Made by a program: the position numbers and the translations under genes. Positions 1 through 64,000 of a stretch of 64,000 nt of DNA are shown one piece after another (positions within the stretch are counted from its first letter, which is position 1; every line of letters begins with the position of its first letter). Source of the DNA: a virus; IMG/VR virus record IMGVR_UViG_3300024492_000057, positions 3,798-67,797 of that record, one strand, 5' to 3'. The notes beneath the pieces were generated by a model. That model was not told the DNA's origin and searched no databases. It worked only from the letters and a program-made list of their open reading frames with translations.

Positions 1-108
1 TTTATCGAAAGGCACCAGAAATGGGTGCTTATAGTGAGAAATGGTCATCACACTGGTATAACTTAATCTCGCTTAAGTTATAAACTGTCAAATTTTTGGG
101 AGGAAATT

Positions 109-285
109 TTGAATAATCAACAAAAAGCATTTTTAATTCAATTAGGTATTATATTATTTTGTCTAGTGAATATGTTGTTATTAATTCAAGCAATAGTAAC
201 TCAAAATAATATTTACGGAATGTTTAGTTTAGGATTTGTAACTTTAACATTATTCAGTATTTATAAATCTCTAGGTGATAAATGA
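109..285 (+). CDS. small membrane protein, 58 aa (not in ORF track)
   Basis: GGAGG RBS at 99-103, TTG start, two hydrophobic stretches, ATGA overlap with next gene. Confidence 0.6.
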   Translation: MNNQQKAFLIQLGIILFCLVNMLLLIQAIVTQNNIYGMFSLGFVTLTLFSIYKSLGDK

Positions 286-548
286 AATCCTGGTTAGAAC
301 AAGTCGATGCTGCAAAAAAAGAGCTTTTAGAAAAGGATTTGAACAAAATTCAAGAGGAAACTGCATATAAATGGGCTGCTAGGTATGCAGCTGCTATAGA
401 ATTGATGCAAAATGAAGAAAGTGATGCAATAGCTCGCCTTTCATGGCGAGATGACGCTATAGAATATTATTCTGAAGCTGTAGAACATGCAGCCCAAGTT
501 AAAGATGAAATGTTTTACTCAACTATTAGGATGTTAATCGGTAAATGA
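282..548 (+). CDS. hypothetical protein
   Basis: ORF coupled by ATGA overlaps on both sides. Confidence 0.75.
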   Translation: MKSWLEQVDAAKKELLEKDLNKIQEETAYKWAARYAAAIELMQNEESDAIARLSWRDDAIEYYSEAVEHAAQVKDEMFYSTIRMLIGK

Positions 549-2392
549 ATACAAGCAATAAGCTTCTAAGCGATATTACAGCCTTCCGCACATACGCAAA
601 ATACATCCAACATCTAGGACGCCGAGAAACTCTAGAAGAAACTATTAATCGTAACATGACGATGCATTTAGATAGGTTTCCTAAGCTATCTAAAGATATT
701 GTAAAAGCATATACAAGAGTACACGATCTTAAAGCAATGCCCTCTATGAGAGCCCTACAGTTCTCAGGAGATGCGGTATTAAAGAATAACGCTAGACAAT
801 ATAATTGTTCGTTCGCTCATATTAAAGACGTAGAGATTTTCAGTGAAATCATGTTCCTACTTCTATCCGGGGTAGGGGTAGGGTATTCAGTTCAAAAACG
901 TCATACTTCTCAACTACCTAAAGTAACTCTCCCTAGAGAAGAAGGTAAATATGTAGTACACGATAGTATTATCGGATGGGCCGATTCATTTAATGCTTTA
1001 TTTCAAGCATACTTCTATGGAAGAATTCGCCCGGTATTCGACCTCACTCCAGTTAGACCTAAAGGATCATATCTAGTGACTACAGGAGCTAGAGCGCCTG
1101 GCCCTGAACCTCTACGTAAAGCCCTAGAAGAAGTAGAGAAGCGTTTAAAGGAAGCTTTAGGTAGGCAATTAAAGCCTATTGAACTACATGATATTATCTG
1201 TATTATGTCTGATGCTGTACTAGCTGGCGGAATTCGCCGAGCTGCTCTTATCGCGCTATTTGACCGAGACGATAATGAAATGCTCAAATGTAAGTCTGGA
1301 GATTGGTGGGTAAAACATCCATACAGAGCTAGGGCTAATAATTCAGCTATTCTACCCACTCAAGAAGTAACTAAAGACGAATTTCTGCATATTTATACAA
1401 TTTGTAAAGATTCTAAAGCCGGTGAACCAGGGTTTAGCTGGTCTAATAATTTAGACCTCGGATATAACCCTTGTCATGAAATTTCCTTAAACTCTAACCA
1501 ATTCTGTAACCTATCCACTATTAACATGACCGAGATTAAAGATAAACGTGATTATCTTAACCGGGTATATACAGCAGCATTAATCGGGACGTTACAAGCT
1601 AGCTATACAGATTTCCCCTATCTACGTCCGATTTGGAAACAAACTACTGATCTAGAAGCGCTTCTAGGAGTTAGTTGCACTGGAGTAGCAGATGCTGGTA
1701 AAATTGATCCTGAATGGTTAGAAGAAGGGGCTAAACTCGTTCTAGAAGTTAATGAGCGGTATGCTAAGAAGATCGGAATCAACTTAGCAGCTCGAACTAC
1801 AGCGATTAAACCGGAAGGTACTTCTAGCTGCGTATTAGGCTCATCAAGCGGAGTTCATGCTCGTCACGGGGAGTTCTACCTAAGACGCATCAGAATGAAT
1901 AAGAGCGATGCTCTTGGTCAATATCTATCTAATGTTATCCCAGAACTTGTAGAAGAAGATGTAACTAGTTCCACTGGATTAGTAGTAACTATTCCTCAAC
2001 AATCTCCAGAGGGAGCAGTTCTAAGGGATAACGAATCAGCGTTCGATTTATTAGATCGAGCTATTATGTTCAATCAACAATGGATTAATCCTGGGCATAG
2101 GTCAGGAGATAATAAACATAATGTATCTACTACTATATCAGTTAAAGACGAAGAATGGGATAAACTAGGGGAACTCCTCTGGAGAAATCGTAAGAACTAC
2201 ACAGGGATATCACTATTACCGTTTGATGGTGGAACATACAAGCAAGCTCCATTTGAAACTTGTTCTAAAGAAACGTATGAAAAATATTCTGAATTAGTTA
2301 AAGAAGTAGATTTAAAAGAGGTTAGAGAAGAAGAAGATAATACACAGCGAGTAGAACAACTTGCTTGTTCTGGAGGATTATGCGAGATTTAA
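545..2392 (+). CDS. nrdJ: class II (adenosylcobalamin-dependent) ribonucleotide reductase, monomeric RTPR type
   Basis: PSMR, YNC, GVGVG, NPCHE active site, FCNL, IKPEGT and C-terminal CSGGLC redox pair; no small subunit nearby. Confidence 0.93.
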   Translation: MNTSNKLLSDITAFRTYAKYIQHLGRRETLEETINRNMTMHLDRFPKLSKDIVKAYTRVHDLKAMPSMRALQFSGDAVLKNNARQYNCSFAHIKDVEIFSEIMFLLLSGVGVGYSVQKRHTSQLPKVTLPREEGKYVVHDSIIGWADSFNALFQAYFYGRIRPVFDLTPVRPKGSYLVTTGARAPGPEPLRKALEEVEKRLKEALGRQLKPIELHDIICIMSDAVLAGGIRRAALIALFDRDDNEMLKCKSGDWWVKHPYRARANNSAILPTQEVTKDEFLHIYTICKDSKAGEPGFSWSNNLDLGYNPCHEISLNSNQFCNLSTINMTEIKDKRDYLNRVYTAALIGTLQASYTDFPYLRPIWKQTTDLEALLGVSCTGVADAGKIDPEWLEEGAKLVLEVNERYAKKIGINLAARTTAIKPEGTSSCVLGSSSGVHARHGEFYLRRIRMNKSDALGQYLSNVIPELVEEDVTSSTGLVVTIPQQSPEGAVLRDNESAFDLLDRAIMFNQQWINPGHRSGDNKHNVSTTISVKDEEWDKLGELLWRNRKNYTGISLLPFDGGTYKQAPFETCSKETYEKYSELVKEVDLKEVREEEDNTQRVEQLACSGGLCEI

Positions 2393-2511
2393 TTATTATT
2401 GGAACTATAACAGTATTTGCATTTATAGTATTAGGATATTTAATCGCAGCTGGAGGTTGTACTATATCTCCAGGTATTCATCCTAAACTACCTATAGTGA
2501 GTTGTAAATGA
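2380..2511 (+). CDS. small membrane/lipoprotein-like peptide, 43 aa (not in ORF track)
   Basis: GGAGG at 2372-2376, hydrophobic N-terminus ending AAGGC, fills the gap and overlaps next ATG. Confidence 0.5.
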   Translation: MRDLIIIGTITVFAFIVLGYLIAAGGCTISPGIHPKLPIVSCK

Positions 2512-2834
2512 TTTCCTGGAATGATCCTAGAGTATCACTACCTGACGATGGCGAAGTAGTAGCGGTTGTATACCGTCATTGGAAAGATAACAACAATCCA
2601 ATGAGCTACGAGATTATGGTTGGAGAAACTTGTTATTCTAACTGTAAAAGATACGTTAGAGTTGAATCTAATGATATGACTGGCAAAGGTGGATGGTCTG
2701 TATATCTAAAAAATGCTAGCGGTTATGGAGATGATATAGGTATTGGGTGGTGTGATCCTAGTGAACTAGATTTACCTATTACCAACGAAGAATGGGTAAA
2801 AGATTACGACGAAGATGACGATGAAACTACCTGA
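2508..2834 (+). CDS. hypothetical protein
   Basis: ORF in coupled run. Confidence 0.7.
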   Translation: MISWNDPRVSLPDDGEVVAVVYRHWKDNNNPMSYEIMVGETCYSNCKRYVRVESNDMTGKGGWSVYLKNASGYGDDIGIGWCDPSELDLPITNEEWVKDYDEDDDETT

Positions 2835-3075
2835 ATATTCCCTTAAACAACCCTTACAAATACCTTGTAAAAACTCTAATGATGTGGTAGAATTTCCTAT
2901 AGGTACATTAATTCAACCTATTTGGAACGAAGATTATATACCAGATCATGCTAAAGAGCTATTAGAAGAACAAAGACGATATATGTTTAATCAAGAATCC
3001 AAGTTGATTATGTGTATTATTGGTACTACTTGGTATCCTGTAAGAGAAGAAAATATTAGGAGAAGTGGTTGGTGA
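2815..3075 (+). CDS. hypothetical protein
   Basis: ORF in coupled run. Confidence 0.7.
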   Translation: MTMKLPEYSLKQPLQIPCKNSNDVVEFPIGTLIQPIWNEDYIPDHAKELLEEQRRYMFNQESKLIMCIIGTTWYPVREENIRRSGW

Positions 3076-3314
3076 ATAAAAAAGAACGTAAACAAGTTAT
3101 AGATTTTTTACTTAAAATCAATTCTGAAGGTATGGAATATTATTTCAATGAATATATTTCACCCGCGAATATTGAAAAAAAGTATCCATTTTTACAAGAT
3201 ACTCCACTTATGACCGCAATTCGAGCGTATAAATCTGCGCACAGCGATTTAGTATTTGAATTAGGTAATTTAACTCAAGAATATGAAATTTCCCCGGAAG
3301 AAATCGAATATTAA
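3069..3314 (+). CDS. hypothetical protein
   Basis: ORF in coupled run. Confidence 0.7.
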   Translation: MVNKKERKQVIDFLLKINSEGMEYYFNEYISPANIEKKYPFLQDTPLMTAIRAYKSAHSDLVFELGNLTQEYEISPEEIEY

Positions 3315-3652
3315 TGAAAGCCACCGAAAAACAGATTAAATATCTTAAAAAACTGGGTATACCAACTAAAGGATTAACTAAGCAAGAAGCAAGTTCTATT
3401 ATATCTAAATATTACGGGAAAAATGTATATAGATGCCGTAATTGTAATGGTTTAGTGATAGAAAAGGATAATACGTTAGAATGCTGCGGATTTAAACAAA
3501 GATCAAATACGTCAGGTAGATCAATAGAAATGAGAAGAACTATCTCATTAGGAAATGGATGTATTTCATCATTGAATGGAATAGTCGATTATATTGATGA
3601 TGGAAATGGTAATGAATGGGCAGCTTGGGATGATGAGGATAATGAACACTAA
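3314..3652 (+). CDS. hypothetical protein with ATEKQ helical motif and zinc-ribbon-like cysteines
   Basis: KATEKQIKYL...LTKQEASSII; CRNC...CC. Confidence 0.65.
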   Translation: MKATEKQIKYLKKLGIPTKGLTKQEASSIISKYYGKNVYRCRNCNGLVIEKDNTLECCGFKQRSNTSGRSIEMRRTISLGNGCISSLNGIVDYIDDGNGNEWAAWDDEDNEH

Positions 3653-3834
3653 TGAACAAATTTCTTCCTGGGGATGAAGTAGAAGCCTTCGATTTAGACA
3701 ACACCCTTTACAAGGGAACCGTAGTTGAACAAAGAAATAATACTAAATATAATTATGTAACCGTAATTATTCATGTAGATAATAAAGATCAATTATTAGA
3801 ATTTCCAATTGAAGCTGTGAGCTTAAGAAAATGA
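3652..3834 (+). CDS. small hypothetical protein, possible SH3/Tudor-like barrel
   Basis: FLPGDEVEA...YKGTVVE pattern; TAATG coupling. Confidence 0.6.
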   Translation: MNKFLPGDEVEAFDLDNTLYKGTVVEQRNNTKYNYVTVIIHVDNKDQLLEFPIEAVSLRK

Positions 3835-4373
3835 AAACAACAGTCGTAAACATCTACGGAGCCCCTGGCGCGGGGAAGAGCACCCTCGCAGCAGAATTAT
3901 ATGCTGAAATGTCTAAAAAAGGCGAATCTGTTGAGCTTGTACGTGAAGTAGCTAAAGAATTCGCTTGGAAAGGGCAAAAGCTATCCAAAATCGAGCAAAT
4001 TAACGTAACTACAGAGCAAATGCTACGTGAAAGCTCGTTATACGGTAAAGTAAAGTATCTTATTACCGATAGTCCTATTGAACTAGGTCATTTCTATTGT
4101 AAATATTATCACGGATCACATGCGCTTGAATATATGAGCGATTTAATGTATGGACTAACTGGAAGATCACGAGATACAAAGCATTTATTCTTACCTATTA
4201 TTAAAGAAAGCTATACAAACGCTGGAAGATATGGCGATTTAAAAGAATCATTAGAAATTGAGGAACTATTACTTGAACGATTCGATAATACTCAAATGTA
4301 TTATAACTTATTAAGTAATAAAGAAACACGGTTAAAGGATGCATTGGAAATTATTTATCAGGAAAAACAATGA
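3831..4373 (+). CDS. P-loop nucleoside/nucleotide kinase-like protein (NadR/Ttd14 AAA-like)
   Basis: Walker A GAPGAGKST, ExAKE and ITDSP motifs. Confidence 0.75.
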   Translation: MKTTVVNIYGAPGAGKSTLAAELYAEMSKKGESVELVREVAKEFAWKGQKLSKIEQINVTTEQMLRESSLYGKVKYLITDSPIELGHFYCKYYHGSHALEYMSDLMYGLTGRSRDTKHLFLPIIKESYTNAGRYGDLKESLEIEELLLERFDNTQMYYNLLSNKETRLKDALEIIYQEKQ

Positions 4374-4582
4374 ATTACTACATAGTTAAAGATTTAAAAT
4401 CTAAGAAATATCTAGTTAATGAAAATTTTGAACTATCAAAAAATATAAATCATGCATGGATTCATTACAATAAAATAGAAGCACGTTGGTTTATAAAAGA
4501 TGCATTTCATTATAATCCAAAAATTAAGAAAAAAGATTTCAAATTTAAAATTGTAAAGGTTAAGCTTAAAGAATGCAAGTAA
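4370..4582 (+). CDS. hypothetical protein
   Basis: ORF in coupled run. Confidence 0.6.
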
Positions 4583-5193
4583 AATACATACATTCAACCC
4601 CCAATGGAGAAGCTTTAATTGCGTACTGCGCAAGGGTTAGTTCACCGAATCAAGATAATCCAGATTATGAAAAACTCCTAAAGTATCTTATAACCCATAA
4701 ACATTGGAGTCCTTTCCAAATGGCAACCCTTTGCCTAGAAATTACTACTTCTAGAGCAATTGCACAACAAATTCTACGGCATCGTTCGTTCTCATTTCAA
4801 GAATTTTCACAACGCTATGCTCAAGCATTAGACGTAGAAATGTATGAAGCTCGGCGTCAAGACGTTAAGAACCGTCAGAACTCAATTGACGATCTACCAG
4901 ATGACGTTAAACAATGGTTTAAACAAGCCCAAGAAGATACCTGGGATGAATCATATAGCTTGTATATACAGGCATTAGATAAGGGTATTGCAAAAGAATG
5001 CGCTCGCGGATTATTACCCCTCAACACACAAACTCGCATCTACATGCATGGAACTATACGGGATTGGATCCATTATTGTGAAGTTAGATGCGATAAATCT
5101 ACGCAGCTAGAACACAGAGAAATTGCGGAAGAATGTAAGAAGATATTACTTAAAGAGTACCCTGCAACCGGAAAGGCTTTGGGATGGGTATAA
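4573..5193 (+). CDS. thyX: flavin-dependent thymidylate synthase
   Basis: [19 protein letters not shown] ThyX motif, KECAR, QLEHR. Confidence 0.96.
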
Positions 5194-5516
5194 AAAAGAA
5201 GTTATGGTTCTCTATTACTGAGAAAGACTGCAGATTTATAGCTAAACGCGGTAGCGGTAAAGGAGGGCAAAAGAAAAATAAAACTTCTAACGCTATTCAA
5301 TGTTTTCACGATCCATCTGGGGCAATGGGTGAATCTGAAGATGGAAGTATACAAAGCCTTAATAAACGTACAGCATTTCAACGTATGGTTGCTACTAAAG
5401 AATTTCAAAGCTGGTTAAATTTAAAAATTGAAGCCGGTAAAGGTAATGTTGAAATTACAGAGGAAACAGATTTAGGTAATAAAGTAACTCGTAAATTAAG
5501 ATTAGATGAAGTTTAA
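5184..5516 (+). CDS. stand-alone RF-1 family (GGQ) peptidyl-tRNA hydrolase domain protein
   Basis: [26 protein letters not shown] matches release-factor domain 3. Confidence 0.85.
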
Positions 5517-5517
5517 A

Positions 5518-5546
5518 TTGACAATCTAATTAAATTGTAGTATTCT
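5518..5546 (+). promoter_or_regulatory. sigma70-type promoter
   Basis: TTGACA-N17-TATTCT. Confidence 0.75.
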
Positions 5547-5552
5547 ATATAA

Positions 5553-5800
5553 GTTCTTAAGTACCAGAGTTAAACTCACCATTAAAAAGCTATTAGGAGA
5601 CGAAATAGATAACCTGCCCGACCCTACCAGCGGTAGATCAGTTGGGGTTTAAAGATTCTAAGACGTTAGAATTGACGTAGGTTGATTGAGTTTAAGAATG
5701 CTTTCTTTAAGTTGCGTGGTTGTTAATTGGGTAAAACCTACCGATGAGGACTTAGCGGGTTAACATTAAAGATCCGTTCGCCATAGACTAAAAAGATTGA
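5553..5800 (+). ncRNA. candidate structured non-coding RNA or long 5' leader
   Basis: about 300-bp gap without a long ORF in a tightly packed arm, own promoter, at least six helices visible. Confidence 0.5.
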
Positions 5801-5815
5801 ACTTATTTTAATTAT

Positions 5816-6457
5816 ATGATTACTATAACGCACATTAGCGATACTCACCTGCAACCCTTCCCAGAGCTTCCAGAAGCCGATGTATTATGTCATACCGGAG
5901 ATGCATTAAACTCTGGCAGCTTATCTGAACTAGAACAATTCCGTCAACAACTTCTTCAAATTAAAGATAAGTATGACCAGATTATATTTATTCCAGGTAA
6001 TCACGATAAAATTTTCGAAGCTACTTATCACTCAGCTAAACAATTCCTAGAACAAGAAGTTAATAATCTAACTGTATTAAACCATGAATCTTATGATTAT
6101 AAGGGATATAAGTGGTTTGGAACATCCTTTCAACCGTTTATCGGCAATTGGGCATTCGGAGTAAGAGATAACCTAGATCTGTATGAGAAATATAGACAAA
6201 TTCCAGTTGAGACAGAGATTCTATTAACTCATTGCCCGCCAAAGAGTATATTAGATTATCATCCTACACATAGTCACTTAGGATCAAAAGCATTAAGCTT
6301 AGCACTAAAAGAACTACCGAATCTTAAAGCTCATTTATTCGGCCATATACATTGGTCGTACGGGCTTGACTATAAGAACGAAGTATGGTATTCTAATTCT
6401 GCTCTTTGTAATGAAGATTATGAAGTAGCTAATGAACCGAGGATAATTGAGCTATAA
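5816..6457 (+). CDS. calcineurin-like metallophosphoesterase
   Basis: SDTH, TGD, GNHD, THCPP, GHIH motifs. Confidence 0.92.
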   Translation: MITITHISDTHLQPFPELPEADVLCHTGDALNSGSLSELEQFRQQLLQIKDKYDQIIFIPGNHDKIFEATYHSAKQFLEQEVNNLTVLNHESYDYKGYKWFGTSFQPFIGNWAFGVRDNLDLYEKYRQIPVETEILLTHCPPKSILDYHPTHSHLGSKALSLALKELPNLKAHLFGHIHWSYGLDYKNEVWYSNSALCNEDYEVANEPRIIEL

Positions 6458-6843
6458 TGTATACAAAACTAAATAAAGATAAGGTCGTCTATGTAGACGT
6501 AGACGATACTTTAGTATTATGGGAGCCAGAAAAGTATCGTCATACGGAGGATGAAATTATCTGGATTACTGATGATACTAGACGATTTCCATTTTTACCA
6601 CATAAACGTAATATTAAGTTCGTTCAACAATTAAAACTTCAAGGATACGGAGTAGTTGTATGGTCTGCAGCGGGGTCTAACTGGGCAGAACATGTTATTA
6701 AAAACCTTAAACTAGAAGATTTACCAGATATGATCATTAGCAAACCAGAACTATGTGTAGATGATCTATTAGAAGCTAATCGTATTATTAAGTCAATTGT
6801 ATGGATTCATCCAGATTCAGGAGAGTTTAAAAGAAATGCGTAA
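6457..6843 (+). CDS. HAD-superfamily phosphatase
   Basis: DVDDT motif I, WSA motif II, KP and VDD. Confidence 0.8.
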   Translation: MYTKLNKDKVVYVDVDDTLVLWEPEKYRHTEDEIIWITDDTRRFPFLPHKRNIKFVQQLKLQGYGVVVWSAAGSNWAEHVIKNLKLEDLPDMIISKPELCVDDLLEANRIIKSIVWIHPDSGEFKRNA

Positions 6844-7126
6844 ATTATTAATATTATTAAGTTTCTTATCAGTTGGATGTAGTCCGTTAAAAAATGCTTC
6901 CTTAGAAGAAAGCGAAGAGTTCTATAAAAATCATATAGAATTTCGTATTACTCAACAAATAATTAGAGAAATTACAAGTAAAAACCTAGTTTCTAAAAAC
7001 TGGGCTGAAATCTGTAGTAAAACTAGTAAGTGCTTAAAAAAAGCAACATACTTACATTATGATTATCACTTAGATCAACATAAGTGTTTACTAGCCGAGA
7101 ATGATAAAGAGGTAAGTTGTAAATGA
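6836..7126 (+). CDS. putative lipoprotein
   Basis: start refined to MRKLLILLSFLSVGC (lipobox-like). Confidence 0.6.
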   Translation: MRKLLILLSFLSVGCSPLKNASLEESEEFYKNHIEFRITQQIIREITSKNLVSKNWAEICSKTSKCLKKATYLHYDYHLDQHKCLLAENDKEVSCK

Positions 7127-7296
7127 CTAAGGAACAACTACTCTACAATTTAGCTCAACAAATCTTCCTCAAAAAGATCCCATACGACTATCTAAACGAT
7201 AAGTCTAAAAAGGACTATGAGAATAAGATGGACGATGCTATTGCAATCGCTAAATTATTTTTTGAACGAGTTGAAAAGGATGAACAGAACAACTAA
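7123..7296 (+). CDS. hypothetical protein, 57 aa (not in ORF track)
   Basis: GAGG RBS, ATGA overlap, MTKEQLLYNLAQQ... Confidence 0.6.
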   Translation: MTKEQLLYNLAQQIFLKKIPYDYLNDKSKKDYENKMDDAIAIAKLFFERVEKDEQNN

Positions 7297-7510
7297 ATTT
7301 AATAACTTAACTAAGGAACTTCTAACTCATAAGTATCATTACTATATGAAAGATGATCCTATTATCTCAGATTATGAATATGATAAACTCGAACGTGAAT
7401 GGATTAGTCTAGGTAAAGAGTTAGGAATTAATATGGATGATTATCCTAATTGGATCGGGTTCGATGAAAATCATCCGCTAGCTAAAGAAGTTTTAGAGGA
7501 GAACAAATGA
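7280..7510 (+). CDS. stand-alone N-terminal domain Ia of NAD-dependent DNA ligase
   Basis: HKYHYYMKDDPIISDYEYDKLERE matches the LigA Ia motif; no adenylation KxDG domain follows. Confidence 0.8.
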   Translation: MNRTTKFNNLTKELLTHKYHYYMKDDPIISDYEYDKLEREWISLGKELGINMDDYPNWIGFDENHPLAKEVLEENK

Positions 7511-7695
7511 AAATCGTATTAATGCTTGTAGTTATGACTAGTAATCCAAACAGTAAGTCAGTTTATACCGAATTCGATGCTATTGGATTTAAAGAAATGA
7601 ATAAATGTAAAGAAGCATTAGATCCAATCATGAAGAAACTTACCGAACAGTTTGATAAAATTGAAGCTAAGTGTGTTGAAAGGGATGTTTATTAA
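7507..7695 (+). CDS. hypothetical protein
   Basis: GAGGAG RBS, coupled ORF. Confidence 0.65.
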   Translation: MKIVLMLVVMTSNPNSKSVYTEFDAIGFKEMNKCKEALDPIMKKLTEQFDKIEAKCVERDVY

Positions 7696-8106
7696 ATGAA
7701 ACTGCTTGTTGCCGGTAGTAGACATTTTAAATTCAGCACATTGTTTATACAAGGGCTAATTCAATCTATTTACGGACCACAATTACCCAAGTCTACTATT
7801 AGCGAAATTATTAGTGGAGGAGCTAAGGGAATTGATTGGCTAGGTAGACAATTCTCAGGTTCACAAGGTATTAATTACCGAGAATTTGGAGCTGAATGGG
7901 ATAAACACGGTAAAGCTGCGGGACCTATTCGTAATAAGCAAATGGCGGAATATTCGGATGAATTATTGCTTATATGGGACGGAAAATCTAAAGGATCCGC
8001 CAATATGAAGCAGGAAATGCTCAAATTGAATAAGCCAGTAATTGAAGTAGTTATTACTACTTATAACCTTCAAGAAGATCCAGAAGAGTTTGGACATTAT
8101 AAATGA
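7696..8106 (+). CDS. SLOG-family (YspA-like) protein
   Basis: VAGSR, ISGGAKGID, W..HGKAAGPIRN..M, WDGKSKGS. Confidence 0.88.
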   Translation: MKLLVAGSRHFKFSTLFIQGLIQSIYGPQLPKSTISEIISGGAKGIDWLGRQFSGSQGINYREFGAEWDKHGKAAGPIRNKQMAEYSDELLLIWDGKSKGSANMKQEMLKLNKPVIEVVITTYNLQEDPEEFGHYK

Positions 8107-8978
8107 AGATTTCCAATAGCGCTCTCGATACTTATATTCTCTGTCCTCGGAAATTCTACTATCAGTACGTTGAACGCCTTAAAGCAGATGTTACAAAAAC
8201 TCCCCTACTATTCGGTAGCGCAATCGATAACGCTTTAAACTACATCCTAGAATCAATCCGCGATAAAAAGGAATGGACCAAAGAAGAAGCTGAGCATATT
8301 TTTATACAGAACATGAAAGCATGGGGCGGTTTAAATAAGCTAGAGTTCTTTAAGAACGAAGTTCCAAATGATCTAAAAGATACCATTGACCCGGATGATA
8401 TAGGAGATCAGTGGAAGGTATGGGAACATATTACCGAACGTGGATTAAAATGTTTAGATGTATACATTAAAGAAGTGCTACCCCTCATAGACCAAGTTCT
8501 ACATGTACAGCACAAATTTGAAGTAAAGAATGAGGAAGAAGATACATTTACTGGAGTAATAGATTTCATAGCTAAACTTAAAGATGGACGTACTGTACTA
8601 TTCGATAATAAAACAGCCTCAGCTAAATACAAAAAGAAAGCAGTAGTTGAAAGTCAACAGTTATCATTCTACATGGATCAGTTTCCAGAGATTACGCTAG
8701 CTGGGTATATTGTACTTATTAAGAACCCCGAAAAAGAAAAAGGAATGACTTATCAGATTCTAATAGATGAAATCCCAGAAGAGACAATTGCAAAATCATT
8801 TGACTTACTTGAAAAAACATTGTATAATATAAAACAAGAAAAGTTTGAATGTAATTATAAGTCATGTAAAGCATTTGGAAAAGTCTGTGAATTTGAGAAG
8901 TTATGTTCTTATGGTAGTTATAAAGGACTTATAAAGAATGAAAGAAAAGAAGAACCCCCTCAAAAAACTAAGGACTAG
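8103..8978 (+). CDS. PD-(D/E)XK exonuclease, RecB/Cas4-like
   Basis: S.S.L....CPRK, GVIDF, DNKT, QL..Y and C-terminal cysteine cluster. Confidence 0.85.
   Translation: MKISNSALDTYILCPRKFYYQYVERLKADVTKTPLLFGSAIDNALNYILESIRDKKEWTKEEAEHIFIQNMKAWGGLNKLEFFKNEVPNDLKDTIDPDDIGDQWKVWEHITERGLKCLDVYIKEVLPLIDQVLHVQHKFEVKNEEEDTFTGVIDFIAKLKDGRTVLFDNKTASAKYKKKAVVESQQLSFYMDQFPEITLAGYIVLIKNPEKEKGMTYQILIDEIPEETIAKSFDLLEKTLYNIKQEKFECNYKSCKAFGKVCEFEKLCSYGSYKGLIKNERKEEPPQKTKD
8800..8828 (+). promoter_or_regulatory. internal sigma70-type promoter
   Basis: TTGACT-N17-TATAAT inside the nuclease gene. Confidence 0.55.
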
Positions 8979-9153
8979 GCACATGAGTATGAAAGTTGAA
9001 GAAAACAAACATAAATCTATTAAACAACGTGAACAGTTAGATGGATACTTGGAAGAAATTAATGAAGATGAACTAACTGAACTTTGTAAAAGAAATAAGA
9101 AAGCAATAGACGATTTCGATAATTATATGACTGAGCTTGACAAAAAGAAATAA
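8938..9153 (+). CDS. hypothetical protein
   Basis: ORF track. Confidence 0.6.
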   Translation: MKEKKNPLKKLRTRHMSMKVEENKHKSIKQREQLDGYLEEINEDELTELCKRNKKAIDDFDNYMTELDKKK

Positions 9154-9165
9154 TTGGAGTATAGT
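9137..9165 (+). promoter_or_regulatory. sigma70-type promoter
   Basis: TTGACA-N17-TATAGT, 8 nt before ATG 9174. Confidence 0.8.
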
Positions 9166-9173
9166 AATTATAT

Positions 9174-9356
9174 ATGAGTAACAAAGTAGCACTAGCAGTA
9201 ACTAAAGACCCAGATGGTAAGTACCTTCTAGTAAAGGTGCCATTTAACCTAGAAGATGCAAACGTTGAGACTGTAGTTAAAGACGTACGTGAAGATGTAA
9301 TTGATCGATTTAAAATGACAGCAGCAGAATTATTTATGGGAGATAATGTTCAGTGA
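9174..9356 (+). CDS. hypothetical protein
   Basis: ORF directly after promoter. Confidence 0.7.
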   Translation: MSNKVALAVTKDPDGKYLLVKVPFNLEDANVETVVKDVREDVIDRFKMTAAELFMGDNVQ

Positions 9357-9580
9357 ACCGAATTTTAAAGAATTTATTTGGTACTTTATTAGTAGTTACA
9401 TTCTATGTAGCTATGTTTAGCCAACATTGGCTACTTGGTACTGTAATGCTTCTATCTCACATTGGATATGAAGTATTTAATCATCTTGAACAAAAAGAAT
9501 TCGTAAAACAATATTTAAATCAATATCTACTAGTTGATGAAGATAAATCAGAACCCCCAGCCAGGGAAGGCAATTGTTAA
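9353..9580 (+). CDS. membrane protein
   Basis: two hydrophobic segments, GGAG RBS. Confidence 0.7.
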   Translation: MNRILKNLFGTLLVVTFYVAMFSQHWLLGTVMLLSHIGYEVFNHLEQKEFVKQYLNQYLLVDEDKSEPPAREGNC

Positions 9581-9593
9581 TTTAGAGGTAAAA

Positions 9594-10238
9594 ATGTCAG
9601 AAGTAAAACTAATTTATAAAAAAATGTCAGATGTAATGCGAGATGTTAAAGCTGTAACTAAAGATCAAAAAAATACAGCACAAGGCTTTAAATTTCGCGG
9701 TATTGATCAATTCGTAAATGCTTTATATCCAGCGCTTACAAAACACGGAGTATTCATGACTCCCTTCTGTACTCATGAAAGTCATGAGCTAAAAGAAGTA
9801 GTACGTAGTAGTGGTAAAACTGGTGTTGATAAATACGTAACTATTTATATGGCATATAATTTCTATGCTGAAGATGGTTCATATGTAACTGTAGGTCCAA
9901 TTCCCGCCGAAGGACTAGACAGTGGAGATAAAGCAACTAATAAAGCTCTATCAGCTGCACTTAAGTATGCATTAATCCAAACCTTTAGCGTACCTACTGA
10001 AGATATGGCAGAAGCTGACTTAGACAGCCCAGAAATCTCACAACCTCTACCTAAAAGCGCTACAGAAAAAGAAGTTAAACCTGTAGCTACCGCAGCTAAA
10101 TCTTCTCTTAAAGAAGAAGTAACTACTCAACCTGTTAAAGTATCTACATTCCGTAAGAATAAGCCTAGCACCACATATGCCGAACAGCTAAATCCGGGCG
10201 GTAATGGACCTAAAGAAAGCTCGGATGGTTGGGAATAA
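9594..10238 (+). CDS. ERF-family single-strand annealing protein
   Basis: K...N...GFKFRGID, GLDSGDKATNKALSAALKYAL; GAGG RBS supports start 9594. Confidence 0.88.
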   Translation: MSEVKLIYKKMSDVMRDVKAVTKDQKNTAQGFKFRGIDQFVNALYPALTKHGVFMTPFCTHESHELKEVVRSSGKTGVDKYVTIYMAYNFYAEDGSYVTVGPIPAEGLDSGDKATNKALSAALKYALIQTFSVPTEDMAEADLDSPEISQPLPKSATEKEVKPVATAAKSSLKEEVTTQPVKVSTFRKNKPSTTYAEQLNPGGNGPKESSDGWE

Positions 10239-10309
10239 TATGTCTGGCGGCGGTGGTGGAAAACCAGGTAAACCTAATGACAGTTCAATTTTAATAGGAA
10301 TTTTAATCG

Positions 10310-10804
10310 GTGGGAAATAAACTAGATAAATTAGTCGTATCACAAGAACAAGCGGAAGCTGCAGATGCACTAGACAAATCTACGGTTGAGCAGGTATATA
10401 ATCCTGCTGACGTAGAAAAACAGTTAGTAGCAGAAGAAAAAGCACGATTAGACGCATTCCTTCAGAATGAAGAAGAAATGTCACTAATGGTTATTAAACT
10501 ACTGACTCCAAAATTCAGAGCAGCCGTAGATAAACTAGGTGCACGAGCTTCTAAACGTGTATTAAAATCATTAGTCGAGTATCCACTACATGATTATACA
10601 CATAAAGAAGGCGATGAACAGGCAGCATTTACATTGGGTAAATCATTAGGCGATGCTAAAATGGTACTAATGTATCATACGTATAATCAAAATAAAGATC
10701 AGATTATCGAAATGGCCTTGCAAGATGCAGCAAAAAATGCTACCGTAGAATACGGTAACAACGAACAACAGAACGAAGATGAAAGGAAAGTAACTAATGG
10801 CTAA
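10310..10804 (+). CDS. hypothetical protein
   Basis: ORF track. Confidence 0.75.
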   Translation: MGNKLDKLVVSQEQAEAADALDKSTVEQVYNPADVEKQLVAEEKARLDAFLQNEEEMSLMVIKLLTPKFRAAVDKLGARASKRVLKSLVEYPLHDYTHKEGDEQAAFTLGKSLGDAKMVLMYHTYNQNKDQIIEMALQDAAKNATVEYGNNEQQNEDERKVTNG

Positions 10805-11066
10805 GATGAAACGCCGAGTGGTAGGTTCTATTTGTAAACCTACTGATGAAGCTAAAAAGAAGAATCCAAACGCAGTTGATTATATTAAAATGCGAGATAG
10901 CGGTAAGATCTACCGACTAGAGAGTCCAGCATATCAACTTAAATCACTAGAAGATGCAGTAGCTGCAGGTAAACTATCTGAAGACGTAGCAAACTCTGTA
11001 CGTGAACGCATTGAAAAGATCCCCTCATGGGTACGATTTGAACTAGTAGAACTAGTAGAAGAATAA
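10797..11066 (+). CDS. hypothetical protein
   Basis: AAGGA RBS, coupled ORF. Confidence 0.75.
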   Translation: MAKMKRRVVGSICKPTDEAKKKNPNAVDYIKMRDSGKIYRLESPAYQLKSLEDAVAAGKLSEDVANSVRERIEKIPSWVRFELVELVEE

Positions 11067-11135
11067 CAATTCTGAGGGTATGCAATCGCTTTAAATGGTA
11101 AGGTTTCTCCTCCCCCTACCAGCCCTCCCTTTTTA

Positions 11136-11585
11136 ATGATAATTTATTTAACAAAAGGTTTCTATACTTTAGTCGATAATGAAGATTATAGTTTTTTAAA
11201 TCAATATAAATGGTATTATAAAAACGGATATGCGGCAAGACATAATCCCGACAAATCTCCAAAGCATATTTTAATGCATAAACAAATATTAAATCAATCT
11301 AATTTTATTGATCATATTAATGGAAATAAATTAGATAATAGAAAAAGTAATCTTAGAGTTGCAACTAAATCGCAGAATGCTGCCAATAGTAGAAAAAGAA
11401 AAGGTAGTTCTAAGTTTAAAGGTGTTTATTGGGATAAAAGTAAAAATAAATGGAAAGCAGCCATTGGATTTAAAAATAAAAGAATTACAATAGGAAGATT
11501 TTCTTCAGAACTAGAAGCAGCTAAAGCATATAATAAAGCAGCAATTGAATATTTCGGTGAATTTGCAAGGTTAAACAATGTATAA
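11136..11585 (+). CDS. HNH homing endonuclease with AP2 DNA-binding domain
   Basis: IDHINGNKLDNRKSNLR; SKFKGVYWDK..KW.A.I...GRF..E.EAAKAYN; very AT-rich. Confidence 0.93.
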   Translation: MIIYLTKGFYTLVDNEDYSFLNQYKWYYKNGYAARHNPDKSPKHILMHKQILNQSNFIDHINGNKLDNRKSNLRVATKSQNAANSRKRKGSSKFKGVYWDKSKNKWKAAIGFKNKRITIGRFSSELEAAKAYNKAAIEYFGEFARLNNV

Positions 11586-11943
11586 AAATAATATCCAGTG
11601 GTTTCACGATAAACATCATAACCAAACGTTCGCGGTGGATGTAGACTTCACTAAAGAAGAATTAATTCATCTTCTAACTCAACCTCAAGAAGTTCAACGG
11701 TTGAACGTTAAAGTAGGTCAATCATTTGTACATCCAAATGATAACTACTGTAAGAAAACTGGACGAGAAGTAAGCACTGAACGACTTAAGCAACGTCGTT
11801 TATATCTATGTGCAATGTATATGGAAGATGATAGACGACTATACTTCATCTTTAACGATAAAGAATTCCTTTATAGATTTCGAGTAAGCCCAAATTCTAA
11901 ACGAGTACATCTATTAGAAGTTTCTGAATATTACGAATTTTAA
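11578..11943 (+). CDS. hypothetical protein
   Basis: ORF track. Confidence 0.75.
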   Translation: MYKNNIQWFHDKHHNQTFAVDVDFTKEELIHLLTQPQEVQRLNVKVGQSFVHPNDNYCKKTGREVSTERLKQRRLYLCAMYMEDDRRLYFIFNDKEFLYRFRVSPNSKRVHLLEVSEYYEF

Positions 11944-11961
11944 ATAAGAAAAAGAGGAGAC

Positions 11962-13899
11962 ATGCAATTGTACCAAGTTTTTAAAGAAGGTCTTTCTTCT
12001 AAGCCTAAATTTATTCCCTACCCCGGTGAACTTCCCACCTTAGACATTAACCGCGATTACTACATTTCCCTATTCCAATACGACGAAGCTCAACGTAAAC
12101 TAGCTGAAACCAAAGGTTCATTAGCCGGTATTAAGGACACTACTACTGACAAGCTTTATTTCGACTTCGACTCGAAAAATGATCTTGAAGCCGCTCGTAA
12201 AGATGCACTCACGCTTGCACAACGGCTCGTAGATCGTGGAGTAGACCCGGATGATATCCACGCAGCATTCACGGGGTCAAAGGGGTTCTCCGTTGAAATT
12301 AAGCTCAATAAACGCATCTCTAACGAACAATTCAAAGCAGCAGTACAAAAATTAGCTGGCGATCTTAAAACGTTCGATCATGTTGTAAGCGATCCTAATC
12401 GTATTGTACGTATTGATTATACTCGTCATAATAAATCCGGCAATTTAAAACTACCACTAAAAGTATATGAGCTAGATGAATGGCCACTAGAGGATATTCT
12501 AAATACTTCTAAGACAATTAAACACGTTGCCGGTTATACCCAGAAAATTAAACCTGTAGCGCTTCAAGACGATCTATTCATCATACCTCAAAAGAAAAAA
12601 GAAAAGGTTGAAATTACTGGAGATTTAGAAGAAGCTCTAGAACGTCTTCCTAAAGGTTGGAAGAATTACAAGTGGGCACTAGCTAGCGGTTTCTTTGAAC
12701 CTGGCGAACGTCACAACGCTCTAATGGTAATCGCTGCTACCTGTAGAGGTCTAGGATACGACAAAGATACAGCTTACTATATCTGTAAAGCTGCAATGAA
12801 AAAGCAAGCAGCTCGAAGCGGATCCGATGAATTTCCTAAAGACGAGTTATACGAGAATATCATCGATAAGTCTGTATATTCTGATAACTGGGAAGGTGGA
12901 CAATACTCCCCACAGACTAACCCTTGGTTAAAATCCTATTGTGAACGAATGGGATTCGAAGTTAAGAAGGAAGAAGAAACTAAAGCTCGACGTATTCAAG
13001 ATATTCAAGACGAATTTAAGAATTTCGTTGAAAATATTGAAGAAAATACGATTCTAACCGGAATTCCTTGTCTAGATCAGGCAATGCCGATTACTATCGG
13101 AATGAATTTAGGGATTGTAGGCGCTGCTAGCTCCGGTAAAACTGCATTGGCTCTAGAAATCCTTAAGAATACCAGTAAAGCTGGAATTGTATCTGTATTT
13201 GCTAGTCTAGACATGCATAGAAATCGTTTATTTGAAAAACTACTATACAAAACTACCGGATTAAGCAGAGGAGAGCTATATGCAAAAGTCCAAGCAGGAG
13301 AAATCGAAGAAATTACCAAGAAAATCAAAGAAGATTATGCAAACGTCTGGTTTTACGACAGAAGTTGCCCTACAGTTGGTAACATTAGGGAATATATTGA
13401 GGAGGTCGAAGCTGAAACCGGGAAAAAAGTTAAACTCGTTATGCTCGATTATTTCGAACGAGTTAACTCAGATAAGTCAGAAGATACAGCAGCTTCAAAA
13501 GATATCGCAGGACAGCTCCAGGACGTAGTAAATGACTTCAACGTTGCAATGGTTACCCTTGTACAGCCTAACAAATTCAGTCTGGGGAGTGGACCCGACA
13601 AGCCAATTAAGAGTTACACAGCTATTAAAGGATCAAGCTTCTTATACCAATCCTTTCGTAGTATTGTCTCTATCTGGCGACCATTCTTTACCCCGGAAAC
13701 CGTTGACAAAGACAAGTTTCTACAAATGGCGATCCTCAAGAACGACCTTGGAGAGCTTGGAATGTTTAACTTCGCCTGGTCAGGAAAACGCGGAGAAATC
13801 CGAGAAGTAACTGAAGAAGAAGAAGCGGAATTGAATTACCTATTAGAGCAGAAGAAAGCTGCTGAAAGCAATGCTAAATCAGAAAGTGGCTGGGAATAA
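11962..13899 (+). CDS. primase-helicase: AEP primase domain fused to DnaB-like SF4 helicase
   Basis: YFDFD and FTGSKGF primase motifs, GERHNAL, Walker A GAASSGKT, LDYF, LVQ, LKN. Confidence 0.87.
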   Translation: MQLYQVFKEGLSSKPKFIPYPGELPTLDINRDYYISLFQYDEAQRKLAETKGSLAGIKDTTTDKLYFDFDSKNDLEAARKDALTLAQRLVDRGVDPDDIHAAFTGSKGFSVEIKLNKRISNEQFKAAVQKLAGDLKTFDHVVSDPNRIVRIDYTRHNKSGNLKLPLKVYELDEWPLEDILNTSKTIKHVAGYTQKIKPVALQDDLFIIPQKKKEKVEITGDLEEALERLPKGWKNYKWALASGFFEPGERHNALMVIAATCRGLGYDKDTAYYICKAAMKKQAARSGSDEFPKDELYENIIDKSVYSDNWEGGQYSPQTNPWLKSYCERMGFEVKKEEETKARRIQDIQDEFKNFVENIEENTILTGIPCLDQAMPITIGMNLGIVGAASSGKTALALEILKNTSKAGIVSVFASLDMHRNRLFEKLLYKTTGLSRGELYAKVQAGEIEEITKKIKEDYANVWFYDRSCPTVGNIREYIEEVEAETGKKVKLVMLDYFERVNSDKSEDTAASKDIAGQLQDVVNDFNVAMVTLVQPNKFSLGSGPDKPIKSYTAIKGSSFLYQSFRSIVSIWRPFFTPETVDKDKFLQMAILKNDLGELGMFNFAWSGKRGEIREVTEEEEAELNYLLEQKKAAESNAKSESGWE

Positions 13900-14081
13900 T
13901 GGAACCAAATGCAGCATTCGCTAGTATACTTATTCATGTTATTATTAAGGATATTAAAGAACAAACTGGACAAGAAGTTTCATATGAATTTCAAAAAGCT
14001 TGGACAGATTTAGCTTATAATTTCATGAAACAAAGGTTCGATGCTGGTGAAGAATTAGGGAGATCGTATGAAAAGAAGTGA
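13899..14081 (+). CDS. hypothetical protein
   Basis: TAATG coupling. Confidence 0.65.
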   Translation: MEPNAAFASILIHVIIKDIKEQTGQEVSYEFQKAWTDLAYNFMKQRFDAGEELGRSYEKK

Positions 14082-14295
14082 AATGATTAATAAATTTGCA
14101 ACTCTAATAGATAAATGCTCTCTACCCGGAGAATGGAACCATAAAGCATCGCTAGAAGCTGCAAAAGAACTTCTAGACCAATTAGAAGAAGCCGGAATGA
14201 ATCCACCGACAAATGAAGCGAGAAGTTTTAAATTATTAGATTCTGGTGAAATGACATATAATGTTACAGCATGGGATCCTGAAGATGAAGCGTAG
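14068..14295 (+). CDS. hypothetical protein (paralog of next gene)
   Basis: MKRS...A.ELL.QLE..GM.PP...WD.E. Confidence 0.75.
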   Translation: MKRSEMINKFATLIDKCSLPGEWNHKASLEAAKELLDQLEEAGMNPPTNEARSFKLLDSGEMTYNVTAWDPEDEA

Positions 14296-14509
14296 TCAAA
14301 TAATTGATATTATTTCAGATTACTTTATTGATTATTCATATGATATTAAATTTGGCGATGCTAATGCTGAATTAAGAGCAGAGGAACTACTTAATCAATT
14401 AGAAGATTTAGGAATGAAACCCCCTCTAACTAACTGTAAAATGGTAGAAGATACGTATAACGGAGGAACCAAACATGGACCAGTTGAGCATAAGTGGGAT
14501 GAAGAATAA
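14285..14509 (+). CDS. hypothetical protein (paralog of previous gene)
   Basis: start refined to MKRSQII by paralogy. Confidence 0.75.
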   Translation: MKRSQIIDIISDYFIDYSYDIKFGDANAELRAEELLNQLEDLGMKPPLTNCKMVEDTYNGGTKHGPVEHKWDEE

Positions 14510-14723
14510 AAAAGTCAAAGCTACCTCATATGTAAAATCTTTAGAACAAAGATTCGGCGGTAAATGGAAACTTAATCGGTCAGCTGGCCAATGGGAATGC
14601 GATGATGACATTAGATATGTTTGTAATGTTTTAACTGGTACAGATTTTAATGGAGATTATACAGGGAATACATGTAAGTGCATGTATTTTAATGACGGCC
14701 GTACACCAAAATGGATAGGTTAA
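14499..14723 (+). CDS. hypothetical protein
   Basis: ORF track, start refined to second ATG. Confidence 0.6.
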   Translation: MKNKKVKATSYVKSLEQRFGGKWKLNRSAGQWECDDDIRYVCNVLTGTDFNGDYTGNTCKCMYFNDGRTPKWIG

Positions 14724-14724
14724 A

Positions 14725-14898
14725 ATGAAATATAAAATTCATATTATATATTCAGGTCATGCAGATTTGCGTTATTATATAACTGATTACTATAATGCTT
14801 TTACTTATGGATGTTCGTTTATAACTGATAAAAAAGAGTTATTTATTCCTTGGACAAACGTTACGCACATAGAGGAGTATCATGAAGAAACCAAATAA
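14725..14898 (+). CDS. hypothetical protein, 57 aa (not in ORF track)
   Basis: fills gap between neighbours, AGG upstream. Confidence 0.5.
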   Translation: MKYKIHIIYSGHADLRYYITDYYNAFTYGCSFITDKKELFIPWTNVTHIEEYHEETK

Positions 14899-15196
14899 TA
14901 TATTCTTTGAAACATTCGTGGGAGAATTTGTTGAAATCGTTCAAGATTTCGAAATTACTCAATCTATATCAATTACAGACGATGGACCACAAGAATTACG
15001 AGTTCCTATGACCGTAGCTGGATTTGTAATGGATTGTGACGATAGGTTCGTATATCTAGGACCAGATGGTGAAAGTGTTAATCAGGCATTACCTATTAGC
15101 ACTATTAAACATATTGGTATTGTTGATGTAAAAGATCCGCTAGTTGAAGCTCTTGAAGATTTACCCGACCCAGAAGATAAGAAGAATTACAATTGA
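14882..15196 (+). CDS. hypothetical protein, possible Sm-like beta-barrel
   Basis: GAGGAG RBS; VGEFVEI...GFVMDCDD..VYL...I.HI pattern. Confidence 0.65.
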   Translation: MKKPNNIFFETFVGEFVEIVQDFEITQSISITDDGPQELRVPMTVAGFVMDCDDRFVYLGPDGESVNQALPISTIKHIGIVDVKDPLVEALEDLPDPEDKKNYN

Positions 15197-15201
15197 AACA
15201 G

Positions 15202-15230
15202 TTGACAAAATCATCAAATTAAGCTATATT
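15202..15230 (+). promoter_or_regulatory. sigma70-type promoter
   Basis: TTGACA-N17-TATATT, 6 nt before ATG 15237. Confidence 0.75.
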
Positions 15231-15236
15231 TATATA

Positions 15237-15416
15237 ATGAATAAAAACATTGAAATCGTTCTAACTAAAGATCAATATGGTGTAACCGCTTCTAATAAAA
15301 CTAAAGGAGTTATTGATTATTTCGATGATTCTGATGAAGGAAGGAAAGCATTCGTTCAATTCATGATTAGTGAATTCATTAATCAAGAAGTTGAAAATGG
15401 TGCTAAATATCGTTAA
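15237..15416 (+). CDS. hypothetical protein, probably leaderless
   Basis: ATG at predicted transcription start; the upstream extension in the ORF track overlaps the promoter. Confidence 0.65.
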   Translation: MNKNIEIVLTKDQYGVTASNKTKGVIDYFDDSDEGRKAFVQFMISEFINQEVENGAKYR

Positions 15417-15418
15417 TT

Positions 15419-15601
15419 ATGTCAATGCGAATCTGTTGTGGAACCGACCAACACAAACCCCATAGACCAGACTGTGAACGCGAAATTGAATGGCGTAGGC
15501 GACAAAATGAACGAGATAGAGAAGCTCGTAAACGGCAAGGACAAAACCGAAAAGGTCGTCAGCGTGGAGATAAAAGATCACCAAGCGACCCTATTTATTG
15601 A
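15419..15601 (+). CDS. small basic protein with CC..H..C motif, overlapping polymerase start
   Basis: ATG 3 nt after previous stop. Confidence 0.45.
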   Translation: MSMRICCGTDQHKPHRPDCEREIEWRRRQNERDREARKRQGQNRKGRQRGDKRSPSDPIY

Positions 15602-17027
15602 AAATAATGGCGAAGTTACTGAAAAAATCATCAAAAATCGCTTCTATGTCCTTGTACCTACACCTATTAGAGGATCGGTTAAACTGGGCGGAAATCTGTA
15701 TTACAAGTACGGATTACAGTTTTCGAAGAAAGATGAGTGGAATAAGTGTATTCAAGATCTCAGACGACGAAGAACCGATCTGTATGCCTGCTTTAATGAA
15801 AAAGAAGCACTATTAATTAAGGATGGAATCACTTATTTCAAGGGAATGAAGCATACCGAGCCTTCAATCCTATCATTTGATATTGAATCTACTGGATTAT
15901 TTCATAATAACGATTCAAAAGTTCTACTTATATCCAATACATATCGAAACCAAGGAAAAGTAGAAAGAAAGTTATTTGCCTATGATGATTATAATTCACA
16001 AGGCGAAATGCTTATCGCTTGGGCTAAATGGGTAAAAACTTGTAATCCGGCGATAATCTGCGCCCATAACGGTTATAGTTTCGATTTACCTTATATTAAT
16101 TATATCGCTCAAAAAGAGGGAGTAGAATTAAAACTAGGACGAGATGATTCTCCGTTATATATTTCAGAAAAACCTTCTAAATTTCGAATTGACGGTAGCC
16201 GTGAACAAGAATACCACAAAGTAAAAGTCTACGGTAGAGAAGTTATTGATACATACTTCCTAGCCATTAAGCACGATATTGTCGCTAAAAAGTATGAAAG
16301 CTACGGACTAAAGCAAATTATTAAAGCTGAAGGGCTAGAGAAAAAAGATCGAGTCCATTATGACAGCTCTCAAATTCGATTTAATTACACCAATCCAACC
16401 GAGTGGGAAAAGATTAAAGAATACTGTATACACGATGCAGATGATGCATTAGCTGTATACGATCTTACCGCACCTGCCACATTCTATCTAACACAATCAA
16501 TTCCTAAACCTTTTCAAGCGATGGTTGAATCTGCAACAGGTTCACAAATCAACGTTATGATGATCCGAAGTTACCTTCAGGATGGTCATAGTATTCCTAA
16601 ACCGGATCCTATGGAAAAGTTCCCTGGAGCTATTTCACTGGGTAATCCCGGTGTATATAATAATTGCTTAAAATGGGACGTAGCATCTCTTTATCCATCT
16701 ATTATCTTAACATATAAAGTATATGATCAAGATAAAGATCCTAATGGAAACTTCCTCAAGATTATAGAAAAGCTAACCGAAGAACGACTAAAGAATAAAA
16801 GACTAGCTAAAGAAACCGGGGATCCTTATTACGAAGGATTACAGAACGCTCAGAAAATTGTTATTAACTCAGGGTATGGATTTTTAGGAGCTAGCGGATT
16901 ACATTTTAATTGTAGAGAAGCTGCAGATTTTATTACCGCTAAGGGAAGAGAAATTCTAACAACCGCGATCGAATGGGCAACTAAAGAAAAGTTTATTTGG
17001 GAAGCTACGGCGCACGATGACCTTTAA
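15507..17027 (+). CDS. family B DNA polymerase, N-terminal part (3'-5' exonuclease, motifs A and B)
   Basis: FDIE, HNGYSFDLPY, YC..D; WDVASLYPS; KIVINSGYG; ORF open from 15438, ATG 15507 preferred. Confidence 0.92.
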   Translation: MNEIEKLVNGKDKTEKVVSVEIKDHQATLFIENNGEVTEKIIKNRFYVLVPTPIRGSVKLGGNLYYKYGLQFSKKDEWNKCIQDLRRRRTDLYACFNEKEALLIKDGITYFKGMKHTEPSILSFDIESTGLFHNNDSKVLLISNTYRNQGKVERKLFAYDDYNSQGEMLIAWAKWVKTCNPAIICAHNGYSFDLPYINYIAQKEGVELKLGRDDSPLYISEKPSKFRIDGSREQEYHKVKVYGREVIDTYFLAIKHDIVAKKYESYGLKQIIKAEGLEKKDRVHYDSSQIRFNYTNPTEWEKIKEYCIHDADDALAVYDLTAPATFYLTQSIPKPFQAMVESATGSQINVMMIRSYLQDGHSIPKPDPMEKFPGAISLGNPGVYNNCLKWDVASLYPSIILTYKVYDQDKDPNGNFLKIIEKLTEERLKNKRLAKETGDPYYEGLQNAQKIVINSGYGFLGASGLHFNCREAADFITAKGREILTTAIEWATKEKFIWEATAHDDL

Positions 17028-17694
17028 ATTAGTAAACGCAGATACAGACAGTATTACGATATGTAAACCAGATGGTTCACCGTTCTCAGAAGAAGAACAA
17101 AAGAAGTATCTTGAACAACTAAACGCCTTATTTCCATCAACTATATCATGGGAAGATGACGGATATTATAAAAAAGTAGTAGTTTTAAAAGCAAAGAACT
17201 ATATCACTCAAACTCAAAAAGATAAAGTTAAAATCAAAGGTAGTGCATTAAAAGCCACTTCAAAATCCCCTGCGATGAAAGAAATGATTAATCGTATTAT
17301 TCAATCAATCTTGGATAATAAAAATGATTTTCAGGATATATACCATGAATATATTAAAGAAGCTTGTAATGTAAAAGACATTAAACGTTGGTCATCCCGT
17401 AAAACTATTAGCGAAAAGACACTCAATTCCCAACGTACAAACGAATCTAAAATACGAGATGCTATTGAAGGAACTGAAATTGTAGAAGGTGACCGTTGCT
17501 GGCTATATTTCGATAAAGACGATAACCTTAAGCTAGCTGAACAATTCGATGGTAATTATAACGTTGACAAATTGCTTCAGAATTGCTACGATACTATATG
17601 GGTATTCGAAAGCATATTAGATTGCGATACTCTATTTAAAAACTTTAAGCTTAAACGTAATAAAAAAGATCTAGAGGTATTATTAAATGGATAA
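17017..17694 (+). CDS. family B DNA polymerase, C-terminal part (motif C and thumb)
   Basis: NADTDS, KAKNY, KIKG. Confidence 0.9.
   Translation: MTFKLVNADTDSITICKPDGSPFSEEEQKKYLEQLNALFPSTISWEDDGYYKKVVVLKAKNYITQTQKDKVKIKGSALKATSKSPAMKEMINRIIQSILDNKNDFQDIYHEYIKEACNVKDIKRWSSRKTISEKTLNSQRTNESKIRDAIEGTEIVEGDRCWLYFDKDDNLKLAEQFDGNYNVDKLLQNCYDTIWVFESILDCDTLFKNFKLKRNKKDLEVLLNG
17564..17592 (+). promoter_or_regulatory. internal sigma70-type promoter
   Basis: TTGACA-N17-TACGAT. Confidence 0.5.
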
Positions 17695-17908
17695 TATTGA
17701 AGCATTACAACTTATAGTAGCTATAACTACATATTGTGAAGGTCCTGGACGTAATTTTGAACAAAGTATGTATATGACCCAAGCTGGAGCTTCAACTCAT
17801 TGTTTTGAAAAAATATGGAAATGTGGACATAACGTAACAGATGCCTCAGTTATTTCACTACAAACACATAATTGTATAACTAAACATATTAATGGAAACA
17901 TTAAATGA
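17687..17908 (+). CDS. hypothetical protein
   Basis: GAGG RBS. Confidence 0.65.
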   Translation: MDNIEALQLIVAITTYCEGPGRNFEQSMYMTQAGASTHCFEKIWKCGHNVTDASVISLQTHNCITKHINGNIK

Positions 17909-18216
17909 TAGACGCAACGAATAAAATGTTACAAGAAGTTATCACTGATATAGCTAAACAACAAGAGAATCTTATTCTAGAGCAACTAGGAGAATTAATC
18001 ACTAGAGGACTATTAGTAGTTGAAAAAACTGAACCAGTATTAACTGGCGGATGGGAACGAGATAGAGACAAGTATACAGTTAAACTAGAACAAAAAATTC
18101 GACTTGTATTAAAAGATCAAGAGTATATTGAAAAGCTTGAAGCTGAAAATGCTGAATATAAAGATTTAATTAAGCGTCTTAATGAAGCATTAGAAAGGCA
18201 ATTAAAGAATGGATAA
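17905..18216 (+). CDS. hypothetical coiled-coil protein
   Basis: ORF track. Confidence 0.7.
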   Translation: MIDATNKMLQEVITDIAKQQENLILEQLGELITRGLLVVEKTEPVLTGGWERDRDKYTVKLEQKIRLVLKDQEYIEKLEAENAEYKDLIKRLNEALERQLKNG

Positions 18217-18655
18217 AAAAGAAGTTGGCGTAAAAAACGATGGCGATAAACCCGATCTATCGCTAGTTCCAACAGAAGCTATCTTCGAAATGGCTAAAGC
18301 ATTAACCTTCGGAGCTAAAAAATACTCACGTTATAACTTCAGAAATGGCATGGATATTTCTAGACCACTAGCAGCATCGCTACGTCATATCTATCAGTTT
18401 CTAGATGGTCAGGATATTGATGAAGAGACGCAATGTATACATCTTGGAAATGCAATGGCCGGATTAGCCATGGCGTTATGGATTTATAAAAATAAACCGG
18501 AGTTTGATAATAGGTATAAAAAACCTAAAGAACAGGAAGAAGAAGGTATTTTTCATTGTAGAAAATGTAATGAAGAGGTTTATATATCGGAAAAAGAATT
18601 TGGTAACCTTTCTGAAATTAAATCTGTACTTTGTAGTGATTGTTTAAACAAATGA
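18209..18655 (+). CDS. dATP/dGTP diphosphohydrolase domain (DUF5664-like) protein with C-terminal zinc finger
   Basis: GVKNDGDKPDLSLVP...GAKKY..YN.R.G...A.LRH...DEET...HL; CxxC..CxxC tail. Confidence 0.82.
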   Translation: MDKKEVGVKNDGDKPDLSLVPTEAIFEMAKALTFGAKKYSRYNFRNGMDISRPLAASLRHIYQFLDGQDIDEETQCIHLGNAMAGLAMALWIYKNKPEFDNRYKKPKEQEEEGIFHCRKCNEEVYISEKEFGNLSEIKSVLCSDCLNK

Positions 18656-19041
18656 GTTATGAACTTAAATGGTTAGAAGGAGAACCTTCACTAATTAATG
18701 ACGATACTCTATACGATATCGATAAAGCTAAACAAAAGTACGAAGTAGTTCCATTAGATGAACTAGGTTGGTTAATTATCAATGATTCAGATCCATATGA
18801 TAAAGGGGTTAAATACAGCGGTTGGATGAAATTTGCCGTGTTAACATTCGCTACCTCAAATTGTGATGGAAGTGAGGCTAAAGGCGCATTAATATGTCAC
18901 GGAGAAGGACCAAGCGCTTCTCTTAGAGAATGTCGTCATACATACTGGGGAGAAGCTAGTAATGGATATCTATTCTACTTTCAACCTAAATTAATAACAT
19001 TAGCATTTAAAGAATTAGAACGATTCTATGACTTCTATTAA
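18652..19041 (+). CDS. hypothetical protein
   Basis: ATGA coupling. Confidence 0.7.
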   Translation: MSYELKWLEGEPSLINDDTLYDIDKAKQKYEVVPLDELGWLIINDSDPYDKGVKYSGWMKFAVLTFATSNCDGSEAKGALICHGEGPSASLRECRHTYWGEASNGYLFYFQPKLITLAFKELERFYDFY

Positions 19042-19201
19042 GCTTAAGCCAGGCGAAATAATGACATGTATACAATGTAATAAACGATATACCGCATCGG
19101 GAAGTTTATTAATGAATCCTTGTTACGAATGTGTTGAAAAGAATAAAAAAGATCCTAACCATGGTAAAAAACTAGGTAAAGGATTTAAACAATACGATTA
19201 G
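19028..19201 (+). CDS. small zinc-finger protein, 57 aa (not in ORF track)
   Basis: CIQC...CYEC; fills gap before promoter. Confidence 0.55.
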   Translation: MTSIKLKPGEIMTCIQCNKRYTASGSLLMNPCYECVEKNKKDPNHGKKLGKGFKQYD

Positions 19202-19204
19202 TAA

Positions 19205-19233
19205 TTGACAAATAGCTAGATATAGGTTATAGT
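19205..19233 (+). promoter_or_regulatory. sigma70-type promoter
   Basis: TTGACA-N17-TATAGT followed by AGGAG RBS. Confidence 0.82.
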
Positions 19234-19252
19234 ATTATTCTAGGAGATTAGA

Positions 19253-20224
19253 ATGGCAGGAAAATTCATAGTAAAACAAATTACAGATCTTAATAATATT
19301 GAACTAAATCAAGAGATTCCTGAGAGTGACTATAGTACACTCACCAATGAGGGCAAATTTGTTCAATTAACTTACGTAGAAGAAAATAAAGAACCAGAAC
19401 CATTTAAAGTAACTCCCGGTATTTATACTGTATCTAGTAATATGATGGGACTTTTCCTAGAAAAAACGAAGTTCACTAGCGATAGTATTCTAGAAGAATT
19501 TGTTAATACTAAAGAAATCGAAGATAAAGCTGACTGCTTCTTTAGAAATGTACATAAATATAAAGATCTAGGATTCGATGTAGCTACTCGTAAAATGCTC
19601 GTATTCGGACCTCCCGGATCCGGTAAATCTACTGCAATCGCTAAATTAGCTAATAAATACTCTAATCTAGGTGAAACTGCTGTAATCATCTATCCTACCG
19701 AAAAATATGAAGCTTTTCAAGTTAAAGACTTTATTAAGAGTTTTCACTACGAAGGCGTTTCTCGACTAATTTTAATTATGGAAGACGTAGGTGGTGTTGA
19801 GATGGAAGAAGTACGCCGAGGAGCAGACGCCGGTCTACTATCATTACTTGATAATAATGAAAAAACTCTTAAGATTCCAACACTTATTATTGCTACTACT
19901 AACTTTCCCGAAGTATTAATGGGAAGTTTAACGAACCGACCAGGAAGATTTGATGACAAAATCCGCGCCGGGTATCCCCCAAAAGAAGCCCGAATTAAAC
20001 TTATGGAGTTCTTCGTTAAACGAGAACTCTCACCTACTGAACAAAATGTATTGGCAACTAAATCTGCCGATGCGCTCTCTCCAGCCCATCTCAAGGAAGC
20101 ACTCATTCGTTCAGTTATCCACGAAAAAACCCTAGAAACCGCGCTTAAAGAAATCACTAAGGAAATTGAAGAATATAATCGAGCATTTAAAGAATCTAAT
20201 GGCGCGTTCGGATTAAATCGTTAA
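19253..20224 (+). CDS. AAA+ ATPase
   Basis: GPPGSGKS, IMED Walker B, ATTN sensor 1, RPGRFD arginine finger. Confidence 0.92.
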   Translation: MAGKFIVKQITDLNNIELNQEIPESDYSTLTNEGKFVQLTYVEENKEPEPFKVTPGIYTVSSNMMGLFLEKTKFTSDSILEEFVNTKEIEDKADCFFRNVHKYKDLGFDVATRKMLVFGPPGSGKSTAIAKLANKYSNLGETAVIIYPTEKYEAFQVKDFIKSFHYEGVSRLILIMEDVGGVEMEEVRRGADAGLLSLLDNNEKTLKIPTLIIATTNFPEVLMGSLTNRPGRFDDKIRAGYPPKEARIKLMEFFVKRELSPTEQNVLATKSADALSPAHLKEALIRSVIHEKTLETALKEITKEIEEYNRAFKESNGAFGLNR

Positions 20225-20499
20225 TGACTTATTATCTTAATAAACAAAATAAACGACATTTTGCATTATATAGCCATATAGATTTTGTAAATTGGCAAGA
20301 TTCAGGCGTAAACTGGGCAGAGATGATGCTCAATAAACGCTCAGAAATGCTCAATGAACAGGTTTCTAAGATTTCTCCACGCCGGGGTAAGAAAGAACAA
20401 CAACGCATTGAGGAAGAGATTACAGCGATTATAAACGATGAAATAGATCTATTCGACGTTTCTAATGAAACACTAGAAGAACTAGATGACGTTACATAG
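20224..20499 (+). CDS. hypothetical protein
   Basis: TAATG coupling. Confidence 0.7.
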   Translation: MTYYLNKQNKRHFALYSHIDFVNWQDSGVNWAEMMLNKRSEMLNEQVSKISPRRGKKEQQRIEEEITAIINDEIDLFDVSNETLEELDDVT

Positions 20500-20713
20500 C
20501 CTATCAGATCTCCGTAAAGCTAAGATATTCGTTAAGGATCTTGAGAAAATCCTTAAATTAGTAGATGCATCAGAAGCAGCTCTGCGGAATTATGAGAAAT
20601 ATAGACCTGTAGCTCATATTTTAACAACTTTAAAAGAAGAGCGAATGTTCTTAGAAGTATTTCTAGAACAGAATAAAGCTATTGTAGATTCTAAAGGGAA
20701 GCGGTATAAGTAA
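20486..20713 (+). CDS. hypothetical protein
   Basis: coupled ORF. Confidence 0.7.
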   Translation: MTLHSLSDLRKAKIFVKDLEKILKLVDASEAALRNYEKYRPVAHILTTLKEERMFLEVFLEQNKAIVDSKGKRYK

Positions 20714-21021
20714 TGGCAACAAACTGGAAAAAGAAATTAAAAGCTATTCCAGCAAGGGTACAAATTGCCCCTAAAGTTCATTATGAAGTTACCTGGCAAA
20801 AAGAGATATTAGATACTAAAGGTAATCACTTATATGGGATTACTGATCTAGATAATAAAATCATTACAATAAAAATGGGAATGAGCCCTAAATTAACAGT
20901 TGAAACCTATATACATGAAGTATTTCATGCATTTAGCCATGAATTTAATCTAGACTTAACCGAAAATCAAGTATTAGGACTTGAACATATAATACCTTAT
21001 CTAGATGGACTATTTCAATAA
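20713..21021 (+). CDS. small HExxH zinc metallopeptidase-like protein
   Basis: TYIHEVFHA plus downstream Glu. Confidence 0.7.
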   Translation: MATNWKKKLKAIPARVQIAPKVHYEVTWQKEILDTKGNHLYGITDLDNKIITIKMGMSPKLTVETYIHEVFHAFSHEFNLDLTENQVLGLEHIIPYLDGLFQ

Positions 21022-21030
21022 AGGACAAGA

Positions 21031-21816
21031 ATGAAACGACCCAAGATACTTTTACTCGACATTGAAACTGCGCCCTTAACTGGATACTTCTGGCGATTAT
21101 TTGAAGAACAGGGTGGAACATCTATGTTGGATGGGGATTGGTTCCTACTTTCCTGGAGTGCTAAGTGGTACGATCAGGATAAAGTTATGTATATGGACCA
21201 ACGCAATGCTAAAGATCTAGAAAATGAAAAGAAAATTCTAATCCCACTAAGAGCGCTAATGGAGCAAGCCGATATTATTATTGGACATAATGGTGATCGT
21301 TTCGACATTAAACGAATTAATACCCGAATTCAATTCCATAATCTAGAACCATTAATTAAAGGCATAGATTATCGTACAATTGATACACTTAAAATTGCTA
21401 AAAAACACTTTGACTTTACTTCCAATAAACTAGAATACCTAGCAAAATTCTTAGGTTGTAAACAACGAAAAACTAAATCTAAAGTATTTCCAGGCGTTGA
21501 ACTTTGGAAAGAATGCTTAAAACGAAATAAAGAAGCATTTAAAGAAATGGAAGCATATAATCGCCAAGACGTTCTGACTCTTCAGGATGTATATGATAAA
21601 TTAAAAGCTTGGGATAGTTCAATTAACTTTTCCGTATTTAACGAAGGTGAACACGTATGCAGCTGCGGTGAAACTAAGCTTATTAAAAAGGGATTAACCG
21701 CAACAAATTCAGGAGTATTTCAAAGATATAAATGCTCGAATTGCGGTAAACCACACAAATCCAAGATAAATCAATTAACTAAAGAACAAAAGAAAAAATT
21801 AAGGGAAGTAAAGTAA
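21031..21816 (+). CDS. DnaQ/RNase H-like 3'-5' exonuclease with C-terminal zinc ribbon
   Basis: LDIET, HNGDRFD, IDTL, YNRQDV; CSCG..CSNCG. Confidence 0.88.
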   Translation: MKRPKILLLDIETAPLTGYFWRLFEEQGGTSMLDGDWFLLSWSAKWYDQDKVMYMDQRNAKDLENEKKILIPLRALMEQADIIIGHNGDRFDIKRINTRIQFHNLEPLIKGIDYRTIDTLKIAKKHFDFTSNKLEYLAKFLGCKQRKTKSKVFPGVELWKECLKRNKEAFKEMEAYNRQDVLTLQDVYDKLKAWDSSINFSVFNEGEHVCSCGETKLIKKGLTATNSGVFQRYKCSNCGKPHKSKINQLTKEQKKKLREVK

Positions 21817-22286
21817 TGGCCACTATTTATACAAATCCAACGAATTTTAAAGTAAAGGTTAAAAAACTACATGAAAAAGCAGTAATTCCTAAATACTCTA
21901 AACCTGGAGATGCGGGATTAGATCTTACTGCGACTAGTAAATGTTACGAAGGCGATAATATTGTATACGGTACTGGACTTGCCATTGAAATTCCTGAAGG
22001 ATATGTCGGTTTACTCTTTCCTCGTTCTAGTTTATCTAAATACGATTTATCCTTAACTAATCACGTGGGAGTTATAGATTCCGGCTATCGTGGCGAATTA
22101 ATGTTTAAATTCAAACACACAGAAGGCCACTACTTAATGGGAGAAAAAAAATACGATGAATATCTATTAGGTGATCGAATTGGGCAATTATTAATTATAC
22201 CTTACCCAAAAATTGAATTAGTTGAAACTAAAGAATTAAGCGATAGTGAAAGAGGTACAGGCGGATATGGGAGTAGCGGTCGGTAA
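21816..22286 (+). CDS. dut: trimeric dUTPase
   Basis: AGLDL, PRSS, GVIDSGYRGE, RIGQL, RGTGGYGSSG. Confidence 0.96.
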   Translation: MATIYTNPTNFKVKVKKLHEKAVIPKYSKPGDAGLDLTATSKCYEGDNIVYGTGLAIEIPEGYVGLLFPRSSLSKYDLSLTNHVGVIDSGYRGELMFKFKHTEGHYLMGEKKYDEYLLGDRIGQLLIIPYPKIELVETKELSDSERGTGGYGSSGR

Positions 22287-22581
22287 AAAAGCTAAGCGAG
22301 AAGAAAACGAAATAGAGCGACTCGAAAAAGAAGTTAGAGAGCTAAAATCAATTAATCGCTCTCTGATGAAACAGTTAAAAAAATTAAGTAAAGGTATTCA
22401 TAAAGAGGAGTATGAAGAAGCCCTAGAAGAGGTTCATACCCGTGGCAAGAAAAAAGAAGAACGAAGAGAACGAGAATGTCCCGAATGTTCCCGCAGCGGC
22501 GGATTCCGAGAGATTGAAATCGCAGGAAGACGATTTGAACGCTGTGAACACTGTGGATATAAGTCAGGACGAATTAAATAA
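22267..22581 (+). CDS. coiled-coil plus zinc-ribbon protein
   Basis: CPEC...CEHCG. Confidence 0.7.
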   Translation: MGVAVGKKAKREENEIERLEKEVRELKSINRSLMKQLKKLSKGIHKEEYEEALEEVHTRGKKKEERRERECPECSRSGGFREIEIAGRRFERCEHCGYKSGRIK

Positions 22582-22924
22582 AGAGCTAAAACGCTTTTTA
22601 ATTCCAAAACTTAGATCAGCTAGCTATCGCTGGAAGTTTAGATCAGATGCTATTAAAGCAGCCCGTAAATCCAGAGGCATCTACGAATGTGCCATGTGTG
22701 GTTGCGAAATGAAAAACGGCGAATTTAAAGCAGATCATATCGATCCTGTAGTACCTATTGAAGGATGGGATGGATTAGATTGGACGTTATATATTAAACG
22801 TATGTTCGTACCAGCTAGCGGATTTCAGATCATTTGTACCTCCTGCCATGATATCAAGACCGATACAGAGATTACTCTAAGAAAAATGTATCGTGAGAAG
22901 AAAAAACAAGCAAAAAAGACTTGA
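22442..22924 (+). CDS. HNH endonuclease family protein
   Basis: CAMC, DHIDP, CTSCHDIKT; true start uncertain. Confidence 0.8.
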   Translation: MARKKKNEENENVPNVPAAADSERLKSQEDDLNAVNTVDISQDELNKELKRFLIPKLRSASYRWKFRSDAIKAARKSRGIYECAMCGCEMKNGEFKADHIDPVVPIEGWDGLDWTLYIKRMFVPASGFQIICTSCHDIKTDTEITLRKMYREKKKQAKKT

Positions 22925-22949
22925 CATTTATTATACCCTATAGTATAGT
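22921..22949 (+). promoter_or_regulatory. sigma70-type promoter
   Basis: TTGACA-N17-TATAGT. Confidence 0.8.
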
Positions 22950-22960
22950 AATATAGACTC

Positions 22961-22983
22961 AAAAGAGGCATTCGCTTCTTTTT
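22961..22983 (+). terminator. terminator-like hairpin just downstream of the promoter
   Basis: AAAAGAGGC-ATTC-GCTTCTTTTT. Confidence 0.5.
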
Positions 22984-23007
22984 AATAAAAACAATGAAAG
23001 GTAATTA

Positions 23008-23850
23008 ATGAAACTATTAGTATTAGCAGCGCTTGCCGCTGTTACAACCGGCGCTGCAGTATTTACTGTAGATCCATTTAATAAATCTGCTCCAACCTCC
23101 ACCAGCGAAGTTGTAGTAAATTCAGCAACCGTTCCTGGTAATATTACAGATGCTCGTCTTAAAAAGACTGAAGCTCCGTTTTCAGCTGAAAAGAAGATCG
23201 TAAAGGCTGTAGTAAATCCAAAGCGAGTACTTTATCTTGTAAATGAAGTAGATTTTGGAACTTCTCAGTTTCTTTCTAATGAAATTAAACGTCTCCAAAA
23301 AGAGTCTAATGAACCAATCTGGCTTCTTCTAGATAGCCCTGGCGGTTCTGTTCTAGATGGTGCAACGCTTATTAGCGAAATGGAAGCATCTAGCGCTCCT
23401 GTACATACCGTATGTACTCGTCTATGCGCATCTATGGCAGCTATGATCCATTCATATGGTAAACAGCGTTATATGCTCGATAGAGCTATTTTAATGTATC
23501 ACCCAGCATCAGCAGGCGTACAAGGTCAAGTACCTAATATGCTTAGTCTTCTAAATACAATTAACCGCTATACAGACAAAATGGTAGCTAATATCGTTAA
23601 TCGTAGCTCTCTATCTTTAGAAGAGTACGAAAAACTTGTAGCATATGAACTCTGGATCGATTCTGAAGACGCTGTAAATAAAAAGCTCACCGATTCTATT
23701 ATCAACCTTAATGTAGCTGCATATCCCGATCAGACCGAAGAAATTCTTACAGAAGACACTCCCCCTGAAGAAGGTAATGGTCTAGTATATAAGCTTATCT
23801 CTCCACATACCAACCTCTGGCAGCGTAATGCTCGAAAAAATCAAAAGTAA
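23008..23850 (+). CDS. ClpP-family serine protease with N-terminal signal peptide/anchor
   Basis: LDSPGGSV, CASMAA (Ser), MYHP (His), EA....L.D; MKLLVLAALAAVTTGAA. Confidence 0.85.
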   Translation: MKLLVLAALAAVTTGAAVFTVDPFNKSAPTSTSEVVVNSATVPGNITDARLKKTEAPFSAEKKIVKAVVNPKRVLYLVNEVDFGTSQFLSNEIKRLQKESNEPIWLLLDSPGGSVLDGATLISEMEASSAPVHTVCTRLCASMAAMIHSYGKQRYMLDRAILMYHPASAGVQGQVPNMLSLLNTINRYTDKMVANIVNRSSLSLEEYEKLVAYELWIDSEDAVNKKLTDSIINLNVAAYPDQTEEILTEDTPPEEGNGLVYKLISPHTNLWQRNARKNQK

Positions 23851-24109
23851 TATACAATTGATTATAGGTGGGCTAGTGGCGATTTTGTCGCTAGCCTTCT
23901 TATTTGAACGTCAAAAGCGTAAAGAAGCCGAAGCTATCGCCGATAATAAAGAAGTTCTAGATGAACTTAATAAAGGCGATAAGCAAAAAGCATCAAATGA
24001 CGGTCAATTACAAGCTGAAGAAGTTAAACGTGAAGAGATTAGAAAGGAAGCTGAAGATGCAAAAGCTGATGATAGCTCTGATGCTACTGACTTTCTCCGC
24101 AAACGCTGA
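23828..24109 (+). CDS. N-anchored membrane coiled-coil protein (spanin-like architecture)
   Basis: one TM followed by charged helix. Confidence 0.6.
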   Translation: MLEKIKSNIQLIIGGLVAILSLAFLFERQKRKEAEAIADNKEVLDELNKGDKQKASNDGQLQAEEVKREEIRKEAEDAKADDSSDATDFLRKR

Positions 24110-24320
24110 CCAAGATACTGAAGAATATGGACGGTGCATTGAACAATATCCATGTGATTTAGATGGTAAAAGCTTACATCACCTTCCTAAAAAAGAACGC
24201 GATCGTATCTTAAAATGTAGATTAGATCGTCATCTTAAATGCTCAGTACCAGATGAAGAAACAGGTTATGTTCTAGATCCAGTATATGAATGGACTAAAA
24301 TTTATGGAGAATATCTATGA
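24057..24320 (+). CDS. secreted cysteine-containing protein
   Basis: start refined to MQKLMIALMLLTFSANA signal peptide; AAGGA RBS. Confidence 0.6.
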   Translation: MQKLMIALMLLTFSANADQDTEEYGRCIEQYPCDLDGKSLHHLPKKERDRILKCRLDRHLKCSVPDEETGYVLDPVYEWTKIYGEYL

Positions 24321-24709
24321 AAAAAATACTAACTCTATTACTCATTCTGGCTCAACCGGCTTATGCCGGTAACGCAATCAAAGTACATACTGGCGACGTA
24401 GTTACTAAAGAGTTCAATGAGGGTACTTTACTAGATAAAGAACAAGCCGAACGCATTAAAGATCAATTGATTGAACGAGATGCGTTTGAAAAAGAGAATG
24501 CATCTTATAGGAAGTCTGTAGATCTATATAAAAACAATGAAGTTATTCTATCTAATCAAAAAGACCTACTTCTTAATCAAAATATCAAGTTGACCGAGAC
24601 ATTAAACGATCAACGAGATATGAGCGAATGGACCAAGATTGGTTACTTTGTATTAGGAATAGGCATTGCCGGATTAGCGGTGTACGGTGCAGGACAACTC
24701 CGAAAATAA
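24317..24709 (+). CDS. signal-peptide, coiled-coil protein with C-terminal TM (possible spanin component)
   Basis: MKKILTLLLILAQPAYA; C-terminal IGYFVLGIGIAGLAVYGA. Confidence 0.65.
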   Translation: MKKILTLLLILAQPAYAGNAIKVHTGDVVTKEFNEGTLLDKEQAERIKDQLIERDAFEKENASYRKSVDLYKNNEVILSNQKDLLLNQNIKLTETLNDQRDMSEWTKIGYFVLGIGIAGLAVYGAGQLRK

Positions 24710-25415
24710 GCTCAAACAATCTGCTCATACTCTGGAAACTGACGAACTTCTAAAGCTATTAGAAGAAACTGAAGTTAAAACAGACGAACCAGTTCAATTT
24801 GAAGATGACGTTCTAAACTTTATAGCAACGTTTACTATTGAACCCGGAAATGAGAAGATTAAACAACATACTTTATATCTAATTTATAAAGCATGGAGTC
24901 AAAATCCTTTAAAAAAGATGGTATTCCTCAATAAAATGAGGAATTACTTTGAAAGTTGTCAAGTATCCGGGAGCGCAGGATACTTAATTAATCAAAACGC
25001 AATTAAGTTAACCCACTCAGCCTATAAATACTTTTCTAATAGGAATATTAGAATTAATAGTAAAGCATGGGCTAAGCACTTTGAAAATTTCCTTAAATTT
25101 CATGCATTAGATAAGGGTAATTTCTGGATTCATCAGGAAATATTATATTTTATATACGATAAATTCTGTTATGCAACTGGTTTAGCTAATCATTCCAGCA
25201 AACATTTCAGTAAACCGACGTTCTTTATCTATTGTCAATTATATTTACCAACTAAGAAGACCAAAAAAGGTATATTATATGGAGTTACCGATAATATACA
25301 GAACTTCTTTCAAATAGGTCAACTAGAAAGGATGCAAAAAGAGTATGAAAAAGAAAAGAAAAAACCGAAGAAGCGAAAGCGAAAGACCAAATCTAGAACC
25401 AAGGCTCAATCTTAA
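24687..25415 (+). CDS. probable DNA-binding protein with two winged-helix-like repeats
   Basis: I...LY.IY..[WF] and F...pattern occurs twice; basic tail. Confidence 0.5.
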   Translation: MQDNSENKLKQSAHTLETDELLKLLEETEVKTDEPVQFEDDVLNFIATFTIEPGNEKIKQHTLYLIYKAWSQNPLKKMVFLNKMRNYFESCQVSGSAGYLINQNAIKLTHSAYKYFSNRNIRINSKAWAKHFENFLKFHALDKGNFWIHQEILYFIYDKFCYATGLANHSSKHFSKPTFFIYCQLYLPTKKTKKGILYGVTDNIQNFFQIGQLERMQKEYEKEKKKPKKRKRKTKSRTKAQS

Positions 25416-25812
25416 AACTCGTTATGACCTATACGATCAAGATTATCTACACAAACTAAGCCCAGAAGAGTTAGATTGGCTTAATAAGTTTAATAAAGAG
25501 TATGTATCTGCAGACCTAGATACAAAAAACCCTAGAAAAAACTTTCATAAGAACAAAAAACTTAAAAAAGATTGTTATGATAGGAATAATGCTCGAAATC
25601 GGGATATATTAACTAGAGCTAAAGCTTCAAAACAATTATTACCGTATGAAGATTTAGAAGAAGAATCTCAAAATAAAGAATATGAAGATTATTTAATCTC
25701 CAAAATGGATGAAAAAGACGCTAGAGAAGCGATCGAATGGCTAGCAGATGAGCTTGAAAAAGACGAAGAAAAGCTTGAAAGTAATTTAATTAATGAACAA
25801 AAAAAGGAATAA
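25345..25812 (+). CDS. hypothetical protein, last gene of + arm
   Basis: ORF track; converges on - arm. Confidence 0.7.
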   Translation: MKKKRKNRRSESERPNLEPRLNLKTRYDLYDQDYLHKLSPEELDWLNKFNKEYVSADLDTKNPRKNFHKNKKLKKDCYDRNNARNRDILTRAKASKQLLPYEDLEEESQNKEYEDYLISKMDEKDAREAIEWLADELEKDEEKLESNLINEQKKE

Positions 25813-26092
25813 TCTGCATAACGAAAAGGGTTAATCCACCTAAAGCAGATATAATAACTACGGCATTTCTAGCAAATTGAGAATCTTTTTCTAATTGAGA
25901 TAATCTAGAACTAACTTCAAGTTCAAATAATTCCATACGTTTTTCAGCAGTAGTAGAACGTTGTTCATGACGTTCAACTACAACATTCTGACGAGTTTGC
26001 TCTTCCGCCATAGCATCTAGCTTAGCCTCAACTCGCTGTACATTATCATGAACTTTTTCAATAATTTCTATAACTAATTCTGTTTTATCCAT
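25790..26092 (-). CDS. coiled-coil protein with C-terminal TM (holin/XhlA-like architecture)
   Basis: hydrophobic C-terminus, last gene of late arm. Confidence 0.6.
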   Translation of the reverse strand: MDKTELVIEIIEKVHDNVQRVEAKLDAMAEEQTRQNVVVERHEQRSTTAEKRMELFELEVSSRLSQLEKDSQFARNAVVIISALGGLTLFVMQIIPFFVH

Positions 26093-26094
26093 AA

Positions 26095-26397
26095 TTATTT
26101 CATCAATCTAAGTAATTCTGCTACTTCTTCAGGCGATAATTCACTAACTTTACGTTCAGCTTCAACTTCTCCTGGACTTAATTGTCTTACCCCAGGATCT
26201 GATTCTAATATATTTAAGTTAGGTTCACTTTTTAACACAAGTCCTTCAGGAGGTAAGCTTTCTAACGGCGCACGTTCACGACGTTTAGCACTTAAATCCG
26301 CATAATTACGAGCGGCATCTTGAGCAGCCTCTGGATAAGGTTGATCTTCAATATCCGGGGTAGCTCGCATACCTTTAAGAAATTTAAATGGATGCAT
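26095..26397 (-). CDS. hypothetical virion-associated protein
   Basis: coupled to ejection genes. Confidence 0.6.
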   Translation of the reverse strand: MHPFKFLKGMRATPDIEDQPYPEAAQDAARNYADLSAKRRERAPLESLPPEGLVLKSEPNLNILESDPGVRQLSPGEVEAERKVSELSPEEVAELLRLMK

Positions 26398-28295
26398 TAC
26401 TTGTTTTCCTCATTTTCACTTAAGAACTCACGATAATCTGGATCCTGCATTAGTGCAAATAGAACAGCATTCTTAGCGCTTTCATTCTTATTAGCTAAAG
26501 CCTGCTCTAACTTCTCTCCATATAAAGCTGCACCTTTAACATTAGAAGTTTTAAGCTTCTGAGCTACACCTTGTAGTTTATCAAATGGATAACTAAACAC
26601 TTTCTTAGTTAATTCAGCAGGTTTAGAAGTTACAATTTGACCAGCCTTTTGAGCTAAATTGTATCCAGTGCCTTCACCAGAACCCACAATCTGACCCCAC
26701 ATGGTTCTAGATAGACTTTCATGAGGTTCAATACCTTGAGCTTGACGAAGAACGGCCATTCTATCGGCTAATTTAGACCATTTACTGCCAACTTGTTCAG
26801 CAGTTCCACCTAAAGCTTTAACAGCTTCTGGACTAGAGGCTTCAATGTTCTTGAGATTAACGATCATCTCCTCTAATCCAGCTCTAGAACCTTCTACAGT
26901 AGGAGCACCAGGCATACGAGCCTTACCAAAAACATCCTTTAGTCCTTTATAAAGCTCAGTTTCACGATGTTTAAGGCTACCAAGCATCTTTGTACGCTTG
27001 TCGGCAGGTAATCCCGGTTGAAGGGCAACTTCAGGAACCATCTCTCTAAATTGGGCGAACTTAGAAGCAGCTTGGGCGTATTCAGGAATTTCACGCTTAA
27101 GAGCAACATCTAGAGATTTACCTAATTGTAATCCCTTCTGACGGGCAATATTAGCTACGTCACTAGACATACCTTGTAAACGATCAGAAAGATCATAAAA
27201 GGTATCTTTTAAAGCTCTAGCTTCAACTGGAGTTAAATCTCCGCGAGCTTCTGGAGCTAACTTCATTAATAGAGCTTTAGATTTAGGATCAACAGTCTGT
27301 AATAATACAGGATTATCAGCAAAGATCTGAAATAGATCATCTGAAGCGGCTTTAATTTCAGGATCTATATTGATGCGCTTAGTAGAATTTTCTAAGGAAG
27401 CACCGACAGCTTCACCTAAAGCCTTATCAGCGGCTAAAATTTCGTCGGTAATTGTACTTGGAATTTCTTGAGAAAGCTTAGCAACTTTAGCTTTACCGGC
27501 AGAAGTATCAAAATGAACACCTTCTTTACCCATTTCATAAGCTTCACCTAGCTTACGGGTAAAGTCGAATTTCTTAGGAATATCTGAAGCACCTTCAATT
27601 AAAGCTTTTCCACCAACCGCACCTGCGCCTAAAAGAAGACCTGCACCAGAAGCCATTCCAGCACCGGATACTATATCCATAGCCAATTCAGCTGGACGAG
27701 AGATATCCGCCTCGGAAGACCACGCCCCATATAGAGCACCAACTGGAGCAGCTTCTATAGCACTAGCAACACCCTTACCGGCGATTTTACCAGCAGTACC
27801 ACCAGCTTGACCAGCTAAAAATCTAGCGGCAGCTGGAGATAATTTACCAGCGGCACCAACTAGCTTAGCACCGCCTAAACTAGGCATAAGAGGAACTGTA
27901 GCTAATCCACCGGCAACCTCTCCGCCCATATAAGCAAGAGGAGATTCTTCAGCTAATTTCTTATTAGCAGCTTCACGTAATTTCTGATATTGACGCCATT
28001 TATCAGGAACACTGAGCATATCAGATTTCCCAGTTAGGAGATCCGCGCCAACATCAACCCCAGCACCTAATTCGTCGGAAAAGCCCATTGTAGCGCCTTG
28101 AGCAGCGCCTGCAGCCATTGCTGGAGCAGCTTCAACGAATCCTTGAGAACCACCTTGAAGTGCTTTACCAATTTCAGGACTAACGAATGGAATAGAAAAA
28201 GACGGAGGTTGAATCTGCTGTTTACGAAGCTGATCTTGATACTCTTCTTCTTCAAGTTGAAGTAATTCTAATTCTTCATCAGTAGATAAAGGCAT
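26397..28295 (-). CDS. internal virion (ejection) protein
   Basis: GAAQGAT.GFSDEL.A motif, Gly/Ala-rich hydrophobic helices, position after nozzle. Confidence 0.72.
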   Translation of the reverse strand: MPLSTDEELELLQLEEEEYQDQLRKQQIQPPSFSIPFVSPEIGKALQGGSQGFVEAAPAMAAGAAQGATMGFSDELGAGVDVGADLLTGKSDMLSVPDKWRQYQKLREAANKKLAEESPLAYMGGEVAGGLATVPLMPSLGGAKLVGAAGKLSPAAARFLAGQAGGTAGKIAGKGVASAIEAAPVGALYGAWSSEADISRPAELAMDIVSGAGMASGAGLLLGAGAVGGKALIEGASDIPKKFDFTRKLGEAYEMGKEGVHFDTSAGKAKVAKLSQEIPSTITDEILAADKALGEAVGASLENSTKRINIDPEIKAASDDLFQIFADNPVLLQTVDPKSKALLMKLAPEARGDLTPVEARALKDTFYDLSDRLQGMSSDVANIARQKGLQLGKSLDVALKREIPEYAQAASKFAQFREMVPEVALQPGLPADKRTKMLGSLKHRETELYKGLKDVFGKARMPGAPTVEGSRAGLEEMIVNLKNIEASSPEAVKALGGTAEQVGSKWSKLADRMAVLRQAQGIEPHESLSRTMWGQIVGSGEGTGYNLAQKAGQIVTSKPAELTKKVFSYPFDKLQGVAQKLKTSNVKGAALYGEKLEQALANKNESAKNAVLFALMQDPDYREFLSENEENK

Positions 28296-30034
28296 TATTG
28301 CTCCATTGCTTTCTTAGCTTTAAGTTCTTCAATTCTAGCTTTACGTTGTTCTGGAGTTAATCCACTTTTACCAACTGGTCCACTAGGAGGAGTTTTAGCA
28401 TTCTCCCTAGTCTTTTGACGGAAAAGATATGGATCTACCATTTCAATTTCTTCATCAGAAGCACCAAATGACTTCTTTAAACGCTCACGCTTACCCATTA
28501 GAAGTTCGTTATACTGAGCAGTACCGCGTTCAGCCATATGCTTAGCAATCGTAAACATCTGTTTACGGTAGCTAGGATCCATCATACCACCCTGACTTCT
28601 ATTTAGGATAGCGCCCTTAAGCTGCTGAGGCCAAGACATACCAGCACGAGCTAGTGCAATTTCGCCTTCTCTTACTACAGATTCAGGATCTAATGCGCGG
28701 ATAAAGCTATAAAGAGCAGCAACGTCTTGAGGACCGCCCTTTTCAAAATCATTATAACTCATAGTAGCTACTGCATTTTCCATCTTTTTAAGAGATAGAT
28801 ATTCTTTATCAGCAGCCTTAGAATAATCGTCTAGAGCTTTAATCTTCTGTTTTTCTTTTTTAGCATCTTGAGTGCCAGCTAAACGCATTTGCATCTCTTG
28901 TAAACGAGCTGCACGATTTTCAGCTGCCATTTCTCTGCGCTCTTTTTGAGAATTTTTCTGATTATAAATATTAGCTAATTGAGGAAGTTGACGCTCGATA
29001 TCAGCAGCTGAAGCATTTCCTTTAATTTCAAAGCCCATAGATTTGGCTAGTTGTCTATAACCTTCAGATTGAGCGCTTTTAGGATCTTCTTTTTCAAATT
29101 GAACTTGGTCTTTATATTGACTGATTAAATTATTAGCCTGTTGTCTAAAGGCATTACCCTCAGACCCAAAATTAGCGCCTGCTGGACGTTGAATCCCGGC
29201 AATATCATAAGAAGTTACAGAGGAATCCCTAAATCCAGCTAAAGTATTTAAAAGATTAGCTCGATCTTGAATTTGCTGTAAACGCTCTAATGAAGCAATA
29301 GAAGGAGCACTTCCAAAATCAACAACTGTTGGTTGATCAGACTCCACTTGACGTTCAATAGCAGATGGAACTGAAAGCTTTTGAATTTCTCTTTTGATTA
29401 ATTTTTCTTGTTCAGTTTCAGGAACATCTACTTCAGAAGGAGCAGTTGCATTAGGAGATTCAGTTGATGCTCCTTGTTTCAAAGCTTGAGTTTCTCCATT
29501 ACCACTATTCATTGCAGCAAGACCAGCCAAGCCTATACCCGCAGCAACTTTACCCTTATTAGCAGCAACCATTTCCTGATATTGCTGTAATTTAGCCTTT
29601 AAAGATTCAGGATGAGTTAAATCTGCGTTCTTTAATTTATCATCTAAATTAGAGACATTAAAAAAATCTTTTGACTCTAATTCAATTGTTTTAGGAGAGG
29701 CTGATATAGCAGGTACTTGCCCGCTAGATAACGCTGGTAAATTCTTAGGTTCATAAGGAACCGGAGGACGAGAAATAGGGCCAGCTTCACCGAGAACGAA
29801 TCCTTTATCTTGAGGACCACCAACTAATTGAAAGTTTGGGTCTTCCGGTAACTTAATTACTTTCTCTTCAGGAAGTTGAATACTGCTAAGCTGATCCCTC
29901 AAAGTAGGATTATCTAATTGAGCGCCGCGCTCAGCAGCTTCTTTAGCTAATTGACGATTAACAATATCGCCCTCTTCTTTTTTAAGAAGGGGAAGCAATT
30001 TTTTTAAATATTCAAGTTTTTCTCTATTAGCCAC
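28295..30034 (-). CDS. internal virion (ejection) protein
   Basis: helical, D.A..Y.F...LDPESVVREGE motif, position. Confidence 0.68.
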   Translation of the reverse strand: MANREKLEYLKKLLPLLKKEEGDIVNRQLAKEAAERGAQLDNPTLRDQLSSIQLPEEKVIKLPEDPNFQLVGGPQDKGFVLGEAGPISRPPVPYEPKNLPALSSGQVPAISASPKTIELESKDFFNVSNLDDKLKNADLTHPESLKAKLQQYQEMVAANKGKVAAGIGLAGLAAMNSGNGETQALKQGASTESPNATAPSEVDVPETEQEKLIKREIQKLSVPSAIERQVESDQPTVVDFGSAPSIASLERLQQIQDRANLLNTLAGFRDSSVTSYDIAGIQRPAGANFGSEGNAFRQQANNLISQYKDQVQFEKEDPKSAQSEGYRQLAKSMGFEIKGNASAADIERQLPQLANIYNQKNSQKERREMAAENRAARLQEMQMRLAGTQDAKKEKQKIKALDDYSKAADKEYLSLKKMENAVATMSYNDFEKGGPQDVAALYSFIRALDPESVVREGEIALARAGMSWPQQLKGAILNRSQGGMMDPSYRKQMFTIAKHMAERGTAQYNELLMGKRERLKKSFGASDEEIEMVDPYLFRQKTRENAKTPPSGPVGKSGLTPEQRKARIEELKAKKAMEQ

Positions 30035-31103
30035 CGAAACCGCCGCCCATTTTAGACCAGTTACCGCCGAAAGACCAGCCCTTTCCGGTTACGTCTTCAC
30101 TATCAACATCAGTAGAACCTTTTCCAGGATTTAATTCGCCACCGCCGCCGCTAGTTTTAGAAGGAGCTTTTCCATACATCATTCCAACAACATTCCAAAT
30201 CGTATCATCAAAAGCTTTACCTAAAGCGGCTTGAGATTGACCTCTAGACATAGCTTGTTGTAATCCAGCTTGACCATATTGTTGTAGAGGATTTTGATAA
30301 GATTGAGCATAAGCTAATTTATCTAGCCAATTCTGTCGCTGACGTTGTAATTGATTATATTTCTCTTGATTGGATTGTCCAACATTTTGATTAGCAATAG
30401 ATTGTTTATTAGCTAAATTAGCAGCTTGAGCTGTATTCTGAGACGCAACATTCCTCTGGTTAATACCCATTTGATTCTGAACATTAAAACGTTGCATCTG
30501 ATCCATTGCGCTAGCTCGCGCCGACTCTTCTCCATAATCTTGATTGCGAAGATTACTAGCCATACCAGACTGTTGAGCAATAGCTTGTAAAGCACGTTGA
30601 GCTGCTAGAGAGCTAATTCTATCGCCTTCTTCAGAAGCACGATCTGCAGCAGCTTGAGAAGCTCCTAGACGAGCAGCAATTTCAGCCCCGCCACCAGCCT
30701 GACCGCGAGCAGCTAGATTTTGGATAATCTGTTGTTGCTTAGCTTCTAGATCTTGCTGAACACCCTGACGAGCCTTACGCATTTCTGCGGCTTCATCGGG
30801 AGTAAGTCCAGCTCTACCATATTGAGCCATTTGCTGAAGAGCTTTAACTTGAAACTGACGAGTACCCTCATCGCGTTTAATGTTCTTAAATTCAGTTACA
30901 GAATCTTGTAAAGCTTGTTCAAGCTGAGGAGTTAAGATTCCAGCCTGTTGGTATTGATCCAGAATTAATAAAGCGGATTGATCAGGAGGCATTCCAACTT
31001 TATCAAGCTTATCAATCATCGCTGATATAGATGCTTTCTGAGCATCATATCCACCAGATACTGTATCTTGCCCTCTTAAGCCACCAATTAATTGACCAAT
31101 CAT
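30027..31103 (-). CDS. internal virion (DNA pilot-like) protein
   Basis: Gln/Ala-rich, LAARGQAGGG motif. Confidence 0.68.
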   Translation of the reverse strand: MIGQLIGGLRGQDTVSGGYDAQKASISAMIDKLDKVGMPPDQSALLILDQYQQAGILTPQLEQALQDSVTEFKNIKRDEGTRQFQVKALQQMAQYGRAGLTPDEAAEMRKARQGVQQDLEAKQQQIIQNLAARGQAGGGAEIAARLGASQAAADRASEEGDRISSLAAQRALQAIAQQSGMASNLRNQDYGEESARASAMDQMQRFNVQNQMGINQRNVASQNTAQAANLANKQSIANQNVGQSNQEKYNQLQRQRQNWLDKLAYAQSYQNPLQQYGQAGLQQAMSRGQSQAALGKAFDDTIWNVVGMMYGKAPSKTSGGGGELNPGKGSTDVDSEDVTGKGWSFGGNWSKMGGGFGG

Positions 31104-31115
31104 CCTTATTTTCCT

Positions 31116-32603
31116 TTAAGCTTTCTTCTTAAGCTTTCTAAACGTTTTAAACTCTTTTTCAAGATTTTTTAAATTCTGTTCATGAGCTAAACGATCTGCT
31201 TCATTCTTCTGCATTTGTTCTAGACCTAATTTAGCTCTAGCTAGGTATTGATTCTGAAGATCTGACTCACTAGCATTTAATGTTCCAGTTTGGAACTGAT
31301 CGGCTAATTGACCGGTTTTAGCCCAATTTAGAGCTTCATCTAAATTAACAGCATCGCCACGCATTCCGGTAGCTTGAGAATAGGCGGATTTAATTAAATT
31401 CTCCATATCTTTATTGCTACCAGCTATTTCACCAACAAGCGGACTCTTACTAAATCCAGAGCCAACTTCAGAAATATTCTTTAGATGTTCACGCTCTTGT
31501 CCAACGCCAGATTCATATGCACGACGCTGTTGTTGGATTGCTTCATTTAGATTAGCAATAGAACTTACAGCAAATGGATTTTCAGCTAACTTACCAGCAA
31601 CTTCAGGCTGAGCAGTATATTGTTGTAGAAGCTTAGCTTGCTCAGTTCCACTCATAAACTGACCACCGAGTTTACCGAGCATTTGAGCTTTAGCTAAATC
31701 AGCTTGAGTTTGAGCCGCCTGTTTTGTATTATAAAGTTGATTAATTGAAACATAGGGAGAAATGTCAGCTCCGAAAAGAGTAGATCCTTCACCTAGAACA
31801 CCACCAGAAACAGTCTTAAGGTTATTTAAAGTAGCTTCATCTAGTTCAATAGGCGCTTCTTCAGTTCCCGGTTTACCAATCTTATTCAAAATATCCTGAT
31901 ATTGAGCCTGTTGAGCAGCTAATTGAGCAGCCATAGCTGCATCATAATCACTAATTGATTGACCAAGTTTACCTTTAGTTGATTCAGCAATCTGACGAGC
32001 TTGACCTTGTAATTCTTTACCTTGTTCGGTAGCTGCAGTAATTTGACGCTCAGCTTCAGATCCTACACCAACAGTTCCAGCTCTAGCCTGACGAAGCTGC
32101 TGTTGACCGGTTTGACCGAGAAGCATTTGATCAAGACGCTGTTGACCTGCTGAATAAGTTGGACGACCTTGCCCTACATAACGTTGTAGAAGACCAAAAC
32201 GACCAGCCTGAGATCCACCAGCGCGAGCTAATGATTCAGCTTCCTGAGCCCTAGCTCTAACTTCATCCGCGTTCTGGACACCGGTAGGACCTTTAAACTC
32301 TGCGCCTAGAACGTTTTGAACGGTTTTAACATCTTCGTCGCCAGTTTGACCAGTTGCTCCCTGGATAATCTGACCGGCACGTTGTTCTTGTTCACCCAAA
32401 CGGGCCTTTTCTTCGCCAATTTTCTGCTGAAACTGCTGACCAGCTTGAGAAACAGCTCCACGAGCCTGTTGACCAGCCTGTTGAACACCAGATGCAACAG
32501 TTTGACCTAATTTATTAGATCTATTAGACTGTAAATACCTACTGAGGTTGGTAAATCCAGATCCAGCTTGATTAGGTTTAATTGTGGGAGGTAGAATAGC
32601 CAA
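31116..32603 (-). CDS. Gln/Gly-rich internal virion protein
   Basis: GSGFTNL..YL..N N-terminus, TTG start with GAGG RBS behind late motif. Confidence 0.65.
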   Translation of the reverse strand: MAILPPTIKPNQAGSGFTNLSRYLQSNRSNKLGQTVASGVQQAGQQARGAVSQAGQQFQQKIGEEKARLGEQEQRAGQIIQGATGQTGDEDVKTVQNVLGAEFKGPTGVQNADEVRARAQEAESLARAGGSQAGRFGLLQRYVGQGRPTYSAGQQRLDQMLLGQTGQQQLRQARAGTVGVGSEAERQITAATEQGKELQGQARQIAESTKGKLGQSISDYDAAMAAQLAAQQAQYQDILNKIGKPGTEEAPIELDEATLNNLKTVSGGVLGEGSTLFGADISPYVSINQLYNTKQAAQTQADLAKAQMLGKLGGQFMSGTEQAKLLQQYTAQPEVAGKLAENPFAVSSIANLNEAIQQQRRAYESGVGQEREHLKNISEVGSGFSKSPLVGEIAGSNKDMENLIKSAYSQATGMRGDAVNLDEALNWAKTGQLADQFQTGTLNASESDLQNQYLARAKLGLEQMQKNEADRLAHEQNLKNLEKEFKTFRKLKKKA

Positions 32604-32622
32604 AGTTATATCCTCAATATAT

Positions 32623-32631
32623 AGTTGTTAA
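32623..32631 (-). promoter_or_regulatory. late promoter motif TTAACAACT
   Basis: recurrent motif, about 20 nt upstream of 32603 start. Confidence 0.75.
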
Positions 32632-32642
32632 ATTTTCAACAT

Positions 32643-33056
32643 TTACCTAATTGCAAGTACTTTCACCCTATACAAAGCATTAGCTTGTAACCCTGTGATA
32701 TGATTGATAATTATTTGCTGATCGGTTTCAGTATAATTAATAAATACACCAGACGTAGGATATACAGAACTATTCGATAAATTATCTGCTTTTATAACAA
32801 ATAACCCCTCAACTCGATCAGTAGTGCTCTTTTTAATAATTGTAGATGTTAAAGGCTTACCATTAGCATCAACTTGTACATCTAACTCCTTGATAGTACT
32901 AGCGATATTATCTTTAAACGTTAATTTACCATTTAGAAGATCATATAATACTTCAATACCATAGTTTAATGAAACTGAAAGGGTTTTAATTAACCCCTGA
33001 TACTCAGTAGGATAATCCTGTTCATAAATTCTACGAAAATTAGGCAACCTAGCCAT
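32643..33056 (-). CDS. small tail-associated protein
   Basis: follows nozzle gene, TAATG coupling. Confidence 0.6.
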   Translation of the reverse strand: MARLPNFRRIYEQDYPTEYQGLIKTLSVSLNYGIEVLYDLLNGKLTFKDNIASTIKELDVQVDANGKPLTSTIIKKSTTDRVEGLFVIKADNLSNSSVYPTSGVFINYTETDQQIIINHITGLQANALYRVKVLAIR

Positions 33057-36000
33057 TATCGATAGCTCCGCTCACTGAGTTGAGTTTCACCGATTAAGCT
33101 AATTCCATATAACGCCCATTTCTCACGAGCAACTCGATGATTAAAACGTACTAACATGTAACGGCAACGTTGACAATTGCGAGGAATATACGTACGAATA
33201 GGAGCACCGTGACTAGCGCCGCCAAAAAACCCATTACCAAAATCATTGAATCCGAAAATACCATTACCATCAGCAATTAGTTCAACTTCTTCAAATTGCG
33301 GTAGTAAATCCGTTGCAAAACTGATAGTGGCTTGAGTAAAAGCTAAGTTATCAAACATAACCTGAGCATCTCTCATATGTTTTAGAGAAACTGGATCTCC
33401 ACCGAAAGTATTTGGAGAGTAAAGTACATCACAATCAATAGATTTATACACTTTAATATCGCCAAGTACTAAAGGGATCTCATTAGAGATAGTAATACGC
33501 TCAGCAACGATATTTACATCAGTAATTAATACTTCTTGTAGCTTTGTTCCACTAAGAGACATATAATTAGAGAACGCTACAACACTATCTAGGTTTAATT
33601 TACTAATTAATTGATTATAACATACCTGATGATCAGCAAAATCAGTTACAACGGTAGCAAAACTACCCGCAGTACCAGCAGTAGTTACAGTAAACCCGGG
33701 TTGAACTGTAAAGGTATTGGCCCCAGTAACAGTTACTGCATACTCACCATTAATACTTGGAACAGAATTAGTTCCAGAAATAGAAACAATTCTTCCGGTA
33801 ACTAATCCATGACTAGCAGAAGTAATAGAAACAGTAGATCCTGTTGAAATAGCAGTAATAGACCCACTCAAATCATCGATAGATGCTTCATAATTTGTAA
33901 ACTGGAGGGAATCTGTATCTAATTTCTGAGCTAAAGCTAATAATTTAGACCGAATACTATCGCCGGTAACTGCTTCTAAATCATCAAAGTAGTCATTAGA
34001 TGTACCTGGATCTAAATCTAGCTTCTTTAGGAGCATATTATAATCATATAATGATACAGTCTGCTCTTGAACTAGAACATCATTATCAGCAACGTTAGTA
34101 ACGTCATTAATATTAAGTACCGTATTAGTGAAAAGAGATTCTAGTTCTAAATCGTAATCACGATCGGCATGATCTTCACGAGTGAAATTCTTACGCTCTT
34201 GCTCAATGAAGTTAGTATCGCCAGCTCCAACATACATTTTATCGTCAGCAAAGTTAATTACACCGCAAACAAAGTCCTTATCGATAGTGGACCACGCATT
34301 AGTTAGAGTATTATACTTATAACCTTGCTTAGCATACGTATCTGTAGTCTTTTTTACTGTAAAAACTGTATATGATTTATCAGAATCATATCCAATACCC
34401 CAAGTTGCAGTTGGAAATGATGTATATGATGAAGAGGCTAGCGGTAATAAATCAATGTCAATTGGGCGAGATACGTTACTAGTTCCAGATTCGGTAATAG
34501 AAGCTACACCTTCATCTGTCCAACCATAAATAACGTTACCTACAGCATCAATACTATCGGCGGCAAGAAGTTTAGTGCTACCATCAAATAATGCTAAGTT
34601 AAAAGGAATAGATTCGCCTGAAATTCTATAAATTCCATCTTCTTTAAATACGAAAAGACTGTCGCGAAGAGGAAAAATGCGAACAATTGCTCTATCTTTA
34701 GCTCCAACATCGAAATAATTGAGGATTGGAACTGCTTCAGGTTGTTGAAATTTAGAATAATAGATGCGGTTAGGAGATTCTTCATTAGAAGAAGATTCAA
34801 CTGAAGTTGCTGGAATTACTCCACCAACAGTACCAGCTACAGTAACGGTTACATTAACCCTAAAAGTAGTAGAGTTTACATAAGTAATCTGTCTATATCC
34901 ATCGATATTAGGAGTAGAGTTGCTTCCACTAATATAAACGTAATCTAAATTAGTTAAACCGTGAGCTGCAGAAGTTACTACAGTCATAGTTGAAGGTGAA
35001 CCAGTAGTAATAGATGAAATCTGTATAGTAGGAGCAAAAGTTGGATTAAAAGATGCTCCAGTATTAGAATTATTAGTTACAATACTAAATTCACCGATAT
35101 CTAATCCACGACCTTCAAATACCATCTTACCAGGAACTTCCTGAGCACCAGAAGTATAGTATACATATACATTCTCGCTAGCATTCTTATTAACTACCCG
35201 AGTTAAACTTTGAGCAGTTTCTTGAACAGCAATAGCAGGAGAGATATTATCAGATAGAAGAATCTGCTTATTAGTAGCATTTTCCCCTACGCCCTGATTA
35301 GTCACAGTAAAACTAAATCCAGTAGTACCATCTACAGGATCAGTGGTTTCTCCTACCCCCGAAAGCGTTACAGTTACAACATCTAAAGCATTAGATGCAT
35401 CAAAATAGTTAGAAAGACGGTTAAAAGCATCGCGAGTTTTCTCAGCAATTTGAGTTGCGGTATCGCTAGCATCGGCAATAATTTGTACTAATTGTCTACC
35501 GCCAGCGGCAGGAGCTACTGCAGTGCCAATTTTATACCAAAAACGGAATAATTGACCGTCTTCAGCGCTATTAACATCAAAATAATCTGCAGTTCCAGAA
35601 GCAGCCAACGTAGAACCTGCATCGCAATCGATTGTAAATACTTCAGCTTCACCGATTACAAAGGTATAAGTATTATAACTAGATTCAGTCGCGATTGTAA
35701 TAGTTGGGGTAGTTCCATTATTATAATCTTCAATCATACTCTGAACACCAAGAAGACTTACATCTTTACGGTGACGAGTATAAGTATTAGCATAAAATAC
35801 GCTATTTTTAAATACGTTTATATCTTTAGCGAAAGGAGGAACGTCATTAGCTTGAAGAATCCCCTCTCCAGTAGATGCGTTTGTATAAAGGTTAGCTCCT
35901 CTAAATGCATCTGGAACTATATCTTCTATTTCAACTTGAGAAACAGCTAATTCAGCTGAAGTTGGAAAAGCTTCATATACAAGTTGTAATTCATCATTAG

Positions 36001-37354
36001 GAAATACATCAGTTGAAAGAACCTGTACTCCCGTTGCGGAAAATACAGCCGAGCGATAAACTTGAAAGAAATAATCTGAAGTAATATCTTCAGGAATTGT
36101 AATTTTTAAATCAACATTAGATGCCGTTGTAACATCTAATACATCAATATAAGTAGTAGATACGGTATTATCGATTACAGCATTAGGCTCAGCAATTAAA
36201 GCCTCAATAATAAGAGTAACGTAATCTTGTAATTCAACTAATTCCGCATTAGTAGGAGGAGTTCCAGGAGCAGTTGGCTGAGCAATAGCTCTATATGTAT
36301 TAGATACAATAGTAGCACTACCAGAAACAGTAACTGCACCAGTAGCAGCAGTATTAAAAGTTATTTGAGTTGAATTTACTGAAGCTACAGTTTGAGCACC
36401 GTTTAAAGTACCAGTAGCAGGAGAAAATCCAGAAAGATAGATGGAAGATCCGGCTGAAACATAAAGAGAAGGATCACCAGATGCGAATGTAACTGTACAC
36501 ACTCCAGAAGAAATAGTAGCAGTATCAATTTCTAAAGGAGCACCGGTAGGAGTACCATCATTATCTGCATATAGAATATCATTATCGATCTTAGATACTA
36601 GAGAAATTAAATTAGTTCTAAGTTCAGCCGCACTAGCGGTTAAATCTAGTTTTAAAGTATTAACATAATTCTGATCACTGATCATTGATCCAGAACGACC
36701 AATATCATCTAGAGCACCCAAAAGATGCATATAATCAGGAATTAGAAGATTTAGAAGAGGATTATATACTTCAATTCGCTGAGAAGGAGTTCCTAGAAGA
36801 AGGTTATTATTGGCGTCTTTATAACCCCAAACTACCCTATAAGCAACAGCTGAATCTTGAGTTAGAAATCCGGTCTGATTACCATATTCATATGAAGCTG
36901 CACCAGCAATATCAACAGCTTTAACAGCTCCAGCATTAGTTATATAATTAGGTGCAGTAGAAAAATCACTAGCAGTTTTAGCTGAAATCTTTTTAATACC
37001 GGCAGAAGTGGTTAGATATAAATTACCATTAGTTTCAACTGATTTAATTCTTAAACCAGATTCAGTTTCAGAAATAGTACCAGAGAAACTAGAAAAATTA
37101 CCTTCACCATCGTCAAATTGAAGAGTTGAAGCATAATGACGAAGGATTCTTCGTTTATAATTTAAAAGTTGTTTAGCTCTATCTGTAGTAGAACCAAAAG
37201 AATTACCATATAGATTGAATCCACGACGGGGCTCTACAACATTATCTCTAAGAATATTAACATTCTTAGCTACAGACAGAGAACCATCTGGAACATCTAA
37301 TTGATTAGGTTGAGTATTTAACCCAAGAGCCTTTAAATTAAAAACAGAAGGCAT
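33056..37354 (-). CDS. tail nozzle/stabilisation protein (P22 gp10/T7 gp12-like) with inserted beta domains
   Basis: N-terminal GLNT..N..NV....V.PRRG; NRIYYSK..QPEAVP; LFVFKEDGIY; position after adaptor. Confidence 0.7.
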   Translation of the reverse strand: MPSVFNLKALGLNTQPNQLDVPDGSLSVAKNVNILRDNVVEPRRGFNLYGNSFGSTTDRAKQLLNYKRRILRHYASTLQFDDGEGNFSSFSGTISETESGLRIKSVETNGNLYLTTSAGIKKISAKTASDFSTAPNYITNAGAVKAVDIAGAASYEYGNQTGFLTQDSAVAYRVVWGYKDANNNLLLGTPSQRIEVYNPLLNLLIPDYMHLLGALDDIGRSGSMISDQNYVNTLKLDLTASAAELRTNLISLVSKIDNDILYADNDGTPTGAPLEIDTATISSGVCTVTFASGDPSLYVSAGSSIYLSGFSPATGTLNGAQTVASVNSTQITFNTAATGAVTVSGSATIVSNTYRAIAQPTAPGTPPTNAELVELQDYVTLIIEALIAEPNAVIDNTVSTTYIDVLDVTTASNVDLKITIPEDITSDYFFQVYRSAVFSATGVQVLSTDVFPNDELQLVYEAFPTSAELAVSQVEIEDIVPDAFRGANLYTNASTGEGILQANDVPPFAKDINVFKNSVFYANTYTRHRKDVSLLGVQSMIEDYNNGTTPTITIATESSYNTYTFVIGEAEVFTIDCDAGSTLAASGTADYFDVNSAEDGQLFRFWYKIGTAVAPAAGGRQLVQIIADASDTATQIAEKTRDAFNRLSNYFDASNALDVVTVTLSGVGETTDPVDGTTGFSFTVTNQGVGENATNKQILLSDNISPAIAVQETAQSLTRVVNKNASENVYVYYTSGAQEVPGKMVFEGRGLDIGEFSIVTNNSNTGASFNPTFAPTIQISSITTGSPSTMTVVTSAAHGLTNLDYVYISGSNSTPNIDGYRQITYVNSTTFRVNVTVTVAGTVGGVIPATSVESSSNEESPNRIYYSKFQQPEAVPILNYFDVGAKDRAIVRIFPLRDSLFVFKEDGIYRISGESIPFNLALFDGSTKLLAADSIDAVGNVIYGWTDEGVASITESGTSNVSRPIDIDLLPLASSSYTSFPTATWGIGYDSDKSYTVFTVKKTTDTYAKQGYKYNTLTNAWSTIDKDFVCGVINFADDKMYVGAGDTNFIEQERKNFTREDHADRDYDLELESLFTNTVLNINDVTNVADNDVLVQEQTVSLYDYNMLLKKLDLDPGTSNDYFDDLEAVTGDSIRSKLLALAQKLDTDSLQFTNYEASIDDLSGSITAISTGSTVSITSASHGLVTGRIVSISGTNSVPSINGEYAVTVTGANTFTVQPGFTVTTAGTAGSFATVVTDFADHQVCYNQLISKLNLDSVVAFSNYMSLSGTKLQEVLITDVNIVAERITISNEIPLVLGDIKVYKSIDCDVLYSPNTFGGDPVSLKHMRDAQVMFDNLAFTQATISFATDLLPQFEEVELIADGNGIFGFNDFGNGFFGGASHGAPIRTYIPRNCQRCRYMLVRFNHRVAREKWALYGISLIGETQLSERSYR

Positions 37355-37356
37355 TA

Positions 37357-38580
37357 TTAAATCCTTCGGCGTACGCCCATACGTCCATAGCTAAGAAGAC
37401 TTTTACGTTGATTAACTTTAGGAGTAGATCCATCAACGCGATTATCTACAAGAGTACCTTCAGCACGTTTAATATCGCCGATTTTAGCTACGGAAATTTG
37501 TAAACCTTGTAAATCACCTTGAGCAGCTAGAATTCTAGAACCAACACGCTCAGCTAATCCATTATGAAGATCCGGTGGAATCATTGGAATAATACATTCG
37601 TATTGTTCACAAATATAATCGCCAATTTCAAATCCTTCTGGAATCTGATCAGCATCGAATAGTATAGAATTAGTTGAAACTGAGCCAGAATTTAGAATAA
37701 CGTCTTTAGCTAATAGCTTATGACCCGGTTTAGTTTGTAGAAAGTCTACAGTTAGACCTTCAACATAATGATCTGATAGATCTTCTGTAAATTGAATAGC
37801 AATTTGAGAAGAAACAACCATTCCCGTTGAATTAGATTCAAATTCTAGATCTAAATCTTGATATTCAATTGCAACTACTGCAGATGAACCGTTAGAGGCA
37901 TTATAAGTTCCATCAGTATTAATAGCGGTAACTAAATTAGCAGCACTTAAAATTGAAGAAGCACCAATTTGAAACTCTAATGCATTGGGGGAACCAGCTA
38001 CTGCAGTGAAAACTAAATTACCGATGGTTAAAGTATTTCCAGCTACTAGATTAGCATTATTAACTGTAACATTCTTAACAAAAGCTTCACTAATTGCAGC
38101 TCGTTCATTAAGAACTAACTGATTAGGACGAAGGAAATAAGTAAAACGTAAAGAACCGGTAGGTTGTGAAATATTAAATGGAGCTAGTACTACATCATTA
38201 TTCTCAATATAATACTTCTGCATTAAATTGATTGTAGAACTTTCACGCTGCCAATACGATTTATCATCTGGATTAATTCTAGTCATCTCAAAAAGATTAC
38301 CATTATTATCCACATAAAAAATATCACGCAATTTCATTCCCATAGCACGCTCGGGAATTGGATAACGTTCTACATTAGATTGTAATTCAACATCTTCAGA
38401 GTATACAAAATACTCTTCATGATATTGAAGAATATCAGGAACTTGACTGATCATTAATTCTTCATTAGCAAATGAAAGAATATCTGTTTCAGTGAAAGTT
38501 CTCTGATTTAAAGGAACTGCAATCTTACGCTTTACAGCTTCGATCAGCTCCGCAGAAGTCATCCACGGCTTAATGCCCAT
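37357..38580 (-). CDS. head-tail adaptor protein with inserted domain
   Basis: T..ELI..VKR...IL..AN.E N-terminus, IP..LH..LA C-terminus, position. Confidence 0.65.
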   Translation of the reverse strand: MGIKPWMTSAELIEAVKRKIAVPLNQRTFTETDILSFANEELMISQVPDILQYHEEYFVYSEDVELQSNVERYPIPERAMGMKLRDIFYVDNNGNLFEMTRINPDDKSYWQRESSTINLMQKYYIENNDVVLAPFNISQPTGSLRFTYFLRPNQLVLNERAAISEAFVKNVTVNNANLVAGNTLTIGNLVFTAVAGSPNALEFQIGASSILSAANLVTAINTDGTYNASNGSSAVVAIEYQDLDLEFESNSTGMVVSSQIAIQFTEDLSDHYVEGLTVDFLQTKPGHKLLAKDVILNSGSVSTNSILFDADQIPEGFEIGDYICEQYECIIPMIPPDLHNGLAERVGSRILAAQGDLQGLQISVAKIGDIKRAEGTLVDNRVDGSTPKVNQRKSLLSYGRMGVRRRI

Positions 38581-38597
38581 TGGTTATCCTTTAATTA

Positions 38598-38984
38598 TTA
38601 CTCGCCAGCCTTCATTTTAGCTTTTAGAGCTTCTAATTCAGCAATTTTTTCATCAATTTCTTCAGGAGTGCAGTCTTCCATCTCTTTAAGAAGATCACTC
38701 ATAGGCTCTTTTTCATTTCCAAGAACCTTCATTTTTTCTAGATCAGCGCCCATTTCCTCTTCTTCGCCACCTTCAACAAGATCTTCAGCCTTTTCAAGAC
38801 CTTCCTTAAGACCTTCAGCACTGTCAGCAGCGACAGTTACCTTTTTAGCAGGAATTTTACCACCAAGAAGAGCACCAGCCTGACGACTCATCTCTTTAGC
38901 AATGCCCATTTTAGCTTCTTTTTCAAGAGGATCTAGTTTCTTACCCTTTTTATCAAGTTTCTGCATTAGTTTTTCTTTTAACAT
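38598..38984 (-). CDS. hypothetical charged protein
   Basis: AAGGA RBS; KKVTVAADS.EGLKEGLEKA. Confidence 0.65.
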   Translation of the reverse strand: MLKEKLMQKLDKKGKKLDPLEKEAKMGIAKEMSRQAGALLGGKIPAKKVTVAADSAEGLKEGLEKAEDLVEGGEEEEMGADLEKMKVLGNEKEPMSDLLKEMEDCTPEEIDEKIAELEALKAKMKAGE

Positions 38985-38985
38985 A

Positions 38986-39441
38986 TTATCCTTTCAAGAT
39001 AGTTGTAAGCAACATTCCAAGAGTTGAAATCGCCTGTAAAACAATACAAGCTTTAATAACTAATGGAATTTCTTTTAATTCAAGTTCTTTGATTATAACC
39101 GGTTTCTCAATTTCAATAATTCTAACTTCCGTACTAACTACTGGAACATCAACTCTTTCATACTCTTTAACAATAACTGGAACTTCAATCTTTTCAACTT
39201 TAGTATGAACTTCAGAAATAATAGTTGGAACAGAAATTTCTTTAATCTCTGTTTTAGTTATAATTTCAGGAACTTTAATAACTTCAACCTTAGAACCAAG
39301 CTCTCCGGTCAAGTTCAAATTTTCAACTTTAATACCATCTACAATAGAAACGCGCCAAGCAGCTTTCTCAACATCAAATGTTGCATTATCCATTTGATAT
39401 TGGTCTAAATTAGATGGTTTAATTGAATGAACGTTATCCAT
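38986..39441 (-). CDS. protein with (I/V)xVPxI repeats and C-terminal TM
   Basis: IKVPEI, ISVPTI, IEVPVI, VDVPVV, IEKPVI repeats. Confidence 0.7.
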   Translation of the reverse strand: MDNVHSIKPSNLDQYQMDNATFDVEKAAWRVSIVDGIKVENLNLTGELGSKVEVIKVPEIITKTEIKEISVPTIISEVHTKVEKIEVPVIVKEYERVDVPVVSTEVRIIEIEKPVIIKELELKEIPLVIKACIVLQAISTLGMLLTTILKG

Positions 39442-39444
39442 AAA

Positions 39445-41001
39445 TTATACGCTAGTAGTCGTTGCTCTGAACTTGATAGTAGCTGAGCTAAATCCTGAAA
39501 TGTTACCAATTGAAGCGCGCACTTGACCGGCAGCAGTAATATCAAAAGTTAAACCAGAGATAGAATCTCCGGTAAATAGCTCCGACATTTGCCAATCAGA
39601 TCCACGTTGAATACCCATTAGTTCATATACTGCGAATTGATCGGTAGTTGCATCAACTAATACTGAAACCTGAGCTTTAAAAGAACGAACAGTAGCATTA
39701 GCAAAAGCTAAACCAGTAATTACCTGGTTAGCAGTATTATTAGCTAATCCAGTAAAACTAGATTCATTAATATCACCAGCGGAGGCAACCGAAATTCCTG
39801 AAAGGAAGTTCGCTCTAGTCATCTTACGTAGAGCACCAGCTGAGTTATCATGAATTAGAATAGCATCAGCATTATCAGCAGATGTTTCAGCGGTAGTACC
39901 ACTAATATCTACTGAAAGATTACGGGTAGTAGTAATATCACCACCACCAGTTAGACCAGAATTAGCTCCAGTGGCGATTTGAACCGTAGAATGATCAACG
40001 TGTTCGTTAGCTACGAAGTTATTAAGAGCATCGTGATCTACGCCAGCAGGAAGAACAGCAGCCGTAATTGTGTTAGCACCATCATTATAGGTAAAATCTA
40101 CTGATGCACTATCAGTTAGAGCACTACCTACAGCATCTTGGGCACGTTCATCTGTAAAATAAAGATTAGTACCTTCAGAAATGTTAGTAGTAGTTAATGA
40201 TACTGCGCCAGTTTGACCGTTTACTGAAGAAACAGCATCGGTAGTATCTGCCTTCTCCCAAACTAGAGAAGCATTGAGAATTGCATAATCCCCAACATCG
40301 AAAGAAATATTACCTGAACCAAGATCTTGAGTACCAGCAACACTTACGCGATAAACATCGCCGATTGAACCGACACCATCAGCTAATGTAGGAGAGTTAG
40401 TAGAAGCATTCCATGTACCCTGGTACTCCATAATGGCATTAGGAAGCTGAGCAACTGGAACCTTACCGCTACCGTCGAGAGAAGCGTAACCGTTAGCTTG
40501 ACCCTTTTCGGAGGTAGATTGTTTAGCATTTAATTGAGTCTGAATTGCAGAAGTTACACCAGAAACATAACCTAGTTCTGTAGAAGTTACAGAAGAAGCA
40601 CTAATTACTCCAGAACCATCAGACTGTAATGCACGAGAAGCTGTAAGAGCTGCTAGTTTAGAAAGAGCAATTGCAGCTGAAGCATTAATATCCGCATTAA
40701 CGATTACGCCAGCTTTAATTGTTAGACCAGCAGTAGCATCGGCATCAATATCGCCAACTGCAGCAGTATCAACCGCTGCTGAAACGTTAGATCCATTACC
40801 AACGATTAAATTACCATCGTTAAGAGTAAGACCAAGAAGAGTTAATGCTTGATCAGGAATTTCTTGCCAACCACCATTAACATATTGCTTTACTACGTTA
40901 TCTGTAGTATTATAGTAAAGTGTACCATTCTCAATCCCTGAAGGATCCGCAGCTAGTTGAGCGAGACGAATTGCATTACCATACTTTAGAATATCAGCCA
41001 T
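39445..41001 (-). CDS. tail fibre/spike protein
   Basis: ANGYASLDGSGKVP, YQGTWNASTN.P.L, VSSVNGQTGAV, EGTNLYFT fibre motifs. Confidence 0.82.
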   Translation of the reverse strand: MADILKYGNAIRLAQLAADPSGIENGTLYYNTTDNVVKQYVNGGWQEIPDQALTLLGLTLNDGNLIVGNGSNVSAAVDTAAVGDIDADATAGLTIKAGVIVNADINASAAIALSKLAALTASRALQSDGSGVISASSVTSTELGYVSGVTSAIQTQLNAKQSTSEKGQANGYASLDGSGKVPVAQLPNAIMEYQGTWNASTNSPTLADGVGSIGDVYRVSVAGTQDLGSGNISFDVGDYAILNASLVWEKADTTDAVSSVNGQTGAVSLTTTNISEGTNLYFTDERAQDAVGSALTDSASVDFTYNDGANTITAAVLPAGVDHDALNNFVANEHVDHSTVQIATGANSGLTGGGDITTTRNLSVDISGTTAETSADNADAILIHDNSAGALRKMTRANFLSGISVASAGDINESSFTGLANNTANQVITGLAFANATVRSFKAQVSVLVDATTDQFAVYELMGIQRGSDWQMSELFTGDSISGLTFDITAAGQVRASIGNISGFSSATIKFRATTTSV

Positions 41002-41004
41002 TAT

Positions 41005-41559
41005 TTAACTCCATTGTTTAAGTGAATATTTAAAACTTGCATTAGTTCCGGTATTAGTTGTAGTATACGTTAAATTAACGTTACCTAGAGTAACTGAAAC
41101 TCCTAAAGTAACACCAATTGCAGCTAATTCTACATAACCATTATCCGCAATTGAAGCACTAGTACCATCTGTTACTAATAAAACTCTTCCACAGCGAACA
41201 TTAGTACCGCGAAGTATGCTATAATCTACAAAAGTGAAAGGATTACTAGCTGCAACATATGAAAAAACAGTTCCACTGCTATTATCTGTTAAAGTAACTG
41301 GACCTTGAAGATTTAAAGCTGCATCTTGAATGTTAGAATTAGCAATTTGAGCGCGAATTCCATCTGCTTGTATACTTAGATTTACAATCTTATTATTAGC
41401 GGCTGCAGAAGCTGCAGATAATTTAACATCACCAGTTACGTTAGTTCCGCTAACCGCAAAGTCAATAGAATTAGTATCAGTAACCCCGGTTAGAGTTCCA
41501 CCACTAGAACTTCCCGTTAAATCAAGAAACCCAGTTAGGGGGTTAAACTTTACGCCCAT
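41005..41559 (-). CDS. virion structural protein
   Basis: Thr/Ser/Gly-rich beta protein in fibre cluster. Confidence 0.65.
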   Translation of the reverse strand: MGVKFNPLTGFLDLTGSSSGGTLTGVTDTNSIDFAVSGTNVTGDVKLSAASAAANNKIVNLSIQADGIRAQIANSNIQDAALNLQGPVTLTDNSSGTVFSYVAASNPFTFVDYSILRGTNVRCGRVLLVTDGTSASIADNGYVELAAIGVTLGVSVTLGNVNLTYTTTNTGTNASFKYSLKQWS

Positions 41560-41816
41560 TATACTACTCTTTCAACTACGTCTACATTATCATGAGAAGC
41601 ATTGTCATAAGTAACACGAATTGTATAAAGTAAGGTAGATCCATCATAGTATTCCCAATCATCTACCGTCGCGGATACGGCAGTACGCTCAATCTTATGA
41701 CCTAATTTACCAGCAACGAATGAACCTACAGCGAGGGTCTTCTCTTCTTTATTATAAACTCGTTGAATAATCTGAGTTTGATCAAATTCTGAAGGAGATT
41801 TAGTTGAATCAGACAT
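41559..41816 (-). CDS. small structural protein
   Basis: coupled ORF; DQ.QIIQR motif resembles N-terminus of 55412-55951. Confidence 0.6.
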   Translation of the reverse strand: MSDSTKSPSEFDQTQIIQRVYNKEEKTLAVGSFVAGKLGHKIERTAVSATVDDWEYYDGSTLLYTIRVTYDNASHDNVDVVERVV

Positions 41817-42058
41817 TATTTAACCTCTTCTTTAACTTGTTCACCTAATTGAGCACCTTTAGAAGATACCCAAGTACGACCAAAATGCAATCCTGCGCAG
41901 GCCATAAACATTTCAAAAGTCATACTTGTAGATTTTACTACTCCAGCCATTTCTAAACCAGAAGCAGCCCAACAGATAACAGCAGATACAATCACAAGCG
42001 TTAAGCTTACTGATTTATCTGCATTCTCTCGTTTAATCCAAATATGGTTAAGATCCAT
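41816..42058 (-). CDS. putative holin-like two-TM protein
   Basis: two hydrophobic helices, charged C-terminus. Confidence 0.55.
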   Translation of the reverse strand: MDLNHIWIKRENADKSVSLTLVIVSAVICWAASGLEMAGVVKSTSMTFEMFMACAGLHFGRTWVSSKGAQLGEQVKEEVK

Positions 42059-42059
42059 G

Positions 42060-44834
42060 TTAGTTACTTATTTTAGTAATTGTAAAATACGTTCTAGCAT
42101 TAGCGCCATCAACATCACCATCGGTGTGAGGTCTTACAACATCACCAGCATTTAAATTAATAGTTGCAGTTACAGCAGAATAACCACCAGATGGAATAAA
42201 TGTAATTCCTCTAAGACCATCGCTATATGCTAGTGAACTAGAATTTGTTGTTAATAATGAACTATTAACACTAATTCCACAATTAGAAGGTCCTCCACTT
42301 TTACTATCAGCAATAGTTATAGCATAGACACCAGTTTCATTGATTGTTAATGATGCTCCAGCAGTAGCACTATCAGCATAAGTAATTGCGGGGCCCACAT
42401 TTTTTCTAATATTAGAATAGCGACGAATTTTAGTATTAGTAGAACCATGACCATTAGCTGTATCTAAATGTATTTCACTACGAGGAGCAGTTAATGTACC
42501 TGAACTTGTAGAAGTCCAACCAGCTACGGGGAAAATAATAGGACCAAATGCAAAACTACCGCCACTAGCTTGCATACTTGATACAACAGTTTTCTCAAAA
42601 GTTGTATTAGATCCAGACGAACCTGCCATATATAGATTAGCAGTATCTGATCCGTCATAAAAAATTACAGGAGATACGTTAGTATTTAAAAATGAACCAG
42701 TGCTAAATAGTTCATAAGACACACCGATTGAACGGTGATTAGAACCCATTTTAGCGGAATCAATTCTAATACCGTCAGGAAGAGCTAATGAACCGACTGC
42801 AGCTGAAACTGTACCAGTAGTAAAGAATCCCTGTAGATGAATTGAATCACCTACACGTTTATAATACCATGAATTATTACTTACAGTACCAAATCCCGCA
42901 CTAGGAGTAATGGTAATAGGTGACCAATCGCTTAGAGAAAGAATTGGAGAAGTTCCGCCGCCTGAAGACCAGCCGGAGATTGGGACAATTGCCTGGATAG
43001 ATTGCTCGATTCCATTTGCGGTAAGGGAACTTCCGGTTACTTTTGTTAGTCCACCTGATCCTCCGCCCGCTTGAACTCCAAAAGTTACATAACTAACATT
43101 AGATTCAGCTAAAACTTCAACAAAAGAAGCTCCAGCTTGACCTTGAACAAAATGGCCAACGCCTCTAATTGCTGGAAGCTTAGTAGAATCAGAAACAAGC
43201 GAGTTCGGTAGAGAAATACGAGCTTCAGTAGCTGTAGAAGTTCCAGAAGTAAATTTACCTGTAATTTCTACAGAATCACCAACTCGTCTCCACCAAAAAC
43301 TTTGAGTACTTACAGTACCAAATCCCGTAAATGTGGGAGTGTAGCTCTGCCAATCGCTCATGGGTACGTTAGCTTGAGCAATATCAGGAGCTAATACAAC
43401 GTCATCAAAATAAACATCTACTGCGCCAGTATTAGAAGCACGAGCAATATGTAAACCAACTCGAATTTGAGCAGTAGAAGTATTAGTAATTAAAGTACAT
43501 ACAACTCTACCAGAAGATCCACTAATTCCACTAACTACTGTTGGCGCAATTAATACACTATTAGTTACATCATAAGCATAAGGAACAAAATCAGAAGCTG
43601 AAATAGTTCCAGACGTAGTATAGGGGAAAGATAAAGTAAGAGCTTGACCGCGATATGCAGTAGGAATATTAACTAGACAGCTAACACCTTCACCTTGACG
43701 AGTAGCACCAGATGAAACCGTCATCTTAAATGATGCAACGCCATTAATTTCGTTAGTTGTATCACGAGTTATTGTAGTATTAGGAGAACCGCCGGTCATA
43801 TCTACCGGAGTAGTTGCAGCAGCATCAGCATAAGCTGCCCAATCACCAACCGTTGCTTCAGCATTATAATTATCAGTCTTATCTGCTGCCCAGTTATTAG
43901 CGGCAGTATTGAGAAGCATTAAATTAAGAGAAGCAGTAAATCCGGGACCACCAGATCCTACTTCAGACTCTAATCCAGCACTATTAAGCTTATAAAGTTT
44001 ACCATCGGATTTGAAATAAGTTTTATAGAAACCAGCAGAAGGATTAGATGGGGTAGAAGCTTGATCATCCCAAGTTACAATATCAGTTGTAGGAGTATTT
44101 ACTGTAGGAGATGTTAGAGTTTTATTAGTAAGAGTTTGAGAATCAGAAGTACCAACTACAGAACCAGTTACACCGTGAACACCGGATGAAGCGCTAGTAT
44201 GAGTAGTTAAAGCTGACGATGTAGCACGAGTATCAACGTCTGATTGAAGTTCATCTAGAGCGCCTTGTACATCAGTTGCAGCGAGGTTGCCAGAAGGTAC
44301 GTTAGAAATTGCTGAAGCATCGTGAGCATCTGTAGCATCACCAATATGACCTTGAATATCACCATCTAGTTCATTAATTGCAGCTTGTACGTCTGTAGCT
44401 GCAATAGAACCAGCTGGAACGTTAGAAATAGCAGATGCATCATGAGCGTCTGTTGCATCGTTTATATGGTTATTAAGATCTGTAGTAGATGCTTTAGCAT
44501 TTAGTTGAGTTTGGGCATCTGAAGTTAATCCGCCGATATATTGAAATTCAGTATTGGAAACGGAACCATCGGCAATCTTAGCTGCATCGATAGCAGCAGC
44601 AGCTTTAATATCGGCATTGTCAATGTTACTAATTGTATTAGAATCAGCATCGATCGTTTTATTAGTAAGGGTAGCTGAATGTGCTTCAGTTACAACTGGA
44701 GATGCGCTTGTTCCATTGTGGTAATTGAGTTTCCCAGAACTATCAAGTACTTCCATCTCTCCTTTAGAGTCAATAGCTGTACTAGAGACAGGGATTAAAC
44801 CAAGAGCACGAAGAAATTTCCTAATATTTACCAC
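42060..44834 (-). CDS. long tail fibre protein
   Basis: TLTNKT, duplicated HxxDATDAHDASAISNVP..ATDVQ.A..EL, duplicated SDW..TP..GFGTVS..RVGDS modules. Confidence 0.85.
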   Translation of the reverse strand: MVNIRKFLRALGLIPVSSTAIDSKGEMEVLDSSGKLNYHNGTSASPVVTEAHSATLTNKTIDADSNTISNIDNADIKAAAAIDAAKIADGSVSNTEFQYIGGLTSDAQTQLNAKASTTDLNNHINDATDAHDASAISNVPAGSIAATDVQAAINELDGDIQGHIGDATDAHDASAISNVPSGNLAATDVQGALDELQSDVDTRATSSALTTHTSASSGVHGVTGSVVGTSDSQTLTNKTLTSPTVNTPTTDIVTWDDQASTPSNPSAGFYKTYFKSDGKLYKLNSAGLESEVGSGGPGFTASLNLMLLNTAANNWAADKTDNYNAEATVGDWAAYADAAATTPVDMTGGSPNTTITRDTTNEINGVASFKMTVSSGATRQGEGVSCLVNIPTAYRGQALTLSFPYTTSGTISASDFVPYAYDVTNSVLIAPTVVSGISGSSGRVVCTLITNTSTAQIRVGLHIARASNTGAVDVYFDDVVLAPDIAQANVPMSDWQSYTPTFTGFGTVSTQSFWWRRVGDSVEITGKFTSGTSTATEARISLPNSLVSDSTKLPAIRGVGHFVQGQAGASFVEVLAESNVSYVTFGVQAGGGSGGLTKVTGSSLTANGIEQSIQAIVPISGWSSGGGTSPILSLSDWSPITITPSAGFGTVSNNSWYYKRVGDSIHLQGFFTTGTVSAAVGSLALPDGIRIDSAKMGSNHRSIGVSYELFSTGSFLNTNVSPVIFYDGSDTANLYMAGSSGSNTTFEKTVVSSMQASGGSFAFGPIIFPVAGWTSTSSGTLTAPRSEIHLDTANGHGSTNTKIRRYSNIRKNVGPAITYADSATAGASLTINETGVYAITIADSKSGGPSNCGISVNSSLLTTNSSSLAYSDGLRGITFIPSGGYSAVTATINLNAGDVVRPHTDGDVDGANARTYFTITKISN

Positions 44835-44844
44835 TTATTACTCC

Positions 44845-45330
44845 TTAAGTCTGTTCTAAAGCTCGGGCTTCAAAGGTGATTTTACCACTATGAGAAGCTC
44901 CAGAAAGCGCTGTAGTTGAAAATTGAATTTGACCATTATCGGTCATATTAAAGCTAATTTGAGCACCACCGCTAGTTCTAACTTGGCTAACAGTCCACTT
45001 AAATCCCACTGAGTTATTAGGATTATAAACCGCAATAATATCGCCAGCTTCATCTGCATTAGCTAAAGTAGTTTCACGATATACTGCATATCTAATAAAA
45101 ACAGCTCGAACGTTAGAAGTTGAAAATGATAATGCCGGAATATCAATATTAGAAGCTGTATTATATGCATCTAATGAAAATGATTGAGGAGCTACGTCAA
45201 ATGCTCCACTAGTAATAGCCAATTGCTCAGCTACAGCCTCGGCAAAAAGAATTACAGCGGGAGCCCAATTAGGAGAAGTTCCGCTATCTGGAAAATCGAT
45301 TATTGTCGAACCAATAGTAATTTGAGGCAT
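44845..45330 (-). CDS. virion structural protein
   Basis: first gene after capsid terminator, behind late motif. Confidence 0.65.
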   Translation of the reverse strand: MPQITIGSTIIDFPDSGTSPNWAPAVILFAEAVAEQLAITSGAFDVAPQSFSLDAYNTASNIDIPALSFSTSNVRAVFIRYAVYRETTLANADEAGDIIAVYNPNNSVGFKWTVSQVRTSGGAQISFNMTDNGQIQFSTTALSGASHSGKITFEARALEQT

Positions 45331-45337
45331 CTAATAT

Positions 45338-45346
45338 AGTTGTTAA
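45338..45346 (-). promoter_or_regulatory. late promoter motif TTAACAACT
   Basis: lies just after the capsid terminator, 7 nt before ATG. Confidence 0.8.
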
Positions 45347-45364
45347 AATATTTACAGAAAGCTG

Positions 45365-45394
45365 AAAAAGAAAGGGGAGCCCGAAAGCTCCCCC
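45365..45394 (-). terminator. rho-independent terminator after major capsid gene
   Basis: GGGGAGCT-TTCG-GGCTCCCC then TTTCTTTTT. Confidence 0.9.
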
Positions 45395-45420
45395 ATCTAT
45401 TTGATATTGTTAACTAATTA

Positions 45421-46647
45421 TTAGGTAGCGTTAACAATTGCGTTGATGAGAGTGCTCTTACCGGGAGCGCAGCAGAATACTGCTTGGTCGGTATAGAGAC
45501 GAAGCTCATAGCCAGCAGAGTTTTCGAGATCGCGGAAGAACTCTTCACCCTGACCAGGACGCTTGAAGGAAACGTCTTGGGAACCAACACGCATCCAGTC
45601 TTCTAGATTTAGAAGGAAAGCATAACCCTCTTTGATATAGATAGAAGGATGAATTTCGATTTCACCGTTCTGGCTATGGAAAAGAATGGATTTAGCACCC
45701 ATTTCAGCCTTTTCCTTAGAGTAGCTACCATCGTAGCGACGTAGAGCGGCTTGATCGTTCATCATGTTAGACCAGGCACGTGGATTTACGAAAGCCACGA
45801 GCTTACCATCTTGACCCTTTTCTACGCCACGAGCAGCAGCAAGATTTAACTTGTTGAAGCTAAGGGCAGCAGAACCAGCTGGGTAGGTATTACCTTTGAA
45901 AAGGTTATACTGAGCAGCACTGATATTGAAAAGAGTACCAGTGTTGGTTAGGATCTTGTGTACGCCAGGGAATTCGTTACCATAAGCACCTTTATGCCAA
46001 ACAACGTCACCTGAAACGAGGGTGCCAGGGTTAGCATTGAGGGTAATAGTACGGTTATCCATGTCTACAGAAGAGATAGTGAACTCACCTTTAGAGGTAG
46101 CACCAGAGCTATCGCGGATTTCGATAGGCATTCCTTCACCACCAGCCCAGATACCAGGAGCCCATTCAGCAGTCTGAATGGTTACAACAGTACCAGAGTT
46201 GGAAGCTACTACACCATAGCCCATCTGACCATAGAACATCTCGATTTCGAGCTTCTTGGTTACAGAACGGAGCATGTTGCTTACAAGATACTTGGTAGCA
46301 TCCATGAAAGCTTGCTTGCCACCTTGAGCAGCGCGGCTAGCAGCAGTATAACCTAGAACTGAACGAAGCACGAGGGGATAACCACGTACTTGAGCGTCCT
46401 TAATTACACCAGCAACAGGGCTGTTAAGGTTGAAAGCATCTTCATCAGAAGAGGCGAAAGTTACACCATGCTCAAGACCAAGGATTACAGGCTGGTGATA
46501 GAGGTTACCAGGCTGTTTATCTTTAGGCATGAACTTAACAAGATTAAGAAGCTTCACGCCATCTGGAATGAGATCCTCGATCTTATCTGCATAGTTTTCT
46601 TTGAACATCGCATTCAAAGAACCGGAAAAAGTATTATTAGCGGCCAT
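45421..46647 (-). CDS. major capsid protein
   Basis: 408 aa, strong high-expression codon bias, follows scaffold, followed by strong terminator. Confidence 0.85.
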   Translation of the reverse strand: MAANNTFSGSLNAMFKENYADKIEDLIPDGVKLLNLVKFMPKDKQPGNLYHQPVILGLEHGVTFASSDEDAFNLNSPVAGVIKDAQVRGYPLVLRSVLGYTAASRAAQGGKQAFMDATKYLVSNMLRSVTKKLEIEMFYGQMGYGVVASNSGTVVTIQTAEWAPGIWAGGEGMPIEIRDSSGATSKGEFTISSVDMDNRTITLNANPGTLVSGDVVWHKGAYGNEFPGVHKILTNTGTLFNISAAQYNLFKGNTYPAGSAALSFNKLNLAAARGVEKGQDGKLVAFVNPRAWSNMMNDQAALRRYDGSYSKEKAEMGAKSILFHSQNGEIEIHPSIYIKEGYAFLLNLEDWMRVGSQDVSFKRPGQGEEFFRDLENSAGYELRLYTDQAVFCCAPGKSTLINAIVNAT

Positions 46648-46671
46648 TATTTAGTCCTTTCTTAAATTAAA

Positions 46672-47121
46672 TTATTCAGCTACTACGTACTTAACAATTA
46701 AGCAAGCATCGAGGTTAGCAGCAGATAGATCTACACCAGTGTCACAATCGAGAACGATTTTATCACCAGCAGCAGTGATACCGTCAGTATCAGCAAGCTT
46801 GCAAGTATCAACACCATGAGCAGTTCTACGGATTAGTTGAGCAGAGAGAACCTTACCAACAGGCTCTCCTACTTTAATCATAGCTGAAAATAGACCGTTA
46901 GCATCGTTTTGAGCGACAAATGATGGAGTACCATCGCTAGCATCTAGAGCAGCAGTAATTTTGTTAACACCTTCAGTTCTTAGGAAAAGAACAGCAGGAT
47001 CATCAACGGCAACAACAACGCTAGCGGGCGTGGCATTACCAGTAATAGCGAGACGAAGACATAGTTCTTGCACTTTTAGCTGTGCATTAAGAACATGCTC
47101 GTTTTTAGCAGAATAAGACAT
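46672..47121 (-). CDS. abundant capsid-associated (decoration/cement) protein
   Basis: co-transcribed with capsid gene, similar codon bias. Confidence 0.6.
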   Translation of the reverse strand: MSYSAKNEHVLNAQLKVQELCLRLAITGNATPASVVVAVDDPAVLFLRTEGVNKITAALDASDGTPSFVAQNDANGLFSAMIKVGEPVGKVLSAQLIRRTAHGVDTCKLADTDGITAAGDKIVLDCDTGVDLSAANLDACLIVKYVVAE

Positions 47122-47246
47122 TTTTTAAATACCTTTCTAAATTATTATTATTAAACCTATTTATTTGCCAGCGCCAACGCCATTTAAAGTGTTCCTCGCC
47201 CATTTGGTTACGAAGAAGCCGCAATAGACAGCACTATGCATTAAAC

Positions 47247-47255
47247 AGTTGTTAA
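47247..47255 (-). promoter_or_regulatory. late promoter motif TTAACAACT with ~120-nt structured leader
   Basis: recurrent motif upstream of capsid operon. Confidence 0.75.
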
Positions 47256-47307
47256 TTATTTTTCAGTTTATATATCTTTTTTAATTGACTTTTTCTAAGT
47301 ATTTGAA

Positions 47308-47859
47308 TTAATAGAATTTTTTATATCTAATCTTCCAAGACTCATTTTCATAAGTCCCATCAAAAGAGTTTCGTTTAAAATTGTTTTCAGATTTTGTTAA
47401 ATATTGAAGATTCCACGGAACATTCAATCCGCTAATATTCTTACCTTGAAGTGGAATTATATGATCCACCACTGAATCAACTGGGCAATTTTTATAAATT
47501 TGTTCTATCTCATTTAAATATTTTTTAAAGTTTCTATTATTTCTATTTAATTCTTTAAGTCTTTCTTCCGATCTAACTTTTCCCGGATTCTCTTTTCTCC
47601 GTTTTTTCATATAGTTAGACATATAATTAGAGTTTTCTTTTCTCCAATTTATTAAATAATCATTTATTTTATTAGAATTTATCTTGCGATAATTATTCTT
47701 TTTCTCTTTATTTTTAAGTTTATATAATTCTCTATCTCGGGTTAAACGAGATTCTCTATTAGCATAATAATATGCTAAATTATACTCTTTAGTTCCAGAC
47801 TTTAACTCCCCGGCCTCTAAACGACCGAGGAGGTCAGAAATTTCTTCTTTAGTTTTCAT
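47308..47859 (-). CDS. HNH homing endonuclease
   Basis: VDHIIPLQGKNISGL.VPWNLQYL...EN..KRN; very AT-rich. Confidence 0.88.
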   Translation of the reverse strand: MKTKEEISDLLGRLEAGELKSGTKEYNLAYYYANRESRLTRDRELYKLKNKEKKNNYRKINSNKINDYLINWRKENSNYMSNYMKKRRKENPGKVRSEERLKELNRNNRNFKKYLNEIEQIYKNCPVDSVVDHIIPLQGKNISGLNVPWNLQYLTKSENNFKRNSFDGTYENESWKIRYKKFY

Positions 47860-48824
47860 TAAACCTTAAAAAAATCTTTATATGATAGTTTCTCTTTAGG
47901 AGTTTCATCAGTTTTAACTGAATTACCAGTTTCAACTACCTTAGTTCCAAGAGCTTTTTGAGCAGCCTGAGCTTTAGCTACACGACGCTTACGTAGTTTA
48001 TTAATAACTTGTTCACCAAGAAGACCTTCAATAGTTTCCTCATCAAGAGAAGCAAACATCTCTTTAAGGTCACTATTCATCTCTTCGCGAACAACGTCTA
48101 CTACGTCATCTGGAGTAACATCATGACCAGCTTCTAGAGCCACGAGCATATAATCTGCCATCTTTTTAACAGTATATGGAGTTTTAGGTAGCCCAGACTT
48201 ATTAAGAGCCTGTTCCATCTGAGTATCATACTGTTGGAAAGCTTGTTCTTGTAGACGAGCTAGTTCTTTCTGTTTAAGCTCTTCTTTTTCACGCTCGCGC
48301 TCGGCTCTAATGGCCTTAAGTTCATTCTCAAGGCGCTCTTTTTCAATTTGTTCGGGTGATTTCTTAGCTTGTTCAAGCTGTTTATTGATATAATCTTCAA
48401 TAACTTGGTCAGGATTCATTCCTAGCTCTTTAATAGCGGCGAAGGGATCTTCACCTAGAGCTTTCATAAAGGCACTTACTTGTTTTTCAAGTTCAGCCTT
48501 CTCTTGAGCGCGTTTTTGACCGAGTTTAGACATTTGAAGCTCACGTACAAGACGCTCTTCATCATCTAAATCGATTTCTTCTTCTAATTCTTTACCATCA
48601 ACCTTAAGTTTTAGCTTTTTAAGACGTTTTTCAACTTCTTTAGCCTTTTTTTCCTCTTTTTTAGAAAGTTTTTCATCTTTTTTCTCACCTTCATTAGAAG
48701 AATCTTCGAGTTTAGCCTCGATTTCTTGCTCTTCGGGGGAAAGTTCAGCACTTTCTACTTTAGGTTGTTCAGTTACAGGGGCGGCAGGAGCTGCAGGAGC
48801 AGCATTTTGTACTACTTCAGACAT
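47859..48824 (-). CDS. capsid scaffolding protein
   Basis: acidic coiled coil, KLKVDGKE.E motif, lies between portal and capsid. Confidence 0.78.
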   Translation of the reverse strand: MSEVVQNAAPAAPAAPVTEQPKVESAELSPEEQEIEAKLEDSSNEGEKKDEKLSKKEEKKAKEVEKRLKKLKLKVDGKELEEEIDLDDEERLVRELQMSKLGQKRAQEKAELEKQVSAFMKALGEDPFAAIKELGMNPDQVIEDYINKQLEQAKKSPEQIEKERLENELKAIRAEREREKEELKQKELARLQEQAFQQYDTQMEQALNKSGLPKTPYTVKKMADYMLVALEAGHDVTPDDVVDVVREEMNSDLKEMFASLDEETIEGLLGEQVINKLRKRRVAKAQAAQKALGTKVVETGNSVKTDETPKEKLSYKDFFKV

Positions 48825-48922
48825 TTTTTACCTTTCATTCCATCCTTACGGGTAGGAAATCAGTGATTTATCCAGGGAATTCTGGGTAAAATCAATTATT
48901 TAGCTAAATTCCTAGCTTAAAA

Positions 48923-49261
48923 TTACTGACCTTGAGAACGACGACGGAGAAATTCGGCCTTCATTTGCATTTCTTCACGACGTTTAGCTTCTTCAGGAGA
49001 AATTGGTTGAGGAGGAGAATAAAACGGCATTCCAGTTTCAGGATTAATGCTATTAGCTCTAGCTTTTTCAATTGAAGCGCGAATAGCTAGTTCAGCATCA
49101 GCTTCTGGATCCGGTTTAGGTGGAGTTATATCCATATTAAATTCAGGTAGATAAGGGTTTCTAGAAGACCCCGGAGTTGCGGGATCACCAGTATTTTCCC
49201 TAATACTCTTTTCAACTAAAGCTCTCCGCTCTTGGGGAGTTAAATCTTCAAATCTCGGCAT
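48923..49261 (-). CDS. hypothetical Pro/Glu-rich protein
   Basis: AAGGAG RBS, TAATG coupling. Confidence 0.65.
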   Translation of the reverse strand: MPRFEDLTPQERRALVEKSIRENTGDPATPGSSRNPYLPEFNMDITPPKPDPEADAELAIRASIEKARANSINPETGMPFYSPPQPISPEEAKRREEMQMKAEFLRRRSQGQ

Positions 49262-49353
49262 TATTTCTTCTCCTTTTTCTTAGGTTTTTTCTTACCTGAA
49301 TAAGTTTCCTTCATCATAGGCTTTAAGACATTAAATGTATTATATGCTGACAT
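49261..49353 (-). CDS. 30-aa basic peptide resembling capsid protein N-terminus (not in ORF track)
   Basis: MSAYNTFNVLKPMMKETYSGKKKPKKKEKK; GAGG RBS; TAATG overlaps at both ends. Confidence 0.75.
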   Translation of the reverse strand: MSAYNTFNVLKPMMKETYSGKKKPKKKEKK

Positions 49354-49679
49354 TAGCCCCTCTTACCTGAAAGATAAACACTTAAAGCGCCAGTGCTAGA
49401 AGTGAAATCATAAAATACACGAACATAACGGTAATGAGCACGATCAATATTAACTAAATCTTGACCAGCAGCTCCACCAGCAGCTTGAGTATCGATATTT
49501 ACAAAATTAGACCCATCATTAGATGCTTGGACTATAATATTTCCAGCAGGAGTTCCTGTCCATATTGAATGAACTGCAAACCCAATAAGTTCAGAAATAT
49601 CAATAACTTCAGAGGTTAGATCTTCATCCATAACCTCAGCATTAAAAAGTCGTTTATTAATTTGAAATAAAGGTAACAT
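49353..49679 (-). CDS. small beta-sandwich virion protein
   Basis: WTGTPAG...QASNDG..F...RYVRV pattern. Confidence 0.65.
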   Translation of the reverse strand: MLPLFQINKRLFNAEVMDEDLTSEVIDISELIGFAVHSIWTGTPAGNIIVQASNDGSNFVNIDTQAAGGAAGQDLVNIDRAHYRYVRVFYDFTSSTGALSVYLSGKRG

Positions 49680-49688
49680 AGATATTCC

Positions 49689-49856
49689 TTAAATAGTTGT
49701 TAAAAAAAGATAACTTAGGAGAATTAAGTTACCACCGAGGCTTAAAATGAGATATTTCTTTAATTTATTATTTTGTAATTGGTAACGATTTTGTTTAAAA
49801 GTTAAAACTTGATTTTCTTTATTTTCACTTTTATTTTTAAAACTTAGCTTAGCCAT
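49689..49856 (-). CDS. 55-aa tail-anchored membrane peptide (not in ORF track)
   Basis: MAKLSFKNK...YLILSLGGNLILLSYLFLTTI; TAATG coupling. Confidence 0.6.
   Translation of the reverse strand: MAKLSFKNKSENKENQVLTFKQNRYQLQNNKLKKYLILSLGGNLILLSYLFLTTI
49695..49703 (-). promoter_or_regulatory. late promoter motif TTAACAACT
   Basis: followed by AAGGA RBS and ATG 49679. Confidence 0.75.
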
Positions 49857-50326
49857 TATTTATTACCCATTAAAGTATTTATTATATCTTTAGGATTTAT
49901 AAGATATTTAACTTTATTAAAAGTATAACCAATATCAGATAATAATTCACATATTAACTCTGAACAAATATAACCTTTTAAATCATTAAAATGTAGAGTT
50001 TGGTTAGAAATATCATATAAAAAAATTTGAATTAGTTGATTTGTCGAATATGGTTGTCCGGCCAGGTCAATACATTTCTTACTAAATTTGATAAAATGTT
50101 CATTATCAATATCTATCACTATTTCTTCAACAATTTCATTATCTTTTAAAAAATTATCATATGCAATAAAATGAACCATTCCATGAGAAGCTTGATATAC
50201 AATATCTCTATTTTGAGTTATTAAATGCCACTTAACAAATACATGTGAGTATGGAGCACCTATCCACCACCTAATTAATTTCGATCCTAATTTATTATTT
50301 CTAGATGCTCCAATAGTAATTTGCAT
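49856..50326 (-). CDS. permuted papain-like (YaeF/YiiX, NlpC/P60 superfamily) enzyme
   Basis: YSHV, G.PY, YICSEL, P.DI with His before Cys. Confidence 0.78.
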   Translation of the reverse strand: MQITIGASRNNKLGSKLIRWWIGAPYSHVFVKWHLITQNRDIVYQASHGMVHFIAYDNFLKDNEIVEEIVIDIDNEHFIKFSKKCIDLAGQPYSTNQLIQIFLYDISNQTLHFNDLKGYICSELICELLSDIGYTFNKVKYLINPKDIINTLMGNK

Positions 50327-50329
50327 ATA

Positions 50330-50953
50330 TTAATCTTTAACTTCATGTAACCAAAGATTACTTGAAATATATTTTGTACTTTGTCCATTATTAGTATATT
50401 GGCATCTAACAACCATTCCAAGATATAAATCTGCGTCATAATTAGATGTATTTTCGTACTCGCCAGAAGGCATTTCTACATTAAAACCAAATTGATTAAG
50501 TTGATAATTTGAACCAGGGGCACCTGAGTAAGTATTATTAGTAGTATCTAAGACATAGTAATTTATAGTATCGCCCAAATCACAACCAAAAATCTCAGCC
50601 CCTGAGAATTTACATGTATTATAAGGAACAATAAAGTCAATATTAGTAGTTTGCCCTGCTACAATAGTTGCATTTACCCCGTGAACTCTCTTATATAACT
50701 TTTTACCATTGGGTAGAGTTTTAGCTGCAAATGGTTGAGCAGTTGAGGTTATTTTCTTATTTCCCAATGATTTATAATTACTATTGAAATCTATATAATC
50801 TGCAGTTCCTGCTACTAAATAAGATTTAAGAATAAATCCAGAATAAGTAACATAAACAGCATATGCACCATTAGGTTCTAAAGTATAAATCCACCCAGAT
50901 TCCGTGGATGTAATAAAAGTTTTGAACTCTGTCCAACTTATTTCTACAATCAT
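50330..50953 (-). CDS. hypothetical structural protein
   Basis: ORF in structural cassette. Confidence 0.65.
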   Translation of the reverse strand: MIVEISWTEFKTFITSTESGWIYTLEPNGAYAVYVTYSGFILKSYLVAGTADYIDFNSNYKSLGNKKITSTAQPFAAKTLPNGKKLYKRVHGVNATIVAGQTTNIDFIVPYNTCKFSGAEIFGCDLGDTINYYVLDTTNNTYSGAPGSNYQLNQFGFNVEMPSGEYENTSNYDADLYLGMVVRCQYTNNGQSTKYISSNLWLHEVKD

Positions 50954-53118
50954 TACGCTTCTCCAAATACAGCAGACGCTGTTGCTGAAACTGTACCATT
51001 AGTAGCTCTAGCTCCAATACTAATCACATCATCTGTTGACATAATCATGGCTAATTCTTTAGTATTAATAAAGATATTTGACGACTTAGATAGGGCGATG
51101 GTATATAGAACCTCCCCTCCAGTTACAACTCCACCAGTTGAAGTTGTCATTACTGGAGTATCTTCATCTATTTCACTCCATAATACAGGGTTAGCAAAAG
51201 TTGGATTTAATCTAATTTCAAAGACGACAGGGTTTGTTGCTTCAGATGCACAAGTCACTGATTGTAACATAGAGTCTGTTATAACTAACAAATTATCAGC
51301 TACCGATATTTTCTTTAGTGCTACCACATTCGTTAGAGAAGTTCCGATACCGCCAACACTACCGAACGTAGAATGAATCTTAGTTGGAAAATCTGCAATA
51401 TTCTCATGAAATCCCGACATAGATGCAGAGTAAACGCTTAGATTTGTCGTGCTTCCAGCACTTGCCGCAATAATTCCTAGTTTAAATTCTGGAATATCAA
51501 GAGATGGTGTAGTATTCGTATTAGAGTAATGAATATCATGAACTTTTAAAAGCACCCCAGTTTCAGGATTCTCTATAAAGAAACTTAACATACCATAACC
51601 TAAATATTGATATTGAACTTGGAATACATTTCCCTTTGTTGGATCGAGGATGAACGGTGAGTGGTCGTCACTTCCAGATAGTAAAGTATGATGATTCCAA
51701 TCTTCTTGATAATACCATGTATCCACAGCATTTGTTCCTGCCCCAACTTGAGAAAAGGTTCCAGCCAAATTTCCAGTTGATGATACTGAATATGTTCCAC
51801 TTTTAGCACCAATACTTGTAGCTTGGAATATTATTGTTGCTCCAACATTATACGCATTCCAGCCAGAAGGCAATGAACCATTAGCAATTTCATAAGCATT
51901 CTCTTCAATAGAACCGTTATTAGCTGATCCTGTTGCTGTTACGTTATATGCTACACCATTCAATGTGACAGTAACGGTTTGGGATGATGTTGCTCTCTGA
52001 GTTAATGTTAACTTTCGTATCTCTGGTCTACCGCCAGTTCTATAGAGTATACCGAACTGAGTTCCATTATAACCAAAAGTTAGCTCATTACCGATATTAA
52101 ATAGTCCTGCCCTTTGTATACTATTCGCCACAGGAGTAGTGAATCTCGCAGTAAATCTACCCAAAGATCCAATGCCCGGACGATAAGACATAACCTTTTT
52201 TGAACGAATAACTCCATATCCACCAACGCTAGTACCGCAACTAACTTTAAATTCTCTCCCTGGATTATTGTCTATATAACCAGCAAAACTACCTGTACCT
52301 GATGTATATGTTTCAGTGATTCTCTCTGGAGTTCCTTTAAATGCACTAATATTAATATAAGGACATAATTGGGCTACATTTAATGCTCCGAAAGCAGTTT
52401 TAGTTAGGTCTAAACTTAATCCTTCATTATCACCTAAATTAATATTATGATAATCACCGTCTGGAGTTTCACCAACTAGTACAGCTCTTACCAATTCAGC
52501 ATCACTATAATCAGTAATTTCGGCGGATAAATTAGTAGTTAGGTGTGACTTACTCTGTGTACCAAGTATTGTTTGCAGAGCTACAGTGGCAGTAGAAACT
52601 CCATTATTAGTAAGTTTTACTCTTACATATTTGGCAATTCTAGCCGCTTTATGAGGGGTTCCAGTATTGGCTGTAATAACAAAAGATAATGCTCTATGAA
52701 CCGTGCTACCATCTGTAGAGAACTCTATTAAAAGCGTTGCATTCTGTGTGATGTAAGTCATTACATTAATATCAGAATAATTAGTAACATTTTCCCAAGT
52801 TCCAGTAAACGTTGCAGATGAAGCTAAATTTGAGTTAGAACTATTATATGTTGAAACCTTATCATTAGAGAGGATATTTACATTAGACGGAAAAATACCT
52901 TTTAATAAATCAATACCATCGGAAATAGATAAATCATTAGAACCATCATTTACAATAACATCACCAGAACCAACATTAGTAATAATGTCACTAGATGCTG
53001 CCCACAATAAATAATCTTGAGCAGGAATTGTATATTGTGTAGGAGAAGCAGGAAGTGATATTCCTGTATCAGAAATATTAATAGGACTTCCAGTTTGATT
53101 TTTTAATATTTTAGACAT
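50953..53118 (-). CDS. large beta-rich virion protein (fibre/spike-like)
   Basis: Thr/Ser/Gly-rich 721 aa; TAFG, YRPG, YQYLGYG motifs. Confidence 0.65.
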   Translation of the reverse strand: MSKILKNQTGSPINISDTGISLPASPTQYTIPAQDYLLWAASSDIITNVGSGDVIVNDGSNDLSISDGIDLLKGIFPSNVNILSNDKVSTYNSSNSNLASSATFTGTWENVTNYSDINVMTYITQNATLLIEFSTDGSTVHRALSFVITANTGTPHKAARIAKYVRVKLTNNGVSTATVALQTILGTQSKSHLTTNLSAEITDYSDAELVRAVLVGETPDGDYHNINLGDNEGLSLDLTKTAFGALNVAQLCPYINISAFKGTPERITETYTSGTGSFAGYIDNNPGREFKVSCGTSVGGYGVIRSKKVMSYRPGIGSLGRFTARFTTPVANSIQRAGLFNIGNELTFGYNGTQFGILYRTGGRPEIRKLTLTQRATSSQTVTVTLNGVAYNVTATGSANNGSIEENAYEIANGSLPSGWNAYNVGATIIFQATSIGAKSGTYSVSSTGNLAGTFSQVGAGTNAVDTWYYQEDWNHHTLLSGSDDHSPFILDPTKGNVFQVQYQYLGYGMLSFFIENPETGVLLKVHDIHYSNTNTTPSLDIPEFKLGIIAASAGSTTNLSVYSASMSGFHENIADFPTKIHSTFGSVGGIGTSLTNVVALKKISVADNLLVITDSMLQSVTCASEATNPVVFEIRLNPTFANPVLWSEIDEDTPVMTTSTGGVVTGGEVLYTIALSKSSNIFINTKELAMIMSTDDVISIGARATNGTVSATASAVFGEA

Positions 53119-53127
53119 AAGCTTCTC

Positions 53128-53616
53128 TTAAGGAGTTAAAGTACCTTTAACAATTAGTCCACATAAAACATTTTTAGCGCTTCCAGAACCAATTTTAGCT
53201 GCAATTTGTTTTCCATATGCAACAGAAACATTTGTTGATAGACTTCCACTCCTAGCTGCAGTTATAGTTAATGTAGTTAAAAGAGTTAGATTAATTTCAT
53301 TTCCATCATGAGAATATAATTCAACCGTATAAGTATTTACATCCTCATTATTTGACCATATTTCAGTAATATAAGCATTATATAATGAAATATTTCTACC
53401 AGCTTTATTACTTGGAACAGTTTCATTTAATAAATATGTACTAGCTGGTATATTACCAGATCTACCGAAACTAAATCCTGGGCTAGCCGAAGATGCGGCT
53501 GAGCTTTTTAATTCATCAATTGCAGCTTGAACATCAGTCGCAGTTAGCCCACTAGTAGTATTATCATACGGAGTTGATTTAGCTACTTCAGATTGAAAAA
53601 ATGGAGATCTACTCAT
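53128..53616 (-). CDS. fibre-like structural protein
   Basis: YDNTTSGLTATDVQAAIDEL motif shared with long fibre. Confidence 0.65.
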   Translation of the reverse strand: MSRSPFFQSEVAKSTPYDNTTSGLTATDVQAAIDELKSSAASSASPGFSFGRSGNIPASTYLLNETVPSNKAGRNISLYNAYITEIWSNNEDVNTYTVELYSHDGNEINLTLLTTLTITAARSGSLSTNVSVAYGKQIAAKIGSGSAKNVLCGLIVKGTLTP

Positions 53617-53924
53617 TATCCAATCTCTTGTATAATAGCAGTTGACGAACCAGTAGCAGTTATAAGAAATATCGCAACAGAATCTCCAAACGGTAAAGAT
53701 GCCACTTGATTTTTAGCTAATCGAATTCCTGTAGAAGAAGTTACTCCAGAAGGTCCATAATAAATATCATTATTACCGCGATTTTCTATTATAATCATCT
53801 GGCGACCATTTAATGTTGATCCACCAACCTTAGCTTCAGTTTGTGAAGTTGTAATGTTAATAGATGCTGCTAAATAATTGGAATTATTTACATCATCGAA
53901 TTGACCTGATTGCGAAATTCCCAT
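53616..53924 (-). CDS. small beta-sandwich structural protein
   Basis: R..I.I.N.G...IY.G...VT...GI.L domain shared with C-terminus of 54149-55366. Confidence 0.65.
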   Translation of the reverse strand: MGISQSGQFDDVNNSNYLAASINITTSQTEAKVGGSTLNGRQMIIIENRGNNDIYYGPSGVTSSTGIRLAKNQVASLPFGDSVAIFLITATGSSTAIIQEIG

Positions 53925-54142
53925 TATTCTTTAGATTTCTTAGATTTAGAAGACTTAATAGGCTCTTCAGTTTTTACAATAGAAACTGGAGGTTGTTTTA
54001 ATTCATTTAGGCGTTTAACCCAAAATTCAAATAAACGAAAGAAGGCGAGCGCTTCCTCGCCTTCCATCTCGAACTTACCCCGGCGCAATAGCTTAAGCGT
54101 ATTTTCAATAGCAACGATTTCAGGGTTAAGTTGTTTATTCAT
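53924..54142 (-). CDS. hypothetical protein
   Basis: coupled ORF. Confidence 0.6.
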   Translation of the reverse strand: MNKQLNPEIVAIENTLKLLRRGKFEMEGEEALAFFRLFEFWVKRLNELKQPPVSIVKTEEPIKSSKSKKSKE

Positions 54143-54148
54143 ATATTA

Positions 54149-55366
54149 TTAAGCAAGCTCCATTACACGAACGTCTTGACCGGCAGTACCAGAAATTGCA
54201 TGAAGATTGATACCGGGACCAATATCCAACTCAATAGATCCGCCAGCAAAAAGTTCAATACCACTAGCAGTAGTTACGCTAGCATCGCCAATATAAACCT
54301 TCTTAGAACCAAGATTTTGAACAAGAATTCGTTTACGGTTAGCTAGATCAGTTGCAGCTAGATCGGTTGCAGAAGTTCCAACTGAAACAGCAGCATATGC
54401 CATAGACTGATGAGTATCATTCATCCATAGACGACCTAGTGCATCAGTCTTAAATGATTGATAATCACCACTAGCTGAAGTTGAAGAAGCTAATGTATCT
54501 TGACGTACTGAAAGAGTATAAAGACCAATATCCCCAGATGAATGAGCTGAATCTTCAGCATAATCACCGGGCATATCAATACTAGCAGCTACTCTAAGTT
54601 CACCGGCAGCATTTACTTGAAGTGGCGAATAATCACCATCTGTTGAAGTTAATGAACCACCAGCATCATTACGAACTACTAGACCAAGAACACCAATATC
54701 ACCAGAAACATGAGCTGAATCTTCAGCATAACCAGTAAGGCTACCAGGAAGCGAAAGAACATCAACCTGTAAATTACCATCTACGTCAGTCTTAATAGCT
54801 TGAACGTTAGTTCCATCATAACCAGCAATTACTGCTTGGTTAGTTGGGAGTGATCCACCATCAGCTGCGCTAAAATTAACAGCCACCTTCATAATACCAG
54901 CTGAAGTTACAGCAATTGGAGAATAATCCCCATCAGCAGACGTCAGTACAGCATTACTATCGTTTCTAACACCAAGAATGAAATTACCGAGAGCACCTGA
55001 AGAATGAGCTGAATCTTCAGCAAATTGACCAGGCATACTAGCAATATCAACGTCACCGATGTTATTATTACCAGAAGGAAGAGCAGCAGTTACAGCAACT
55101 TCAGCCTGACCAGAAGCAGTAATTGATAGAGTTTCAGTACCATCAGAAATGGCAATGTTATCTTGGGCAGCATCCAAATCTCTGATATCAAGATCTGTTG
55201 CAGTTACAACTAGACTAGTGTTAATAATATTAACATCTAATCCATCTTTACCGCCGACATTGGTATGAGTAAGCTCAGTACCATCGGCGCTAATTAGATA
55301 TGAACCAACGTAGTCAGAATTAGCTGCGTCTGCTGGATCAAATACTAATTTATTTTTATTAATCAT
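54149..55366 (-). CDS. repeat-containing structural (fibre-like) protein
   Basis: three AEDSAH.SG..G...L.VR.D....S..GDY repeats. Confidence 0.75.
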   Translation of the reverse strand: MINKNKLVFDPADAANSDYVGSYLISADGTELTHTNVGGKDGLDVNIINTSLVVTATDLDIRDLDAAQDNIAISDGTETLSITASGQAEVAVTAALPSGNNNIGDVDIASMPGQFAEDSAHSSGALGNFILGVRNDSNAVLTSADGDYSPIAVTSAGIMKVAVNFSAADGGSLPTNQAVIAGYDGTNVQAIKTDVDGNLQVDVLSLPGSLTGYAEDSAHVSGDIGVLGLVVRNDAGGSLTSTDGDYSPLQVNAAGELRVAASIDMPGDYAEDSAHSSGDIGLYTLSVRQDTLASSTSASGDYQSFKTDALGRLWMNDTHQSMAYAAVSVGTSATDLAATDLANRKRILVQNLGSKKVYIGDASVTTASGIELFAGGSIELDIGPGINLHAISGTAGQDVRVMELA

Positions 55367-55406
55367 TTATTTCCCCTTTATTAAAAGCATCATTGCTTTC
55401 ATATAT

Positions 55407-55415
55407 AGTTGTTAA
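55407..55415 (-). promoter_or_regulatory. late promoter motif TTAACAACT
   Basis: overlaps stop of upstream gene; followed by AAAGCA-ATGA-TGCTTT hairpin and RBS. Confidence 0.72.
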
Positions 55416-55951
55416 CTCCATGTAATTATTTCTAAAACCTGAGTATTTTTATTAGCTTGGAAATACATTGTCAATGATGAAGTTAAATTCAAATTATCTT
55501 CAATATACTCAGAACCAATTGGAATTAATATATAATTTGTTCCAGATTGACCAGAAACGTAAGCAATATTTAATTGAGCATTTCCGCGAATCTTAACACA
55601 AATACGTTTAGTACCAGCGGGAATTGAAAAACTCTGCTCAACAGCAGCTGTAGGTATGCTAATATTTGTAATTACTGGAGTATTTACAGTAATATCTAAA
55701 TTAGCAACATTAACATCTAATGCTTCTTTAGACCCAATTGTAGTTACTGTAACTTTCTTAGAACCATCTTCATTGGCAATAGCAATATTATCGCCATCTG
55801 CAGCATCTACTTCAACCTCTACTTCAGTATCTACAGCAGTTACAGTAACTTGTGCATCTACACGATGACGATCTGTAGATTCGTCAAATCCTCGTTGAAG
55901 AATTTGATTGGAATCTAATTGACCGGCATTTAGATTAGTAGGAGCTGGCAC
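55412..55951 (-). CDS. structural protein related to neighbouring fibre-like genes
   Basis: DNIAI and K..LDVN motifs shared with 54149-55366. Confidence 0.65.
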   Translation of the reverse strand: MPAPTNLNAGQLDSNQILQRGFDESTDRHRVDAQVTVTAVDTEVEVEVDAADGDNIAIANEDGSKKVTVTTIGSKEALDVNVANLDITVNTPVITNISIPTAAVEQSFSIPAGTKRICVKIRGNAQLNIAYVSGQSGTNYILIPIGSEYIEDNLNLTSSLTMYFQANKNTQVLEIITWS

Positions 55952-55954
55952 AAT

Positions 55955-56107
55955 TTAATCCTTTAATAAAAAACAAGCTAAAAGTAAAATATTAAAACTT
56001 AAACTAACGAAAAACAAAGGCGCAAAATAGTTAAAAGCCGCTGGCTTAAATCGAACTTTACGATTATTTTTAGACTTAAATTGTATAATCTTACAGTCAT
56101 TTTGCAT
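55955..56107 (-). CDS. 50-aa tail-anchored membrane peptide (not in ORF track)
   Basis: MQNDCKIIQFKSK...LFFVSLSFNILLLACFLLKD; fills the gap. Confidence 0.5.
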   Translation of the reverse strand: MQNDCKIIQFKSKNNRKVRFKPAAFNYFAPLFFVSLSFNILLLACFLLKD

Positions 56108-56543
56108 TAGAAAGTACTCTAAATTTACGAATTCTTTCAGATTTTTCTAATTCTTTAGGCGTAGGTTTAGAATATTGACCATAAAGCCATTTATGAGCTG
56201 CAACGTCTTCTGGATTATTTTTAAGTAATTTACTCGCTAGGGTTTCAGCTAAGCGCTTTTGAAGTTCTGGATTTTGTTCGAGTTTTTTCTGAACGTCCTC
56301 TTTAGGCATATTCTGAAGTTCATTTACCGAATATTGTCGATCTAGGTCTTGAGCGGTTAAAGGCATTAATCCATAGTTACCAACCGCAGCAGTTCCCTTA
56401 TGCATTCCGGCTTTCATTGGAACATGTTCAGTATTCTGCCCACTATTACTTTCTAACTCAGCAATTTTCTTTAGAAATTGCTGTAATTGATCAGCTTTAT
56501 ATTCTCGAACATCCATGTAATTAGGAGTTTTATAATCGTCCAT
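56097..56543 (-). CDS. lysozyme-like / lytic transglycosylase-like virion protein
   Basis: IAELES.SG catalytic Glu context and A.G.YGLMP.TA motif. Confidence 0.62.
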   Translation of the reverse strand: MDDYKTPNYMDVREYKADQLQQFLKKIAELESNSGQNTEHVPMKAGMHKGTAAVGNYGLMPLTAQDLDRQYSVNELQNMPKEDVQKKLEQNPELQKRLAETLASKLLKNNPEDVAAHKWLYGQYSKPTPKELEKSERIRKFRVLSNAK

Positions 56544-58582
56544 TAATTACTCACGTTTCCCATAGACTGTTGTTGAAGTTCAGGATTAGGTAATACTCCA
56601 GCAGGAACTTGAGGCATTTCAGGATTCTGCTTATTTCCTGCTTCAGCTAATTCAGTTTTACCTTGTTGAGGAGGTCCACCCTGAGGAGGTTGCTGCCCTG
56701 GTTGACCGGGAGGTCCCATAGGAGGAGCGGGCTCCATCCCGGGAGGGGGAAGGGGTTGCTGACCAGTTAACATTAATAGTCTAGGATCCGTATTAGTTAA
56801 CATGTCAATATGACCCTGTAAGTGATCCATAACAATACGAGTTACCTGTGGATTCATGCGAATATCTGGATCATCAAGAACGGCTCTATGTTCTTGAATA
56901 TGGAATGCATGTAAGTCAGTAGGTGCAACAATTGGGTTATTACCTTCAGCTAACCACTCATTCTCACGACGAACTAGAAGTTGCTGACTAATATCACCTT
57001 CAAACATTAGATCTAAGCGCCCAGTATTAAGTACTTGGAAATATTGAGTAGGATCCTTAATAATACCCATCTGCATCATTTGCTCAGCCATTTGAACACG
57101 ACCGGCAATTGTACGAGAAAGGGGGTTACCAATATCTACTACAACACGATTAATAGATTGAAGATCTTCTCCAGTAAATTCCTTAAGAAGCATCTTGTTA
57201 TTTTTACCAACAAGAGCAGCAACTTTCGGAGTATTTGCATAATCTTTAAGAATCTGAATAATAGCAGTGCCGGTATCTTCTACAAGACGAACATAAGACT
57301 GCTGAAGACCAGAAACGAATTGAAGCGCCATAGATTGAACTAGAGCAAGAGCAGCTCCAGACTTAAGAGAAGCTTCAGGTTGACCGCGTGCTACTGAGTT
57401 AACTCCCGAAATAGTTTCAGCAGATTGAATTAACATATCTAGAAACTTAAATACTTCTGTAGGAGTTTCAGTTAAGTTTAGAGGCTCAGGTTTACTATTA
57501 CCTTCAATAATATTCATTGAACCATGTAGACTATCAATAGAAATATCAGAACCACGTTGAACGAATAGGTTCTGAACACCGAACGCGCTCTGGTTAGTCA
57601 TAATGGTTGAATATAGACCATCAATACCCTGTTGAATTGGAAATACATCAAACATTGGTGAATAACCATAAGGAGTTCCAAGGATTTCACCAGCAGATAC
57701 GCGGAAAATAGGCATTAGACGGTAAGGAAGTGGCGTATCGAGCATTACGGTTTCGGTGTCGGCAAAAAGCATATACCGACCTTGAGGCATACTTTCAGTC
57801 TTTTTATGATAAAACTCATATACAGGAATATCATCAGTATTATCATTGGATAGAAGAGCCATACGATAAATGGAGTTATCTGATTTAGAAGGAATACCCT
57901 TAAGATTGTCGGCTAGTTCAGGATATTTAGCCATGAGATCAAAGCGATTTTTAAAGGTGCGGATCATATACCAGTCAAGCTTATGAGACTCGCGGGATCC
58001 ATCGAACACTACATCGAATGGTGAAAGATTAGTAAATTCAATCTCCCCTTCTTTAATTTCAATACCATTTTCATCGATATCATATACATCACCAGATGTA
58101 GCATTCCACTCCATCTTAATGAACCCGGCACCTAAAATAATAGCCATCTCAACTGCGGTTTTAAGAGCATCCTCAAGATGCTTTTCACGCATATAATAAT
58201 CAAGAATACCATTAGCTAAATATGTTTGAGCAATTGATTTATAATCACTATTAATTGCACGAGCTTCCATCGTAGGACGGGAAGACGTAATCATCACAAA
58301 GATATGCTGTGCAAGGTTACGGAAGTGATTTACGTGTAAACTTACTAATTCTTCCTGTTCACCAGTAAAACTAATCTGATGACCCCCACCTACAGATACT
58401 TCAAAACAGCCGTGGTATACTCGCCACATTCTAGCAAGTTTTTCAAGGTAGAAGTTAGCTTCTAATACGTTATAGAATGACTTAGATTTAGCTAAAAGGA
58501 TTGAAGCAGTTTCTTTAGCATCTTTAGCAGCAAAGTAAACTGAAGTATCGCTCATTCCTAACATATTTGATTTATTACTCAT
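56543..58582 (-). CDS. portal protein
   Basis: 679 aa directly after terminase; SGV..VARG....KSGAAL; Pro/Gln-rich tail. Confidence 0.85.
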   Translation of the reverse strand: MSNKSNMLGMSDTSVYFAAKDAKETASILLAKSKSFYNVLEANFYLEKLARMWRVYHGCFEVSVGGGHQISFTGEQEELVSLHVNHFRNLAQHIFVMITSSRPTMEARAINSDYKSIAQTYLANGILDYYMREKHLEDALKTAVEMAIILGAGFIKMEWNATSGDVYDIDENGIEIKEGEIEFTNLSPFDVVFDGSRESHKLDWYMIRTFKNRFDLMAKYPELADNLKGIPSKSDNSIYRMALLSNDNTDDIPVYEFYHKKTESMPQGRYMLFADTETVMLDTPLPYRLMPIFRVSAGEILGTPYGYSPMFDVFPIQQGIDGLYSTIMTNQSAFGVQNLFVQRGSDISIDSLHGSMNIIEGNSKPEPLNLTETPTEVFKFLDMLIQSAETISGVNSVARGQPEASLKSGAALALVQSMALQFVSGLQQSYVRLVEDTGTAIIQILKDYANTPKVAALVGKNNKMLLKEFTGEDLQSINRVVVDIGNPLSRTIAGRVQMAEQMMQMGIIKDPTQYFQVLNTGRLDLMFEGDISQQLLVRRENEWLAEGNNPIVAPTDLHAFHIQEHRAVLDDPDIRMNPQVTRIVMDHLQGHIDMLTNTDPRLLMLTGQQPLPPPGMEPAPPMGPPGQPGQQPPQGGPPQQGKTELAEAGNKQNPEMPQVPAGVLPNPELQQQSMGNVSN

Positions 58583-58585
58583 ATT

Positions 58586-60052
58586 TTATTTCCTTTTTCC
58601 AAAAACTTTATATAAAGCAGCAACAGATTGAGAACGACGTTGATCTCTAGCAAATTCCGCATTCTTAACAAATAAATCTCCACCACCTAAGTCATAATTT
58701 GCGGGGTACGGGTTCTTACTATATGAAATTGCTCTAGTCATGTAAATTAAAGCATCTACGAAATCATAATGACCATTATCAGGCGAACGCCCAAACGTTT
58801 GTTTATTTTTAGCTGATGACCATTTAACGTTATCTAAATGACGAATTAAATGCTTACAACGTGGATTTATAATGATTTTTCCACCACCAAGAAGAGAACG
58901 CATGTTATTAATCGCCGCTTCCTTATCATCTTTACGGGTAGATGAAAAGCTAACTTGACCATGAGATTTTAAAGCAATCTCTTGAGTAACAATTAAATTA
59001 ATATCTGATACTCTAAGATATGGTTTTTTAACTTCATTAGTTAGCGGATTAACCCAAAGTTCTTCCTCTTTAGCTTTAATCATATCGGTTAACTTACCGA
59101 TATTCATATCTCTTTTAGAGAAATCCGCTTCTAGTTCATCTTCAATAATAATCTTATTAGCCCGGAAATCATAATAACCAAAAAGTACAGCAGTTAAATC
59201 AATTGCACCTAAATCCATTGCAACGTAGCTATCAAAGTAAGGAGGTCTAGGCCACTCTCTAATAATTATACTTTTAAGCTCATCTGTGAATTCTGGAATT
59301 ACAGCAATAGACTCATCTTTAATTAACTCGCACATACACTCTCTACGAAATCCAATATCTTTTTCACGTAGAGGATATTCAGAAATATATTGTTCTACTT
59401 GTTCGGGAGTTAATCGAGGATTATCATATAGAGTCTTCTTAATAAGAGTACCCTGTTCCATTGCTCGTTCAATATAAGCAATGAAATCATGGTCCATATT
59501 CTGAGGAGGAGTTCCAGCTAATAGGATCTTACCGTTAGTGGTAAGAGTAGTAGGAAGTAATACAGATTTAATAGCATAGTCTAAACTAGATACGTCCTGA
59601 GCCTCATCGATAATTGCAATATTGGCACTACCACCGCGAAGCTTATCTACATTCTTATTCTCGGATCCGGCTAGCTGTAATTCTGCCCCATTAGGGAAGT
59701 AATAAATAAAGTCTTGAGTTTTAAACTCAGGCTGTAATTCTTTAGGACAAGTTTCAAGAAGATCGCGAATAAGAGGACGAATATTAGTTTGTACCTGTAA
59801 ACGAGTAGGAGATACAAACTTTACAATAGCTTTAGGATTCTTTAAACAAACTTCTAGAGCTAATACACAAAGGGTTCTAGTCTTACCGGAACGGCGAGCA
59901 AGAAGCCAAGTTTGAATCTTATGATCAGATTCATGGAATAGCTTATAAAGTTCTTTCTGATTGCGATCAAGAAGCCACTGAAGCGAACCCCTACGCCATA
60001 GCTCGGCAAGAGCTTCGGATTTACTAACTTTAGGAGTTGCCTTTTCAGCCAT
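58586..60052 (-). CDS. terL: terminase large subunit
   Basis: ARRSGKT Walker A, LRG, IIDEA Walker B, GTP, MDLG..D and HYDFVDAL nuclease motifs. Confidence 0.92.
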   Translation of the reverse strand: MAEKATPKVSKSEALAELWRRGSLQWLLDRNQKELYKLFHESDHKIQTWLLARRSGKTRTLCVLALEVCLKNPKAIVKFVSPTRLQVQTNIRPLIRDLLETCPKELQPEFKTQDFIYYFPNGAELQLAGSENKNVDKLRGGSANIAIIDEAQDVSSLDYAIKSVLLPTTLTTNGKILLAGTPPQNMDHDFIAYIERAMEQGTLIKKTLYDNPRLTPEQVEQYISEYPLREKDIGFRRECMCELIKDESIAVIPEFTDELKSIIIREWPRPPYFDSYVAMDLGAIDLTAVLFGYYDFRANKIIIEDELEADFSKRDMNIGKLTDMIKAKEEELWVNPLTNEVKKPYLRVSDINLIVTQEIALKSHGQVSFSSTRKDDKEAAINNMRSLLGGGKIIINPRCKHLIRHLDNVKWSSAKNKQTFGRSPDNGHYDFVDALIYMTRAISYSKNPYPANYDLGGGDLFVKNAEFARDQRRSQSVAALYKVFGKRK

Positions 60053-60471
60053 TATTCAACCAGCTTTAGAAGTTCAGCTTCAGATACAACTTCTACTGTA
60101 GCCTGAAGTGGTTTATCTTTAGCTGCTTCTTCTTTTAAAATTCTATTATAAAGCTCAACGCGCTTAGCTTCGTCAGTATCTAATTCACGTTCAAATGATG
60201 CATCTTTAAGAAGTTTTAATTGAATCTGTGCAATAGTTTTAGCATCATCCATCATTCCAAGATTGATTGCTGGATTACCTAAAATAGCTGCTGGAGCACC
60301 ACCAGCGCTAGCCTTCATTAATTCTTTATTCTTACCTTCAAGTTTTTCAACTTTTTCAGTTAACTCTTTATTCTTTTGAGTAAGAGTTTGAATCTGCTTC
60401 ATCTGAGCAGAACAAAAAATTTTCAACTCTTCAACTGAATTATATTTTTCTAACATTTTTTCAATGTTCAT
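60052..60471 (-). CDS. hypothetical protein, candidate terminase small subunit
   Basis: position directly upstream of and coupled to terL only. Confidence 0.45.
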   Translation of the reverse strand: MNIEKMLEKYNSVEELKIFCSAQMKQIQTLTQKNKELTEKVEKLEGKNKELMKASAGGAPAAILGNPAINLGMMDDAKTIAQIQLKLLKDASFERELDTDEAKRVELYNRILKEEAAKDKPLQATVEVVSEAELLKLVE

Positions 60472-60473
60472 AA

Positions 60474-60755
60474 TTATTTAGCTGGGCGAAGTCCTTGGCT
60501 AATTTTCAATGAAGAAATTGCAGATTTAATATCTTCTACATTCTTATTCTGATCATTCTGCTTAACTTCTAAGTCATTTAAACGATTAGTTAATTCTTGA
60601 ATTTGTTTATTCTGAATTTGGCTATTGTATAGAAAATGTGCTCCAGCTAATACTAGGATAATAAGAGCGTCTGAATAATTAGAACCTAGAATTGCGAGCT
60701 TAGCGGTATATCCGCCAAAAAGACATAAAAGAAGAGCTTTATCGATATTACGCAT
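60474..60755 (-). CDS. membrane protein with C-terminal coiled coil (holin candidate)
   Basis: two hydrophobic segments, GAGG RBS, divergent from endolysin. Confidence 0.55.
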   Translation of the reverse strand: MRNIDKALLLCLFGGYTAKLAILGSNYSDALIILVLAGAHFLYNSQIQNKQIQELTNRLNDLEVKQNDQNKNVEDIKSAISSLKISQGLRPAK

Positions 60756-60859
60756 ACGACCTCTAAGTGTTTAATATAATTGCTGAAGTTGTAAATCGTG
60801 ATGACCTTATTGTAATTGCCTTAATGCGGCTGTGTCCGTTGATTTAACTCTTCAAATAC

Positions 60860-60868
60860 AGTTGTTAA
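60860..60868 (-). promoter_or_regulatory. late promoter motif TTAACAACT with ~100-nt leader
   Basis: heads terminase/portal operon. Confidence 0.75.
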
Positions 60869-60872
60869 ATAA

Positions 60873-60881
60873 ATAACAACT
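60873..60881 (+). promoter_or_regulatory. late promoter motif ATAACAACT (divergent copy)
   Basis: 8 nt before endolysin ATG. Confidence 0.7.
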
Positions 60882-60889
60882 TAAATACA

Positions 60890-61378
60890 ATGCTTCCAGA
60901 ACCAATATGTAATATCTGCTTATGTTATATGCTCGAAGATCCGAACAATCTCGGATGGTTAAAATGCTTAAGCTGTGATTTTAGAAAGAAAGGAAAAAAC
61001 TCAATGATTACAATAAAAGAGCTATTAGGGGATGTTAAATTAGAGGATCTCCCTGAAGATTATAGAAAGAATGCAGAAGAGCTACTTCGTAGAGTTAATC
61101 TATTCCGTAAAGAATATGGACAACCGATGTATGTAACTAGCGGATATAGATCGCCAGAGCACAATGCTAAAATAGGCGGATCCAAGGCATCTGCTCATAT
61201 GAGTTGCCAAGCTATCGACTTTAGAGATGGGGATAAGAAACTAAAGGAATTTATAGCTAATGATCCGGCTATATTAGAAAGATGTGACCTGTATATGGAA
61301 CATCCCGATGCGACTTTGACATGGATACACCTACAGAGTAGACCAACAAAATCAGGTAATCGCGTTTTTAAGCCTTGA
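60890..61378 (+). CDS. peptidase M15A-type endolysin with N-terminal zinc-ribbon extension
   Basis: TSGYRS..HN..IGG...SAH....AID...WIH. Confidence 0.88.
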   Translation: MLPEPICNICLCYMLEDPNNLGWLKCLSCDFRKKGKNSMITIKELLGDVKLEDLPEDYRKNAEELLRRVNLFRKEYGQPMYVTSGYRSPEHNAKIGGSKASAHMSCQAIDFRDGDKKLKEFIANDPAILERCDLYMEHPDATLTWIHLQSRPTKSGNRVFKP

Positions 61379-61622
61379 GTTGTTTATACAATTTTCTATA
61401 AGCAAACTCTGTGGGCAACCCTACTTTAGCTTCTTCAGCAAAAAACGCTTCAAGAAGAATACGAAGCTTATTACATAGATTTAAATACCGTTCTCCAGCT
61501 TCTTGTATAAAAATAGGATCAGTATCAGATTTATCTAAGTCCTTGATAACTTTCTGTAATTCGTGTAATTCAAATACATAAGCACTAATCTCTAAATGAA
61601 GCTGAAGGATTTCATCGGTCAT
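61368..61622 (-). CDS. hypothetical protein
   Basis: ATGA coupling. Confidence 0.65.
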   Translation of the reverse strand: MTDEILQLHLEISAYVFELHELQKVIKDLDKSDTDPIFIQEAGERYLNLCNKLRILLEAFFAEEAKVGLPTEFAYRKLYKQLKA

Positions 61623-61834
61623 TCTTCTAAAGCCCTCTTAATTGTCATTCTAACCGCAGTTTGCTTACGATGACATTCTCCGCATACTAATCCATTCCAT
61701 AGAAGACCATCCTCACCCTTCCACTTAGGAGTTTTACCTACCTTCTTCTTGTAGGTTCCTTCACGGATTCTCTTCTTCTTTAACCCACAGATTTTACATT
61801 GTAATTCGTGATTATCGGGTGCTCTATCCGCCAT
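61619..61834 (-). CDS. small zinc-finger protein
   Basis: CKIC...CGEC. Confidence 0.7.
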   Translation of the reverse strand: MADRAPDNHELQCKICGLKKKRIREGTYKKKVGKTPKWKGEDGLLWNGLVCGECHRKQTAVRMTIKRALEE

Positions 61835-62286
61835 TAGTTACACCTATTCACTATATCCTCTAATACCTGAGCATTTTCAACTTGTTCAGATAGATTTACA
61901 TGACTAGGATACATATAATGTTGAGCATTATCAGAATGAGGACGATAAATCACACAATGAGCTAATTCATGATCCATTAATTGTTTACGATCAGCTTCCG
62001 TACGCCAGGGGTCATTCCACCAATCAGGATCAATCTCAATCCTATAGCCATTAATCTTCTGATAACAAAGTCCAATAATTCCATCGACTTGAGGCTTAAA
62101 CTTAATCTGATAAAATGGACTACTATTGTAATCATCAGGATGACAATTTGCCTCAACTTTACGATAGTATTCTTTTACATAAGGCTCAAATTCTGGCGTA
62201 ACCGACCGAGCACTAACTCCAAACAAAGTCCAACAGAACGCAGTATATACACAAACAAACGTAGTAAAAGCCTTAGTCATTATCAT
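61834..62286 (-). CDS. secreted/anchored metzincin-like metallopeptidase
   Basis: HELAHCVIYRPH zinc motif, YMYP Met-turn, hydrophobic N-terminus. Confidence 0.78.
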   Translation of the reverse strand: MIMTKAFTTFVCVYTAFCWTLFGVSARSVTPEFEPYVKEYYRKVEANCHPDDYNSSPFYQIKFKPQVDGIIGLCYQKINGYRIEIDPDWWNDPWRTEADRKQLMDHELAHCVIYRPHSDNAQHYMYPSHVNLSEQVENAQVLEDIVNRCN

Positions 62287-62705
62287 AGCTTACCCATAAA
62301 TTTAAGGATACAAACACAGGTACAATAAGCAGGATTAGAGCCTTTATATTCGGCGCAATTACCCCAATCCCCGTAGGCAGCCCTCCAAGTACCATCCTCT
62401 AAAGACAATACATACGTCTGTTGATTGCGTTCGGCTATACGCCGAGCCGCATAAAGCGCTAGATTCACATCTTCACAGTAGTTATCCGGGGTAGATGATG
62501 TAATAGTATACAAATGACGTTCATAGTCAGGAATAGCATTTAATAGATCTTGAGCATCATTATAAGATAACCCAGATTCTACAATACGAAACTCACAACG
62601 AAAGTCGTATCTTTTCTCTTCACCGAGAATTGACTCAATCTTCTTATTTATATCTTTATGATTTAACATAACATCCACTATAACACACCTATAAACATAA
62701 GTCAA
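62283..62705 (-). CDS. hypothetical protein
   Basis: coupled ORF. Confidence 0.6.
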   Translation of the reverse strand: MTYVYRCVIVDVMLNHKDINKKIESILGEEKRYDFRCEFRIVESGLSYNDAQDLLNAIPDYERHLYTITSSTPDNYCEDVNLALYAARRIAERNQQTYVLSLEDGTWRAAYGDWGNCAEYKGSNPAYCTCVCILKFMGKL

Positions 62706-63274
62706 CGAGATTCTCTAAATCGTATTAACTTATAACCCTTAGTCTTATGATATACCTTTGTAAGCTCATTATCACAATATCGAAGCGCATTAACCTGACC
62801 GGGGTATGTCTTACTCAACCACTCATCAGCTTCAATCATATTATCAAATATACCAACTACAATAGCCCCAATAGACGTACATTTTATCGTAACATACACC
62901 AGGGGCATACGTCTAAGAAGATCGCGGTAATCAGCCATTATAGTCTTATAAACCTTATATTGTATGTTGTTATATTTACCGGTCATATCAAGATAACTAG
63001 TTTGTTGAAATAGAAGAACAGCATCAGCTCGAATGGTTATATCAGATTGAGGGGAATCGTACATCTTAAGTACTTCTAAAGATAGTGCATTCCGGTTATA
63101 AGCATTCTGTAATAACTTATTGGAATGTATACCTCTACGTAAATCAGTTACAATTAGGGCTAATTGATCTATTGCATTACCATTAGACCAATGGAGGGAT
63201 GCATTATTTAAGTCATCTTTAATGACATATATACAATATAAGGGGAATTCTAATAGGTTATTTAATAAAGGCAT
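62702..63274 (-). CDS. degenerate GIY-YIG-like protein
   Basis: CIYVIK and LRRGIHSNKLLQNAYN..LSLEVL resemble Seg/I-TevI-type domains, but YIG and the catalytic Arg are not seen. Confidence 0.55.
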   Translation of the reverse strand: MPLLNNLLEFPLYCIYVIKDDLNNASLHWSNGNAIDQLALIVTDLRRGIHSNKLLQNAYNRNALSLEVLKMYDSPQSDITIRADAVLLFQQTSYLDMTGKYNNIQYKVYKTIMADYRDLLRRMPLVYVTIKCTSIGAIVVGIFDNMIEADEWLSKTYPGQVNALRYCDNELTKVYHKTKGYKLIRFRESR

Positions 63275-63660
63275 AGCTCTAGCGAGGCTTCGTCATACGA
63301 TCCTCTGAAAGTATGGTACATACTTGTTCTAATACAGCATTAAGGCAGCGAAAGCGATAGCCGTATGCGGTACATACTCAATTACAAGACGAAGCAACTT
63401 TATATCAGTCTAACGCATTTTCAAAAAAAATACAAGACTAACTCAAGAATTACTTCATCAACTAAACTCAGTCGTAAAGTCTGACTGGTAAACTCAGGGT
63501 ACATAGCTTTTCCCTTATTAAGGGTAGGTAGTATAACCTTTATGGATTCTTCGTAATCCTTGCTATCCCTGCTGTCGAAAGCCTCGCTCATAGTTGCCAA
63601 ACACTAATACTAACGACAGGTCTTATTCAGAGAGTATCCGGTTGAGACAGACTCTCATCA
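63275..63660 (-). ncRNA. candidate large structured RNA / leader
   Basis: no long ORF, late motif at 5' end, many helices, G-U pairs favour the - strand. Confidence 0.6.
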
Positions 63661-63665
63661 ATTAG

Positions 63666-63674
63666 AGTTGTTAA
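63666..63674 (-). promoter_or_regulatory. late promoter motif TTAACAACT
   Basis: recurrent motif, followed by non-coding sequence. Confidence 0.72.
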
Positions 63675-63757
63675 ATTCTGAACAAAATACAAGTAAAAAA
63701 TGAAAGAATTTTCTGTATTGTTATCAATAATATACAAATAGAGTAATATAATTACCT

Positions 63758-63817
63758 CGTTTCTAGGTTGTTATAATTCTCTAATAATTATAAAGGGTTA
63801 TAAATACGTTTCTAGGT
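63758..63817. repeat. 11-bp direct repeat CGTTTCTAGGT flanking AT-rich TTATAA sites
   Basis: copies at 63758-63768 and 63807-63817. Confidence 0.7.
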
Positions 63818-64000
63818 AGTAAGGAAAAGTCAAATTTGTGAGTGATATTAGCAATTTGCAAGTGCATGTCAGAGGTATGCCCCCCCCCCCTACGTTGTCA
63901 GCGTCATTCTCGCTGTCTCTGATCAGCGTCTCTATGGTGTGAGATATCTCTCATCTACGCTATCTCTCATCATCCTTCTCTCTTCTCTGTCTCTCTCAGC

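Follow-up and report, generated by a model that had tools for sequence, protein, structure and literature searches.

An uncultured freshwater tailed phage carries its structural genes in an arm of roughly 37 kb, at the head of which a gap separates a late-type promoter motif from the first ORF. What occupies it? An earlier note, made from the DNA letters, had proposed a highly structured RNA of no recognized class encoded on the (-) strand. The window referred to throughout is the whole stretch of 64,000 nucleotides that was analysed, and positions are those of the window unless a locus is named. The gap holds a non-coding RNA of about 372-385 nt that is discrete, stable and highly folded, is read from the (-) strand and belongs to no catalogued RNA family. 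We call it RNA-A and regard it as very probably a real, expressed and structured RNA. It was found from sequence alone; its natural transcripts are sharply bounded, several of its helices covary and a long-range pairing is indicated for one of its loops. The locus, read 5′ to 3′ along the (-) strand, is composed as follows.

63816-63807 and 63767-63758, (-) strand: two CCTAGAAACG repeats in the upstream control region, overlapping sigma-70-like hexamer matches
63666..63674, (-) strand: the sequence motif TTAACAACT, late-type and promoter-like, then an AT-rich hexamer
63277..63648, (-) strand: extent of RNA-A in metatranscriptome contigs, 4 of 4 RNA runs
63630..63656, (-) strand: P1 hairpin, with apical stem UCUG/CGGA and the 7-nt loop UCUCAAC (63647-63641)
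63572..63619, (-) strand: P2 stem CUGUCG/CGACAG, containing an inner hairpin and a conserved block with the 5′ strand of the long-range helix
63579..63588, (-) strand: 5′ strand of the long-range helix, in a 13-nt block identical between the window and locus L002
63496..63570, (-) strand: P3 stem closing a three-hairpin junction, the first hairpin loop of which, ACGAAG(A), is conserved
63469..63487, (-) strand: P4 hairpin CAGUC/GACUG, rivalled by an alternative hairpin using the same GACUG
63442..63462, (-) strand: partner of the P1 loop, with GUUGA at 63462-63458 as the homologous site and a second UUGAG at 63446-63442
63423..63430, (-) strand: U8 tract, a U-run of at least 7 being present in 6 of 7 homologues
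63277..63422, (-) strand: 3′ domain, with conserved CCG-loop-CGG and GGC...GCC hairpins
62702..63274, (-) strand: first ORF 3′ of RNA-A, 190 aa, of no Pfam or PHROG family

The motif TTAACAACT occurs in eight exact copies within the window, seven of them on the (-) strand and 8-392 nt 5′ of structural-arm ORFs. Of 14 related loci that were checked, 12 have it ahead of late genes and two, L011 and L013, have none. The late promoter placed upstream of the RNA by the earlier note is borne out as a motif, at 63674-63666 and repeated before late genes; promoter status is assigned by the motif, which we describe as promoter-like. According to the RNA contigs, RNA-A starts no more than 18 nt past the first copy of TTAACAACT in the arm and ends 3-13 nt ahead of the first ATG. 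No ORF separates the motif from the RNA and the upstream 2 kb contains none longer than 98 aa (L024 1-2062). The region of the CCTAGAAACG repeats (63758..63816) is without RNA contig cover. TAGAAAC repeats resembling CCTAGAAACG were read in the sequences of relatives, and a G10 run and repeats occur near RNA-A. The GC skew flips sign between the two oppositely transcribed arms of the genome.

Folding of the (-) strand gives -117.6 kcal/mol and a z score of -3.81, with none of 100 shuffles as good, compared to a z score of -0.97 and 18 of 100 shuffles as good for the (+) strand. The description of a highly structured RNA is therefore upheld, the (-) strand score not being near zero. The sense strands of the seven homologues score -3.5, -3.0, -3.6, -5.2, -1.4, -2.8 and -3.3, and the antisense strand likewise folds well in three of the seven. 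The helices that had been proposed by inspection are all present: GAGAGU (63656-63651) with ACUCUC (63635-63630), CUGUCG (63619-63614) with CGACAG (63577-63572), AGGGAUAGC (63570-63562) with GCUAUGUACCCU (63507-63496) around three hairpins, and CAGUC (63487-63483) with GACUG (63473-63469), together with the U8 tract at 63430-63423 and the three copies of UAUGUACC. In the 64-kb window TATGTACC has three copies, all on the (-) strand and all within 63315-63505; the count alone is non-significant because the whole-window expectation is 1.5, and it is the clustering that stands out.

Is the RNA made? In all four river metatranscriptomes examined, which represent one habitat and period and possibly one campaign, an RNA contig of 361-372 nt spans 63648/7 to 63287-63277 (L024 positions 1689/1690 to 2050-2060). 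The transcript that had been predicted thus exists and has sharp limits. Of the short and long forms suggested previously it is the long one that is seen, with contigs running from the first hairpin to just beyond the 3′ strand of the long-range helix. Contig depth is 10-20 over RNA-A and about 3, in scattered pieces, over the ORF that lies 3′ of it, about 3-fold to 6-fold below, although depth in these contigs is flat by construction and an abundance ranking drawn from it is invalid. The 680 nt upstream (L024 1007-1688) and L024 1-309 are uncovered and serve as a contrast to the covered stretches, not as proof of silence. Six RNA runs in total carry 25-36% of the words from window 62300-64000. 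The RNA contigs open where the P1 loop does, with its first base (63648/7), and the mature RNA may thus lack the 5′ strand of P1.

Seven distinct homologues of RNA-A occur in related uncultured phages and have the TTAACAACT motif and the 5′ hairpin in common. The apical stem and loop of P1 fall within a 15-nt core that is the same in all seven except for a C/U loop base, and the lower stem varies in sequence; when the energy of this lower stem is compared with that of shuffles, the Fisher p is 2.9e-4 over the seven sequences (individual p 0.001-0.45). For P2, RNAalifold on the window and L002 yields eight pairs with three changed on both sides, the equivalent helix in the alignment of L005, L026 and L027 displays two-sided change in five of seven pairs, and the energy test gives a Fisher p of 5.7e-4. 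P3 has eight pairs and five two-sided changes between the window and L002, including replacement of GGG/CCC by AAA/UUU, and its topology is kept in L022 with different stems, as read from the sequences by eye. Counterparts of P4 can be read from the sequence as CAGUU/AACUG in L002 and UCAUC/GAUGA in L022; RNAalifold picked the alternative GACUG hairpin over P4. The 3′ domain is present in the window, L002, L022, L026 and L008 and is missing from L005 and L027.

Comparison of the window with L002 gives 66 pairs, 100% paired, with 16 two-sided changes against 0-4 when partners are slid, and that of L005, L027 and L026 gives 49 pairs, 92.5% paired, with 11 two-sided changes against 0-4, a contrast that is inflated because pairs were counted on the very alignments that had yielded the structures. 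MAFFT alignments of all seven homologues were structurally inconsistent, so no covariance model was built, and the statements on helices across all seven come from reading the sequences by eye, a loop-complement check and the energy tests.

In the more distant relatives L011-L013, where the terminase is 40-47% identical, the corresponding spacer is without detectable similarity. No match was found in INPHARED phage DNA, and by tblastn the best cultured relative of the large terminase is 26.5% identical. Pattern searches of viral contigs were of limited yield: 16 matches and no relatives for the 190-aa neighbour protein; at least 119 stretches for a loose promoter and loop pattern, with the L005 contig as the only family member (loci from L029 upward have no BLAST or motif support for membership); and seven stretches, three true and four chance, for the exact P1 16-mer. 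A similar promoter and loop pattern gave six stretches, none related, in 185,579 species genomes. The 3′ domain pattern gave four, namely the L002 contig and three identical high-GC chance matches, and the L005-type core 16-mer gave 56, of which only L016 and L006, both known contigs, belong. About 30 of the other 54 carry one unrelated conserved sequence, judging the flanks by eye. A literature search for such an RNA found nothing relevant, which falls short of proving the RNA to be new.

The loop of P1, CUCAAY, has an exact 6-mer complement (RUUGAG) 4-33 nt 5′ of the U-run in six of the seven homologues. The variable pair is C with G in four homologues and U with A in L022 and L008; the match of C/G or U/A holds in seven of seven, the window having 5-bp versions only. 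RUUGAG has mutually exclusive partners, either the P1 loop or the GACUUAGCU strand. In L005, L027 and L026 a 9-bp stem is followed immediately by U7-9 and is terminator-like; it never varies on both sides and hence is without covariation support. In the window UCUUGU, just 5′ of the U8 tract, is predicted from the alignment with L002 to pair with AUAAGA after P1, a helix that is invariant and so supplies no covariation. A scan of window 63100-64000 yielded no terminator-like site and the RNA contigs pass through U8, which in this phage does not seem to act as a terminator.

Less weight can be placed on the 10-bp long-range helix that the earlier note had made a key feature. The helix is present (AGCGAGGCUU at 63588-63579 with AAGCCUCGCU at 63290-63281), ends 6 nt before the ATG at 63274 and has a mean pair probability of 0.88 in the fold of the window's own RNA, but L002, the closest homologue, does not preserve it as a helix. 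In that homologue a local hairpin takes up the 3′ partner, and other pairing is predicted for the 5′ strand. A comparable tie of 17 bp links the P2 region of L026 with the 10 nt directly preceding its ATG, with a sequence unlike the 10 bp of the window.

Does RNA-A belong to a class already described? The whole window was compared with Rfam 15 (4227 models, among them group I and II introns, self-cleaving ribozymes, pRNA, tmRNA, RNase P, 6S, riboswitches, GOLLD and ROOL) and gave no match at gathering scores, in keeping with the view that the class is unrecognized. At E≤10, window 63100-64000 gives five chance-level matches of 6.5-18 bits against cut-offs of 40-100. The RNA in L024, L002, L022, L026 and L027 gives none, the sole match being a tRNA elsewhere in L002, and L024 1-2100 at E≤5 gives nothing relevant. 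With no conserved ORF and no Rfam match, the assignment to a non-coding phage RNA on the (-) strand stands. Three candidates gained no support. Letters resembling a hammerhead, close to where P1 starts, occur in the window only and have no Rfam match, and this candidate was rejected. A group I intron or remnant has no match at E≤10, what flanks the RNA is a promoter region on one side and distinct ORFs, and L002 is without the nuclease ORF. For a phi29-type packaging RNA, the pRNA model gives no match; the phage encodes a T4-type large terminase. As regards a riboswitch, RUUGAG does have mutually exclusive partners, and Rfam returns no known aptamer.

The gene that follows the RNA varies among relatives and may be a GIY-YIG-like ORF, a DUF559 nuclease or absent. 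For the 190-aa ORF of the window there is a weak lead to a GIY-YIG endonuclease, with atlas scores of 0.88-0.89 that fall under the 0.9 line. The ORF in L005 scores 28.3 bits for DUF559 (cut-off 20.6), and L002 has kept the RNA with the nuclease ORF absent. Two unrelated nuclease families after the same RNA imply that the RNA is resident and that the nuclease genes were inserted; RNA-A would then mark a hot spot for insertion of various homing-endonuclease-like genes. Just outside the window is a second conserved structured RNA, larger still at roughly 690 nt, which is abundantly RNA-covered and oriented divergently to RNA-A. By eye no likeness between the two was seen.

Several questions bear on function. 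Does RNA-A act on the transcript that carries it? Does it leave that transcript to work elsewhere? Is it a by-product of replication, of a mobile element or of a small gene? The likeliest reading is that RNA-A is a leader of the late arm that acts in cis on transcription or translation, though we hold this tentatively and at somewhat less than an even chance; the leader explanation as a whole, mechanism included, we place only just short of even. The 5′ domain would fold on leaving the polymerase, and the P1 loop would compete for the RUUGAG strand, which in the short-form relatives would otherwise be the 3′ half of the 9-bp stem before U7-9. Such competition would set the number of polymerases reading into the late genes, an attenuator or antiterminator logic that would be akin to that of RNA-based antitermination leaders, with conAn2 and put as precedents for a cis-acting RNA in such a position. 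In the long forms the leader may pair, through its 3′ end, with the P2 region right by the start codon of the inserted nuclease-like ORF and so damp translation of that ORF, whilst the folded leader might persist as a stable species once the mRNA decays or is cut off. This cis model is built on position and on alternative pairings chosen by eye and with RNAalifold. The attenuator platform would be limited to the L005, L026 and L027 type, because no terminator-like site was found in window 63100-64000 and the contigs read through U8. The late arm carries at least seven further copies of the motif and two strong terminators, each near one, and a processive antiterminator is therefore not obviously needed. 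If RNA-A does govern read-through into the 37-kb arm, it would represent a large RNA-based control of elongation or attenuation in an uncultured freshwater clade.

The conserved structure (P2, the P3 junction and the 3′ domain) exceeds the need of known antitermination leaders and a trans-acting RNA fits equally. Such a stable RNA would leave the transcript, perhaps with processed ends, and function either free or in an RNP, perhaps as a decoy or scaffold for a host or phage protein; it may cooperate with the divergent 690-nt RNA. We consider this possible, on the doubtful side. A discrete species with sharp limits and a contig depth above that of the following ORF accords with it, as do a multi-domain structure conserved with covariation, a downstream gene that is not fixed, a 5′ end at the P1-loop base that may signify processing and the adjoining second conserved RNA with its own RNA cover. 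GOLLD and ROOL are a precedent for large structured phage RNAs with no known cis role. However, there is no known partner, complementarity does not rise above chance either in the remainder of the window or in the 1.7 kb upstream (longest exact match 12 nt, E about 1), and the position between late promoter and first late ORF is that of a leader. An RNA acting in trans would be a new stable phage RNA.

Other explanations account for fewer of the observations. The 1.9-kb ORF-free region between the arms might be a replication origin, whose transcripts prime or activate it. The divergence point of the arms, the sign change in GC skew, the long stretch with no ORF above 98 aa (L024 1-2062) and the nearby repeats and G10 run would suit an origin, but gene orientation explains the skew equally, a primer needs neither covarying helices with G-U pairs nor a stable discrete product, and there are no iteron arrays, the repeat check having covered the two-copy CCTAGAAACG motif only; an origin transcript is very unlikely. 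A degenerate intron, the ribozyme of a homing endonuclease gene, or some other remnant or component of a mobile element linked with the nuclease-like ORF, is suggested by the endonuclease-like nature of the following ORF in most relatives (DUF559 in L005, the weak GIY-YIG lead in the window) and by the 3′ end of the RNA abutting a start codon. It is highly improbable given that group I, group II and self-cleaving ribozyme models give no match at E≤10, L002 retains the RNA without such an ORF, nuclease genes of two unrelated families are found after this one RNA and flanking exons are absent. Finally, a 59-aa ORF (63421-63600; 56 aa from its ATG) inside RNA-A raises the prospect of a small protein gene, or else of an AT-rich spacer with chance structure. 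In L002, aligned by eye, the ORF is broken after 10 codons by a 1-nt indel and then a stop, the other homologues (5 or 6) have no ORF of at least 40 aa at the homologous place and the 59-aa ORF has no Pfam match. The conserved blocks coincide with helices and loops and display compensatory changes, which leaves this explanation scarcely credible.

How does RNA-A compare with known systems? The late leader of phage lambda (PR′ to tR′, ‘6S’) is a short, abundant late-promoter RNA that becomes late mRNA by read-through with Q; it is not known to need a conserved fold, and a canonical terminator stands at its end. RNA-A would be similar in being made from a late promoter and ending before the late genes, whereas no terminator-like site was found in window 63100-64000 and the fold is conserved with covariation. 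GOLLD and ROOL are large, ornate and conserved RNAs of phages and prophages, represented in environmental data and in Rfam, and to our knowledge have no known cis target. RNA-A is smaller, occupies a leader position and matches neither model in the window or L024. We know of few structured phage RNAs over 300 nt and, in almost none of these, of evidence for natural expression.

PMC8191782 names three RNA-based antitermination systems only (put, EAR and conAn2). Of these conAn2, from the conAn system of conjugative plasmids such as pLS20, is a 260-600 bp non-coding leader at the head of a very long operon, with essential stem-loops and with inverted repeats near both ends, acting only in cis on the transcribing polymerase (PMC8191782). 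RNA-A is in the same size range and heads a long arm, and its 5′ and 3′ parts pair. By contrast, conAn2 follows and needs a protein gene, conAn1, belongs to Gram-positive plasmids and has no sequence likeness to RNA-A, which starts right at the promoter with no preceding ORF.

The putL and putR sites of phage HK022 give cis-acting RNAs just after the promoters of two divergent arms. They are about 70 nt in length with two stem-loops, the two copies being alike, and fold while emerging, bind RNA polymerase and suppress pausing and termination (PMC9378689). RNA-A differs from put in size and architecture, being about 375 nt long with five or more helices and a loop that pairs over a long range. 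The phage itself resembles HK022 in that one structured RNA heads each divergent arm, known here from sequence and RNA contigs. RNA-A and the divergent 690-nt RNA might constitute paired, large and clade-specific RNAs, one per genome arm, serving either as RNA-only or RNA-led early/late switches that reprogram the host polymerase or in a phage RNP. We think this unlikely; were it true, the pair would form a new class of phage regulatory RNA, in sequence and architecture unrelated to put, conAn2, EAR, GOLLD or ROOL.

RNA-A, a folded non-coding RNA of approximately 375 nt on the minus strand of the window, heads the structural-gene (late) arm. On that strand all the helices described in the earlier note, the U8 tract (63430-63423) and a 10-bp long-range helix (63588-63579 with 63290-63281) are present, the last stopping 6 nt ahead of the ATG at 63274. 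The three copies of TATGTACC in the window all lie within the flagged stretch. The minus strand folds at -117.6 kcal/mol, with a z-score of -3.81 and none of 100 shuffles as good; the plus strand gives -0.97, with 18 of 100 as good. The assertion that no known RNA class is represented held, Rfam 15 giving no match at gathering scores and only chance-level matches at E<=10. RNA-A qualifies for membership of no Rfam family, and no description was found in Rfam 15 or by a full-text literature search, with the caveat that one may still be published. It represents a new family within a broad kind already known, the phage or mobile-element structured leader or ncRNA. An internal 59-aa ORF has no Pfam match. 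In L002, a locus of a related uncultured phage and the nearest of the homologues, an indel creates a stop 10 codons past the ATG shared with this ORF (alignment read by eye), and the other homologues have no ORF of at least 40 aa at this place.

Terminase-anchored loci and DNA-pattern scans provided seven distinct versions, and scans beyond these sets added none. The versions are the window (with its 99.9% identical twin L024), L002, L022, L008 (identical to L025 and L028), L005 (identical or 99.8-99.9% identical to L006, L021 and L023), L026 and L027. Common to all seven is TTAACAACT, followed after 14-24 nt by a 15-nt core, UCUGUCUCAAYCGGA, with a single variable position (C/U). Full-length alignment with the window is seen for L002 alone (66% identity over 384 nt), conserved blocks alternating with variable ones. 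The short forms, L005 and L027, stop approximately 35 nt past the U-run; a further 3' domain of 150-200 nt occurs in the window, L002, L022, L026 and L008.

Sense-strand z-scores for the seven versions are -3.5, -3.0, -3.6, -5.2, -1.4, -2.8 and -3.3; antisense values are weaker in six of seven (the exception being L002), yet also low in three. For the window and L002, RNAalifold predicts 66 pairs, 16 with two-sided changes that keep pairing. All cells of this structure pair, as opposed to 33-49% paired and 0-4 two-sided when partners are slid by 1-3 columns, and the strongest helices are P3, the stem closing three hairpins (5/8 pairs two-sided), and P2 (3/8). The L005, L027 and L026 alignment gives 49 pairs, 92.5% paired, 11 of them two-sided (nine by another counting rule) against 0-4 when slid; here P2 has 5/7 two-sided pairs and the hairpin after a conserved CGAAYGAAA block 3/7. 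The contrast with slid controls is somewhat inflated because the structures derive from the alignments used for the pair counts. An energy test against shuffles, combined by Fisher's method over the seven, gives p values of 5.7e-4 for P2 and 2.9e-4 for the lower stem of P1, the 5' hairpin, individual values being mostly weak.

Transcription is evident in river samples. The stretch is present in fourteen river-metagenome DNA runs, and six metatranscriptome runs contain 25-36% of its words. Contigs from four RNA runs were placed on L024, a sequence reaching 1336 nt past the window (subtracting an L024 position from 65337 gives the window position); these records are contigs with strand not given, and the four studies are possibly one campaign. 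In all four runs one contig spans L024 1689/1690 to 2050-2060 (window 63648/7 to 63287-63277), continuing through U8, at depths of 11, 20, 14.4 and 10.1, although depth of contigs cannot rank genes. Past 63277 there are separate pieces only, at depth 3.1-3.5. No RNA contig covers L024 1007-1688 or 1-309 in the four runs, and these silent flanks argue against DNA carry-over. That RNA-A exists as a real RNA is very probable. The 3' limit is spread over 10 nt, whilst the 5' limit agrees within one base and falls on the base that opens the P1 loop. Library preparation may have removed a few 5' bases; alternatively, the 5' strand of P1 is missing from the mature RNA, in which case the former loop would be a free 5' end able to pair with GUUGA.

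The source is a linear IMG/VR virus record of 67.8 kb with a completeness rating of 76%; the window takes in its bases 3798-67797, and the right ends of window and contig coincide. The nearest cultured phage by large terminase shares only 26.5% identity. Plus-strand ORFs span 545 to 25.8 kb and include ribonucleotide reductase, primase-helicase, DNA polymerase and head protease; those on the minus strand begin at 63274, reach 26 kb and include large terminase, portal, major-head-like and tail proteins. From these orientations the flagged region is where the two arms diverge, and they converge at approximately 25.8 kb. The features concerned are as follows.

63674-63666, minus strand: TTAACAACT, promoter-like motif, one of 8 exact copies
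63758-63767 and 63807-63816: two CCTAGAAACG repeats, 49 nt apart, overlapping sigma-70-like hexamer matches
62702-63274: ORF behind RNA-A, 190 aa, no Pfam or PHROG match
54040-54065, minus strand: strong intrinsic-terminator-like hairpin after one major-head-like ORF
45373-45394, minus strand: strong intrinsic-terminator-like hairpin after the other major-head-like ORF
L005:3117-3713: ORF behind the RNA in L005, DUF559 nuclease-like (28.3 bits, cut-off 20.6)

The late promoter proposed upstream of RNA-A stands in part: TTAACAACT recurs before late genes, but it is promoter-like only. Seven of the eight exact copies are on the minus strand upstream of structural-arm ORFs, the eighth precedes a plus-strand ORF near the head protease gene, and of 14 related loci checked, 12 have the motif ahead of late genes. 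On sequence it is a good candidate for a late promoter element. One copy (45346-45338) directly follows the terminator-like hairpin at 45373-45394. Behind another, at 60860, comes a short conserved leader (CAACGGACACAGCCG, window 60800-60868), also seen after that motif in L007, L008 and L026; this is possibly a further conserved leader element of small size, lying ahead of a 93-aa ORF. The CCTAGAAACG repeat region has no RNA cover in the four RNA runs; TAGAAAC repeats occupy the same place in L005, L008, L022 and L027 (sequences read by eye).

Upstream of the promoter region the window carries a G10 run (63881-63890) and a GA-rich tract (63940-64000), and in relatives a G-rich element, GGGG(G)TAGGT, is similarly placed. 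Measured upstream from the promoter motif, the contigs of four relatives (L002, L006/L023, L022 and L027) stop after 128-239 nt and that of the window after 326 nt; the genome may physically end here, or assembly may break at this point.

No ORF exceeds 98 aa in the 1.9 kb separating the arms, which yields two RNAs, so the region holds two divergent structured RNAs, one heading each arm. The second is a contig of approximately 690 nt at L024 310-1006 (equivalent to window 64331-65027, past the right end), present in the same four RNA runs, where its depth is 48-73 and Illumina adapter letters are attached to either end. Its best fold is on the strand running opposite to RNA-A (z -4.08 against -2.26, from only 20 shuffles); the fixed adapter orientation agrees, provided that the libraries follow the common stranded protocol. 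Conserved blocks occur in L008, L005 and L026, there is no Rfam match, and a hairpin, a GAGGAG ribosome site and a small ORF follow (read by eye). Approximately 45 nt upstream of the contig's 5' end is TGGCAC-N5-YWGCA, conserved at L024:1040-1056 (minus strand) and aligned places in L005, L008 and L026, which resembles the sigma-54 consensus; it may be a promoter or part of this RNA. The neighbour merits separate study.

The 10-bp helix is strong in the window (P 0.88) but is not kept in L002: the aligned 3' sequence there folds on itself as a local hairpin, and the conserved 5' block is predicted to find its partner in the 3' domain. A different tie, of 17 bp, joins the P2 region of L026 to the 10 nt ahead of its start codon. 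The following gene varies also. In L026 and L027 it is DUF559-like, as in L005, by BLAST likeness of downstream DNA; the window's 190-aa ORF has only a weak language-model lead to GIY-YIG endonucleases; L002 has no such ORF, its next resembling the window's second (read by eye). Since the following ORF differs among relatives, the RNA is the resident feature. The nuclease-like genes look like insertions behind it, the slot looks like a homing-endonuclease insertion hot spot, and the pre-ATG ties look like local devices masking the insert's ribosome site. Among small ORFs between RNA and terminase, L002 carries a tRNA gene (L002:1283-1354, 69.1 bits); none was found in the window.

What might RNA-A do? 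A conserved, folded, expressed RNA occupies precisely the interval from a late-type promoter to the first late ORF, and the likeliest role, which we propose tentatively, is that of a cis-acting leader. The 5' domain would fold behind the polymerase, and competition between a P1 loop-RUUGAG pairing and a stem plus U-run platform would set read-through, the folded leader outlasting the message. The P1 loop is UCUCAAC in five versions and UCUCAAU in two, and an exact CUCAAY complement lies 4-33 nt ahead of the U-run in six of seven: GUUGAG where the loop ends in C, AUUGAG in L022 and L008, where it ends in U. With GUUGA at the homologous site in the window (63462-63458) included, the letters co-vary and the variable pair is matched in 7/7. 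The RUUGAG strand has a second potential partner in the short forms, where it supplies the 3' half of a 9-bp stem with U7-9 directly after, so the two pairings are mutually exclusive; in L008 the A of AUUGAG would stand opposite a C of that stem (read by eye), which favours the loop pairing at that position.

Against a cis-acting leader, no terminator-like site was found at 63100-64000 in the window, the 9-bp stem lacks covariation, and promoter copies recur within the late arm itself, where strong intergenic terminators number only two. The quantity of conserved structure would equally suit a free, trans-acting RNA, a reading we regard as somewhat less likely; the remaining probability falls to origin-related, mobile-element or trivial readings.

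Large cis-acting leaders heading long operons are known, among them conAn2 (260-600 bp), put (approximately 70 nt) and EAR (PMC8191782; PMC9378689). Put is defined by its size and two stem-loops, both of which RNA-A lacks, and conAn2 by a preceding protein gene, of which RNA-A has none. The analogy is at most one of function, in that RNA-A may act as put and conAn2 do.
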